This document shows, one piece after another, positions 1-64,000 of a stretch of 64,000 bases of DNA (the first letter of the stretch is position 1; each line of letters begins with the position of its first letter). The notes beneath the pieces are model-generated. The model was not told the DNA's origin, did not search any database, and saw nothing but the letters and a program-made list of their open reading frames with translations. Source of the DNA: Oculina patagonica (taxonomy: Eukaryota); NCBI RefSeq assembly GCF_052425735.1, contig NC_135763.1, forward strand, positions 10,292,001 to 10,356,000, read 5' to 3'. Both the position numbers and the translations under genes were made by a program.

Positions 1-473
1 TAGCTCGTTTTTAATTTTTTCCCTGGATAGACGTTAAATCGATTGAGTTTGTTTGGGGTTGGAGCTAGTTTCGCGTTTGTGAAAATTGATAAGGCGTGAG
101 CCAAAATAGCACGGGACTGAAGTCACGCAAAAACAAATGCAAAATTAATCACCTGTAAAATCTAGAGGAATTAATTTTGAATAACTTATTGTAAAGGGAA
201 CTAGATTGGCAACGACTGTAAGTCAAAAATAACATAAAAGGAAATGGGCAGTTTAACCCAACTCAAGAACAATCCGCAACTTATATCTCCTTTCTTGTAT
301 CAATAAAGTATCAATATTTGTCAAGAAGATGGCTAATGAGAATGTAAATTTTAATCATCAACTGGGAAATTATCAATTACCTTGTAATTACCTAACCCCC
401 CCCCCCCCCCAAGTCTCAAACCATAAAAATGTATATTTCACACAAAGTATATTGTTTTGTGTACCTATATATA

Positions 474-863
474 CTGTAATGATTCGATTTAGCACCCGGG
501 GCGCTTATTATTTTTGGCACCTCAAGGGTAGGGGCACTTATTTATTTTTTTGAGAAACAACCAAATGTTCAAAATAAAACTTTAACAAATATTAACAGAA
601 ACTGTAAAAGTAACAAATTGTTGAGAGTTCAGAATAATTTGTTCCTTTTAGCAGTCAATATATACATGTGCGGTACGGTGAATGTTCATGTTTTAATCTA
701 TTCGCCGTCGATGAGTTCAGTAGGGGCGCTTAAGGGAGCTTGTAAGAATGGTGGCGCTTATTAGAATGGGAGCACTTATTGGAATAGGGGCGCTTATTGA
801 CAAAAAACACATTCCAAGGGGGGGCGCTTATTGGAAGGAGGGCGCTAAATCGAATCATTACGG
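474..863. mobile_element. MITE (Tc1/mariner-pogo-like)
   Basis: TIRs CTGTAATGATTCGATTTAGCACCC and GGGCGCTAAATCGAATCATTACGG; internal GGGGCGCTTATT repeats. Confidence 0.75.
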
Positions 864-961
864 CATATGTGAATGTTGCACCCACCAACTTATTCTTACA
901 CATAAAATTTCATTTATTTTTTTTTTAATAACTAATGAATCTTTTTCTTGCTAAATTAAAG

Positions 962-3900
962 AGGTACAAATTGCAATGCATGCTGTTGGAATATGTGGCT
1001 CAGATGTGCATTACTGGAAGAAAGGAAGAATTGGAGATTTCATTCTCACAGCACCCATGGTTCTCGGACACGAATCAAGTGGAGTGGTGTCTGCAGTAGG
1101 TGAAGGAGTTACAAACCTTAAAGTTGGTAAGTCTATTATTTTGTTCCTGAGTAGTGACTAAAGTGATCTTGCATAGGCAGCGGAGCAGGGGGTAGGAAGG
1201 GGCTCAGCCCCCAATGTTTTGGTGCTGAAAATATCGCGAGCACAGCGTAAAATTGGTTTGTCAAGATGTTCTGTCTCATGAGGGAGTTCAAACATCTTCG
1301 CAACTTCCTTAAAAATCTTCGGGAAACTATGTTTATCTTCGGAAAAGTTCGAAAAATGATTGGAAACTTTCTAATGGCCTTCGAACAACAATCGAGGAAT
1401 CTTCAGAAATCTCCAGTCAACTGTTCAGATAGCAAAAAGTTGCAAGAACGGAAAACCTGCGGAGCATTTTAAGGACAGTTGTAGCCCCCCCATGTTCCAA
1501 AATGCTCCGCCGCCTCTGTCTTGAGTCAGCATTTGAGCCAAGTGACCCATATTAGAATGGCACTTAACTCCTGCCAGTTTCTCAGTGTAGCAGTCCATCA
1601 CAGGGTTAATATTATTATTCCCTGCATTAGTTTGCCGGCTGAAGAGGGGCACTGTGAGAGTAAAGAATCTTGACTAAGAACACAACACAACAAACCAAGC
1701 CAGGGCTTGAGCCCTGAGTGCTTGATCCAGAGTCCAGTGCACAAACATTAGGCCACCTGATGCCTCTCACAGCAATGTTCCTGATTATAGCTTAAATATT
1801 GAATCCATAGGCGTACGGGCACCTTCGGACCTGGGGGAGCAGACACCTTATTGCCCGAAAAAAAATGACATGCGTTGAAAGCGAATTAGAGAGGCATATA
1901 GAATGGACAACAAAACGTGCATTGAAATAGTTGTGCACCCTGCCTTCTTAAAGTTCTCTAATTAATTTCGTGGCGTTGTCCGTAGATGTCAATGCACAAC
2001 CTCGTTCCCAGCGTCTCTCATCTTCCCTACCCCAATGCACTGAATCCTTTTTCTTCGGAAATATTTTATTTTTTCACTTTAGTTCAGAAAAAAATTAAAG
2101 TATTTTTGGGGAGCCAATTTACATTGTTTTCGCCTACTTGAAAGTTATAGAAAAGTGGTTGAAACATTCAGGCGTAAATGGGTTAAAACATTTCGTTGAA
2201 AGTTTTAAGCTAGCCATTAGAACTAACTAAACGTTTGGGTCAAAAGCATTATCAGAGCATTAGCTTCAGCACATCTGTAACAGCTTTGTTTCAAAGTCTT
2301 ACACTGGATCCACCATGCGCAAACTCTCAAGCTATGGAAAATCCTAACTTCTGGTCGCCCTCGCCAATTTCCCACTCACTTAAAAATGATTACAACTGAA
2401 TAAAACTGAGGGGTCAGGCAGAATTTTCGAGAAAAATCGAACATCATTATAGCAATTTGCGAGAGGAAACGAAAGCAGACAAGATATGGTATGCGGTATG
2501 AGAAATTTAGACTTCTGAACCACAAAGTTTGGTATATTTTCAATACTTTTCTGCTGATGTAATTCGTTTTGAACATAACTTTGAGATTTGTCGGCTTATT
2601 TTCACTTTTTTCTCTGGCTTATTGCCCGAATTCTGAGCATTTTGCCCGAAAAATTTCGGCGCTGGGGGGGCTGCAGCCCCCCTCGCCCCCCCCGCCTCGT
2701 ACGCCTATGATTGAATCTCACTAAGGCCTCCATGTATTGTGTAGAGGGTGTGTGCAAGTACCGGTAAGTGCTATTCTGCCCTATCTGCTGCACTTTGTTT
2801 TGCCTCATTCCATTGGTAAGGTGTTGTGGAGGCAGTTATTCATGTTCTTTCCATTGCTTCAGTTTTTGTGGCCAACTCCCTGTATGGAAAGCTTGCCTGA
2901 GCCCGCCCGGAATTTTACTATAAAATGGAATCCCAATTTCTTGAACCCTTGACAAATCAGGGGCAAAGTTACAGAGAAGTACTATCCAAGGTAAAAAGGT
3001 TACCAGTAGTTAAAAATTTTTTGGTGTTTTGAAAAACCGAGGGCTCGAGAAATTGGGATTCTATTGTATTTTCTCCTGTGTAAAGAAAATATATATTTTA
3101 TGGTCTGATCTTAGTTGTTCCCTTGTTGTTGTGCTGTTAGGTGACAGAGTGGCCATTGAACCAGGAGTGGGCTGTCGGATTTGTTCCTTTTGCAAGGAAG
3201 GCCGTTACAATTTGTGTCCAGACATGAAGTTCGCTGCCACCCCTCCATATGATGGCTCACTGTGCAGATACTTTGTTCATGCTGCTGACTTTTGTTTCAA
3301 GTAAGTCATTGTTCTTAATGTGCTGAAACTTCAGGTCAACTTTAGAAATCTTCAGATGCCTTGGGGTCAACTTTGGAGATCTTTCGAAGACTGTTTAACT
3401 TCAGGAAACTTTGTGTCAACCCCAGGATGTCAACTTCAGAATGAAGAGTAATAGACACTCCTAGGGAGTACTTAAGGTGGCTTAATACAGTTTTGAGAGG
3501 GCAAATCAGTCCAACCTTTAACTCTCTTGTTCAAATTCCAAAAAAGTTTTGTCTTTCTCTTATCACTGTTTGTTACATCCTAAAATCATCTAATGCGATA
3601 TTTGGAAAATAAAAATGCTAATAAACAGTTTAAATGAACGGCCGAGTGCTTATGAGGGGACTGGCACTAGTATTTTAAACGGCGTTTTTCTCAAAATCTA
3701 CCCGTACGACCCTACCTCAAAATTTCAGAAATAAGAAATTGGCTTTGATTTATCATTCATGCAAAATAATATAAAAATCTGTAAGACAGATTTTTCGCTA
3801 AATAGGAAAATGTGATATTTTGCCGATTTTTAAAATAACTCAAAATCTGTCTTACAGATTTTTTCAAAATTTTGGCCGTGGACGTGGTTCACCCCTTAAA

Positions 3901-6900
3901 TTTAATTGTGAAAGTTTCATAATGGGTTGTACGGTAGGTTTTCGAGAAAATCTGGATCAAAATCTGGCTTTTACGACCTCCGAAGTGAATCAAATTGCGC
4001 GTGCGAGCGCGCGCTAATATGACGCCATGCGTCGCCAACGATAACGAAAGACAGAATAAGAACTTCTCTGTCGGTTTTTAATCCACATTTTTTGTCGTAT
4101 TGTTTTCCGTCCCAGGTTGAGAGGCCTATCTGAAAGTATTTTGAAGTTTTCTTTTGTACACAAATTTGGTAAAGCGCGGTAAAACAGGTGGAACTCTTTT
4201 TCGTTTCTGTTTAGAGTTGCTAGCGCCATTTTAGGCCGCGCGAGCAATAATGACGTCAAGCGGAAAATCGTAGCGCGCACCTTTGAGGCACGTAAAAACT
4301 GTATTCAGCCACCTTAATTATACTTCTCTCACCCAATCAGTATCCAGTAATCCAGTAATTCAGGCAGCGGAGCAGGGGGGCAGGGGGAGCTGTAGCCCTC
4401 CCTCCCAAACAAGACTTTTTGGGGCTCAACCGCTCACCCCCCCCCCCCCACACACACACACACATACCCTCACACACACACACACACACAAGTTTGGATA
4501 CTTAAAAAATCGAGAGCGCAGTGTAAAATTGGTTTGTCAAGATATTCCATTGATCCATTGATCCATTTCTTCAGGCTTCCTGACCATGTGTCATTTGAGG
4601 AGGGAGCTCTTCTAGAACCACTGTCTGTTGCTGTACATGCTTGCCATAGAGCCCACATCTCCATTGGAAGCAATGTGTTGATCTGTGGAGCCGGTGAGAA
4701 GTTTTACTCTAATTTAGCTGGTTTGCTGGTAAATAAAATCTGTCATGAAAATTTTGGCTCTAAACCGGTATTCAATAATGACCTTTAAGGTGGCTCCATA
4801 GGGTTTCTTGACCGCGCGAAGAATGGGTACGAGCTTGAAATGCCGGCAAATCAAAACAAACATGGCGGCTTCACGCGAGCGTGAAATTTTCGGCGAGAAA
4901 ACGCGAGACTTGCTTCCTGCCAATGAAATAACACCCGTGCTTTCCTGTGTTGAGCAGATAAAAGAGTTTACAACACCCTAAAAAGGTGTTTACAACGTCC
5001 GCGGTGCTTCTGGCCGCTTTTGTAAAGTTCGTACGATCGAAAGCAAAAGATAAAATAAAGAATAGTCTCCGCGATTGTAAGATACTTCGAGCAGAATTTC
5101 AGAGATTCTGCTACATAAAGGATTAAGGTATGTCTCTAACTAACCGTTGTGTTAACAGATATTCGCACAAAAACCGACAACAACGGGAAACGCTCGTCTT
5201 TACACATCAACTCGTATGGTTCGAAAGTTCGCGCATGCTCAAATAGCGATCTTGGACAATTTCTATTCTGATGATGTAATTGTTATTCGGGCGAAAATAG
5301 AAATTTTCCCCTGGTATTTACTAGAGTTTCCTTCGGTGAAATTCCTTAAAATTTGGCATAGATGTGATACCTTTTAAAGAATGTCAGTCGTTTCGCCTAC
5401 AAGTAGTTTCGCCTACAGGTTGATTCGCCTACAGTGAAGTCGATTCGCCTACACGACCTGAGTTGTTTCGCCTACACAAAAGTCGATTCGCCTACACTTT
5501 TTTTTCTCGAATTTGAAGTCTTCATCTTTAGTAAGGCGTATTTCTTAAGGTTGCGATCCGGGATTTTTATGTACTCGCCGGTCACGCGTAATGTTTGACT
5601 AGTATGGACTAGGAAGAAGACACAAGGCCTGGGACCGAGAAAGGATGTTCTCGCATCGCGCATAGCTTAGCGGTGCTACCTACGAAAAGAATTTTTTTCA
5701 TAAAGACATGAGGCAAATGTGTTAATCTGATTGCTTTAAAAGTCGCAAGAACATCTTTTCAAGGGAATGCATGGGTACCGGGTGAACTGGTTTTACAATA
5801 AAGCTTACTACGTCTTCACACTTAAATAACTTTTTTTATTTTAGTTCATAGTGGCTCTTAACCTAGTTTTTGACAACAGTTCTAATCTTACTCTTTTAAT
5901 TCAAACTAACTTTTGCTACAATTTCTTACGTGGCAAATGCTATTAATTGCTACTATTAAATAGATATTCCTAAGACCCTTATTGTTTCCTTATTGTTTTT
6001 TAATGGTTTGTTTAATTTGTTTGCTTCGGCGAAAATAACACACACATACCATCAAGTTAAGGTAAACTTTATTAGTATTGAACTTTATTTAGGTATTCCT
6101 CTCTTCTATCTTTCGGAACATAGCAAGCTTTGATGTAGGCGAATCGACTTTGGTGTAGGCGAAACAACTCAGGTTGTGTAGGCGAATCGACTTCACTGTA
6201 GGCGAATCGACCTGTAGGCGAAAATACTTGTAGGCGAAACAACCGGATACCCTTTTAAACTGCCCTTTTTGTCGTTTTTTTTAAAAAAATTTGTAAGCCA
6301 GTTTTTTTGCTTAGTCAAAAAAACACAAAATAACCAAAAACGCAAAAACGACCTGGACAACCCCTACTTTTTTTGTTTTTAAAAGTTACTTCTCATCAGA
6401 TTCAATCCGTTGGGAGAATTTAAAAATTTTTCACCGAAGAAAATTAAAGAAATTTAAGATCAAAACCATAAAAACACCAAAAAATAGGACTTTTTGAGTA
6501 GATTGTAGCTCAAAAACAAAGGCCGTTATTTTAAAAAAGAATAATGCACAACATATTTTAGTCCTTGTTTTTAATATTTCGGCAGCTTTTATTTATTACT
6601 AGTTTAAAAAATAACGCGAAAATGATCTCTTGATGGGTATCACTTCTGCGCGCGCCGTAATATCTCAAAACCCTATGGAGCCACCTTAAATAGTATTTTT
6701 TAATAACTTTAGAATTTTATAATGAACTTTAGTAATTTTTTAAGAATTTTAGAATTTTATAATGAATTTTAGTATTTTTTTAAGAATTTTAGTATTTTAT
6801 AATGAATTTTAGTATTTTAATAAATTTACTATTTTATCCTATTGTAATTTAAATATCTTATCTACTTCCTTTAATATTGTTTCGTTATTGTTCCTTATAT

Positions 6901-9507
6901 AAATATATTTCTTGTAAGAGCATTGAGATTTTTTAATGTAATGCGCAATAAATAAATTATTATTATATTATTATTATCTGGGAGGCCATGGGTTCGATTC
7001 CTGTCGGGGACTCAGAATTTTTCTTTGTCCCATGCTCATGGCTTTGTTGAAAAATTCATCTTCATTATTTATCACCAAGCTTGAAATTTGTCATCTTTAT
7101 TATTTACTACACACTTGATGATTTTGACATTGCTGATCCTAGCAGTATGCAGGACGCTTGTCACATATCAACCTAGTAAATGGCCAAGCTCTCTATGAGT
7201 CTCTCAAAGCTCAGTTGGTTAGAGCGCCCAACCGGTATCTGGGAGGCCATGGGTTCGATTCCCGTCGGGGACTCAGAACTTTCCTTTGTCCCATTCTCCT
7301 GTCATTGTTAAAAAATTCATCTTCATTATTTATCACCAAGCTTGAAATTTACCATCTTTATTATTTACTAATATTGGACCAGTTGTTAAATTTATTTAAC
7401 TGTATTTCTATTGCAGGTCCCATTGGTTTGGTGAACCTTATGACTGCCAAAGCTTGTGGTGCAAGTAAAGTAGCCATCACAGGTGAACACTGTTGTTGGT
7501 TTGTTACTAACAGGGAACTTTCAGATCAGAGTACGAGTATGAGATCGGGTACGAGTACAACCTTTGAATTTCAATCCAGTTATGTTCCCAGAGCCATCAC
7601 TTGATCGGTCGAAAAAGGAGACTATCGGTACCAGACTGGTGTGAAATTTTGATTATGTATTGACAGCATAAGCACTAGGTCAGAAAAGTCGTACTCTTAC
7701 TCAGTCTGAAGGTCCCTAAAAACATTTCTGAACTTAGGTTTCCATAGCTTCAATTGCCTAACTAGAAATATTAACTATATTTTGCTCCAACAGTTTATGT
7801 GCTTCTGATCAGTTTTATGTGGTTTTGATCAATTGAATAATCAAGAACATAGAGTGATTGATCAGCTGTCAACTTGTCTTTCAGATATCGATGAAGGCAG
7901 GCTAAACAAAGCTAAGGAACTTGGTGCTGACTATATCATCAAAGTGGATACCACCAAAGACAGCCGTGACTTGGCCAAGAAAATTGTTGATTGTCTGGGA
8001 ATGGCTGATCAAACCATTGAATGCAGTGGAGCTGAGTCAAGCTTCCATGCAGGAATTCATGTTAGTTGACTCTTGAATTCCCAAGAGGAATTAATATTAT
8101 TATCAAATTTTGCCTTAGTGTCACTCAATCTTGTTCCAAGAGCCATCTCTTCTTTAATGTCAGTACCAAGAATGTGAACTCTGGCCAAGTCTGATGTGAA
8201 AGGCCATGATTTGCAGATTTCTGGGCCAAAAACTTGTAGCCAAAAAATTCCAGTTGGAAAACGAATGGAACACTAATTATCTGGAAAATCTATTCGGAAA
8301 TGGCCGATTCCCTCTATGGTGCGATCCTGCAGGGAATCACGGTAGTTGTATTCATCATTGCGAAGTCTCGCGCATGGTTTGATGAACACAACGACCATGA
8401 TTCCTTGCAGGCGCGCGCCATAGAGGGAAATCGGCCATTGTGGACTAGGTTTTGATGTAGTCCCTTCATTCTGATTGGTACGAACCGTTGAAAAATTCTG
8501 AAACATTTGGTTTTTTTCCGGTTTTCAGTCTACCATCAAGGGAAAACAATAATATATTGTTAACTAAATTATACAGTCAGTTTGCTGTTTTTGAAAAAAC
8601 ACTTACCATTATTCAACATAATTCCAAATGGCAGGGCTGCAAATAACAGTTGGTCATTGGACATTGGCCGACCAAATTTGCTCATGTCTGACGAAATCCC
8701 AAGTGTGGTCGGACATGATGTCCGGACAATTTTTTGATCATAAATCATTTTATGGCAACAATGAATTAAATTAAACCTTTTGTTTTTGGGGATGTCCAAC
8801 CAAAATTTTGTTTTGTCCGACCATGATGGTGTCTTAGTAGGACATATGTCATTTCCTTTTAAGAAAAATATTTGCAGCCCTGAAATGGTAAACACCCCTG
8901 GTCATTTGCGCCTAAAGCTGATTGGCTAACAATTGAAAATGATTTATTTATTTATTTGTATTTGTTTGTTTGTTTATTTTTTACTCCATCTGCTACTCTG
9001 ACTCATGCATCTTTATTTTTAACTTTAAGGCAACTAAGCCAGGAGGCACACTTGTTGTAGTTGGATTGGGAAAGCCTGAAGTGCAATTTCCCATTGTGGA
9101 TGCTTTGGTTAGAGAAGTGGACATCAGAGGAATATTTAGATATGTTAACTGGTAAGTCAAGCATTCTCATCAGCGCCAAAATAATAGAGTTAAGGGAGTA
9201 CCCTCCCTCCCCCCCCCCCCCCACCATCACCTTGGCCTTGCCTCACTTCACTTCTCTGCACCATCCCACATCATGCTGTTCCTACCCTGGCATCAACACT
9301 TCATTTATTTGGTTTTATTGAATTTTGTATCACAGCTATCCGACAGCCCTGGCACTGGTTGCGTCTGGAGCAGTGAATGTCAAACCACTAATAACTCATC
9401 ACTTCAAACTTGAGCAGTCTCTTGATGCCTTTGAGACTTCAAGAACTGGTGCTGGAGGAGCAATAAAAGTAGTCATCCACTGCAATGAGGGATACCAGAC
9501 ACAATAG
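962..9507 (+). CDS. SORD: Sorbitol dehydrogenase (zinc MDR family), 5'-partial; exons 962-1126, 3141-3300, 4575-4693, 7417-7482, 7885-8060, 9030-9151, 9336-9507
   Basis: Spliced peptide has [26 protein letters not shown], the structural-Zn CxxCxxC...[15 protein letters not shown], the GAGPIG Rossmann motif, [11 protein letters not shown] and C-terminal IKVVIHC. All introns are GT-AG with matching phases; stop TAG at 9505-9507. The first exons were not found in the window. Confidence 0.96.
1600..1765 (-). mobile_element. CORE-like SINE, degenerate
   Basis: GGCACTGTGAGAGTAAAG...AAGAACACAACACA...CATTAGGCCAC. Confidence 0.65.
1806..2709. mobile_element. Non-autonomous hAT-like transposon
   Basis: TIR CATAGGCGTACG/CGTACGCCTATG; 8-bp TSD ATTGAATC at 1798-1805 and 2710-2717. 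Confidence 0.85.
3476..4313. mobile_element. Non-autonomous TTAA-specific (Kolobok-like) transposon
   Basis: TIR GGTGGCT(T/G)AATACAGTTTT, TTAA TSD, GG...CC termini. Confidence 0.8.
4789..6685. mobile_element. Non-autonomous TTAA-specific (Kolobok-like) transposon with a nested insertion
   Basis: TIR GGTGGCTCCATAGGGTTT; TTAA TSD on both sides. Confidence 0.85.
5379..6250. mobile_element. Mutator/foldback-like element with subterminal TTCGCCTACA arrays
   Basis: About 6 inverted repeat units at each end; 9-bp TSD CCTTTTAAA at 5370-5378 and 6251-6259. Confidence 0.8.
6692..6835. repeat. AT-rich minisatellite, ~20-bp unit (AATGAATTTTAGTATTTTAT-like)
   Basis: About 7 imperfect tandem units. Confidence 0.8.
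6976..7369 (+). mobile_element. tRNA-headed repeat in partial tandem (5'-truncated copy, linker, full copy)
   Basis: A box TAGCTCAGTTGG-like and B box GGTTCGATTCC. 6976-7109 repeats 7237-7369, and both end in ATCTTTATTATTTACTA. Confidence 0.8.
7512..7717. mobile_element. MITE (Harbinger-like)
   Basis: AGGGAACTTTCAGA...TCTGAAGGTCCCT with GAGTAC subterminal repeats. Confidence 0.6.
8299..8439. mobile_element. Palindromic MITE
   Basis: AATGGCCGATTCCCTCTATGG...CCATAGAGGGAAATCGGCCATT. Confidence 0.7.
8632..8882. mobile_element. MITE with CAGGG...CCCTG termini
   Basis: TIR CAGGGCTGCAAATA; flanking direct repeat AAATGG. Confidence 0.75.
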
Positions 9508-10677
9508 ACAAAGCCATATCTAACAGTTTTCTAATATATACTTTCTTTTTCAAAATACGAGTAAGGCAAGCGTTATTAATAATAAGTATCTTGCTATCCT
9601 TTATGACTGGTAGTAAAAGAGGTGATACCTCCCAGGGGTTACACCTTTTGGGCATGGAACACAAATTAAAACTTCCTTCAATCAAGACACGTCATAGACT
9701 TAAGGGCCCTGTGATATGAAACAAAATTATCGGTATACTTATTATCCTCTAAGAAAGAACTTAAATTTTTCACTTACGGTATATTATATTTTTCTTTTTA
9801 CACAACTTTCTTAGAAAATGTTAACAAGTGGGTTTTTTACGGTGGACACAAAAGTGCAGATTGTCAGCCATTTTTTTTGTTTGTTTGTTTAGACCTGTTT
9901 ATGCTTTACAAGTTGATTGATTAACCACTTTGTTGCCAGTTAGAATGATCAGACAAGACCCCTTTCGTACCAGATATTCTCAGTTGTTCTGTTGCAGAGG
10001 TTTACTGTCTGCACTGGGCAAAATTATCCATACCATGAGACCTGCACGCTGACGAACAAATGCATAGTCCCTCGAGACTTAATAAACTCAAATAGTTCTT
10101 ATTTTATTACAATAACGTAGGTTCATGTAGCTAGAGGTTTAGGAAACTTTTGAAATTAAATTAAAGTACAGTATTGTCCAAAAAAATAAATTAATACTCT
10201 AACATTTTATGTTTGTTTTAGAGGTTTATTGGTATGAGTTGATTCTAAAATATAATAAAATATTTAATATAGACATATCAAATAAACTTAGCCCAGCTAT
10301 CACACTTTGTTGAACCGTTTCATGAGTGATATTGGCAAAACTTTACCCTGAGTGTAAGCAAAACTTTCTTTTAACTCCCCACTGCAGGAATTCCAACCAA
10401 AGATATTATGTATATCTGAAAATTGATTTCTTTCTTTTCTAAGCGACGACGTAAGGCATCGCTTTATTCTTGGGCCATCGACCGGTTGTGTTTAATGTTT
10501 CGCACAATTGACCACTCGTCAGGTCTGTAAACTCACCCCTCTAGGAAGCCTGTTCGCAGGCTCAATCGCAGGCTATGATCTATGATCGCACCAACCGCGT
10601 TCCCCAACGCGTTCCCGAGGTTGTGATCGCACAGTGGAGCGGGTGTGATCGCACAGTAGGCCAAAAATAAATTTTAA

Positions 10678-11478
10678 GGTCGCGCAGGACCCTTGAGATC
10701 ATTATGTATGTATTTATTTAAAGAGTAGGCACGAACTGCGACGACTGAAGCCGACAACAAACGAAATATTCATGACAATGTTTTTCTTAAAGTTCTTTGT
10801 ACAAGTAATTACACGGTATTGTTCTCAGCTTTGCGTACCGTGCGCTGAAACAAAGCGAATTATCATAATTAGATTCACTGCTGCGAATGTAGCACACGTC
10901 GGTTGTCAACATTGACTCGGAAGGTCTTCGGAAGCGGAAAATCCTGCAATTTTGTGTCCAAGTTTTCTTCGCCGATATAGAATTTCAGGAGTTGATTCGC
11001 GAGGAATATGAACTTGGCGCACCCTATTGTGTTATGACAAGAGCGAATTTTGAAATTTCGTTCTCAGAATGAAGATAGCACGTTTCAAAGTTCAGATTTC
11101 ACATTTTTACACTCTTAGAAGCAGATAACTTGTAGCAGTTTTTGAAATCGAAAATTTCGTTCTTGTCATAACACAAAAGAGGTTATGATTCATCACTAGG
11201 TTATATAATCATTTAACTTGGTGCGCTGTAATAGCCGAAAACTTGGACACAAAATCGCATTATCTGCAGTTAAACTTTTAAGAACCTGTAACATTACAGT
11301 TAACGGTCATCTCTCAGTAAAAGGACAATCATGATGTAATTTCATCATCCCTTAATATCCTTGAAAAATTTTAGAGAAATCGATGTTCAAAATGTAGCGA
11401 ATTGAAGCTTTACAAGATAGCACTCCGTCAAGAAATTTGGCTAATGAATTTATTAATGAGCAAGGGTCCTGCGCGACC
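10678..11478. mobile_element. Non-autonomous TTAA-specific (Kolobok-like) transposon
   Basis: Perfect 18-bp TIR GGTCGCGCAGGACCCTTG; TTAA TSD. Confidence 0.85.
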
Positions 11479-12306
11479 TTAAGTAGTTAATGTCACCCCT
11501 GAATTTTCCAAAAAAAGAGAACCTAAAACTGCTAGAATATCACTTTTTTCACATTCCAGCAACATTGATCAGCATTTAGATAAAGATTCCATGTAAAAAT
11601 GTAGTAATGCGCAGTACCATTCCGAATTTTTCAGTCCGAGTCGTTTTTTGATTAGCTCTGTCACAATGCAGCCGATAAACAAAATGAATAGTCCTGTGGA
11701 AAGATCAATCCTAGCTCTATCAGCTGCTTCAGTCACAAAAAAACTACTGACGTGCAAATTGATTACGTCACAATTGGTTCAATGACCGCACTGAATTTTT
11801 CATGGTCTTTTTATCGACTAAAAGATATAGTGGGGAAGCTTGTCACTCTCTTACCGAATTCCGCACATAGTTGTTAACTCTCAAGGGACTGTTTTAATTT
11901 CGTTGTCATCGACATTGTCGTTGTGGCTCTCTTTTTTGATAATGCTGCCAGTCACTTAATATAAGATGAAGGCATTTTACTCCTAAACGCGCATTTAGGT
12001 GCTATTTGGAGGTGTCTTTCAAAAAACTATACAGAATTTGGTCATTTCATGCTGCTTTGTAAGTTATGACTAAGAAAATTCATCAGGAAACATAAACGTT
12101 TGTAGAACCACTTAACTGCTCATAGTTATTGAAGCCAGCGCTATCAACCAATCAAATGTGCCCAATGTACAAAGTTTCTTGGCCGCCAGTGATCCTGATT
12201 TTACGTAGGTATGCTACGCGGACCTATCCGCTAGCGTCTTTCTTTTGAATCTGAACCTCGTTTTCAGGCAATGTACACCGGAGACCTGGGCACTACTATA
12301 ATCAAA

Positions 12307-23690: not shown

Positions 23691-24915
23691 TGAATCTTTG
23701 TCAAGCGCTTTAGCGACAAATATTGTTAGGGAAGCCGTGCCGAATATGCCGTGTCTTTTCTATAATACAGCTCCAGTAGTCAGGCATTGAGGAAATTTGT
23801 ATGTGACTCATTACACCATTTTGCTTTCGCGAACTCCAAATCTTTTAAAGAATCCATTTTCTCGCCAAAAATTATTGCGAATGGCTAGAAAAAAAAGTTG
23901 TGTTTTATTTTCAACCGTTTTGTGTTTCGTTACATTTTATGTAAGCGCTGCACAAGAAAGAAGCACTTAACCAAACGGTATAGCCACTGGTACGAGTCGA
24001 ATTAATATGCCTTCTGTATTCCTCAAGCAAAATGCGTTTTTATGAGTAACTGCAGCAGCATAATTGCGTGTTATGCTTGACAACTGTCTTTTTTCCGGTG
24101 TTTGACCGGCGTGAAGACATTTGACTCATTGAATGAGCATACCGTTTCTTCAGTTTGAACTAAAGTTACATTTATGGCATTAGCCATGGTTCTTTTACTT
24201 TTAACTTGTATGCTTTAGTCAAAATATATGTGTCCGTGCCGTTATTCCCAAAGCCCAGTGTGAAAGCCCGCTTAATACGGAAACGCCGATAATACGGACA
24301 CTTTTGCGTGTCCCGTTGGTGCCCGTATTAACGGGGTTCCACTGTACAACATTCTACAAAGATTCATCTTTCATTTAGTGTGATTAATCATAATATCAAT
24401 GATATCACGAAGTCTATAAAGTCAAACACGTCACGATCAATTCATTTAAAAGTTCCTTATCAACTTTATGTCTACAGTGAAACAGCACTTTAAACCCACG
24501 CTTAACAGTTCGCTAAATTTCACTGAGGCTTGCATTTCATTTCTTCAGAAGAGCGTGGCAAACTTATGCCACGGGGCGTGACGTCCGTTCAGCTACACCA
24601 GTTTCTAAAAATTTTAATCAAATCACCACCGGCATTGGAAAATAAAACACACCGAAGTCTAAGCAACGTAAATTTAATTCACAGTTGTTTTTATGTCTGG
24701 ACCAATTGAGAACGAGCAGGAGTTTCTTCTGGCTGTTTCGCAATTCAAAAGGTGTTTTAAATTTCTCGACAATTAAAAACGATTTGAAGTTTCTGTGACA
24801 TTTTATTAAGGAGTTCGAAGTTAAACGGATCCAGCCTTTAATACGCAATTTCCTGTGTGATTCTACCTCGGTTACGGACGTTGAAGCCCAAAGCGTATTG
24901 ATAAAAAACGTAACT

Positions 24916-25071
24916 TCTACGAGTCTCTCGTAGCTCAGTTGGTTAGAGCGCCCAACCGGTATCTGGGAGGCCATGGGTTTGATTCTTTGTCCCATGCTCG
25001 TGTCATTGTTGAAAAATTCATCTTCATTATTTATCTCCGAGCTTAAAATTTACCATCTTTATTATTTACTA
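24916..25071 (+). mobile_element. tRNA-headed repeat, internally deleted copy
   Basis: Matches 7192-7369 with a deletion after the B box and has the same 3' end. Confidence 0.8.
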
Positions 25072-27017
25072 AAGAAATTTTCATACCTTCTTGTTAATGA
25101 AATGTCTAAAACAATTAAAGATTGAAGAACCCCTCGAGCGATTCATGTTTCTCGATCGACTGGTTTCTTTGTAGGATTGAGTTGTACGACAATATTTTTT
25201 TGGACTACTTTTAAAGCTAAAGATGTGCAATAGTAAATCGTGTAGTAGATCGACAAAGAACACGGCGACGCCTGATTGAGGGTATACAGAATGCCTTATA
25301 GACATACTGAATGAAGCAATGTATGGTCAGGATGCGTGTGGAGTATTCTGCGGAACGGGTCTCTCTGCGCCCATCACAGGGGCGAAATGATGTACGTTGT
25401 TTAAACAACGTTTAAGTTACCAGACATTTTTTTTCGTGTTTATTCACTTGGTAATTTATCGTAATACATGTTTCTATACTCCTTCCTGTACCCATCAAAG
25501 TTTCCTTAGTAAAAAAAGTGAGCGTATCAAAGCTTCCATACATAGCTCGCCACTCTTGATGTGACAACCTATTATTTAAACAAGCGTTTTTCATAATGCC
25601 TAAAAAATATTTTACACAAACCAGAAGCATATCACAGGTGATATGCTTCTGCACAAACTTGATCACGTCGATCAAGGAAGCAGTGAGTCAATAAAGTAAG
25701 CATTCTTAACAAATAAACCTAGAAATTCAAGAGGCCATTAACAGCCTCTGAACACAATGGTTCATATTCAAGCATGTACCAAAGATTTTTCTACGCAGAT
25801 GTATAGCAAACATTCTAAAAATAATTTTTCGTCAATGAAACTGCTCTTTAGCAGTGACAGCAATGGAAATTAAACAGTCATTAATCCGCCTATTCTTTAT
25901 ACAAGCGACCAACAGTACGAATTGTCGTCGCGTTGTGTCAGTTATTTAATTGACACATTTTGTAATAACGTCCGCCACGAAGCAACAACATTTTCACATT
26001 TTATTCACTAGCTAATTTTCTCGCTATAGTTCTTTTCAATAAAAAAAGGAAACCACACAATGAATCTGCCATTAAAGCATCGCTCAGCCAAATACGAACA
26101 CAATTACAGCCTCGTAAACGACACCACACGGAGCATGCGCTAACGAACTGTTGAACACCTTTAAGTCATGATGTCAACATAGAAATTCTCTAAACTGGTA
26201 TCTTTACATTTCATGTAATACGAGTTGGGAGAATTTAAAGACAAATAAGATGTCGGGGCATTTCACACATCACTCTTTAAAATGTACATTTTGATGCATG
26301 CAAACAAGCATAAATTAATTAAAAACGACAACAAGTATAAGAGAATTTTATAGTTATCCACCTAATCTAGTCTATGAGCTCAAAATTTGGTTTGTCACTG
26401 TCCTTTTCATAACGTTTTCTTACAAACGTCTTACACATCACCGCTTCAAACTTTTACAAACTTCAAAGCAAGGAAAACCGGAAGTGGCGTTGGACCACTG
26501 TGAAGACGATGAGGATACGTCAGGTTGCTTAGCAACTCAAGTGCAGAAAACCGCGGGCTCATTCAATTCTCAGAAACAGATATCGCTCTCTACTGGTTCG
26601 TTTTTCCTCTAATGCGTTTTAAATCCATATCTAAGAAATTATCATCCTGTCGTAAGACAACAAACAGGATCTTTCAGAGCGGTTCCACTGTAACAGGGAC
26701 TTCCAGCTTATTGTAACCGTGACTTTAACAGCACTGTGGAAGAAAGAAAAGCAAATGATGATGTACACAAGAAATAAATACAGTCACGTTAAAGGTAAAC
26801 AATGGCTTCACAGCTTAAGTAGTAGAGAATTTGCACAGGTATCGCAAAAGTCAGCATGGTGCGACCCTCATTAAAATATCGACTACTCTGAGTGACTCGT
26901 AACTTTTTAGATTGTTTGCTGCTGTTATTGCTTGTTGTTTTTCATTTCTGGTGAGGAGGTTGGGGGTGGGGGTGATTGGTGAGAGGAAGATTCTTCGGGA
27001 AAATGTAATGTACGTAA

Positions 27018-27529
27018 CAGTAAAAACCCACGAGTAAGAACCTAGTTCTTTCCAGGTTAGCCTAAACAGGTTCTTATATAAATGGTAGTTAACACAAATT
27101 TAGGCTATTCAGGTTCTTAATAGGTTCTTATTTTCTGAAGAAAATTTAAATTGATGTTTATAGACTTTTAGTGGTATTTAGCCTATTCCTGGTATAAAAT
27201 TTGCATACCACTTAAGTGTTTATGTAAAAATGAAGCACCAATCATTTAGAATATGACATTAAATACATGCATACACAGTAACGCTTAGCCAAACTAATTT
27301 CCCACAAAGAAAACATTTTTAATCAATTTTAGAAAATACAGTNNNNNNNNNNNNNNNNNNNNNNNNNNNNNNNNNNNNNNNNNNNNNNNNNNNNNNNNNN
27401 NNNNNNNNNNNNNNNNNNNNNNNNNNNNNNNNNNNNNNNNNNNNNNNNNNNNNNNNNNNNNNNNNNNNNNNNNNAATCTTATCCCAACTGGTTCTTACAT
27501 GTTAGATTCTTACTCGCGGGTTTTTACTG
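27018..27529. mobile_element. Tc1/mariner-like MITE spanning the assembly gap
   Basis: TIR CAGTAAAAACCC.CG; related to 31432-31892 in the opposite orientation. Confidence 0.7.
27343..27474. other. Assembly gap (132 N)
   Basis: Run of n. Confidence 0.99.
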
Positions 27530-27713
27530 TACATAATCCTGGAACAAAAACGTGCTTTAATTAATGAACTACGATTCCGTCATTTTAAAAACCAGCCCCA
27601 CCCCACCCCCACGTTAAGGAGAGTAGCAAATTTTATGAGAGTAAAGAAAGGTGGTGTTATAATCACATAACACGCATCGAAACTATCTAGTAGTAACCTT
27701 TCTAACTATACCT

Positions 27714-30700
27714 TCATAAATCTACCTTGACAAACGAGTGGTCCATCAGCTGAATGGCGGTGTGTCGCTCATAAGGATCATGCAAAAAACAGCAGAGCAG
27801 AAAGTCCTGGCCTTCTTCACTCAGAGTTTCAGGGATGGCGGGAGTGGCTCCCTCACCAACTTTGAACATGATCACAAAGTTATTGTCACAATCAGGCCAC
27901 GGAGGCTGCAATTAGAAGCAAAGGGACAGATCTGTTGTTTAACATTCTATGTCAATTGTATGCCACGGTTTGTGAATTCTGTTTCGTTAATAATGAGCTC
28001 TAAACTTCAAGTTGGCAAGGCAACAGTTTTTACTGACCAAATCACTGCCACGTAACAAACAAGGATGGATTCAAAGCATTATAAAATTGCATTTTCATTC
28101 AAACAGATAAACTTGAAAAAAGTTAGGCCGACGTTTTTTAATTCAAGTTTACCCAAATGATATCCGATTTAATCTTCTCCAGTTTTCCCACCGACCCCTT
28201 CTATGGCCGTTTCTGTGTTTTTTTTTGAGTTCTTCTACAGCTTTAAGGCGTGATTTTGATATTTCAGTTAAATCAAGGATCAGTTGGCCAGTGCTGAAAA
28301 TGCCTGGTCCATAACCAGTCCCGTAGTCGAAAATATTACACTATAGTTTCTCATATGTAAAACGAAATGGCGACTTCATTTAGATTTTGTTCTTAAGTCG
28401 AATTTCTCAGGATAAAAAGGGACGCAACAACTTCTGGGTCCACAACCGGAGTCGAACCCAGAGAAAACTTCCAAGCTCCGGTTAGATGCTCTGACTTCAT
28501 TCTCGGCCCCGGAGCCGCTTGTCCCTCTTAGCCGGCTTAGCCTGGGGCATGGGGAACAAGTGGCTCTGGGGACACATGAATTGGTTGGCTAGATTTTTAA
28601 CAAAGGAAATTTAAATCTAGCCAATTAAAACAACCATACTAAAATCCCTTACAACAAAGGGATTTTTAAACGGTTGAATTGGTTTTGCTAAATTTAAATT
28701 TCCTTTGTTGAAAATCTAGCCAATCAAATCATGTGTTTCCAGAGCCACTTGTTCCCCATGCCCCAGGCTCAGCCGGTCAAGAGGGACAAGCGGCTCTGGG
28801 GACGAGATTGGCTCTGACTTCTGAGCAGTAGGAGACAAGCAAAGTGAGAGACATTAACCCCACCATCATCGTCATGTCTTGTTCTTTTATAATTTGGATA
28901 GAACATGTACCTTTCCTGTGGCCATCTCGACCACGACACAGCCAATGCTCCAAATATCTGCTGCCCTGCCGTACCCTGCTCCTTTGTCCAACGTTATCAC
29001 CTCTGGGGCCATATATGCTGCAATAAAGCGTCCCATTTAAGAAATAAGAAAAATGTACTCCATGCGAATCGTAGCAGAAACCAGTGTGTTTTACTGGAAA
29101 TCCGCGAATCTGATTGGTTCTCTCACTGATTATTCCCTGATGGATCACCATCGCTTGCACGCTGCTCTTAAAAGGGAAAATTATCCTTCAATGTTTGGCT
29201 TAAAAATACATAAAATTGTAGGATTTTGGACTGCAAGCGATAGTCAACTCGGCTGCGCGCGTACAGAAAACTCTGGCTCTTGGTCTCATTGTTAAATAGC
29301 AACAAGAGCGAATGTCTGGGAGAACAAAGAAAGGTGAAAAACACGAGCCGTAAGGGGTTTTTCGAGATCTTCCAAACGTTCACATTGTTTTCACAACTCA
29401 GCGGAAACTGCGACAGAAAAAAACGTTTTCTATATCTTTTTTGGTTTTCTTTTTCCGTACAGTATATAGCTTTCAAGAAACAGCACACACTGCATCCTGC
29501 GTATATGCAACGTTAGTAACCTTTGTCCCAAAGAAGAGAAAAGAAAGGAATTTAAAGTTTATTATAAAGGTTTGGGATATCGACGTTTGTGCCTAGTTTT
29601 GCAATTTTCTTTAGAAATTAGAGACACCCCTGGGTGTTGAACACCGTAAAAAGGGGGAAGTCTGCGTCGAGCCTAGTTGCCCATCAGGCCGGAGCTTATT
29701 TCGGTTTCAGGTAGCATAAAGCGACTAGGAGTATTTCTACGCCCCCCTGGATGGGATGCTAGTCCATCGCAGGGTTACCCCCCCCTCCCCCAGCATTAAT
29801 TCGATCGGTACCCATTTATACACCTAGGTGGAAATAGGCACTATGAGAGTAAAGTGTCTTGCCCAACATTACAACAGTGACCCAAGCCAGGGCTCGAATC
29901 TGGACCGCTGGATCCGGGGTCCAGCGCACCAACAATTAGGCCACCGCGTCACCCAAGTTGAACACCGTATTGGGACTTAAAAGGTTCATTGAATACCATC
30001 TTATTAGGTCAATTTGGCGTTTAATATTATTTTTCTTGCTCACCTACTGTTCCTCGTATGTTGCTTATTTCTCCATAAACAGTCTGAAGAGGATTCTTTA
30101 ATTTGATGGATGACCCAAAATCACCCAACTTGAGCAGACCACCAGATGAAACAAAAATGTTGGCACCTAAAGCAGCAACAAGTTTAATCAGTGTGTTTAT
30201 CAGAGTTACATAAAAGAGGGCTAGTGAAAGTAAGGTTATTTATGGGTCTTTTGCCACCCGGTTGCCCTCATTTTGCCAGCCAGTCGGGCATTGACATCAC
30301 CCATAATGCCCGCGGGAGTTCTGGGAAAATCTGCCCCTAATTTTTAGCCAATCACAGCGCGTATTATATACCTTGTTCCCAGGGTATCTCCCCTCCCGCC
30401 CCAAGAGCTCTTGGGGGAGGAGAGAGAGAGACCCTGGGAACAAGCTCATGCAATAAAATAACAGGCAATAAAGCAACACTGATATCATTGTTTTAAATTC
30501 ATAAGCACTCTTAAGTTACCTTTGACATCTCTGTGAACAATCCCCTTTTCGTGAAGCACATTGACAGCAACAAGTATCTGATAAGTATACACTCTGATCA
30601 TGGATTCTGGAAGGCCAAGCTTAGCCACATCTGATATGGTACCGTCTGCACAGTACTCCATGAATATGAACATCTCATCCTAAAAAACAGTAGCATATAG

Positions 30701-33700
30701 GAGTTGGATTGGTCTCGCATACAACATGTCAAGGAACATAACTACAGCCGAACCTTCACAGCGGTCAAACGCAAAAATCCAATGCCTTTAAAGAGAAAGT
30801 TTTCGGAAATTTAAGACGTTTGCATGGGGCAGTTTGGAGCAGTTTTAGCGGGAACTGCACACACGCGCGGTGTTTGACTGCTGCGTGAACTGCGTGAGTC
30901 CAACTCCTATTAAGTGGCGCGCGCCTTCAAAAAAATCGATATTTATCGCCGAAGTTTGATTTCTATCCCCAAATAAAGGGTATATCTTCAATTACATGTT
31001 CAAAGATAATGTTTTTCATGTGTAAAGTTGCCTACCATTTATTTCTAAACAGTTTAGACCAAAAATCTGCGAAATCTCAGTGACATAGTCCCTTTAAACG
31101 GCCATAATACTGTAAATAAAACCCTCAAAAGCGGCCACCTTTGTTTTGCCCCTATTTAGCAACCAGCTAGAATGTCATAAACGACGTTTGGCTTTGTTTC
31201 TACAAGATCATCACAGACATGACTCTTAAATGGAAGGTGACGACTGAAAATTCATTCAAACACAAGTTTATTGTCGTCTTCATGTCATTGCGTGATTCCT
31301 TTCCACGCTTTTCTTTGCAATGAAATAACGTGACATTTTAAAGAGACCTTACGCTTATTTCTGGCAAGGCCCTATAAAGAGGCCACTTGCCATTTCCCCG
31401 AGAGTGGCCACTTAATAGCGGATCTACTGTACAGTAAAAACCCGCGTATAAGAACCTAACATTTAAGAACCTGTTAGGCTAAAATTTCATTTTTAAGCAC
31501 CCTTCGCATAAGAACCATTTTAGGCTAAAATTCTAAAACAGGTTCTTATTTTCAAAAAAGAAAAAATAATCTTCTCAAAAATATAGAATTAAAAAATCTT
31601 CTCAAAAATATATTTATAACACAGTCTGTACACATTATAGTTACAGTATAGGTTTGATTTTAACACAATCAGATTAAAAGAGTATAGTATTTTGCTTACC
31701 GAAGCCTCCAAGAATACTGTTATTGGACATTAAAGACCAGATCATTTAAAAATTCTACATTATTTCTTGAACAAAAGTTAAGAACCTAATTAAGAACCTA
31801 GTTAGCCTAATTTCACACTTAATACCATTTATATAAGAACCTGTTTAGGCTAACTTGAAAAAACCTAGGTTCTTATACGCGGGTTTTTACTGTATTCACT
31901 AAAACCCTGTGATTAAATCTCTGTTACTTACCCTGTGAAGTTCCACACCGTAGTACTTGACTAAGCTTTCATGTCTGATACCTTCAAAGTTCTTAATTTC
32001 GTCAGCAAGATCCCTTATTTCACCATGATCATTTGGCTGGAACTTGATCTAGTGACAAAATTATCAAACAGTAAATATCCTGTACAGTCATTTAAAATAC
32101 AAGGCAGTAATATAACAACTGAACAGTGCTAAACACAAAGAAGGACAATGCTAAGCTCGATCATTTATAACCGTGTTCAGTTTGTTGCGAGCGTGGGACA
32201 AAGAAAAAATTCTGACTCTCAGAAGGGAATCGAACCCATAAACTACCCAGCTACCTGTATTTGCTTCGAGTTTTGACTGGTTCACTGGATTGTCGGTCTC
32301 CTTTGTGATTGGCCAGAGTGAATACTTTGGTTTCAGTTTTACAACACTCAATCAAAAATCGCCTTAACAGTTCTCCATTTAGTTGAACATTTTTTACAAA
32401 GCCGCTCAAGTATTCTCACCTGTTTCACGGCCATCACTTCCCCGGTATCCAAATTAACACATGCATAAACTTTTCCAAACTGACCTTCACCTACAGTTCA
32501 TACAGTGAGAAACAATAAAAACAACATTTTTATAGATAATTATTTAAAATACGACGCACAGAGGAGTATTTTTGGCGAACTTCGAGGTGTTTAGAAATGT
32601 GATGACACTCTCTCTCTCTCAAGCGTTTGATATATATTCTCAATCGGAAATAAATCTAAGGAGTAAACGGAGAAATAAAATCTATGCTAAATGAGATCAG
32701 ATTTCCACACCACTTGGAATGGTTATTTATATGGTTTACTTTGTTTGAACTTGATGAGCTAACAATGAGTTTGAGAATCCACGTTCCAGTATCTCCACAT
32801 AGTTTGAATGAAAACAGATTTTTTTGGCGACAAGGGGTTTGTTAGGGTGATCTGAAGTCACCTCTTCAAGAGCGAAAACCTGCATGACAGTGACTTCACC
32901 GCGGTGACAGTGACAGTGACAGTGACAGTGACTTCAGGCAGCTTTTCTTACCATTTCGGCGTTTTTTGTTCAAATTGAAGTGTTAGTATGAGCAAGAATA
33001 GATAAAAATAGTTGCTGAGTGTAAGCATAATCCCATTTCCTCAGGTAAACGAGTGTTTTTTTCTTTTAAATGTTCCGCATCCAAACCAAAATGACAAATG
33101 ACAAATGGCGCCGACAAGTCCGCATATTGCTTTTTTCAAACACGTAGAACTTTTTTAGTAAAGCTCCAAAAAACTTAGTAAACCCTTAGGATACCGGTTA
33201 TGTATCGAACTTTGAACAGTGAAAATTAAAACCTTATCTTTGCAGTACTTTTCTTATTTTTTGCATATTTCTGTCGTTTGACCGCGGTCAAGACAGTGAC
33301 ACACTATACAAACAAAATGTAACCACCACCACTTACCAATCTTGTTTCCTCGTTGCCACTTGAATGGAACCTTCCTGCTGGAAATGCTTGCCAGCTCCTT
33401 GACAATATCACGGCGTCTGTTGCTCACACGGCCAATAACATGCTTATCATACAAATACTGGTTTCTCTTTATCTCCAATTTCTTCAAGGAGTGGCGCACT
33501 TTTTCTAGCCTTGATGCGTCCGGTGCTCCCGCGAAGCTGTCTTTATGTTTTGCAGTTTCTTTTTCTCCTTCATCGCCGCTTTCACCCTCAGCATTGTTCG
33601 CTGGAGAAGGAGACTTTTTGATTAATAACTAATTACTTGATAAAATTTCAATTTTTTTCCCGGACACATTTTACAGACACCCTTCAAAGAAAGCAATTTT

Positions 33701-36700
33701 AAAAAGGTATGTAAGATGTAATCTACTGCTGATACCGCTAGAGATTATCCCATATAGCGGCTAGGAGTTTTGCCACTTTCCCCAGATGGAATGCTATGTC
33801 TATCGTGGTGATCCCAAGCATTTTTGTCAGGTTGCCTCTAGTCACCAGTACTGCTGGGTGGAGAAGCACTGTGAGAGCTGTGTCTTGCGCAAGAACACAA
33901 CACAGTGACCACAGCGAAGGGCTTAAATAAACTCAAACCATCATGCCTACACCTGGGCGGAGAGAGGCACTGTGAGGGCTGTGTCTGCGCAAGAACACAA
34001 CACAGTGACCACGGCGCAGGGCTTAAATAAACTCAAACCATCTTACCTACACCTGAGTGGATAGAGGCACTGTGAGAGCTGTGTCTTGCCCAACAACACA
34101 ACACAATGACCACGGCGCAGGGCTTAAATGAACTCAAACCATCATGGACATCATGCCTACCCCTGGGTGGAGAGAGGCACTGTGAGAGTAAAGTGCTTTG
34201 CCCAATAACACAACGCAGTGACCATGGCAGGGCTCACACCCAGACCATTGTGCCTCACACCTCACATACACGTAAATGATACTCACATTACAAAAATACT
34301 TGTTGTTACTGAACAAACACTAGTTATAGGGGCTTCTTCAAAACAAGAAACAAATGACTGCAAACATGCAGGATGAAAATGATTCTTTTTAGTTAAATCA
34401 ACACAAAATGCACTTCTAACCGCGGTTGTTGACATCTGTTGCTAGACTCTGAAACTGTTGCTTAGCTACAGGGTCTGACAGTTGTCGTTGTGTGGCTTGA
34501 CTTTCATCAGTGTCTGCCTGGTCCCCTGGAGATTTGGGCGGCTTTCCTGCGGGCCAAGAAAATGGCCTCAATAATCCGGCTGGTGCAGCACTCCTACCAA
34601 ACACTGGAGATGGACAGGCTGGGCTTTGGGATCTGTATGCTAAAGGGAAAAAAAGGTAAGGTAAGGCAAAGTGTTGCATATGAGCCTAGTGGCCCATCAG
34701 GCTGGAGCTTATCCCGGTTTCTGTAGCATAAAGTGACAAGGAGTATTTCTACTTCCCCCTGGATGTGATGCTAGTCCATCGCAGGGTTACCCGCAGCACT
34801 AAATTTGCTTGTACCCATTTATACACCTAGGGGGAATAGAGGCACTGTGAGAGTAAAGTGTCTTGCCCAGGAACATAACACAGCACCTTGGCCAGGGCTC
34901 AAACCCGGACCGCTTGACCGTGAGTCTCACACGCTAACCAATAGGCCACCACGCCTCCCAAAGGGGAAAAAATTGTAAAAATTAAATACAGCTAAATAAA
35001 GTCTAGGCTAAATTAGACTCATTGATAGACTTGAGCTGTTAATAGTCAGCGACTTTCAGCAGTGGTTGCACCCGTTGGGGCTGCAAACAGGGTCTTGCAG
35101 CCATAAGCCTGCGAATGCAGCCACCTTTAATAGTGCTCTGGTTGCGCGCCCGGGAGTGCCACATGTGTGTCAGCGTGCTGTAGAGTGCGCTCAACTCCCC
35201 CCAAAATCTCATTGGCAATAGAATTTAAAGATTTAAAGATTTTAGACGTTCTGTGAATGAAGGATTGGATTCAATCTGTACATTAAAACACTTAGATACC
35301 AGAGCTTGGTAAAAGCACACTAGTTAGTTACCTGGGCTGGCTGTTCCACTGCAGCTCTCAGCACTACCAATAACATGGCAGATGCATGTGTTGATCTCTT
35401 TCTTTAACTCCTACAAAGAAAACAAATTGAGCAATCAAAAATTAAACTCAAGGTTATGATGTATGGATCAAGCACAGCGTTGCCAATACATAACAAATGA
35501 AAATTAAATTCAGTATTAATTTTTCCTGTCTAGCCTGCCTAAGAATCAAACTAAAAATGTGTCTGTTGGACTTTAATATACCCGCCAGTATATGGAACAT
35601 TTGTAACTTCAGTTACCTGGAATGCAGACTCTGACAAAGTTGTCAATGTCTTAGGGTCGCACGCCACTGTAAGGAAGTCAAGTCCTTGATTGGCCCATCT
35701 GTACACAAAAGATATATCAAACAGCTCTCAAACATGCTATCGTAACATTACAGTGAAAAATAAACAATATAGAAATGGAAAGAGAAAGAATGTTACAGGA
35801 AGAGACAGCGGTACGGCGCAGCAGACCAGATATTGAACTTGTCTAACATTGAATGGATGATCAATCGACATGGAACAGAGGGCCCGAACCTAATTCGCCA
35901 ATACCACAGGAAGAAATAGGACTGTCGCTGTTAGTCTAGTATTATCGAATTCATGTACACTGTGGTTTGAATTCGTTTTTTGTTTATTTGTAATTTTCAA
36001 ACTAGTTTTGTATTTTGTCTTTTTTTTTCCTTTATGGGGGAGGGCAGGGGGGCATTTTGTGGTGTTTGCAAAATGCAATACTTGATCAATGCATTAATTT
36101 CTGTAGCCATGACAAAAGAAATGCATGGATACTGAACTGGAACTTATTCCACACCTTGGTCTTGTGCCTCTTCCTCTCTCGCATTTTGTCATCACAAACT
36201 TCATCCATTTCTTAGCAAATGCCAGCATTTTGTGTCCAAGAGCATCCTTTCTATCCCCAAAAACCAAACGTGCTACCTCTTTTTGATACTGAAAACAAAC
36301 AAAGCGTTCTTAAGGACGTTCGCGCCAAAATTTTCTACTCGACAGTTTTTTTTTTAATTTTTACTGTAGTCAGATAATGAGTTACTTGTGTCAGAAATGC
36401 AAAAAAAAGTTGGGGTCACCAACTTCATTTCAGAGATAAAGCGTGTGGAAAACTACCCTGATTTTAAAAAAATGGCGCTCGTAATTCAGCATGGCTTAGA
36501 GGATTTAAAGTTAAAAATATCGAACATGAGGAAACAAAGGCAAACAATCATAGCCACATTTTGTAGAAGTGCGTCTGTTGCGTAAATAATTCCTACTGTT
36601 GCCATCTTTTTTGTAAGACTTAACCCTGGTAAGAGGCATTTAAAACCGTCGTACAACAAAACATATTGCTTAAAAAGTGGAATTCAAACGTGCGTGGGAC

Positions 36701-39700
36701 AAAAAAACAAACTTTTAATTGACAGATTTTTTTCATTTTCTGCTAAACGTAGAGAATCAAAATTGATCCATAAAGAAAAAAGTAGGGGAGAGCAAACTAC
36801 AAGCGAAGTTACCACAAAGGCTACCCACCCTATATGTGCTTAAAAAATTTCCTCAGTGCACGCACTCGATGCATGACGTAGCATGACGTTGCAACATGAA
36901 TTATGTGCACAGTAAGGATGCGCATAAACAATTAGCGTGAACGTCCTTAAGTCATTCAATTTTTATATTGCGAGGATTACATCATTCATTTCAATTTTTA
37001 TATTGTAAATTTTTATATTATTGTATATTGTAAAGTGCCATTTATCTCTTACCTAGGTGGTGCTAAACAAATACTTATTATTATCATTATCATTATTTGA
37101 GAGATGTGTTGGCCTAGAAGTTGGCACGATTGTCGCCAGACCGAGTGGCCAGGTTTTGAGCACTGGTCAGGGTTGCTGTATTGTGCTGCTGGGCACCACA
37201 CCTAACTCCCACAGTGCTGCTCTTAAATATGGTGGATAAATTATGGGAAACAGTGATCTGTTAAAGAAATCTGACAAAATGCTGGTGGGAGGACCTGTGA
37301 TGGACTAGCATACCATAATGTCTTCATCATCTGGGCAGAGTGGCAATACTCCTAATCACTTAATGCTACAGTGTACTACAGAGACTGGGATATAAGGTCC
37401 GCCAGTGAGGGCCTGTAGCTTAAGTATGACCTTTCCTTAAGCTTTCCAGTCATTGAGAGTCCCATACTTAACAGACAGAATGATTTTTGCAGGACAATGT
37501 GGTTTTCCCCACACAGAACTGAAGCTGTTGTGATTTAAATTTATCTCTGATTTAAAAGGTTTCAAACTGGTTTGTTTTTTTATATTATTTTCATTGTTTC
37601 ATATTGACTATCACAAACAAAACCATAGGGAAATGAATTAAAATAAAACTGGCTTGGAAAGTGTTAAACTTTAAATAAATAAAAAAAACACATAGTTACC
37701 TTATCCCAACTTAAATCTGTATGCCTCACAGAGCTGGTTTCATTTGTATGAGGCATGGCTTTCTTTTCAACTACAGTTTAGTACAAATCTATCTTAGTTT
37801 GCAAACATAATTGAGTTAAGTGTACCTCAAAACCAAAGTTGTAACACAAGTGCATTGTCTCTGTGTAGGTTTGATAAACCATGGCCTTTTCTGTTTCCTC
37901 CATCTCAAACATGCTGTCAAGATCCAAGTTCTCGTCAACTCTTTCAACAGCGCTGACAATTTTTTCACGAAGAGTGAGGCATGCATCCTACAAAAGGAAA
38001 TGAAGCTTAGCTGCTATGGTCACAACATAAATGTGCCAAAAAATACTAATAATAGTGCAATTTAGGCTATGCAAAACATGAGACAATGCTGGACAGCAGA
38101 ATGCTTAGCTGGATGGTATTGGAGTCTTTCCCCAACCACCCCAACACTATTTGTGGCAATAGACATGTTGTGATGAGATCGACAGGGCATGATTTCCAAA
38201 TGGTTTGACAACTCTTCACACTGTCAAACTGCCAGCAAGTGACACACTTTCATTGTATCAACAGATCCACATAGTTGTTGATCAATACAGGATTGAACAC
38301 ACTTACAAAATTTAGCGTTTGACAAAATTCTACAAACGCAATCTTGAACATAACCTGTTTACACTGGTTTTTAGACCATTTAAATAGGCCGAGGAAGAGT
38401 TAAGAAACAAAAAGACAAACCTGCAATTCATCAAGAGCTTCAGCAATGGCCTGATGGCTTGAGGTTCTTTGCTTGACAATGCTGACTGATAAACTCATGC
38501 TCTCCAGAAACAGTTTACGTTGAACATCCAACTCCTTGGAGTTCTGCACCACCAATATCATACCCCCGACCTGAAATAAAAATAAAAATAAAAATTAACA
38601 GATATCAGGTACTTGTATTTGATTATAATCAGGCAACCATTCCTACAAAATAACACAAGCCATAATTTTGTGCCATGTATTTCAATGTGGGGTTGATCCA
38701 CTCCCAAAGACCAAAGCAATGGGTGGAAGAGGGGGGGGAGGTAGGGCAAATCCCTCCAGGGAGGGGATATTTTCTGGAACCACACAATCCAAAATATAAT
38801 ACAATGACACTTTAACGTCGGGACACACTAGGCAACAAGGCACTGCATCATGTCGCGGGGACAAGTTGCTGCAACATGTTGCTTCGTGTGACATGGTGCA
38901 TTTTTGCAACAATCTTTGTCGCTGCGACAGAATTTTGTCACTGCGATCAGTCGCAGGAATTCAAACCAGTTTGAATTTGTGTGATCGCAGCAACAAAATG
39001 AGCGAAAGCAGCGTTGTTGCAGCATGTGCACACTTCTGCGACAAGTCGCTGGGACAAAATATTTTCGCATAATTATTGAATTGAAAAACTAGTTCACATT
39101 CCCACTCCTTCGCATTTGCTGCATGTGCACCGAACAAGTGCCTTGTCGCAGCGACTTGTTTAGAAGCAGTACACACGGAGTGATTTGTTGCAGAGACCTG
39201 TTGCTGCGACTGGTCGCCTTGTGTGTCCCGACTTAATACTCAATGTATTCCTTAGTCCCCCCCCCCCCCATGGGAACAAGGATATAACAAGTCTCTGTCA
39301 TCACCTGTATGTCTGCTAAGCTGATAGCAGTGTCCATTGTTGGGTTGACCACCACCTTCTTGCCGTTCCATGTCACTGGTGTCTCATTCCCGCTTTCTGT
39401 ATCACATGACGGCATGATCAGAAGGTATCCAGAACTGTCACAGACAACTTGGTCGCCAAATTCTTCTTGAACACAGCACGAATTCAAGAGGTGAATGATT
39501 TGACTGTGATAGCAAGGAAACAAGGGAAAGTTACAAAAAAATTAAATTATTTTATCATACACGTACACATTTTTTTAAATGTCACTGTTTTAGTATATAA
39601 TAAAACAACTATTCACCTAAGTGTCAATGACTAGTGGTGAATATTTACCTTGCCACTTAGCGGCACGGTAAATATCCACCACTAGCCACCTCCACTTCAG

Positions 39701-42700
39701 TGAATATTTGTTAAATATTCAAAGAAGGGATGTTATTATAGAACAAAATAATTGTTAATACTAATACCAGCACTGACCATTTCTTCTTAACCATTGTTCT
39801 TGGCAGAAACATAAATAGACCAGCGGTGTGTCTTGCCACAACCTAGAATACAATATTAAAAATGCTGACGTATTCATTAGAATAAGTTTGCTTTAGTTTT
39901 CGCATTTTTTCTGAGCTGTTTAACTCGATCCAAAAACAGACATGCCTATTTTTCGCTGATCACGAGTAAAACCAAACCAGTCAAGACTCGGCTAACACAT
40001 TTTATCCTGCGATTCTTACCAGTTGCATGGTTTTGGTTTTACTTATGATCAGATCATTGTGTTAAATTTCTCAAGCATTGCGATTGGTTTGGTGTGATTG
40101 CAGTGTCAGAAGAAGACATCTCTGATTTACAACTGCACTGTCTGCACACATGTTAATTAACTTTGACAGTTTAATTTAATGATTCAAATCTGTAAGGAAA
40201 ACTACTTAATATTTAAATACTTTAAAAGATTCCACACCTGCACATGTCCGCTAGCCTCTAATCTTGTCAACAGCTCATACAGGGGTACATCAATGCTGAA
40301 CTTTGCAGCATTTTCAAGGTCATTCCGCAGTTTCTTGGTGAAGCCCAGAGCTTTAGAAGCCCTTTCTCTCGCCTCATTAAACAAGTGTTTAAAACCTCGG
40401 CAAGCTTCCAGAACTTTTCGTCTGTCAAAACAAAATCATTCCAAGTAATATAACATAAAATCGGCATCACATGACATAAGAACATAGCAGCCCATTTGAA
40501 TACTGGGGATAGTGACTTTTCAGGGCTTGGTATTGTATGCAAGTGCAAAAAAAGTCAATTCCTTAATGGATAGGTGAGTAAGGGAGTGTGTAAGGTGGAT
40601 ATGCAAACTGGATGTGGGGTATTACAGTTGTAACACTACATTTTGTATTTTAAGATTTCTATGGATCACAGAGAACTTTTCTTTTCCTCAACAGTACTTA
40701 ATAAGCTCATGTGTCTTTTTGACTGGTTTATAAAATTTGTACTGACAAGTTGTCCACCATTTACATGTTAACCATTTTACAAGGCAAAACTGCTTTGACT
40801 AATAGTACTAGTAATAATAATGTTATTAAACTATATTTCCTGTAAATCTATACATAATTTAATAATTATTATTGTCACAAGAAAATGAAAAATGTACCTG
40901 AGATCATCGCTCTGATCAGTGTTATTATGAAGATCAGAACAACTCTGATCCAATTCTGACTCCAGAAAATCACCAGTTGACTCAAGCAAGCCTGAAGCCA
41001 TGACACTGAACCAAGTTTAAAAGTAACAAGTGAATAAATTCAATAAATGTCTTAATTAGAGTTTAAAAATTATACCATCACAACTGCCTAACTGATCAAC
41101 AGATAGGACATAAACAAATAAAGAAAACCAATAAAGATCTATAAACTTTGGTGTAAGTGAAGAACAACTGTCAGCCGACAGGTTATTCTGGGAGCTGTTT
41201 TTCACTTACACCGACTTTCTTATACATTGAGGGGCACTTGTCTATCCTTTTCTCATTGGCTAAGAGCCTACAACTAAGTGTGGAATAAAAACAGTGAAAA
41301 CAAACTGCAAAGAAACTCTGCTTACTCACTATTCTGCTACAAGATTAGTGAATAAATTGTCAAGTTGGCAGGTAATGAGTGATTTCCAGTAGTTCATGCA
41401 CTGTGCCTGGGAATCTTGTTAACACACTCACAACTTAGTAAAGATGTCTTGCTTATGTTTCCCACAATGGTTTGTTAGTGGTTAAATTTTATTTAAAAAA
41501 AGTTTATACAATGCAATTATGATTAGATTAGGTTTTTGTGTAATCAAGGTCCCAGTTAGTGTCCTCAGCCTCAGCCTTTAGCTTCAGCTAAAAACAATTA
41601 CTTCAACATTATTCCAGATATCACAAAACTCCATCAAAATAATAATAACTCTCATTGTTATAATATAATAACCACACACGTGTAAGTGAATTTGTCTTTT
41701 CAAACATGCTGATTGGTTAACTTGGAGGTGATTAGCAAAGTACTATTCACCTCTAAAAAGAAACAAGAAAGAAACAAACTGCCGTCGTGAGTCGTGTGTC
41801 ATAATAAATCATCTTACCAAAATCTTGTCCCACCCTCAACTTCTCCACCTCTAACATGACGACAGTGTTTTTTCACAAAGCTCCATTCCTCTTCAAGAAT
41901 GTTCTTTAGTCCTTTAGATGCCTGGGGAAGCCTCTGAACAAAGTGGATCACATTGTGCAAGTATTCAAAATAAACCTATGACAAAAAATAAGAAACACTT
42001 AATTCTCATTTAATTCTATGAAAAGAAATAGATGCATTTAGTAAGTATTAAAAAAAATTTCATCCCATTAAATGCATGTTCTCAGTGCATTTAACAATCA
42101 CAAGACCACAAGTCTATTTCAACAAAGAAATCTGCTAAGCTACTAATGATATCAGTAGCACAGCTGACTCATAATTACATAATATAAGCAGTTGCTATTG
42201 TTTTGGGGGCTAGGGACATTGCTCCTGCTTGTTCTGTTATTCCAGGGCTGCAGGAGTCAAATGAAATGTAGGGCAGTTGCCCCTCACTTTCTGAGAAAAA
42301 AATTAACTAAAAGGAGATTTATCAGATCTTAGCAGTCGGGAATGTTAAATTTAATTTAGGGTTGATATACATACATATAAGTAACAGAGACACAAAAAAT
42401 GTCATCTCTTCCTTAAATGTGTGTTAGAAAGGTTTTTAAGCTCAGAGGTCTATTAAACTATTTCCTAGAAGTATGAGATGTCACTTGTCTCCACATTGCT
42501 TGCTAATTTTCTCTTTTTAAAAAAAATGGTTTCCAGATGGTTTGAGTGTGACAACAAACTGCCTCGAAAGGTGTCCCAAAATGCACCAAATGACATTAAG
42601 GCATGTTTAGATTTTCAAAACTTTCTGGGGGAGAATGCCCCCAGATTCCCCGATGGAAATGGGTCTCTGGCCCATTTCAATACACCACTATCAGTGCTAA

Positions 42701-45700
42701 CTCATTTCAAAATTCGTTCACTTCATTTACGGGCATGTATTCTCTAGAAGGGTAGCAAGCCATAATTTTATATGTTGCCTTGTGAGAGCTGCTTCCTAAC
42801 CCAGTGATATCAGGAGTGAAAAACAATTTTGATGATACACACAAACAAGTAGTAAAAAAATATATCAATTGGCAAATACCTGAAGCAAACTCTGAAGATC
42901 CTGTTCAAACCCTTCAATGTCACTTTCGGTGTTTTCCTTGCTCACCTCTTCCGAGTTCACAATTCCATCCACAAGGTCAAGGTAATAGTCTTTGACAAGA
43001 ACTCCACCTAACAGTACATCCTTACACTCTCGTAACAGCTGTGTACAGATGCAAAAGAAATTATAAATGTCGCTTATTGTGCAAGTAAGCAGTGACAGAT
43101 CCAGGGGGGGGGGGGATTATCCAGACCCTGGTTGGCCTGCTCTCGAAAATAATTTTTCACGGCCCTACGGGCCTCTATCTGGCCTAATAATAAGGTGGGG
43201 ACCTGCCCCCCCCAGACCCCTCCCCTAGATCTGTCACTGGTAAGTGAGGGGGACAACAAGCGGAGAAAGGGGGGGAGGGGAGGGGAGGTGGGAGAAGAGG
43301 GGGAAGGGCCGGTGGGACGGGAGAGAATGACATTAGGTATATCAATGGACGAGCACAAAAAGGGGGAAACCACTGAAAAGGGTCAGGAACGGGAGTGGAC
43401 GAAGCGGAGGCAGACCACCTGCAAAGCCCCCCCCCCCCACCTTCCCAACCTCCACAAGTAACAGCCAGCTCAGTGTGGATTTACAAAATCAACCTTCTAC
43501 ATGAACAATAGTGGCAGCCCAATACAGTAAGCACCAGGGGAGCAGGGGTGGTGCAGTGGTGAGAGTGCTAGCCTCCCACCAATGTGGCCTGGGTTCGATT
43601 TTAGCCTGGTGCCATATGTGGGTTGAGTTTGTTGTTGGTTTGGATGCAGTTGATAATGAAACTTACAAAAGTAAAGGTAGACTTCTATGGTTAGCACTGG
43701 AAAGGGAAGGGATAAAGTTTCATTGCAACAGAACTGTCCCCACAGAGGTTGACCACAGCACAAAAGGAACCCATCACTAATCAGCTAATAAAAGCAGTGT
43801 TTCTTTGTCTACCTGTCTCACGCTCAATGATGATGGCTCCCCTTTGGGTCGATGTTGTAACCTTAAACGCAAACATTCATGGACAATGTCCAGTGGAACA
43901 CGTGACAGAAACAGATACAATGAACGGAATGAAGGCAGACCAGTTTTCTTGAACTCATCACTCCAAAACCTTTGTTCAGGATTGTCTTGTCTGCGACACA
44001 TTGTACTATGCGGATGACAGCTACAACAAGGCGATTGTTCACCTCCTTCCCCTTTCAAAAGTGTCTCCAAATAGTTTACAGACCATTGCCGTTGCCCAAA
44101 TGCAACCGGATAACAACAATGGCAGTCATCATCATCGCAGCTACTGCCCGGAAGAACTAACGCTTGTCTAGCTTTCATCACACTAGTGTCCAGAATGTCA
44201 TCTAGCCTCTTTCCGAGTTTAATCAGCCCCATCTTTTTTATGCTATGGTCAACAAATGGTCTGTAACGTGACGTGGAGCTCCACACAAAGTTCGACATGT
44301 TGCTGCTTGTTCTTGAAGGTCTCGATGGAGTGCTGGTTTGAGACTCGTATGAGATTGTTCTAAGTGGTGATGAGGGCGCACTGTTTGATGACCCCTCATT
44401 TTCACCTCTCTCGTTCTGACTGTCCATATTGTCATCATCATAATCGTCGTCGTCATCTTCGTCATTGTCAGACGATGACAAAAACATTGCACCACTGTCA
44501 TCATGGCCCAGATCTGATGCAGGACATACACTTTCTACAGAAAAAAAAATATCCAAGTTATATTGATGAAAAGTTATGTTTTATCAATACAGTAGTGTGG
44601 TAGACAAAGAGCAACAGATTTGTACAAAAGAGTTATCCTAAATTTTGGTGTGAAGATACTGTTATACTAGAGAACATTTCATACAACTTATCTTGCAATT
44701 TTGTTACACACAATCTGAAACGATAAACATTGCCTAGTGTAACAATGCAGGGCTTGAAAAAGTTCCGTCCAGTGTTTTGGGACAAATTCCCGCGGGGCAA
44801 GTAAATTTCATGCACACATGACCAATGGGCAAGGGCCCAGACAAGTTGTCTGTCGACCATAAGAAAAGTAAACAAAGACAAGCATGCAACTGGGGTTACT
44901 GCCCCTGGGGGGGAGGGAGGAACTCCCATATATAGGGACGGGGAGCTCATCGCATGAAAATACCCATATTATGAGACTATCTGGCGTGGCTCAGCGATTT
45001 TAGATCCCTAAAGATACTAAAATTGAAAAGAGTTTATATTAATTGTATTTTCTTCGGTGCAACCCTAAACGAGACCCTGACGGCTAAAAATATTGCCATT
45101 TTGCCCAAAACACCCTAAGTCCGAAATTTATACCCCTAAGCGAGAGACGACGAGCATCCCCGTCCCTTTCATATGGGATTCCTCCACCCAGGTTACTGCC
45201 CGGGCAAGTAACTTAATTTTGAGAGCTGCTTATCCAAAGGACAAGCAGAAATAAAGTTTTTTTCAAGCCCTGAACAGTTACTTAAAATGTGCTTTAATAC
45301 CTAATCTTCCAAGACCAACGTCCAACCAATCATGCCAGGTTTCTACTTCAGCTGCATTTACACCAACAAACTTTGCAATCAAATGTAGTTTGTGGTATAA
45401 CTCCCTTGTCACATTCAACCACAAGCACATTGTTTCAAAGTTTCTTGTGAATTCCTTGCTGGTGTACTTTGGGTTTTGCTCTCCTAAGGACTGACGGGTA
45501 GGGTAAAGGTTTTCCACCCTTTCAACCTTGTCAAAAAGTTCGGTTACTTGATCAATGGCAGCTTTGAGCTGACAGCATGTTCTATCTGGCAGCATTTCTC
45601 TTCCAGGCTTAAAGCCAGCTTCATCAGGGTGAAGTTTCTGGTTCCTTTGACTTAAATCTAAAGACAGCCGGCCTTTTAAGGCTGTATAATTGGTTATATT

Positions 45701-46990
45701 TGTGGCAGGGCCATTGACAAAGCCATCAGTCTCAGGTGAAAACTGTTCATTTGTCTTGGTTACAGAGTCTTCTTTCTTCTGGGAGTTTAATGAATCAAGA
45801 TGTTCTATACGATTACTTTCACAAGAGTTGCGCATTGAAGAATTAACAGGACATGTCAATTGTGCGGATGTGCCTGAATCACTGTCTGTGCGTGTGAAAT
45901 TGTCGTCTTTGCTGTCACTTTTGTTGCTTGCATGTCCTAACAAAAGATCACCATTTCCATCTTGACTGTTTTGATCAACTTTTTCATTAACAATCTGAGT
46001 GTTCACATCCTGCTTCTTGACTTTAAAATTTATGACTTCATCTAACACCTCCTCTACATTAGCACGTGCTCGTATTAAGTAAAGATCTTGTTCTTCCATG
46101 GTTCTGTTAGCATGCCATGCCTGCAGTTCCAGCCACAGTGCTTGTGACAACTCAACCTGATATTTTTTGTTCTCCTCTGAGCTTTGCCTCTCCACTGCAC
46201 TGCCATTAACTCCATACTGCTTCTCTTGTTGTTTATGAGCCAGTGACCCAAGTTTGATCAGCAAAGAAAATGTTCTGTAAAACTCCATTCTTGCCTCTGG
46301 ACAGAACGGATTAAGGTAATTCCGAGATGACAAGCGGGGATCGGATTCTGAGCGAGTAGCTTTTCGATGGCTTCGAGTAACAGTCTCTTTGATGGAAATT
46401 GATTTTGCGCGGACAATACCTGTATTTGTATTCGCACCGTCAGTGGAATCCTCGCAAACGCAGTCCAAGGACATGAATCGACTTGTCGATTCGATCTTGA
46501 TGCTGGGAATTTCTAAGGATTTTGAAGAATCTGCGCCACCTTCAATGCTTACGAATGCAACATCGACACTACCTCTTTTGTACTTTCTCTGGAAAGCTCG
46601 TTCCGTCGTCAGCTGAGTCGAACCTCTTTTCTTCCGCCTTTCTAGCTCCGCTCTTTCGGACGGATTGGGTCCACATTCACGAGTTAATGGGCTCTTTAAA
46701 AATCCTTGCACCTTTTCTTTTTCACGTTTTGACTTTTCTTTCAGCCTTCTAACATTTCTTGGCGGAGTGACTCCGTAAGGGAATCCGTCAGACAGTTCGT
46801 TCTCTGATGACAAATCAACATGTTCCTCTCGTTCGGAGTCAAATTCGGAACCTGAGCCCCTGTCATCTAAACGATTTCGTTCAACCTCTATACTTCCTTG
46901 CTTTTCAAAAAGTTCTGCTGGGTCGATTTCATCGCAAGGAGAGCCAGCAATTTGGTGCAGCTCATCCGAATCGTCGCCCGCCTCCGCCAT
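27714..46990 (-). CDS. MAP3K4: MAP kinase kinase kinase 4 (MEKK4); exons 46990-45301, 44534-43813, 43038-42880, 41975-41818, 41005-40898, 40421-40238, 39842-39778, 39503-39305, 38570-38421, 37987-37826, 36288-36155, 35698-35617, 35410-35332, 34639-34421, 33600-33337, 32490-32420, 32048-31932, 30679-30520, 30166-30044, 29017-28911, 27905-27714
   Basis: Kinase domain reads [72 protein letters not shown]4-type N-terminal blocks include [22 protein letters not shown] and RGTRPRWA. All 20 introns are GT-AG with consistent phases. Start context aaaATGGCG at 46990. Confidence 0.94.
28498..28810. mobile_element. Long-TIR MITE related to the 22950 element, inserted in a tRNA-SINE remnant
   Basis: Almost fully palindromic; 10-bp direct repeat GCTCTGACTT on both sides. 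Confidence 0.85.
29659..29950 (-). mobile_element. CORE-like SINE, full length
   Basis: Reverse complement of the 16471 family. Confidence 0.8.
30745..31429. mobile_element. Degenerate Tc1/mariner-like MITE with a nested TTAA-type fragment (~30790-31097)
   Basis: TA-CAGCCGAACC...GGATCTACTG-TA with GCGGCCA subterminal repeats. Confidence 0.5.
31432..31892. mobile_element. Tc1/mariner-like MITE
   Basis: TIR CAGTAAAAACCCGCGTATAAGAACCTA; TA TSD. Confidence 0.85.
33730..34260 (-). repeat. CORE-like SINE with its central ~100-bp domain tandemly amplified about 4 times
   Basis: Units start near 33854, 33953, 34053 and 34163 (CTGGGTGGAGAGAGGCACTGTGAGAGCTGTGTCTTGC...CTCAAACCATC). Confidence 0.8.
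34655..34959 (-). mobile_element. CORE-like SINE, full length, in the polypyrimidine tract of a MAP3K4 acceptor
   Basis: Family match; flanked by AAAGGGAAAAAA and AAAGGGGAAAAAA (probable TSD). Confidence 0.8.
36314..36946. mobile_element. Non-autonomous TTAA-specific (Kolobok-like) transposon
   Basis: TIR GGACGTTC(G/A)CGC; TTAA TSD. Confidence 0.8.
37100..37432 (+). mobile_element. CORE-like SINE, degenerate
   Basis: Diverged match to the family head, core and tail. Confidence 0.6.
38817..39232. mobile_element. MITE (Harbinger-like)
   Basis: GTCGGGACACAC.AGGC.AC...GTCGCCTTGTGTGTCCCGAC with internal TGTCGC/GCGACA repeats. Confidence 0.7.
43090..43239. mobile_element. Short MITE (hAT-like termini)
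   Basis: TIR CAGTGACAGATC.AGGGG; flanking GTAAG on both sides. Confidence 0.7.
43537..43640 (+). mobile_element. Second tRNA-derived SINE family, head only
   Basis: A box TGGTGCAGTGG and B box GGTTCGATT. Confidence 0.55.
44748..45272. mobile_element. MITE (CAGGGCTTGAAAAA TIR) with a nested element at 44904-45192
   Basis: Outer TIRs are present; the inner element CCTGGG...CCCAGG has an 8-bp TSD TTACTGCC. Confidence 0.75.
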
Positions 46991-48149
46991 TTTGTTTGTG
47001 AACTGCAGTGTTGGGTCCCAGTTCCACAGCGCGAGCTGTACAGCGGGTAAACCCGGTGAACCCGCGGGTAAGCGGGTAAAGTTGCGCCCGCAGGCCCGAA
47101 TGTCAGGCATCTTGATGGGGTTTGCTAGCCTTGTTTTATGTTTTTTCTCCCATTCTTGAAAGTTGACTTCGTAGTCATTTGCAGATACTTGTTAACCGTT
47201 AAAGCACTCATTAATTTGAAAGGTAAAATATTGTAACAGCAGACCACCTCAAGCTTATCAAATGAGATTTGTTGGAAGCTAGATGATGCCAAACTTGATC
47301 ATATACTTCAACCTCAACTTTATTTGTTTTTAAAATGTGAAATGTTGAAGCATGCTTAGTCGCAAAGTTAGATTGAAGTCAAACTGTTGTCAAGCATGTT
47401 TTAGCATTAATTTTGGGAATCTGTGTAGAGCACTCCAACATGTCATCAATTTTGGCCCACCATGTTGGAAAGATGAGGAATCAGGAGCAGAGGCATGGTG
47501 ATTGAACTTAAGGATGGTGTTCCAGAAAAAAAACCATACCGGGTACCTCCCCCACAGAAAGGTTTTTGGTTTGAATTCCGTCCCTCCTGGAAATTCCAGT
47601 ATAGCTTCATATACTTTCCTTAAAACATTATTTTCGGCTTTTGATTCTCTCCACCCCCTCCGAATTTCTAAAATGTGTCTTCAACCACAGATAATTTTCT
47701 ATACCTTATTTTTTTTTACGAAAGTTCACTCAAATATATATTATAACACAAACCTCAGCCTGGAGCTGAGAATATTATATGTAAACTCATTTCTCACTGA
47801 ATTGCTATTTGATATACCGGTATTTTAAAAATAGGTCGACCTCAAGGATACCAGGAATAATTTGCTGACTGTTATGAATATTATTTCATGACAACGTGCA
47901 TGATATTTTAGAGCCTTTAGGTCAAAAAAACTGTGAAGACACTCAATTTATCAGTAAAATTCAATTAAGGAAAATAATGTAATTCAATACACATTCTCAG
48001 GTGCAATATGCCATGGAGCATGACTTAATTCCATGAATTCCTGCATGTCCACTTAATGTGCATGTTTTTGAAGCAAACTGAATGTTTTTGATAAAATTTA
48101 GGTGCCTGAGTCTTGTCTAGTAGTGTACTCATTTTTTTTTTTTTTCATG

Positions 48150-48275
48150 CCCCAGTTGTTCAAAGGGTGGATACACACTATTCACCAGATAAATCAGAGA
48201 AGTAGGTTTTGTAAGACATTTTGGACAGCCATTTATTGGGCGGATAACGTTATCCACCCTTTGAACAACTGGGCC
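48150..48275. mobile_element. MITE (Harbinger-like)
   Basis: CCCAGTTGTTCAAAGGGTGGATA and TATCCACCCTTTGAACAACTGGG. Confidence 0.8.
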
Positions 48276-48502
48276 ATTGTAGATCAATTCAGCTCAGCAA
48301 CAAAACAAGGGCTTTTGAAATAGTTTGTGTGCTTCTATTCGTACTGTCATTTGAACTGATGTCTTCAAAACTTTCCTTTACATTTAAGGGAAGGCGTCCT
48401 TTGGATTTCATTGATCTTACTAAAACTCTAAGACATATTTTAAAAACACTATAGATATGTTATTTCACAATAAAATACTCCCAAGATTTCTTTGAATTGC
48501 AC

Positions 48503-48508
48503 TTTATT
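48503..48508 (-). terminator. Candidate Mos polyadenylation signal AATAAA
   Basis: TTTATT on the + strand at the end of a ~1.3-kb U-rich repeat-free tract; alternatives at 48569-48574 and 49357-49362. Confidence 0.4.
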
Positions 48509-49780
48509 GTACAATTAATATAACTATTAACAAAATAATATTATCTCTGTACACGTCAATATATTCTTTTTATTATTTTACAATGCTATTCTGATTTAAT
48601 TTGACTACAATGAGGTTGTAGCCAGATTATTTCTCTCTCAAATCAATGGATCTTTCACTAGCTTCAAACAATATTTTCTATAAATAAATAATATTTTCTG
48701 TTAAATCTACAATTTGCATCAATAATAAACTATATACAACAATTCAACTTTGCTCATGACTTCAATAATACTACTTACATTTTATACAATATAATAGTGA
48801 CATTCTTTTTAAACATTTTCATTATACAGAACATTTTTTCTGATATTTTGTAGTTTTAACATAGGCAAATTTCTTAAAAATTGACTTGGACCCCTGACAT
48901 AGTAAATTGTAACTAATTTTATGTCTAGCCAGTATAAAAAAGTGAAAAAAAAGTCATAAAAACTTGAAATTACAAAATTAAAAAGAAACCTCCAAAATAC
49001 ACTTCATAAAATACGTGAGGCCAAAAAATTCCATATAAAGATTGCGCCAACTGACAAGAAAAGCACCTAATTGAAGGATTTTTGAATTCAAAAACTCCTG
49101 AAATTAACACAGGATTACACTGTCTGTTTGAAATAAAGAAACACCGATTTTAGGCTCATTACAAGATCTCCCATTTAAAATCTCCATGGGAACTGTAATA
49201 CATTTATCTCGTATTTGTATACACTCTATAAAAAGTCCACTATAAAGGATGAGAAAGCACTTTTCGAGTAATGAACAATTTTTTCAAACCTGAGCCTCCA
49301 GTCACGGAAGTGTAATTTTCGCGTAAAACTTCCAAAACTCAAACTAGTTAAATTTTTTTATTCCGAACTTGATTTCTTTGGAGGAAAAGACCACTTTTTG
49401 CGAATTAAAGGGAAAACGCAGTTCTGGCTCAAGAGAGCAAACTACGTAAATACTTTGTATTGCGCGTAAATGAAATTTGCAAATTTATGCAAATCTGATG
49501 TCGTCGTGACAGCCATGACAAAATACAAAAACATACACGGAATTTCAACACGAAACCGGTCAAATACGTTGACCTTTAAAATTTCTTTCTACATCCGCAA
49601 AGTGAAAAAGTAAAATTCCAAGTTCAAGTTATAATAAATGAGTCAGAATTTTTTTTATGAAAAATAAATAGTAAAATATTGAGGTAAAAGACAATTTTTT
49701 TAAAACTCCTGTTGCGTAACTGTCAAAGTCTACCTACATTCAGGCGGTCCAAGCTTGACTAGATAAGCTGAAACGGCCCC

Positions 49781-50923
49781 TCACATATTTTCAATTTCGT
49801 CCACAGTTACTAAAACTTCCTCTGCACTGGGTCTCGAGGAAGGGCTCGCTTCCCACAACATCCTCATAAGTTCAATATAAGCAGAAGTAGACGGCTGGTC
49901 GCCTGACGCACTCGCCGGCAAGTTCGCAAGCGACGGGCGCAAATGATGCGCAACAACTCCAAAAATAACAACAAAGTGACTTTCAAGTCCGTAAGGGTGC
50001 TCCCGAAAAAGCATCTGCCATAGGCAGATTCCAAGCGAGTACATGTCCGCTTTGACGCTCGGTAGCTCGCCTTTTAACAACTCCGGCGCCCTGTAAGCGA
50101 ATGTTCCAGTCAACAAGCTTTTTGGGCTTGGTGATGGGCTGGGTGGCAGCGCTAGTTCGTTCTTGGCAGTCAGCTCAACGCTTTGACAACACCCAAAATC
50201 GCCCAGTTTGCAAAGATCTTGGCGATCGACGATCACGTTTGCAGGTTTTAAGTCCAAATGTACAAGGCAGTTCTCGTGAACGAATTTGAGCGCGCAGGCA
50301 ATGTCACGCACAAAGTGCCACCTTCGAGCACTTTCCAAAACTTCGCGATCATCGTCAATAATAGTCTGCAATGTCCTATGACCGGCAAATTCCATCAGAA
50401 TCCACACATCTTCCAAGTTTTCTCGCTCAAGAACAGCCAAAGTCCGTACAATGTTCGGATGTTTCAATGAGAGAATCAATTTCTCTGCTTGAACACTCTC
50501 GTAGATTGCGTACGGATTTTTCACGTTTCGATGCATTTTCTTAACGGCCAGCTTTTTGCCTTCCATTGTTGCTTCGTAGACAGTTCCAAATCCTCCAGAT
50601 CCGATCGTTCGACCGATTTCGCAAAAGGTATTTGGAATCATTTCCTTGCCGATTTTCTCAGCTGCCTGAGTCCACCTTGCACTTTCGTTCGTGTTTCTGC
50701 AGAGTTCGAACTTGTTCGTTTTGCACGAAAAGTTCGTTGAGGCCGCACAAATGCAACGGTTGCACTGAAATGGTTTCATAGTGAAGCCGACTTCTTCGAA
50801 ATCTGCTCCTCTACATGTATCAAACATGCTTTCTTGCTTTTCTGCACCAACGCAGGACAAAATTCGCTTTTTATGTTGAACTTTTCCACGAACCAAGTTT
50901 GTTGTATTGCTAATGACGTTCAT
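49781..50923 (-). CDS. MOS: Mos serine/threonine kinase (oocyte-maturation MAPKKK), intronless, 380 aa
   Basis: IGSGGFGTVY, AVKK, LKHPNIVR, VHLDLKPANV, KLGDFGCC and GTFAYRAPELLKGE are the Mos signature. A single coding exon is typical of Mos. Confidence 0.92.
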   Translation of the reverse strand: MNVISNTTNLVRGKVQHKKRILSCVGAEKQESMFDTCRGADFEEVGFTMKPFQCNRCICAASTNFSCKTNKFELCRNTNESARWTQAAEKIGKEMIPNTFCEIGRTIGSGGFGTVYEATMEGKKLAVKKMHRNVKNPYAIYESVQAEKLILSLKHPNIVRTLAVLERENLEDVWILMEFAGHRTLQTIIDDDREVLESARRWHFVRDIACALKFVHENCLVHLDLKPANVIVDRQDLCKLGDFGCCQSVELTAKNELALPPSPSPSPKSLLTGTFAYRAPELLKGELPSVKADMYSLGICLWQMLFREHPYGLESHFVVIFGVVAHHLRPSLANLPASASGDQPSTSAYIELMRMLWEASPSSRPSAEEVLVTVDEIENM

Positions 50924-50980
50924 ATGACCGCGTACGAGTGAAGTAATCGGTTATAAACAATGTCAAGTTCGATCCGGTGC

Positions 50981-51058
50981 GCGCGAAAAACAACACCGGT
51001 AGACGAGATCTGCGTTTCTGATTGGTCGCGCTGACAGCGTATTGTCTTTCTGACCAAT
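50981..51058 (-). promoter_or_regulatory. Candidate Mos proximal promoter (E2F-type site and two CCAAT boxes)
   Basis: TTTCGCGC on the minus strand at 50981-50988, ATTGG at 51021-51025 and CCAAT at 51054-51058, in a CpG-rich stretch. Confidence 0.45.
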
Positions 51059-54000
51059 GGAAAGGGATCTGAAAAGTTTCCGGTCCGCTCCAGAACGTGA
51101 CTTGCCAGAGAGGAACACCATAAGGAAGATCGAAGGTTCTGCCACGCGCCGAGAGGAGAACGTGTTTAAGTTCGTTCTAAATCGGTCTATGTTCAGCTCC
51201 ACTTCCGAGGCGCGAGCAAAAACGACCGTTCGTAGAAGGACAGCTTCACTACTGCTCCTGTTCCGTTTAGCTAAAATTAGAGCAGTAAACTGAATGAGAA
51301 TTATTTATGACCTCTTTGGCAACAAAATACCCCGTAAATTTACTCATACTGCTTTCCAAATGGTCGCCAATAAATTAAATTTTTATTTTTATTAATAGTT
51401 ATAAAGGTTATTGCGAAACATTTTTCGAGTTCAATTTTGCGTGCCGTGAAATATTGCACTCCGCGCACAAAATATATCGACAAAATAGAGCGTCAATTTT
51501 GATACTTCCCCCACGAAGTTTCTATTTTTGGTAGTGTTATTACGATATCTAGGGAACTTTTGAGTTTTCTCAATTAACATATCAATGGCTAAAAATATAT
51601 AATCTGTCTAGGGTAATTTTTTGGAGAAATATTTTTGGTAGCACAAGGCAAAATAAAAGATTTGGAGTTTTTCCAGGTATTTTATGACTGCTACAACCGT
51701 AACTAAAAAGAATCAAGGAAGCAATTTTGAGGATGTAAATATGAGAATTTTAACCACCGCTGTCCGTTTTAACTCTCGATCGTTCGTATTAACATCCGGT
51801 TTTAGTTAAAGAGGGGATTTCCCTTCTGAAAATTTCCTAGAAGACGAAACCAGTCAAAAATTCGAGTCACGTTGTAAAATACAGCTTCATAAGAATTCTG
51901 TTTACATTTTGAGGGTTACCCAAGGTGCTAATGGATTTTGGAACTCGGCTGATTTTCACCGTCGCATGACTTCGACCAGTTGATCACGCGCGCGCGGCTT
52001 TGCACGAGAGTGTCTTGCATTTTGAAGATAGGACATTAAACGTCCCAAACCGACAATTTAGTCTTCGTTATAAACTAACATTAAAGGAAGTGCGATTTGG
52101 GAAAAAAAGGAGGGGGAAGAAAAGCCCTGAAAAGTTATAAACAAACAAATAAAATTTTTTGGGGGCTTCACCATGACCGACTTGTCGGGGAATGTTCTCT
52201 CACGCAATTTCATATTTCTGTTAAATAAGCCGTGAAGGGAAGCAGTTGGGAACTGCGTCGTTGAAGAATATTTTTATACATTTCAGTAAAGATTTTTATG
52301 ATGAGTTTCCCTTAGTTTTTAAAAACGCTTTGTATGTGATGTACGGACATCGTACTTTTGCTTCCGTGTTTCGTTGCGTGACACCCGGGAACGGACACGG
52401 TTTCTTGAACTATTTGTCACACACAGGGAATTGGACTCGAAAGCACAGCTAAAATTGTATATTTATGGGTTAATCAATGAAGACAATCATAAATCTTCTC
52501 TGAAATGTCTCATAGTATTATGCTGGCGTTGAAAAGGCTATCGAAAAGTATACTTAGAAGATTTATTGAGTCTAATTTGAGGCTAGTGCTGAGGAGGTCT
52601 GAAAAGGCGTCTGTGACAGAATGACTTGATGCACGTAGCAGTAATTATGTTAATTGCCCCAGGTAATTATGCGTGCCTGCCTGATTCCATGACCCAGATA
52701 CATGCATGCACCAATGCCAAACTCCCAAACATCTCGTGACTTTAAAAAAGAACATTCTGAATTAGCACTCAAAGATAAACCTTTTAATTTTTATGAGCTC
52801 TTGCACGCAAAAATCAAGACATCATGTCAAGTTTTTTTTTCTCTCTTTTTTTTTTTTTTTTATTCAGTTTAAAATCCATTGCTGCACTTCAGTTGTAATA
52901 TATTCTGGGGGGTGATTTATAACTATTTCAGTAGGAGGTACAAAATGGTGTTGGCTGGGCAAAAATCGCTTTTTAATTATTTTGAGTTTGCAAAAACAAG
53001 ACTGCTCGCCCATGTTGGAAAAGCAATTTTTTATGGAGGCCGTTTGAGAAAAATTGTGACAGATAGCACGTTCAAACACGTTGCAAAAAGGTCATGTTTG
53101 GGGTCAAACAAAGTGTGCAGAGCACCCTGTTATAGCTGTGTTTTTTTTCTTCTTTCCTCTGCCTCTTTGTCCTTGTACGTGAACAATATACTGTTATCTC
53201 AACTAATGGATTCAGTTCGCAAACAGTGAAATAATCTTGAACTTGAACTTTCTAGGAGCACACGGCAGGCTCCGCCGTACGGTGTATACTCTCTATATTG
53301 GGTATGAAGAAAATATCAGTTGCATCAAAGCGATCTGTCGATAGTATGTCATTGAAAACTTGTTCTATTAAGTGCGATTTGTGTAAGGTCAGTCACTGCA
53401 AAAGGCCCGTTGCGTTTCCGAAGGGAGGCAGGGGGTGGCAAAAAGGAAAAGTACAGTTTTCTTTTATACTGTGGTGTTCATTAAAGTTTTTGTTTACATC
53501 CAAGGTTTACATTTTTCAGCGATTTATGTTTTGTAATGTGACGAAAAGGTATTCGCAGATTTTGTATTTATGGAAATGCGCGGAGATTGTTTACACTTGC
53601 ACTTAGGAGTTCAAAATAAAAATCCGGATAAAACCGGATAAACGAATGTCTGGGTCTTCATTTATGCAGCCATCATTTCAGATGTAATTCAATCTGAGCG
53701 AATTTTGCGGATTTCTGATCTTCCGAGATGCATGTTTTTAAGATGTTTAAAGTAGTTTTTCTAGCTGAGTCCGAACTTTCCGTCCTGTTTTTGGGACACC
53801 GAACCGGAATATCTTTTTGCACGTACTTGTCAAACGGAAAGATAAATGAATGTTATTTTTGCGGGGTAAACATGGCGTCTGAAACTGAGGTCATGCCAAG
53901 CTGACAGGAATATAGTGGCTATTGCTGAAATTTATATTGTGGCGTAATATTTTTCCTGCAATAAACTTTGGCGCAAAAAGGCGCTTCCATGATTTTTTAA

Positions 54001-57000
54001 GTTCGATACCGGTGCAGCGAGACCGCCCGTGAGTTTATGCACGAATTGCGCTTGCCGTGACTGTTTGCATTTGCCTAGCGGCAATCTATGACGTAATTAT
54101 ATGCACCTGACTTACCGTATTACGTGACCCAAGCATGCACAGCAACTCGATCGCCTCCAAACACTTCATTTATCTGAAATGTTGACAATCTTAAACGTAA
54201 GAAAAGGACGTATATTTGTTTTATTTTTCGCGTCAAACCGGAGAAAAAACATTGCGAATTTTAAATGAGCACGTTTGCAATTTCGCACAGAACGGAGGAG
54301 TTTTTTATTTTAAATCTCATATTAATGTGATCGTTTACAACCGACTCAAAATGAAATGTCTCAAACTTCAATTTTTAATATTATAACCTTAATTTGTTTT
54401 GAAGGCGATTTACTTTTATTTGTAGCAATAAATTAAAGACAAGAAAATTGTCTTCAAGGGTTAAAGTTTCGTTTGCAGTACCGAAGGCAATTTTCGCCGT
54501 TTATAAGCACTTTAAAAGAAGAAACACTTTTCACCGCGAAAGATTGGCAGTGTTTCTGCTAAATCGCGTAAGCGCTCTTTGCCATGGATTTCGTATATAA
54601 AAGGTCATAAAACTCATGCAGCGATGTCTATATTTGGTTAAAAAGAAATTGCGTACCCGTATAGCTAAAGATGTTAGAGTTGAAAATAAAGGAAAATCTG
54701 AAAAAGATGTGCACAAAATGCTTGCTGCTTTTAAGCAACGCGTGCATCTTTCTGTCTTTCTGGAACTCAAAACTGCCTATGACATTTTTTTTTTATTTAC
54801 GGGGTATTCATAGTTCATGCCTCTGCAGATCTCTGCAAGTCATTCATTGCAAATATTCATCTTCTAAATTTCTCGACGTTTTCTTCATTTTACAACAAGA
54901 AACAATAAAGTAAAAGTTAAAGCACTATTGATAATTAATTGAATTCGAAGTCGAACCTGAGTGGGCACCCGTGATTTTCAGCACGCTCTTGGTACACGTG
55001 CTTCGGGGGCCGTTTCAGAGCTTTTAAAATCGTTGACCCACAACTATTTCAGTTATGGGGCGAAACCCAAATCAAACAAAAATAATGTTAGAAATGAGAA
55101 GAATATTTGGCACACTGAATAAGATAAAAATGTTCGAATTTTTTGGGTGTTTACAAGCATAATGTTTTCCCGGTAATTCTTATTTTACATTCACCTGTTT
55201 TAGACGGATTTACAGTCCTGTTTTAGCAATTTAGTCATTTAAGGTCAGGTTACTGCCACAAATAGTTGCAATTTTTCAAGGGGCTTGTGAGTGACTGAAA
55301 TCACGTTTAAAATTAACTTTTTGGATAGACATTTTTTGTCCACTCTTGACCTGTGGCCACGGTTTTCTTTTCCTAATACGTCTGTTTATCGTGTACGAAT
55401 TATTGAGTGGCACGCAGATTGCCGAGCTTGAAAGCGTGCACGGGATCTGGGAGCACCCGCTCCCTGGAAGTGAGGTCCCGTCAAAAAGGATCCCGGATCG
55501 CACAGAGGCGCATATCAATGCTTACAATAGGCTTGTTTGTTTTCGGTTAAAGTCAGTGAATGCATTGAATATCGTGAATTTGAAAATCGCCCAAGTTTCA
55601 TTCGCTATTGATTAAGCATTCGGCATTTAACGAGGCAAAGGAATAGCTAAGAAATCGAATTTTAATGCGAATTTATGAGCAGTCATTAATATTCAGTTCT
55701 ATGATAAACAATATCAGTTGACACTATTTTAAGCTTTAGCAGATCTATAATTTTTCTTTTGACGAAATAAAGCAATATTTCGCTGTGTGATCAACCTGTC
55801 CTGTAGCAGACGTTCTAAAGAGTCTTATAGAATGAAATCCCGATTTCTCAGTCGAACCTCCAAGGGAACCAAAATATGGTTCAAGAAACCGGGGAAAAAG
55901 TTGCAGCGTTTACATGTAACTCAGTGAAGCAAATCCGAGGGAAACAATATTTCGTTCAAGTTATCGGGATGTTTGAGAGATCGAGGGTTCGAGAATCGGG
56001 ACTTCAATGTAATGTCAGTTTGTGTATCAAAACAATTCTTAATTGATGAGGAGCTATATTCAGATACTGTAGGTCACAAGTGCGTGGCGATTTTTTAACT
56101 GCGAACTTAAAGCTTTTAAGTTCGTGAAAAAGAAAATAAAATATTTATTCGTTGACGTAATACACCAGACTATTTAACAAATAAAAGGCATTTACTGCCA
56201 TTCTAGCGGTATGACCACTTTCGTCTTGGCAAAAAGCCTAACAAAAAACGCAAGAGAACAACAGAAGACTGAAGTCACTGAATTTGTGCATATATTTTTG
56301 GAGCTGAAGCAATCCTTGACCATGTACAGCTTCCTATAAAATGCTGCTACAAAAAAATTATTGCCATTTCTGTTTTTTGGCAGTACTATTTGAGGGGTAT
56401 TCCATATTAAGACCAGTTTGTACCCCACGCAAACTGAACGGGCTTAAAATAGCCAGATCTATATTTGACAATGAGCTAAAGTTTTCCGATCGCCTGGAAA
56501 CACAACAACAAACGTTTCCAAGCACGTCCTCGAGATAAAGGTATTTTTTTTTCGAAATGTTGGGAGCTGAAAATTTGCACAGTTTTTAAATAGAGATTTG
56601 TTCCTTTATTTATGTATTTATCTTACTTTTTCAGAGGAGGTATATCGGAAATGACAGAACATCAGAAAGTGATTTAAAATACTGGCTTTCACTTCCAGTT
56701 TGGGCAGTGAAAAAATAGATTTAGACGAACCAAAATAACATTTAGTTGAACCTATTTACGTTCTCTCAATCATTAACTAAAGTATATTTACGGACATATT
56801 GACGTCAAACTGGTCATCCATATACGCACGCACCTACGTATGTGCCAGTTTCGGTCTATAAGAACTCACTTCCGCAACCGAAAATAGATTTAGGAAGTTC
56901 ATATCTATTTAGTTGTAGCTCGCTTCCGGTCAAGCGTGACTTAAAGGAGCTTCGTCACGGGGATTTCGCATATTTTTGGACTAAACTATTTTGAATTTAG

Positions 57001-57133
57001 TGGTAGGGAACTTAACCAATGAAAAACTAAGGAAGATATAATCTGAATTTGCAGACAGGAATCAAACTTCGACTATAAATATTGATTTTTTTTTGAAGAC
57101 GCGCGGAAACAACGAAAAGTTTAGCCTTATTTT

Positions 57134-58050
57134 TGTCTCGTGTTACGTGACGGTCACGTCGTAAACGACGTGACCGTCACGTGAACGAGAAATCTGTGGA
57201 TCTGATCGGTCAGGATAGTGCGTGGACCTCACGTGGTAACGAAGTGATAAGGTCAGTGTCTTTAGCGTTCCAGCCTGACTCACAGGTAACAAAGAAAAAG
57301 AGATGAACAAGTAAAAGTGAACAACAACTAGGAGGAAGAACTAAAGAACTCTAGTTCCCGAGAAGCAGCCCAGCTTTCTTACGGTCAGCCCTCTGTATTT
57401 GTTGTTTAATTTTAGATGATCAGGATCGTCGTATTTGGTTTTAGTGTTAATGAAAGTGAAAATGTGATCGGATTGTTTTTAAAGTTTTGAGTATTTTGCC
57501 GAAATAGACGTAGTGGGATAAACGGAGTTCTCAGTGTGTTGTTCCTCGATCTTGAGTTTGGTATGGAGAGTGGGGCGGGGAAGACCGCGAGAGCCCTGGT
57601 TTGAGGGAGAAGGAAAGGGGAAAAGGGTTGGGATTGTGTGGGTTAGGGAGAAGAGGTAGCAAGAGGGGTGGGGGAGGGGAAGAGAGGGATGGGAGAGGTA
57701 GGTGAGTGTTTTAGTGAGATGAGCTGAGAGTAGTTGTCTATTTTTTTCTCTTAAGAGAGTGGGTGGGCGGTGAGAGGGGGGAGGGTGAGGGAGGGGGGTG
57801 TAAGGTAGTTTGAAGAGTAGAGTCAGTAAGGAGAAATAAGTGGATAAATTTGGGGAGGAAGAGGGAGTTGTATAAATTTTATTTTGAGACCTTTGAGGGT
57901 ATATGAGTTGTTTTTTAGTGAGAGAAGTGGAATGTGAGAAGTGAGGCGGATGAAGGAAGTTGAGATGTAGTGTGAGAGGGGTGTGATCCAGAAAGTTGTA
58001 ATGAACGCAAGAACCACTACTGAAACGAGACAGCCCAATGGGCACTTTGA
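57134..58050 (+). mobile_element. Probable Helentron-type non-autonomous element (HINE/DINE-1-like)
   Basis: subTIRs TGTCTCGT (57134) and ACGAGACA (58025-58032), 3' mini-hairpin GCCCAATGGGC, 5' long palindrome, GA-rich centre, insertion into a T-run with no TSD. Confidence 0.55.
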
Positions 58051-58490
58051 TTTCAGGTTGCAATCCATTTCCATCCTAGCCATACGCAGCCAAAGACGCT
58101 TTATAGCAATTTTTAACAAAATGGACCATTATTTTTAGGCTTTCTATGACAAAAATGTAAATTTTTGCAGAGAGTGTTTACCTGATTTGAGGGGAAAACT
58201 TTACTCGGAAATGGTGGGGATGGGGAAAAGGAAGGGGAGTCGAGTACTCCATACTTCTCTATGTAAGCTATCGCAAAATTTTAATACTACTTCCCTTGCC
58301 TCGTGTGAAGGAAACAAGTGATGACTGTGAAAAATCTGCCTGTTTTGGGTCTTCCTGGATAAGGATGAAGGAAGTTTAAATTACGTTTTCTTTTTTCTTT
58401 GTATGTTTGCTTGTGTTGTAGGTAAATGTAGATGTCAAACACTTTCCTTATGCAATTTACTCCATAACTTGCACTCTGTGTAAAATGTTG

Positions 58491-58997
58491 TAGGGCTTTC
58501 CACAAGTTGCTCGCACTTTTTGCAACTTTTCATGTTTCGAGCACTTTTCCCCTTCGAGCAACTTTTTCCTCTCGAGCAACTTGTTGCATTTGAGCAATTT
58601 CCAGACCGAAGATCTCCGAAGATTATCCGAGTGTTGTTCAAGGCCGACGACGTTTCCGAAGATTACGAAGTGACAGTTTCGAGACGCTGAGACTTCCTTT
58701 CGGCTCACTCACTAAAACTACACCCCGGCAACATGACGTCATCAACTTTCCCCTTGATATATGTTATTTAGAGACTTCGTAAATTGCATAAAACTGCAAA
58801 ATACATTTTTGTATGAAATTAACCCTCAAAGGAAAATTAGTATTTTTAAAGAAATATCCAAGAAGCAGCGCTGGATTTTTGGAGCAACTCGAGCAACTTT
58901 ATTACCAGAAGCAACTTTTGGATTTTTGAAGCAACTTTCGAGCAACTTTGAGAAATTACGGGCACTGGAAATCTCGAGCAACTTGTGGAAAGCCCTA
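58491..58997. mobile_element. Non-autonomous hAT-like transposon
   Basis: TIR TAGGGCTTTCCACAAGTTGCTCG; 8-bp TSD AAATGTTG; internal GAGCAACTT repeats. Confidence 0.88.
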
Positions 58998-59126
58998 AAA
59001 TGTTGTACATTGGAGAGACAATAATGAATGAATTTTTACCGTCCGGTATTATGTTGATAGTCTGGGGTCATGTGGCCACATTAGTGACTAGAAAAAATCC
59101 ATGTGCCGTTTTTTCGCTAGACTGTT

Positions 59127-59268
59127 CACCCCATGAGGACGTACTGCGCAAGAGTGAACAGAGGGAAACCCTGCTCCGTCCATACCGGTGGACGAAGCGA
59201 ACACCAGAAGTGCGCCACCAGACTGACTCCTAAGTCAGAAGGGGCGAAGCGAGGCCCCAGCCGGGGTG
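59127..59268. mobile_element. 142-bp GC-rich mini-insertion with a 6-bp TIR and an 8-bp TSD
   Basis: CACCCC...GGGGTG flanked by AGACTGTT at 59119-59126 and 59269-59276. Confidence 0.65.
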
Positions 59269-59342
59269 AGACTGTTAGAGGTTTTCTTAAGTTTTTTTTT
59301 AGAGGGTACACGACCCTCAGCGCCCCTTCTTAAATAAAAGCT

Positions 59343-59376
<34 letters not shown>

Positions 59377-59620
59377 AAGTCGCAAAACTTCAGAACAACA
59401 ATTTATCTTTCAAATCGGTACCTTGGCTGATTTTTGTATCAAAAAAGTATCTTGTGTTATCTAAGTTTAGTTCTATGTGGTAATAAAGGATATGTTGTTG
59501 TTGTCTCCCCGTGAAATCAACGAATGCTCTTCATTAAATTAATTAATTCACGATTAACGCATCATCCGTAACCATGGTTACCCTATTAAACATACACGCA
59601 ACCCACAATCCTCCACTTTG

Positions 59621-59760
59621 CTCCGACGAAGGGCTTACGCTCGAAATCCGTTTTTCCAATTTCTTTTTAGCGGTTAATTTACCTTTCTCAACTTCCAGCT
59701 GATAACAAACTAGGTGTTTTACTTGACCGCTGACGCAGCATAACGGTTTCTGTAGAAAAT
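59621..59760 (+). mobile_element. Degenerate hammerhead-containing (PLE/retrozyme-type) repeat
   Basis: CCGACGA-A-GGGC-TTAC-GCTC-GAAA: a mutated core with stem II retained. Confidence 0.5.
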
Positions 59761-61319
59761 ATTATTTTTTTAATTAAAAAAAAAATCATCATATACAATA
59801 AAGCGCTATTTACCGCTTAAAATGCCATGCCGCAAACGGGCAGGCCTGAAAACGGGGATGTGTCAGGGCACCCTTTCAAACATTCCACGGAAAGGCGCCT
59901 GGCTGATTAAGTGTGCCTCGATTCCTTTTCCCTGCAAATTCAAATCAAATGGCTGACATGAATTGGCGCCTTTACTGCCTCATGGCCAAGAAGAGGCGAC
60001 AAAAGGAGACCGATTCCGTACGTGGTCAAAATAACTTTTAGCAAAACAAAGAAAGAAAGGCAGGTATTGTACTGTGTTTATATCAAGGCCATTTTTCAGT
60101 TAATTAAGGGCTTATTGTTCGCTTGGTGAGGCCGTGCAATTAAGCGCGCGGAAAGATATAACGCAATTTGTGAGCCAAGTGGTACTGCATTGTTTCTGTA
60201 AATCTTACCATTCAATAGCTTTAATCTTGCACTCCTAAAAATATGTATGCAGTACACCAGGCGGTTATGATCGCATAATCTTACTTTCGGACCGATTTCT
60301 ATTGTTGAGCAAATCTGCGATATTTACCGCAATGTGTGTATTTCAGGTCTTAATCGTCGGTACCGCGTTTTCCTAATTACATTTCAGTACCAAATGCTAA
60401 ACAGAATAAGCGCTATTAAGCATAAAGCCATTTAGAACAAAGATCGATGAAAATTTGCATCAAACAGACTTCAAACTCGTTGCTGCGCGAGGGATCGAGT
60501 GGGAATCATTCCTTGTCAACACTCTGAGCGAAGAAAGCCCAATCTAGGATAAATTTCATTTCTTGGAAATCACCTGGACTGCGTGACTGATAGGTAAGAA
60601 GGGTGCTTTTGCCGGGTTCGACCAGGCTGAATACAATGTAGTTGAATTCCAGTGCCAGATAACTAAATGTTCTTTGTTTACAGCGAAACACACATTGACA
60701 ATTACACGAGAGGTTTCGTCAGACTTCAAAACACCGATTTGTTGTTGAACACCATAGCGCCATTTAAAAAGAACTGCCCAGTTCATATGATCAAGATTCG
60801 ATATTTTGATATGTTTAAACCGATTTTGCGCAATGCTTGCCCGATACAAATGATTATTGGCTGGAAGGCGGAGAATTGATTGAAGACGCAACAATATAAG
60901 TGTGCAATTACCTTCTCTGTCTTTTCATCGGCAGAAAAAGTTTGCTAAACTCGCAGAAACTTGTGAAATAGTTTTCAACAGTTAAAGCATTCTATCGAGT
61001 TGAAAAACACTGAGCAAAGCATTCCTCTCGCAGACTTCTTTCTCTTTTCATCAAACGTTAAAACACTGAGCAAATCGAATGAGCGTTGCGTATTCCTTTT
61101 CTCTCTTAAGCTCAGTCACTGACTTGATTTTAAATAAAGCAACGTAACTTTGTTCTTTATTTGCATTTGTCGGCATCTCGATTCTTTAACGCTAAACAGC
61201 AAATGAGATTCAAAACAATTCCCTTCTTTTAACGGTGTCAGTTTATCATTATGCAATGTCATTATGTTTCACGTTACTTTGAAAAGTAAATCTGCGTCGG
61301 ACTGATGTGACCCGGTTTC

Positions 61320-61505
61320 TGGCCGGACTTATTCCGGTTTCCGTAGCATTAAGCGACTAGGAGTGTATTTATTTCCCCTGGATGGGATGCTTACTCCTCA
61401 TTTATACACCTAGATGGAGAGAGGTTCTGTGAAAGTGAAGCGTCTTACCCAAGAACACAACGCAGTGACCCGGAGTCCAGCGCGCAAATCGTAAGGCCAC
61501 CGCGC
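61320..61505 (-). mobile_element. CORE-like SINE, internally deleted
   Basis: Family tail and core present on the minus strand. Confidence 0.65.
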
Positions 61506-61737
61506 CAATTTCCAAACAATGCAGCCGACTTTCCGAAATATCGGTGCGAAATATCGGTGCGATTTGTATTGAGAACTGGCAACCGCGCACGAAATATAAG
61601 ATAACTGCGTTTGGAATAACTTGCAAGAAAGAAAAAGGGCGCTAAGGTTTTAAACTTTTGATTGTTCAGGTGTTTCAATGCTATTATAAAGGAACTTAAA
61701 CACATTTTTTGTTCTTTTTAGCTGTGTTTTGGTGCAC

Positions 61738-62394
61738 ATGGATCCCCGCTCCCGGTTGCGCAAGACTTCAAGATGGTTCACGGAGGAGCGTGTTCAAAAA
61801 GTCATGGCTATCAACAGGAAGGAAGAGAGTGTGCTTCAACAAAAGTTGGACCAATTTCAGCGAGAGCAAAACCAGCTGAGGCGAAAATACGACTACGAAA
61901 TCCGGAAAACAGCGCAAGCTTTGAACGCGCGCAAAGAGCTACCGCAAGCTTTGAACGCGCGCAAAGAGCCACCGCGCACCGCGGAAGATTCAAAGACGTG
62001 CTTACGAAGGAACAGTTCGCCATTTATGGAGCCGACTAACATGACTAAGGCGAAGATAAACGCGCGAAGGAGACACTCTATCGCCTGTCCGCCACCTTCC
62101 AGGACAGAAAAGGAAGATGATAGCAAGAAAGCAAACGAAGACGTCTTGTTTGAGATCGAAAACAATTTCAAGTTTTTATCCATCGCGTTTGGAAAACAAC
62201 CAAGTACTCCTACTAGCTTTAATGTGGTCAAGCTTCCCGAAATTAAGCCGAATTCTGCGCAAGGCCCAGGATTAAAGCCTGCTTTTATGCGCAGGCGCCA
62301 CAGTGACGTCACGTCGTTACGTCACGGTATGCAAAAACTTTACGGTGAAAACCGTCGCTCTAGCTTGGCTAACATTCACGAAAGATTTGGGTAA
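61738..62394 (+). CDS. Uncharacterised ~218-aa protein: N-terminal coiled coil and a disordered tail with RRxS motifs
   Basis: Long, relatively GC-rich ORF. A splice acceptor (ttctttttag ending 61721) precedes the ATG at 61738, implying a non-coding upstream exon. Heptad-rich EERVQKVMAINRKEESVLQQKLDQFQREQ; motifs RRNSS, RRRHS (x2) and RRSS. Confidence 0.7.
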   Translation: MDPRSRLRKTSRWFTEERVQKVMAINRKEESVLQQKLDQFQREQNQLRRKYDYEIRKTAQALNARKELPQALNARKEPPRTAEDSKTCLRRNSSPFMEPTNMTKAKINARRRHSIACPPPSRTEKEDDSKKANEDVLFEIENNFKFLSIAFGKQPSTPTSFNVVKLPEIKPNSAQGPGLKPAFMRRRHSDVTSLRHGMQKLYGENRRSSLANIHERFG

Positions 62395-62508
62395 AATGTA
62401 GTAAGGACAAAGTTCCCTCGGTACACTGTTCGTTAAAGGGACTACATCACGGATTTAAACAGATTTTTGAACATCCAAAATTTATATTTATGTCGTAAAA
62501 AAACTTAA

Positions 62509-62766
62509 AGGGACATGGTCAGCGTTCATGTTTTGAAAAAAGTCCACCTCAACCCGAAATCAAAAATACGCGTAGAGAACCTTCAGAAATCTGCTTCAAC
62601 CTTCTCGGTGTATTTTTTTTATCTAAATTTTCTTATTTAGTGAAACACTGAGAAGATTGCAGCAGATTTCTGAAGGTTCGTTTTAAAAAAATTTCATCAT
62701 GGACTATTTTCAAAACGTAAAAACTAGTGTCCAGGTCAGCGCGGTAAGAACGCTGACCATGTCCCT
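62509..62766. mobile_element. TTAA-specific (Kolobok-like) MITE
   Basis: TIR AGGGACATGGTCAGCGTTC; TTAA TSD. Confidence 0.85.
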
Positions 62767-64000
62767 TTAAAATTAATGGTCTATTTTTTTATAAACAATT
62801 GCTATTTTAGAGCACTAAAACTGTTTAAAAGCGCGTTTGGCTGCGGATGGCTCGGACGGAAATGGATTGCAATATGAAAACGTTAGCCAACGTTTTCAAG
62901 TTGTTTCCGCGCTTCAGAGCTTTCACTGTATAACACACACCAGTGAACCAGTGCATAGATGCATAGCTGATAACAACAATCCTCCTGCGGGGGACTCCCT
63001 TGTAAAATGGGCGGGAATGCTCGGCGTCTCGATTTAGGAATGTAACTTTTGGACTTTGGTCTCGCCTAGGGAGTTCAGGACATAAAGCGAATGCTTTAAT
63101 TTTACCCAACAAGGTGTCTTTAAAGGTTGCATACGAAGAAATAAGGGAATTGATAGTTTATATCGATCTCACATTAAATCTTAAAAATTTCACACCATAG
63201 ATGAGAGCATTCGATGACAATGTCTTTACCGTCTTTAAAGTCCATATAGCTCTTATTTGTGTTCTTTTCTAGAATGGTTACATTTAGGCGTCAAATGAAG
63301 CTTGAGCCACGCCCACATCTAGATTGGTCTTCTTTAGGGGCTAAACTCAATTTTCCTACAAGCCACCCCGCTACTTTAACATGAAAGCCCCCCTCCCCTT
63401 CCCTCCATGGAAACTAAAACTTGGAAACTAAACTTGGTTCAGCTGGGCAAGCTACTTGGAAAAATTGTCTTCCAAAGAAACATTTCTTCTGAACGTTTTT
63501 AATTGAAAATATTCTCCACTTCGTAATGCAGCTACTTTTTACACGTCAGTTTATACAGAATGTAGCAAGCGAAATAACAAAACCTCTTCAGTCTTGGTGA
63601 AATTGCATATTATCTGTGATAGTCGAGTGACAGTAAAGTAGCTTAACTAGGGGGCGAAGTTTTGTAATGGTTTAAAGCCTCAAACAAAGGAAATAGTTTT
63701 CTAAGGTAGATATATTAGGTACACAGAGTAGTTTTCATCAATGCTTCGAAGATAAGAGATAGCATTATTAGGGATCTGTGCTACGCTTTATTATTCTTTT
63801 GTAAGTTTTGTACAAATCAAACATGGCAGTATTTGAAAGAAATTATTGGCAAAGGAATAAAAGAAATGAATTTGTCTACAATTGATTCATGTGTTTGTTT
63901 GTTTGTTTGTTTTCTTTTTTTGGAATAAAAAATAGGGCAATCAAAACGCACTTGTTCATATTGTGGCCCTTAAAACAAATATTTCAGCGAAAGGCAAATC

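Follow-up and report, generated by a model that had tools for sequence, protein, structure and literature searches.

What moves a short repeat that encodes no protein, carries a tRNA-like module and, in the copies at hand, ends in neither poly-A nor a simple repeat? The question is raised by positions 6976-7370 of a 64,000-nt stretch of genomic DNA from the coral Oculina patagonica (contig NC_135763.1), the whole of which we refer to as the window. A sequence-only reading of this locus had proposed a Pol III-driven, non-autonomous retroelement that behaves as if mobilised by Penelope-like elements (PLEs) and shares a hairpin with a PLE hammerhead. We find that 6976-7370 is a single insertion comprising 1.5 units of a 261-bp repeat (Table 1) and that, as far as sequence signatures can tell, the 261-bp family is probably a non-autonomous retroelement without coding sequence, for whose copying and pasting PLEs supply the reverse transcriptase (RT) and endonuclease.

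Table 1. Features of the 261-bp family and of PLE-A in the window (strand: + or, for inverted pairs, a point).
Feature	Position	Strand	Basis
5'-truncated upstream unit, unit positions 127-261	6976..7109	+	BLAST against the unit, 92.5% identity
One full 261-bp unit	7110..7370	+	16 differences from family consensus; period 261 in genomic arrays
Hairpin module, unit 1-72	7110..7181	+	Fold, low variability, genomic 21-mer copies
tRNA-like module with A box, B box and non-canonical anticodon loop, unit 90-164	7199..7273	+	Rfam tRNA, motif positions
Short-end motif CATCTTCATTATTTA, unit 209-223	7318..7332	+	3' ends at unit 216-226 at many loci
Long-end motif, unit 244-261	7353..7370	+	3' end of insertion 6976-7370
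Tail-out inverted pair of the 261-bp family (fold-back)	13316..13558	.	Left arm with long end, right arm with short end
5'-truncated 3' UTR copy of the autonomous Penelope-like element PLE-A	23466..23686	+	Longer copies, target-site duplication
Predicted minimal hammerhead of PLE-A	23545..23593	+	Read from sequence; 139 genomic copies
5'-truncated single copy, unit ~86-259	24919..25069	+	Sequence match to the 261-bp family
Short family fragment, unit 122-190	32188..32258	+	Match to the 261-bp unit

The unit, which has a GC content of 44%, runs from the hairpin through the tRNA-like module and a run of five Ts (T5) to an AT-rich end region. More than 480 candidate matches to it were found, and in one array (L008) TRF reported a period of 261 with 11.1 copies. 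The partial tandem, the fold-back and the copy at 24919-25069 do form one family, as had been supposed. The last of these is a single copy, in keeping with its earlier description as a monomer, but it is 5'-truncated and has an internal deletion of ~24 nt that takes out the 3' part of the tRNA and T5; we rejected it as the representative of a sizeable terminator-less subfamily, the best other match reaching 92%. Similarly, the stretch once described as a linker with nested stems does fold into a hairpin (-21.9 kcal/mol, z = -2.5), but 7110-7193 is part of the 261-bp unit and not a linker between copies. The lower stem of this hairpin is dispensable, because 249-bp variants of the unit have lost 10 nt of its 3' arm.

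How do these units enter the genome? At least 1,300 hairpin copies occur genome-wide; some belong to monomers, others to partial tandems, to tail-out inverted pairs or to arrays that reach 11 units. The earlier view that all copies end at one point had to be abandoned: 3' ends fall at either of two sites, unit 216-226 or 254-261, the motif at 7318..7332 being one of them, and the right arm of the fold-back uses the short end. Of 17 two-armed insertions, 15 pair a short end on one arm with a long end on the other (p = 0.001), the two end sites lying ~40 nt apart, and all eight inverted pairs of the family on contig C1 are tail-out. The 5' ends of 71 arms are scattered across the unit, reflecting variable 5' truncation. 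Exact duplications of at least 7 bp surround 42% of 45 insertions, compared with 3.6% of mismatched flank pairs, and these target-site duplications (TSDs) bracket whole composite arrays. The fold-back is bracketed by ATTATTGGAGTAGTT at 13303-13317 and 13559-13573; inspection of the sequence flanks of 6976-7370 gave no unambiguous TSD there, because these are AT-rich and of low complexity. We do not take the TSDs around long arrays as proof that multimers were inserted, because arrays can grow after insertion, as those at L005 and L010 indicate.

PLE insertions have been described as 5'-truncated and partly tandem, with an inverted 5'-truncated copy next to them and a tail of 30-40 bp on one side only (Craig et al., 2021, PMC8557442). 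The 261-bp family has the same insertion architecture: variable 5' truncation, fixed 3' ends, TSDs of variable length, partial tandems with copying across unit junctions, tail-out arms in which the inverted 5'-truncated copy lies on the 5' side, and a one-sided tail of ~40 nt. The Penelope-like behaviour claimed for the locus is therefore borne out across the family. Unlike PLEs, the family has neither an ORF nor a hammerhead, is 261 bp rather than 3-4 kb long and can form long arrays, the largest with 11 units.

Is there a PLE close by that follows the same rules? The copy at 23466..23686 is surrounded by a 12-bp duplication, TATTTGAATCTT (23454-23465 and 23687-23698), and in longer copies of the same element an RT/GIY-YIG ORF stops 25 nt upstream of the position equivalent to 23480. 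The attribution of the hammerhead to a PLE was thus correct. PLE-A copies are 97-100% alike; their inverted arms stop at ...ACTTTATTATT (23643-23646), their direct arms 41-45 nt beyond, and their inverted pairs are tail-out in 17/17. PLE-A is a young autonomous PLE that obeys the same insertion rules as the 261-bp family, and it is this agreement, together with the TSDs and the one-sided tail, that leads us to consider the family a well-supported passenger of PLEs. As a point against this reading, AT-rich "CATTTATTT"-like ends are present also in an unrelated 268-bp family (described below) and the end motif consequently names no single helper. In its favour, PLEs are abundant in this genome, which has more than 860 GIY-YIG candidates. 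One further PLE (L082), with RT, GIY-YIG and hammerheads downstream, was considered as a relative of the unit and rejected, as its hammerheads are different and it has no similarity to the unit. Copies of the 261-bp family lie on average ~3% from their own consensus and so, given the closer likeness among PLE-A copies, most of the amplification of the family predates the present PLE-A burst, which also counts against the reading.

The presence of a tRNA-like part was confirmed, together with its A and B boxes: the Rfam tRNA model scores 34.3 bits at 7208-7265 and, in the fold-back, 35.9 bits at 13472-13542, both above the gathering score of 29, although ARAGORN called no tRNA. The boxes lie at unit 98-109 and 143-153, and the 261-bp consensus retains a near-complete cloverleaf. 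Could the family then be an ordinary tRNA-derived SINE, transcribed by Pol III from its internal boxes, moved by a LINE and only later turned into tandems as satellite DNA? It shares with such elements the A/B-box head, the lack of autonomy and retrotransposition with TSDs, and the higher-order periodicity of the arrays at L005 and L010 suggests growth after insertion. However, the tRNA-like part lies inside the unit instead of at its 5' end, and a consensus T5 terminator follows it at unit 170-174, only 6 nt past the module (intact at 7018-7022 in the truncated upstream unit; the equivalent at 7279-7283 is mutated in unit 7110..7370). Insertion 5' ends lie away from the Pol III start and are not clustered at the tRNA start (four at unit 86-98 versus 3.5 expected), so that the family lacks the combination expected of a SINE, a start at the Pol III site with no internal terminator. 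The copies end in neither poly-A nor a simple repeat, which upholds the earlier description, and no LINE-type tail was seen in the window sequence. Partial tandems at dozens of independent loci also argue against a SINE, as do PLE-type tandem and inverted insertions, since tail-out arms of which one ends short and the other long are foreign to LINEs and SINEs. We consider this explanation very improbable. The proposal that the element is driven by Pol III likewise found no support, on account of the position of T5, the lack of clustering of 5' ends at the tRNA start and the near absence of reads for the family from small-RNA libraries. Four raw RNA runs gave 10, 1, 40 and 85 reads for the family, on both strands and with no joints or defined ends, too few to weigh either way.

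The 14-mer at the apex of the hairpin is a candidate for what the PLE enzyme recognises. As had been reported, 7139-7152 is identical to 23564-23577 in the PLE-A hammerhead, and the 14-mer is present in the consensus of both families. These are its only matches in the window even with one mismatch allowed (chance expectation 0.03). Of 1,855 occurrences in 529 Mb of genome (control 0), 1,313 have the hairpin context of the 261-bp family (B context), as counted by the 21-mer of the B-type hairpin, whose reversed control has no copies; 139 have a hammerhead context, almost all of PLE-A type. The 14-mer is essentially confined to the 261-bp family and the PLE-A hammerhead.

In PLE-A the 14-mer forms part of a predicted hammerhead with stem I ATCGC/GCGAT, core CTGATGA, stem II and then GAAA, with the palindrome ACGT replacing helix III. 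The core is complete at 23554-23587, stem II folds as predicted and the predicted cut falls after 23587; Rfam hammerhead models miss 23545-23593, which does not reach E = 10. Minimal dimeric PLE hammerheads reportedly have a palindrome instead of helix III, and 23545-23593 resembles them in its full core and in the palindrome. In the hairpin of the 261-bp family the stem II apex is retained, next to a palindrome, whereas CUGAUGA is shortened to CUGAU and GAAA is lost.

Does the 14-mer matter at all? It may be functionless, having arisen by chance or been picked up as a scrap in a template switch, while the PLE machinery reads another feature, such as the AT-rich end alone. We regard this as a possibility to be taken seriously, if not the likelier one. 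When the unit was aligned to the 3' UTR of PLE-A, no significant similarity emerged beyond the 14-mer, so the flanks add nothing to the match: under softer gap costs the observed score was reached by 202/500, 31/500 or 6/500 shuffles, depending on the scoring scheme, which makes the extended alignment no better than shuffles, and a comparison of tail with tail gave p ~0.05-0.1. Nor did the hairpin stems covary: across 54 copies, at a divergence of only ~3%, we counted 23 one-sided changes and 33 breaks but no double compensatory change, a result that we attribute to the youth of the family. In addition, Naiad PLEs spread without hammerheads (PMC8557442). On the other side, shuffles of the PLE 3' UTR equal the length of the observed match in only 2/1,000 trials, and in either context the 14-mer folds into the same bulged stem-loop. 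Variability within the unit is also lowest at the hairpin apex (positions 19-43, in copies picked independently of the hairpin), and a palindrome follows the 14-mer in both families, ACGT in PLE-A and ACGCGT in the 261-bp consensus (mutated in copy 7110..7181). That the hairpin descends from stem II of a hammerhead is plausible but remains unproven, as we found neither a catalytic core nor covariation, and the RNA reads were uninformative.

If the hairpin did descend from a hammerhead, is the unit perhaps still a retrozyme? Metazoan non-LTR retrozymes are low-GC, protein-free tandem units of 150-450 bp, of 220-245 bp in the coral Acropora millepora, each with an active type I hammerhead and giving rise to abundant circular RNA; they have TSDs of >4 bp and are considered to be carried along by PLEs (Cervera and de la Pena, 2020, PMC7229834). 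The 261-bp family is similar in being made of short, protein-free, low-GC tandem units within that size range, dispersed with TSDs in a coral. It differs in its tRNA-like module and in having no catalytic core; among the few reads of the four RNA runs no circular or abundant RNA was seen. That a split or unrecognised ribozyme nonetheless lets the unit cut itself finds some encouragement in the unit's likeness to coral retrozymes in size and GC (PMC7229834). We consider it scarcely credible: no type I hammerhead and no CUGANGA...GAAA core is present in the unit sequence, the unit matches only tRNA in Rfam, with no ribozyme at gathering thresholds or at E values up to 10, and a genome-wide pattern search for a hammerhead core upstream of a B-type tRNA found none. 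Neither does the unit resemble a rod-shaped viroid, since its fold as a circle reaches a z of only -1.3.

A different question is whether the tRNA-like module has taken over the task of the hammerhead. Tandem transcripts could be cut at this module by RNase P and RNase Z, the freed RNA then serving as template for the PLE, which would make the family an analogue of retrozymes. The near-complete cloverleaf is in line with such processing, and so is the 268-bp family (L081 4201-4863), which lies 15 kb off and whose units each contain both a hammerhead core and a tRNA-like module (Rfam 54 bits). This family is not a sequence relative of the 261-bp unit; that relationship was rejected, as there is no similarity beyond the tRNA features. 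It resembles the 261-bp family in its tandem unit, its tRNA-like module and T-run, its inverted arm and its short and long ends, and differs in that every unit keeps the hammerhead core. Because the 268-bp family also has one, tRNA-like modules recur in this class of element. Cleavage by the tRNA enzymes is opposed by the few reads, which contain no RNA ends or circular joints, and by insertion 5' ends that are not clustered at the tRNA borders. Moreover, the ends left by RNase P and RNase Z are not known to be joined by the RtcB ligase that retrozymes use, which also counts against it. Altogether we think this route improbable.

Returning to the PLE-mobilised passenger, how might it be copied? 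We suggest that PLE RT and endonuclease copy and insert the 261-bp element in trans, from a tRNA-sense RNA longer than one unit, which could be a concatemer, a circle or the product of serial template jumps. The tip of the hairpin, identical to the hammerhead stem II of the co-resident PLE and deprived of the catalytic core, would be what the PLE enzyme recognises, the hairpin itself perhaps having come from a hammerhead. Reverse transcription would start at either of two sites in the AT-rich region, CTTCATTATT and CTTTATTATTTAC, ~40 nt apart. The order of the unit is that of the PLE's own 3' UTR (hammerhead, ...CTTTATTATT, ~41 nt tail), with a tRNA-like module inserted, which may serve in RNA processing or expression. 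A broader proposition, that Penelope-dependent mini-elements of corals exchanged the hammerhead for a tRNA-like module, leaving their RNA to host tRNA-processing enzymes or Pol III and keeping the stem II tip as a handle for the RT, we put forward as speculation that is more likely wrong than right by some distance. We found no description in the literature of a retrozyme-like element that bears a tRNA and lacks a hammerhead.

The function of hammerheads in PLEs is "still unclear" (Craig et al., 2021, PMC8557442). The 261-bp family provides a natural comparison, as it combines the full Penelope insertion signature and at least 1,300 hairpin copies with the lack of a catalytic core. It makes two ideas testable: 1. 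that mobilisation in trans can proceed without self-cleavage and 2. that stem II may act as a recognition element. If the hammerhead has indeed been swapped for a tRNA module, the two roles proposed for PLE hammerheads, cutting and recognition, would be separated. Searches for retrozymes that are keyed to hammerheads overlook a whole set of Penelope passengers, among which tRNA-like modules with their own terminators recur. Finally, the rule of one short and one long end and the tail-out rule, drawn as they are from dozens of small insertions, are constraints on models of Penelope integration.

The repeat at 6976-7370 consists of a single unit present in two copies head-to-tail. The sequence-only reading had spoken of a linker here. 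However, a search of the 529-Mb genome itself gave more than 480 candidate matches to the 84-nt stretch 7110-7193 (best at 96-98% identity), always flanked by copies of the tRNA-like part, and at L008, another locus of the same genome, Tandem Repeats Finder returned a period of 261 bp (11.1 copies, 97%). As the stretch is itself repeated, with that period, the real unit is 261 bp and the supposed linker is part of it. In a 249-bp variant the hairpin apex is kept and 10 nt of the lower stem are missing. The tRNA-like part scores 34-36 bits in Rfam, above the gathering threshold of 29; it is rejected by ARAGORN and its anticodon loop is non-canonical. The insertion is intronic, lying about 46 nt before an exon (from 7417) that reads like a sorbitol-dehydrogenase-type protein, and directly upstream of it is an AT-rich minisatellite (6700-6830, period about 31 bp).

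Features of the 261-bp unit, the PLE-A hammerhead and the 268-bp array (consensus: majority of 47 full-length copies)
Feature	Position	Basis	Remarks
Complete 261-bp unit	window 7110-7370	alignment to unit	
5'-truncated unit	window 6976-7109		unit positions 127-261, ahead of the complete unit
Hairpin module	unit 1-72	consensus	
14-mer	unit 30-43	consensus	within hairpin module
Palindrome ACGCGT	unit 45-50	consensus	within hairpin module; window 7154-7159, there mutated to ACGCTT
tRNA-like module	unit 90-164	consensus	A box 98-109, B box 143-153
T5 run	unit 170-174	consensus	
Motif CATCTTCATTATTTA	unit 209-223	consensus	
Motif CATCTTTATTATTTAC	unit 244-259	consensus	
Hammerhead motif	window 23545-23593		stem I ATCGC/GCGAT; core CTGATGA; bulged stem II containing the 14-mer; GAAA
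Palindrome ACGT	window 23583-23586		occupies the place of helix III in the hammerhead
268-bp family array	L081 4201-4863		2.5 units; 15 kb before the window

Aligning the unit to 60 loci (about 3 kb each) and the window gave 45-48 distinct insertions, whose 3' ends fall at two places only, unit 216-226 (short) and 254-261 (long). By contrast, the 5' ends (71 arm ends) are scattered across the whole unit, with hot spots at unit 234-239 (window 7343-7348; 9 observed versus 1.6 expected), some 25 nt short of the end of the unit, and at unit 22-33 (window 7131-7142; 11 versus 3.3), just 5' of the hairpin apex. Because of the former, the final 12-28 nt of the unit stand as a mini-copy at the beginning of many insertions. 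Many cross one or more unit junctions and many carry a second, inverted arm at their 5' side; 15 of 17 two-armed insertions have one short and one long end (binomial p = 0.001), as has the fold-back at 13316-13558, with its 15-bp duplication. All eight inverted hairpin pairs on one contig are in minus-then-plus order, that is, with 3' ends outward. Exact flanking duplications of at least 7 bp, found at 42% of insertions versus 3.6% for flanks paired between different loci, enclose the entire composite structure. Higher-order periodicity at five array loci, L005 and L016 and L010, L011 and L013 (units of 249 and 259 bp in alternation; a super-repeat three units long), indicates that arrays, once inserted, also lengthen by duplication.

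The truncated 5' ends, partial tandems, inverted arms and short/long end pairs of these insertions are foreign to both LINE-mobilised SINEs and DNA transposons. They are shared with PLEs, which have been described as strongly truncated at the 5' side, arranged in partial tandems, accompanied by an inverted neighbour that is itself 5'-truncated, and bearing a "tail" of 30-40 bp that is often confined to one end (Craig et al., 2021; PMC8557442). The sequence-only reading had also suggested that the family may be Pol III-driven, and this found no support: the T5 run lies six nt after the tRNA-like module, insertions do not begin at a Pol III start (4 of the 5' ends observed at the tRNA start versus 3.5 expected) and small-RNA reads are few (10 and 1 in two libraries, each of about 6.8 million reads). 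The T5 stands where the terminator is found in tRNA genes, and a Pol III transcript would therefore stop before the sites at which reverse transcription starts. Thus, with T5 in the consensus and insertions beginning elsewhere, a SINE made by Pol III is unlikely. In two poly-A libraries 40 and 85 reads matched the family; they came from both strands, most of them continued into unlike sequence, and neither joints nor preferred ends were seen, which is consistent with read-through of intronic copies.

This genome is rich in PLEs, with more than 860 GIY-YIG candidates; one locus, L082, encodes RT and GIY-YIG followed by other hammerheads. The hammerhead repeat in the window was at first read as a 206-bp element, but the flanks of other copies reveal it to be the 5'-truncated end of a longer one, the autonomous PLE-A, whose copies are truncated at variable points, remain homologous over more than 1.5 kb upstream and are 97-100% identical. 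Its open frame has an RT domain (RVT_1, E = 1e-8) and, by eye, the C-terminal GIY-YIG signature of PLE endonucleases, …IPCECGKVYIGETGR…, the Pfam GIY-YIG match falling short of E = 0.01. About half of its 3' UTR words are present in contigs of RNA runs (run metadata), so that PLE-A is probably transcribed. Its motif at 23545-23593, undetected by Rfam and with a cut predicted after 23587, is a minimal, dimer-type hammerhead as known from PLEs. PLE-A and the 261-bp family obey the same insertion rules: tail-out order holds for each of the 17 head-to-head hammerhead pairs of PLE-A, its inverted arms stop at …ACTTTATTATT (23643-23646) and direct arms stop 41-45 nt beyond that end. The window copy (23454-23698 including flanks) is bordered by a clean target duplication of 12 bp, TATTTGAATCTT, and has at its truncated start a 10-nt direct duplication (GACTGCTGTT twice). 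Minimal hammerhead variants are mentioned for Acropora (PMC7229834).

Nearby are a possibly MITE-like, long imperfect inverted repeat just upstream of the PLE copy (22920-23270; its arms, each about 60-70 nt, lie near 22950-23010 and 23200-23260), an intronless ORF of 197 aa with a class I SAM-methyltransferase motif (21364-21957; LDLGCGTG) and, 3' of it, a second hammerhead-like string, CCGATGAAGACATTGTCGAAA (22295-22323), in which the core U is replaced by C.

That the unit shares the tip of a hairpin with the PLE hammerhead, as the sequence-only reading had noted, was borne out. The 14-mer is identical at 7139-7152 and 23564-23577 (chance expectation in the window 0.03) and occurs 1,855 times genome-wide versus 0 for the reversed control, 1,313 of these within the 261-bp family's exact 21-nt context and 139 between a hammerhead core and GAAA, nearly all of the latter of PLE-A type; the remainder are most simply copies with mutated flanks. 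These contexts make it a consensus feature of the two families and of practically no other; its absence from either consensus would have refuted the earlier reading, and it is present in both. It folds into the same bulged stem-loop in both, and shuffled PLE 3' UTRs gave so good a match in 2 of 1,000 trials. In each family CTGAT directly precedes the 14-mer and a palindrome directly follows it, which looks suggestive but adds no statistical weight. Among 19 copies chosen via the tRNA and tail part, and hence unbiased towards the hairpin, variability across the whole unit is lowest in the 14-nt windows at positions 19-43 (2 mismatches in 266 cells versus 8.8 expected, p = 0.007, copies within an array being non-independent). 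Compensatory double changes are absent from the hairpin, against 23 one-sided ones and 33 breaks, which at about 3% divergence says nothing either way. Of the palindromes after the stem-loop, the consensus of the 261-bp family has ACGCGT and the PLE hammerhead has ACGT; the latter would let two RNAs pair, and the 261-bp passenger RNA might dimerise too.

How, then, is the family copied? The fixed ends lie on the tRNA-sense strand, which is therefore the template; copying starts from either of two AT-rich sites inside the unit and runs on across unit junctions, synthesis is primed from both target sides, giving tail-out arms, and the product is bordered by a duplication of about 7-15 bp. The template may be a concatemer or a circle, or template jumps may link several RNAs; these options are indistinguishable here. 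Folded as a circle, the unit has an unexceptional structure (z = -1.3). The enzyme would be the RT/EN of a PLE, with the PLE-A lineage the most likely source, and the hairpin apex may be its recognition handle. Unit and PLE-A 3' UTR share one module order (hairpin/hammerhead, body ending CTTYATTATT, tail of about 40 nt). The family is on average older than present PLE-A copies, its youngest copies being about 1% from consensus. The end motif alone cannot name the helper, since an unrelated 268-bp family has comparable AT-rich ends. At L081 each unit of that family comprises a good tRNA-like module, scoring 54 bits in Rfam, followed by a T7 run and then a hammerhead core of the form CTGAGGA...GAAA; the array has an inverted arm, and one of its ends is short and the other long.

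Coral retrozymes consist of 220-245 bp units in tandem; every unit bears an active type I hammerhead, and their circular RNA is abundant (PMC7229834); we found no mention of a tRNA-like module or a hammerhead-less form there, in PMC8557442 or in other literature found. The 261-bp unit has no hammerhead core and matches no Rfam ribozyme, and nowhere in the genome does a tRNA of its type have a hammerhead core upstream. Although it thus lacks the hammerhead by which retrozymes are defined, the 261-bp family appears to work like a PLE passenger or a retrozyme.
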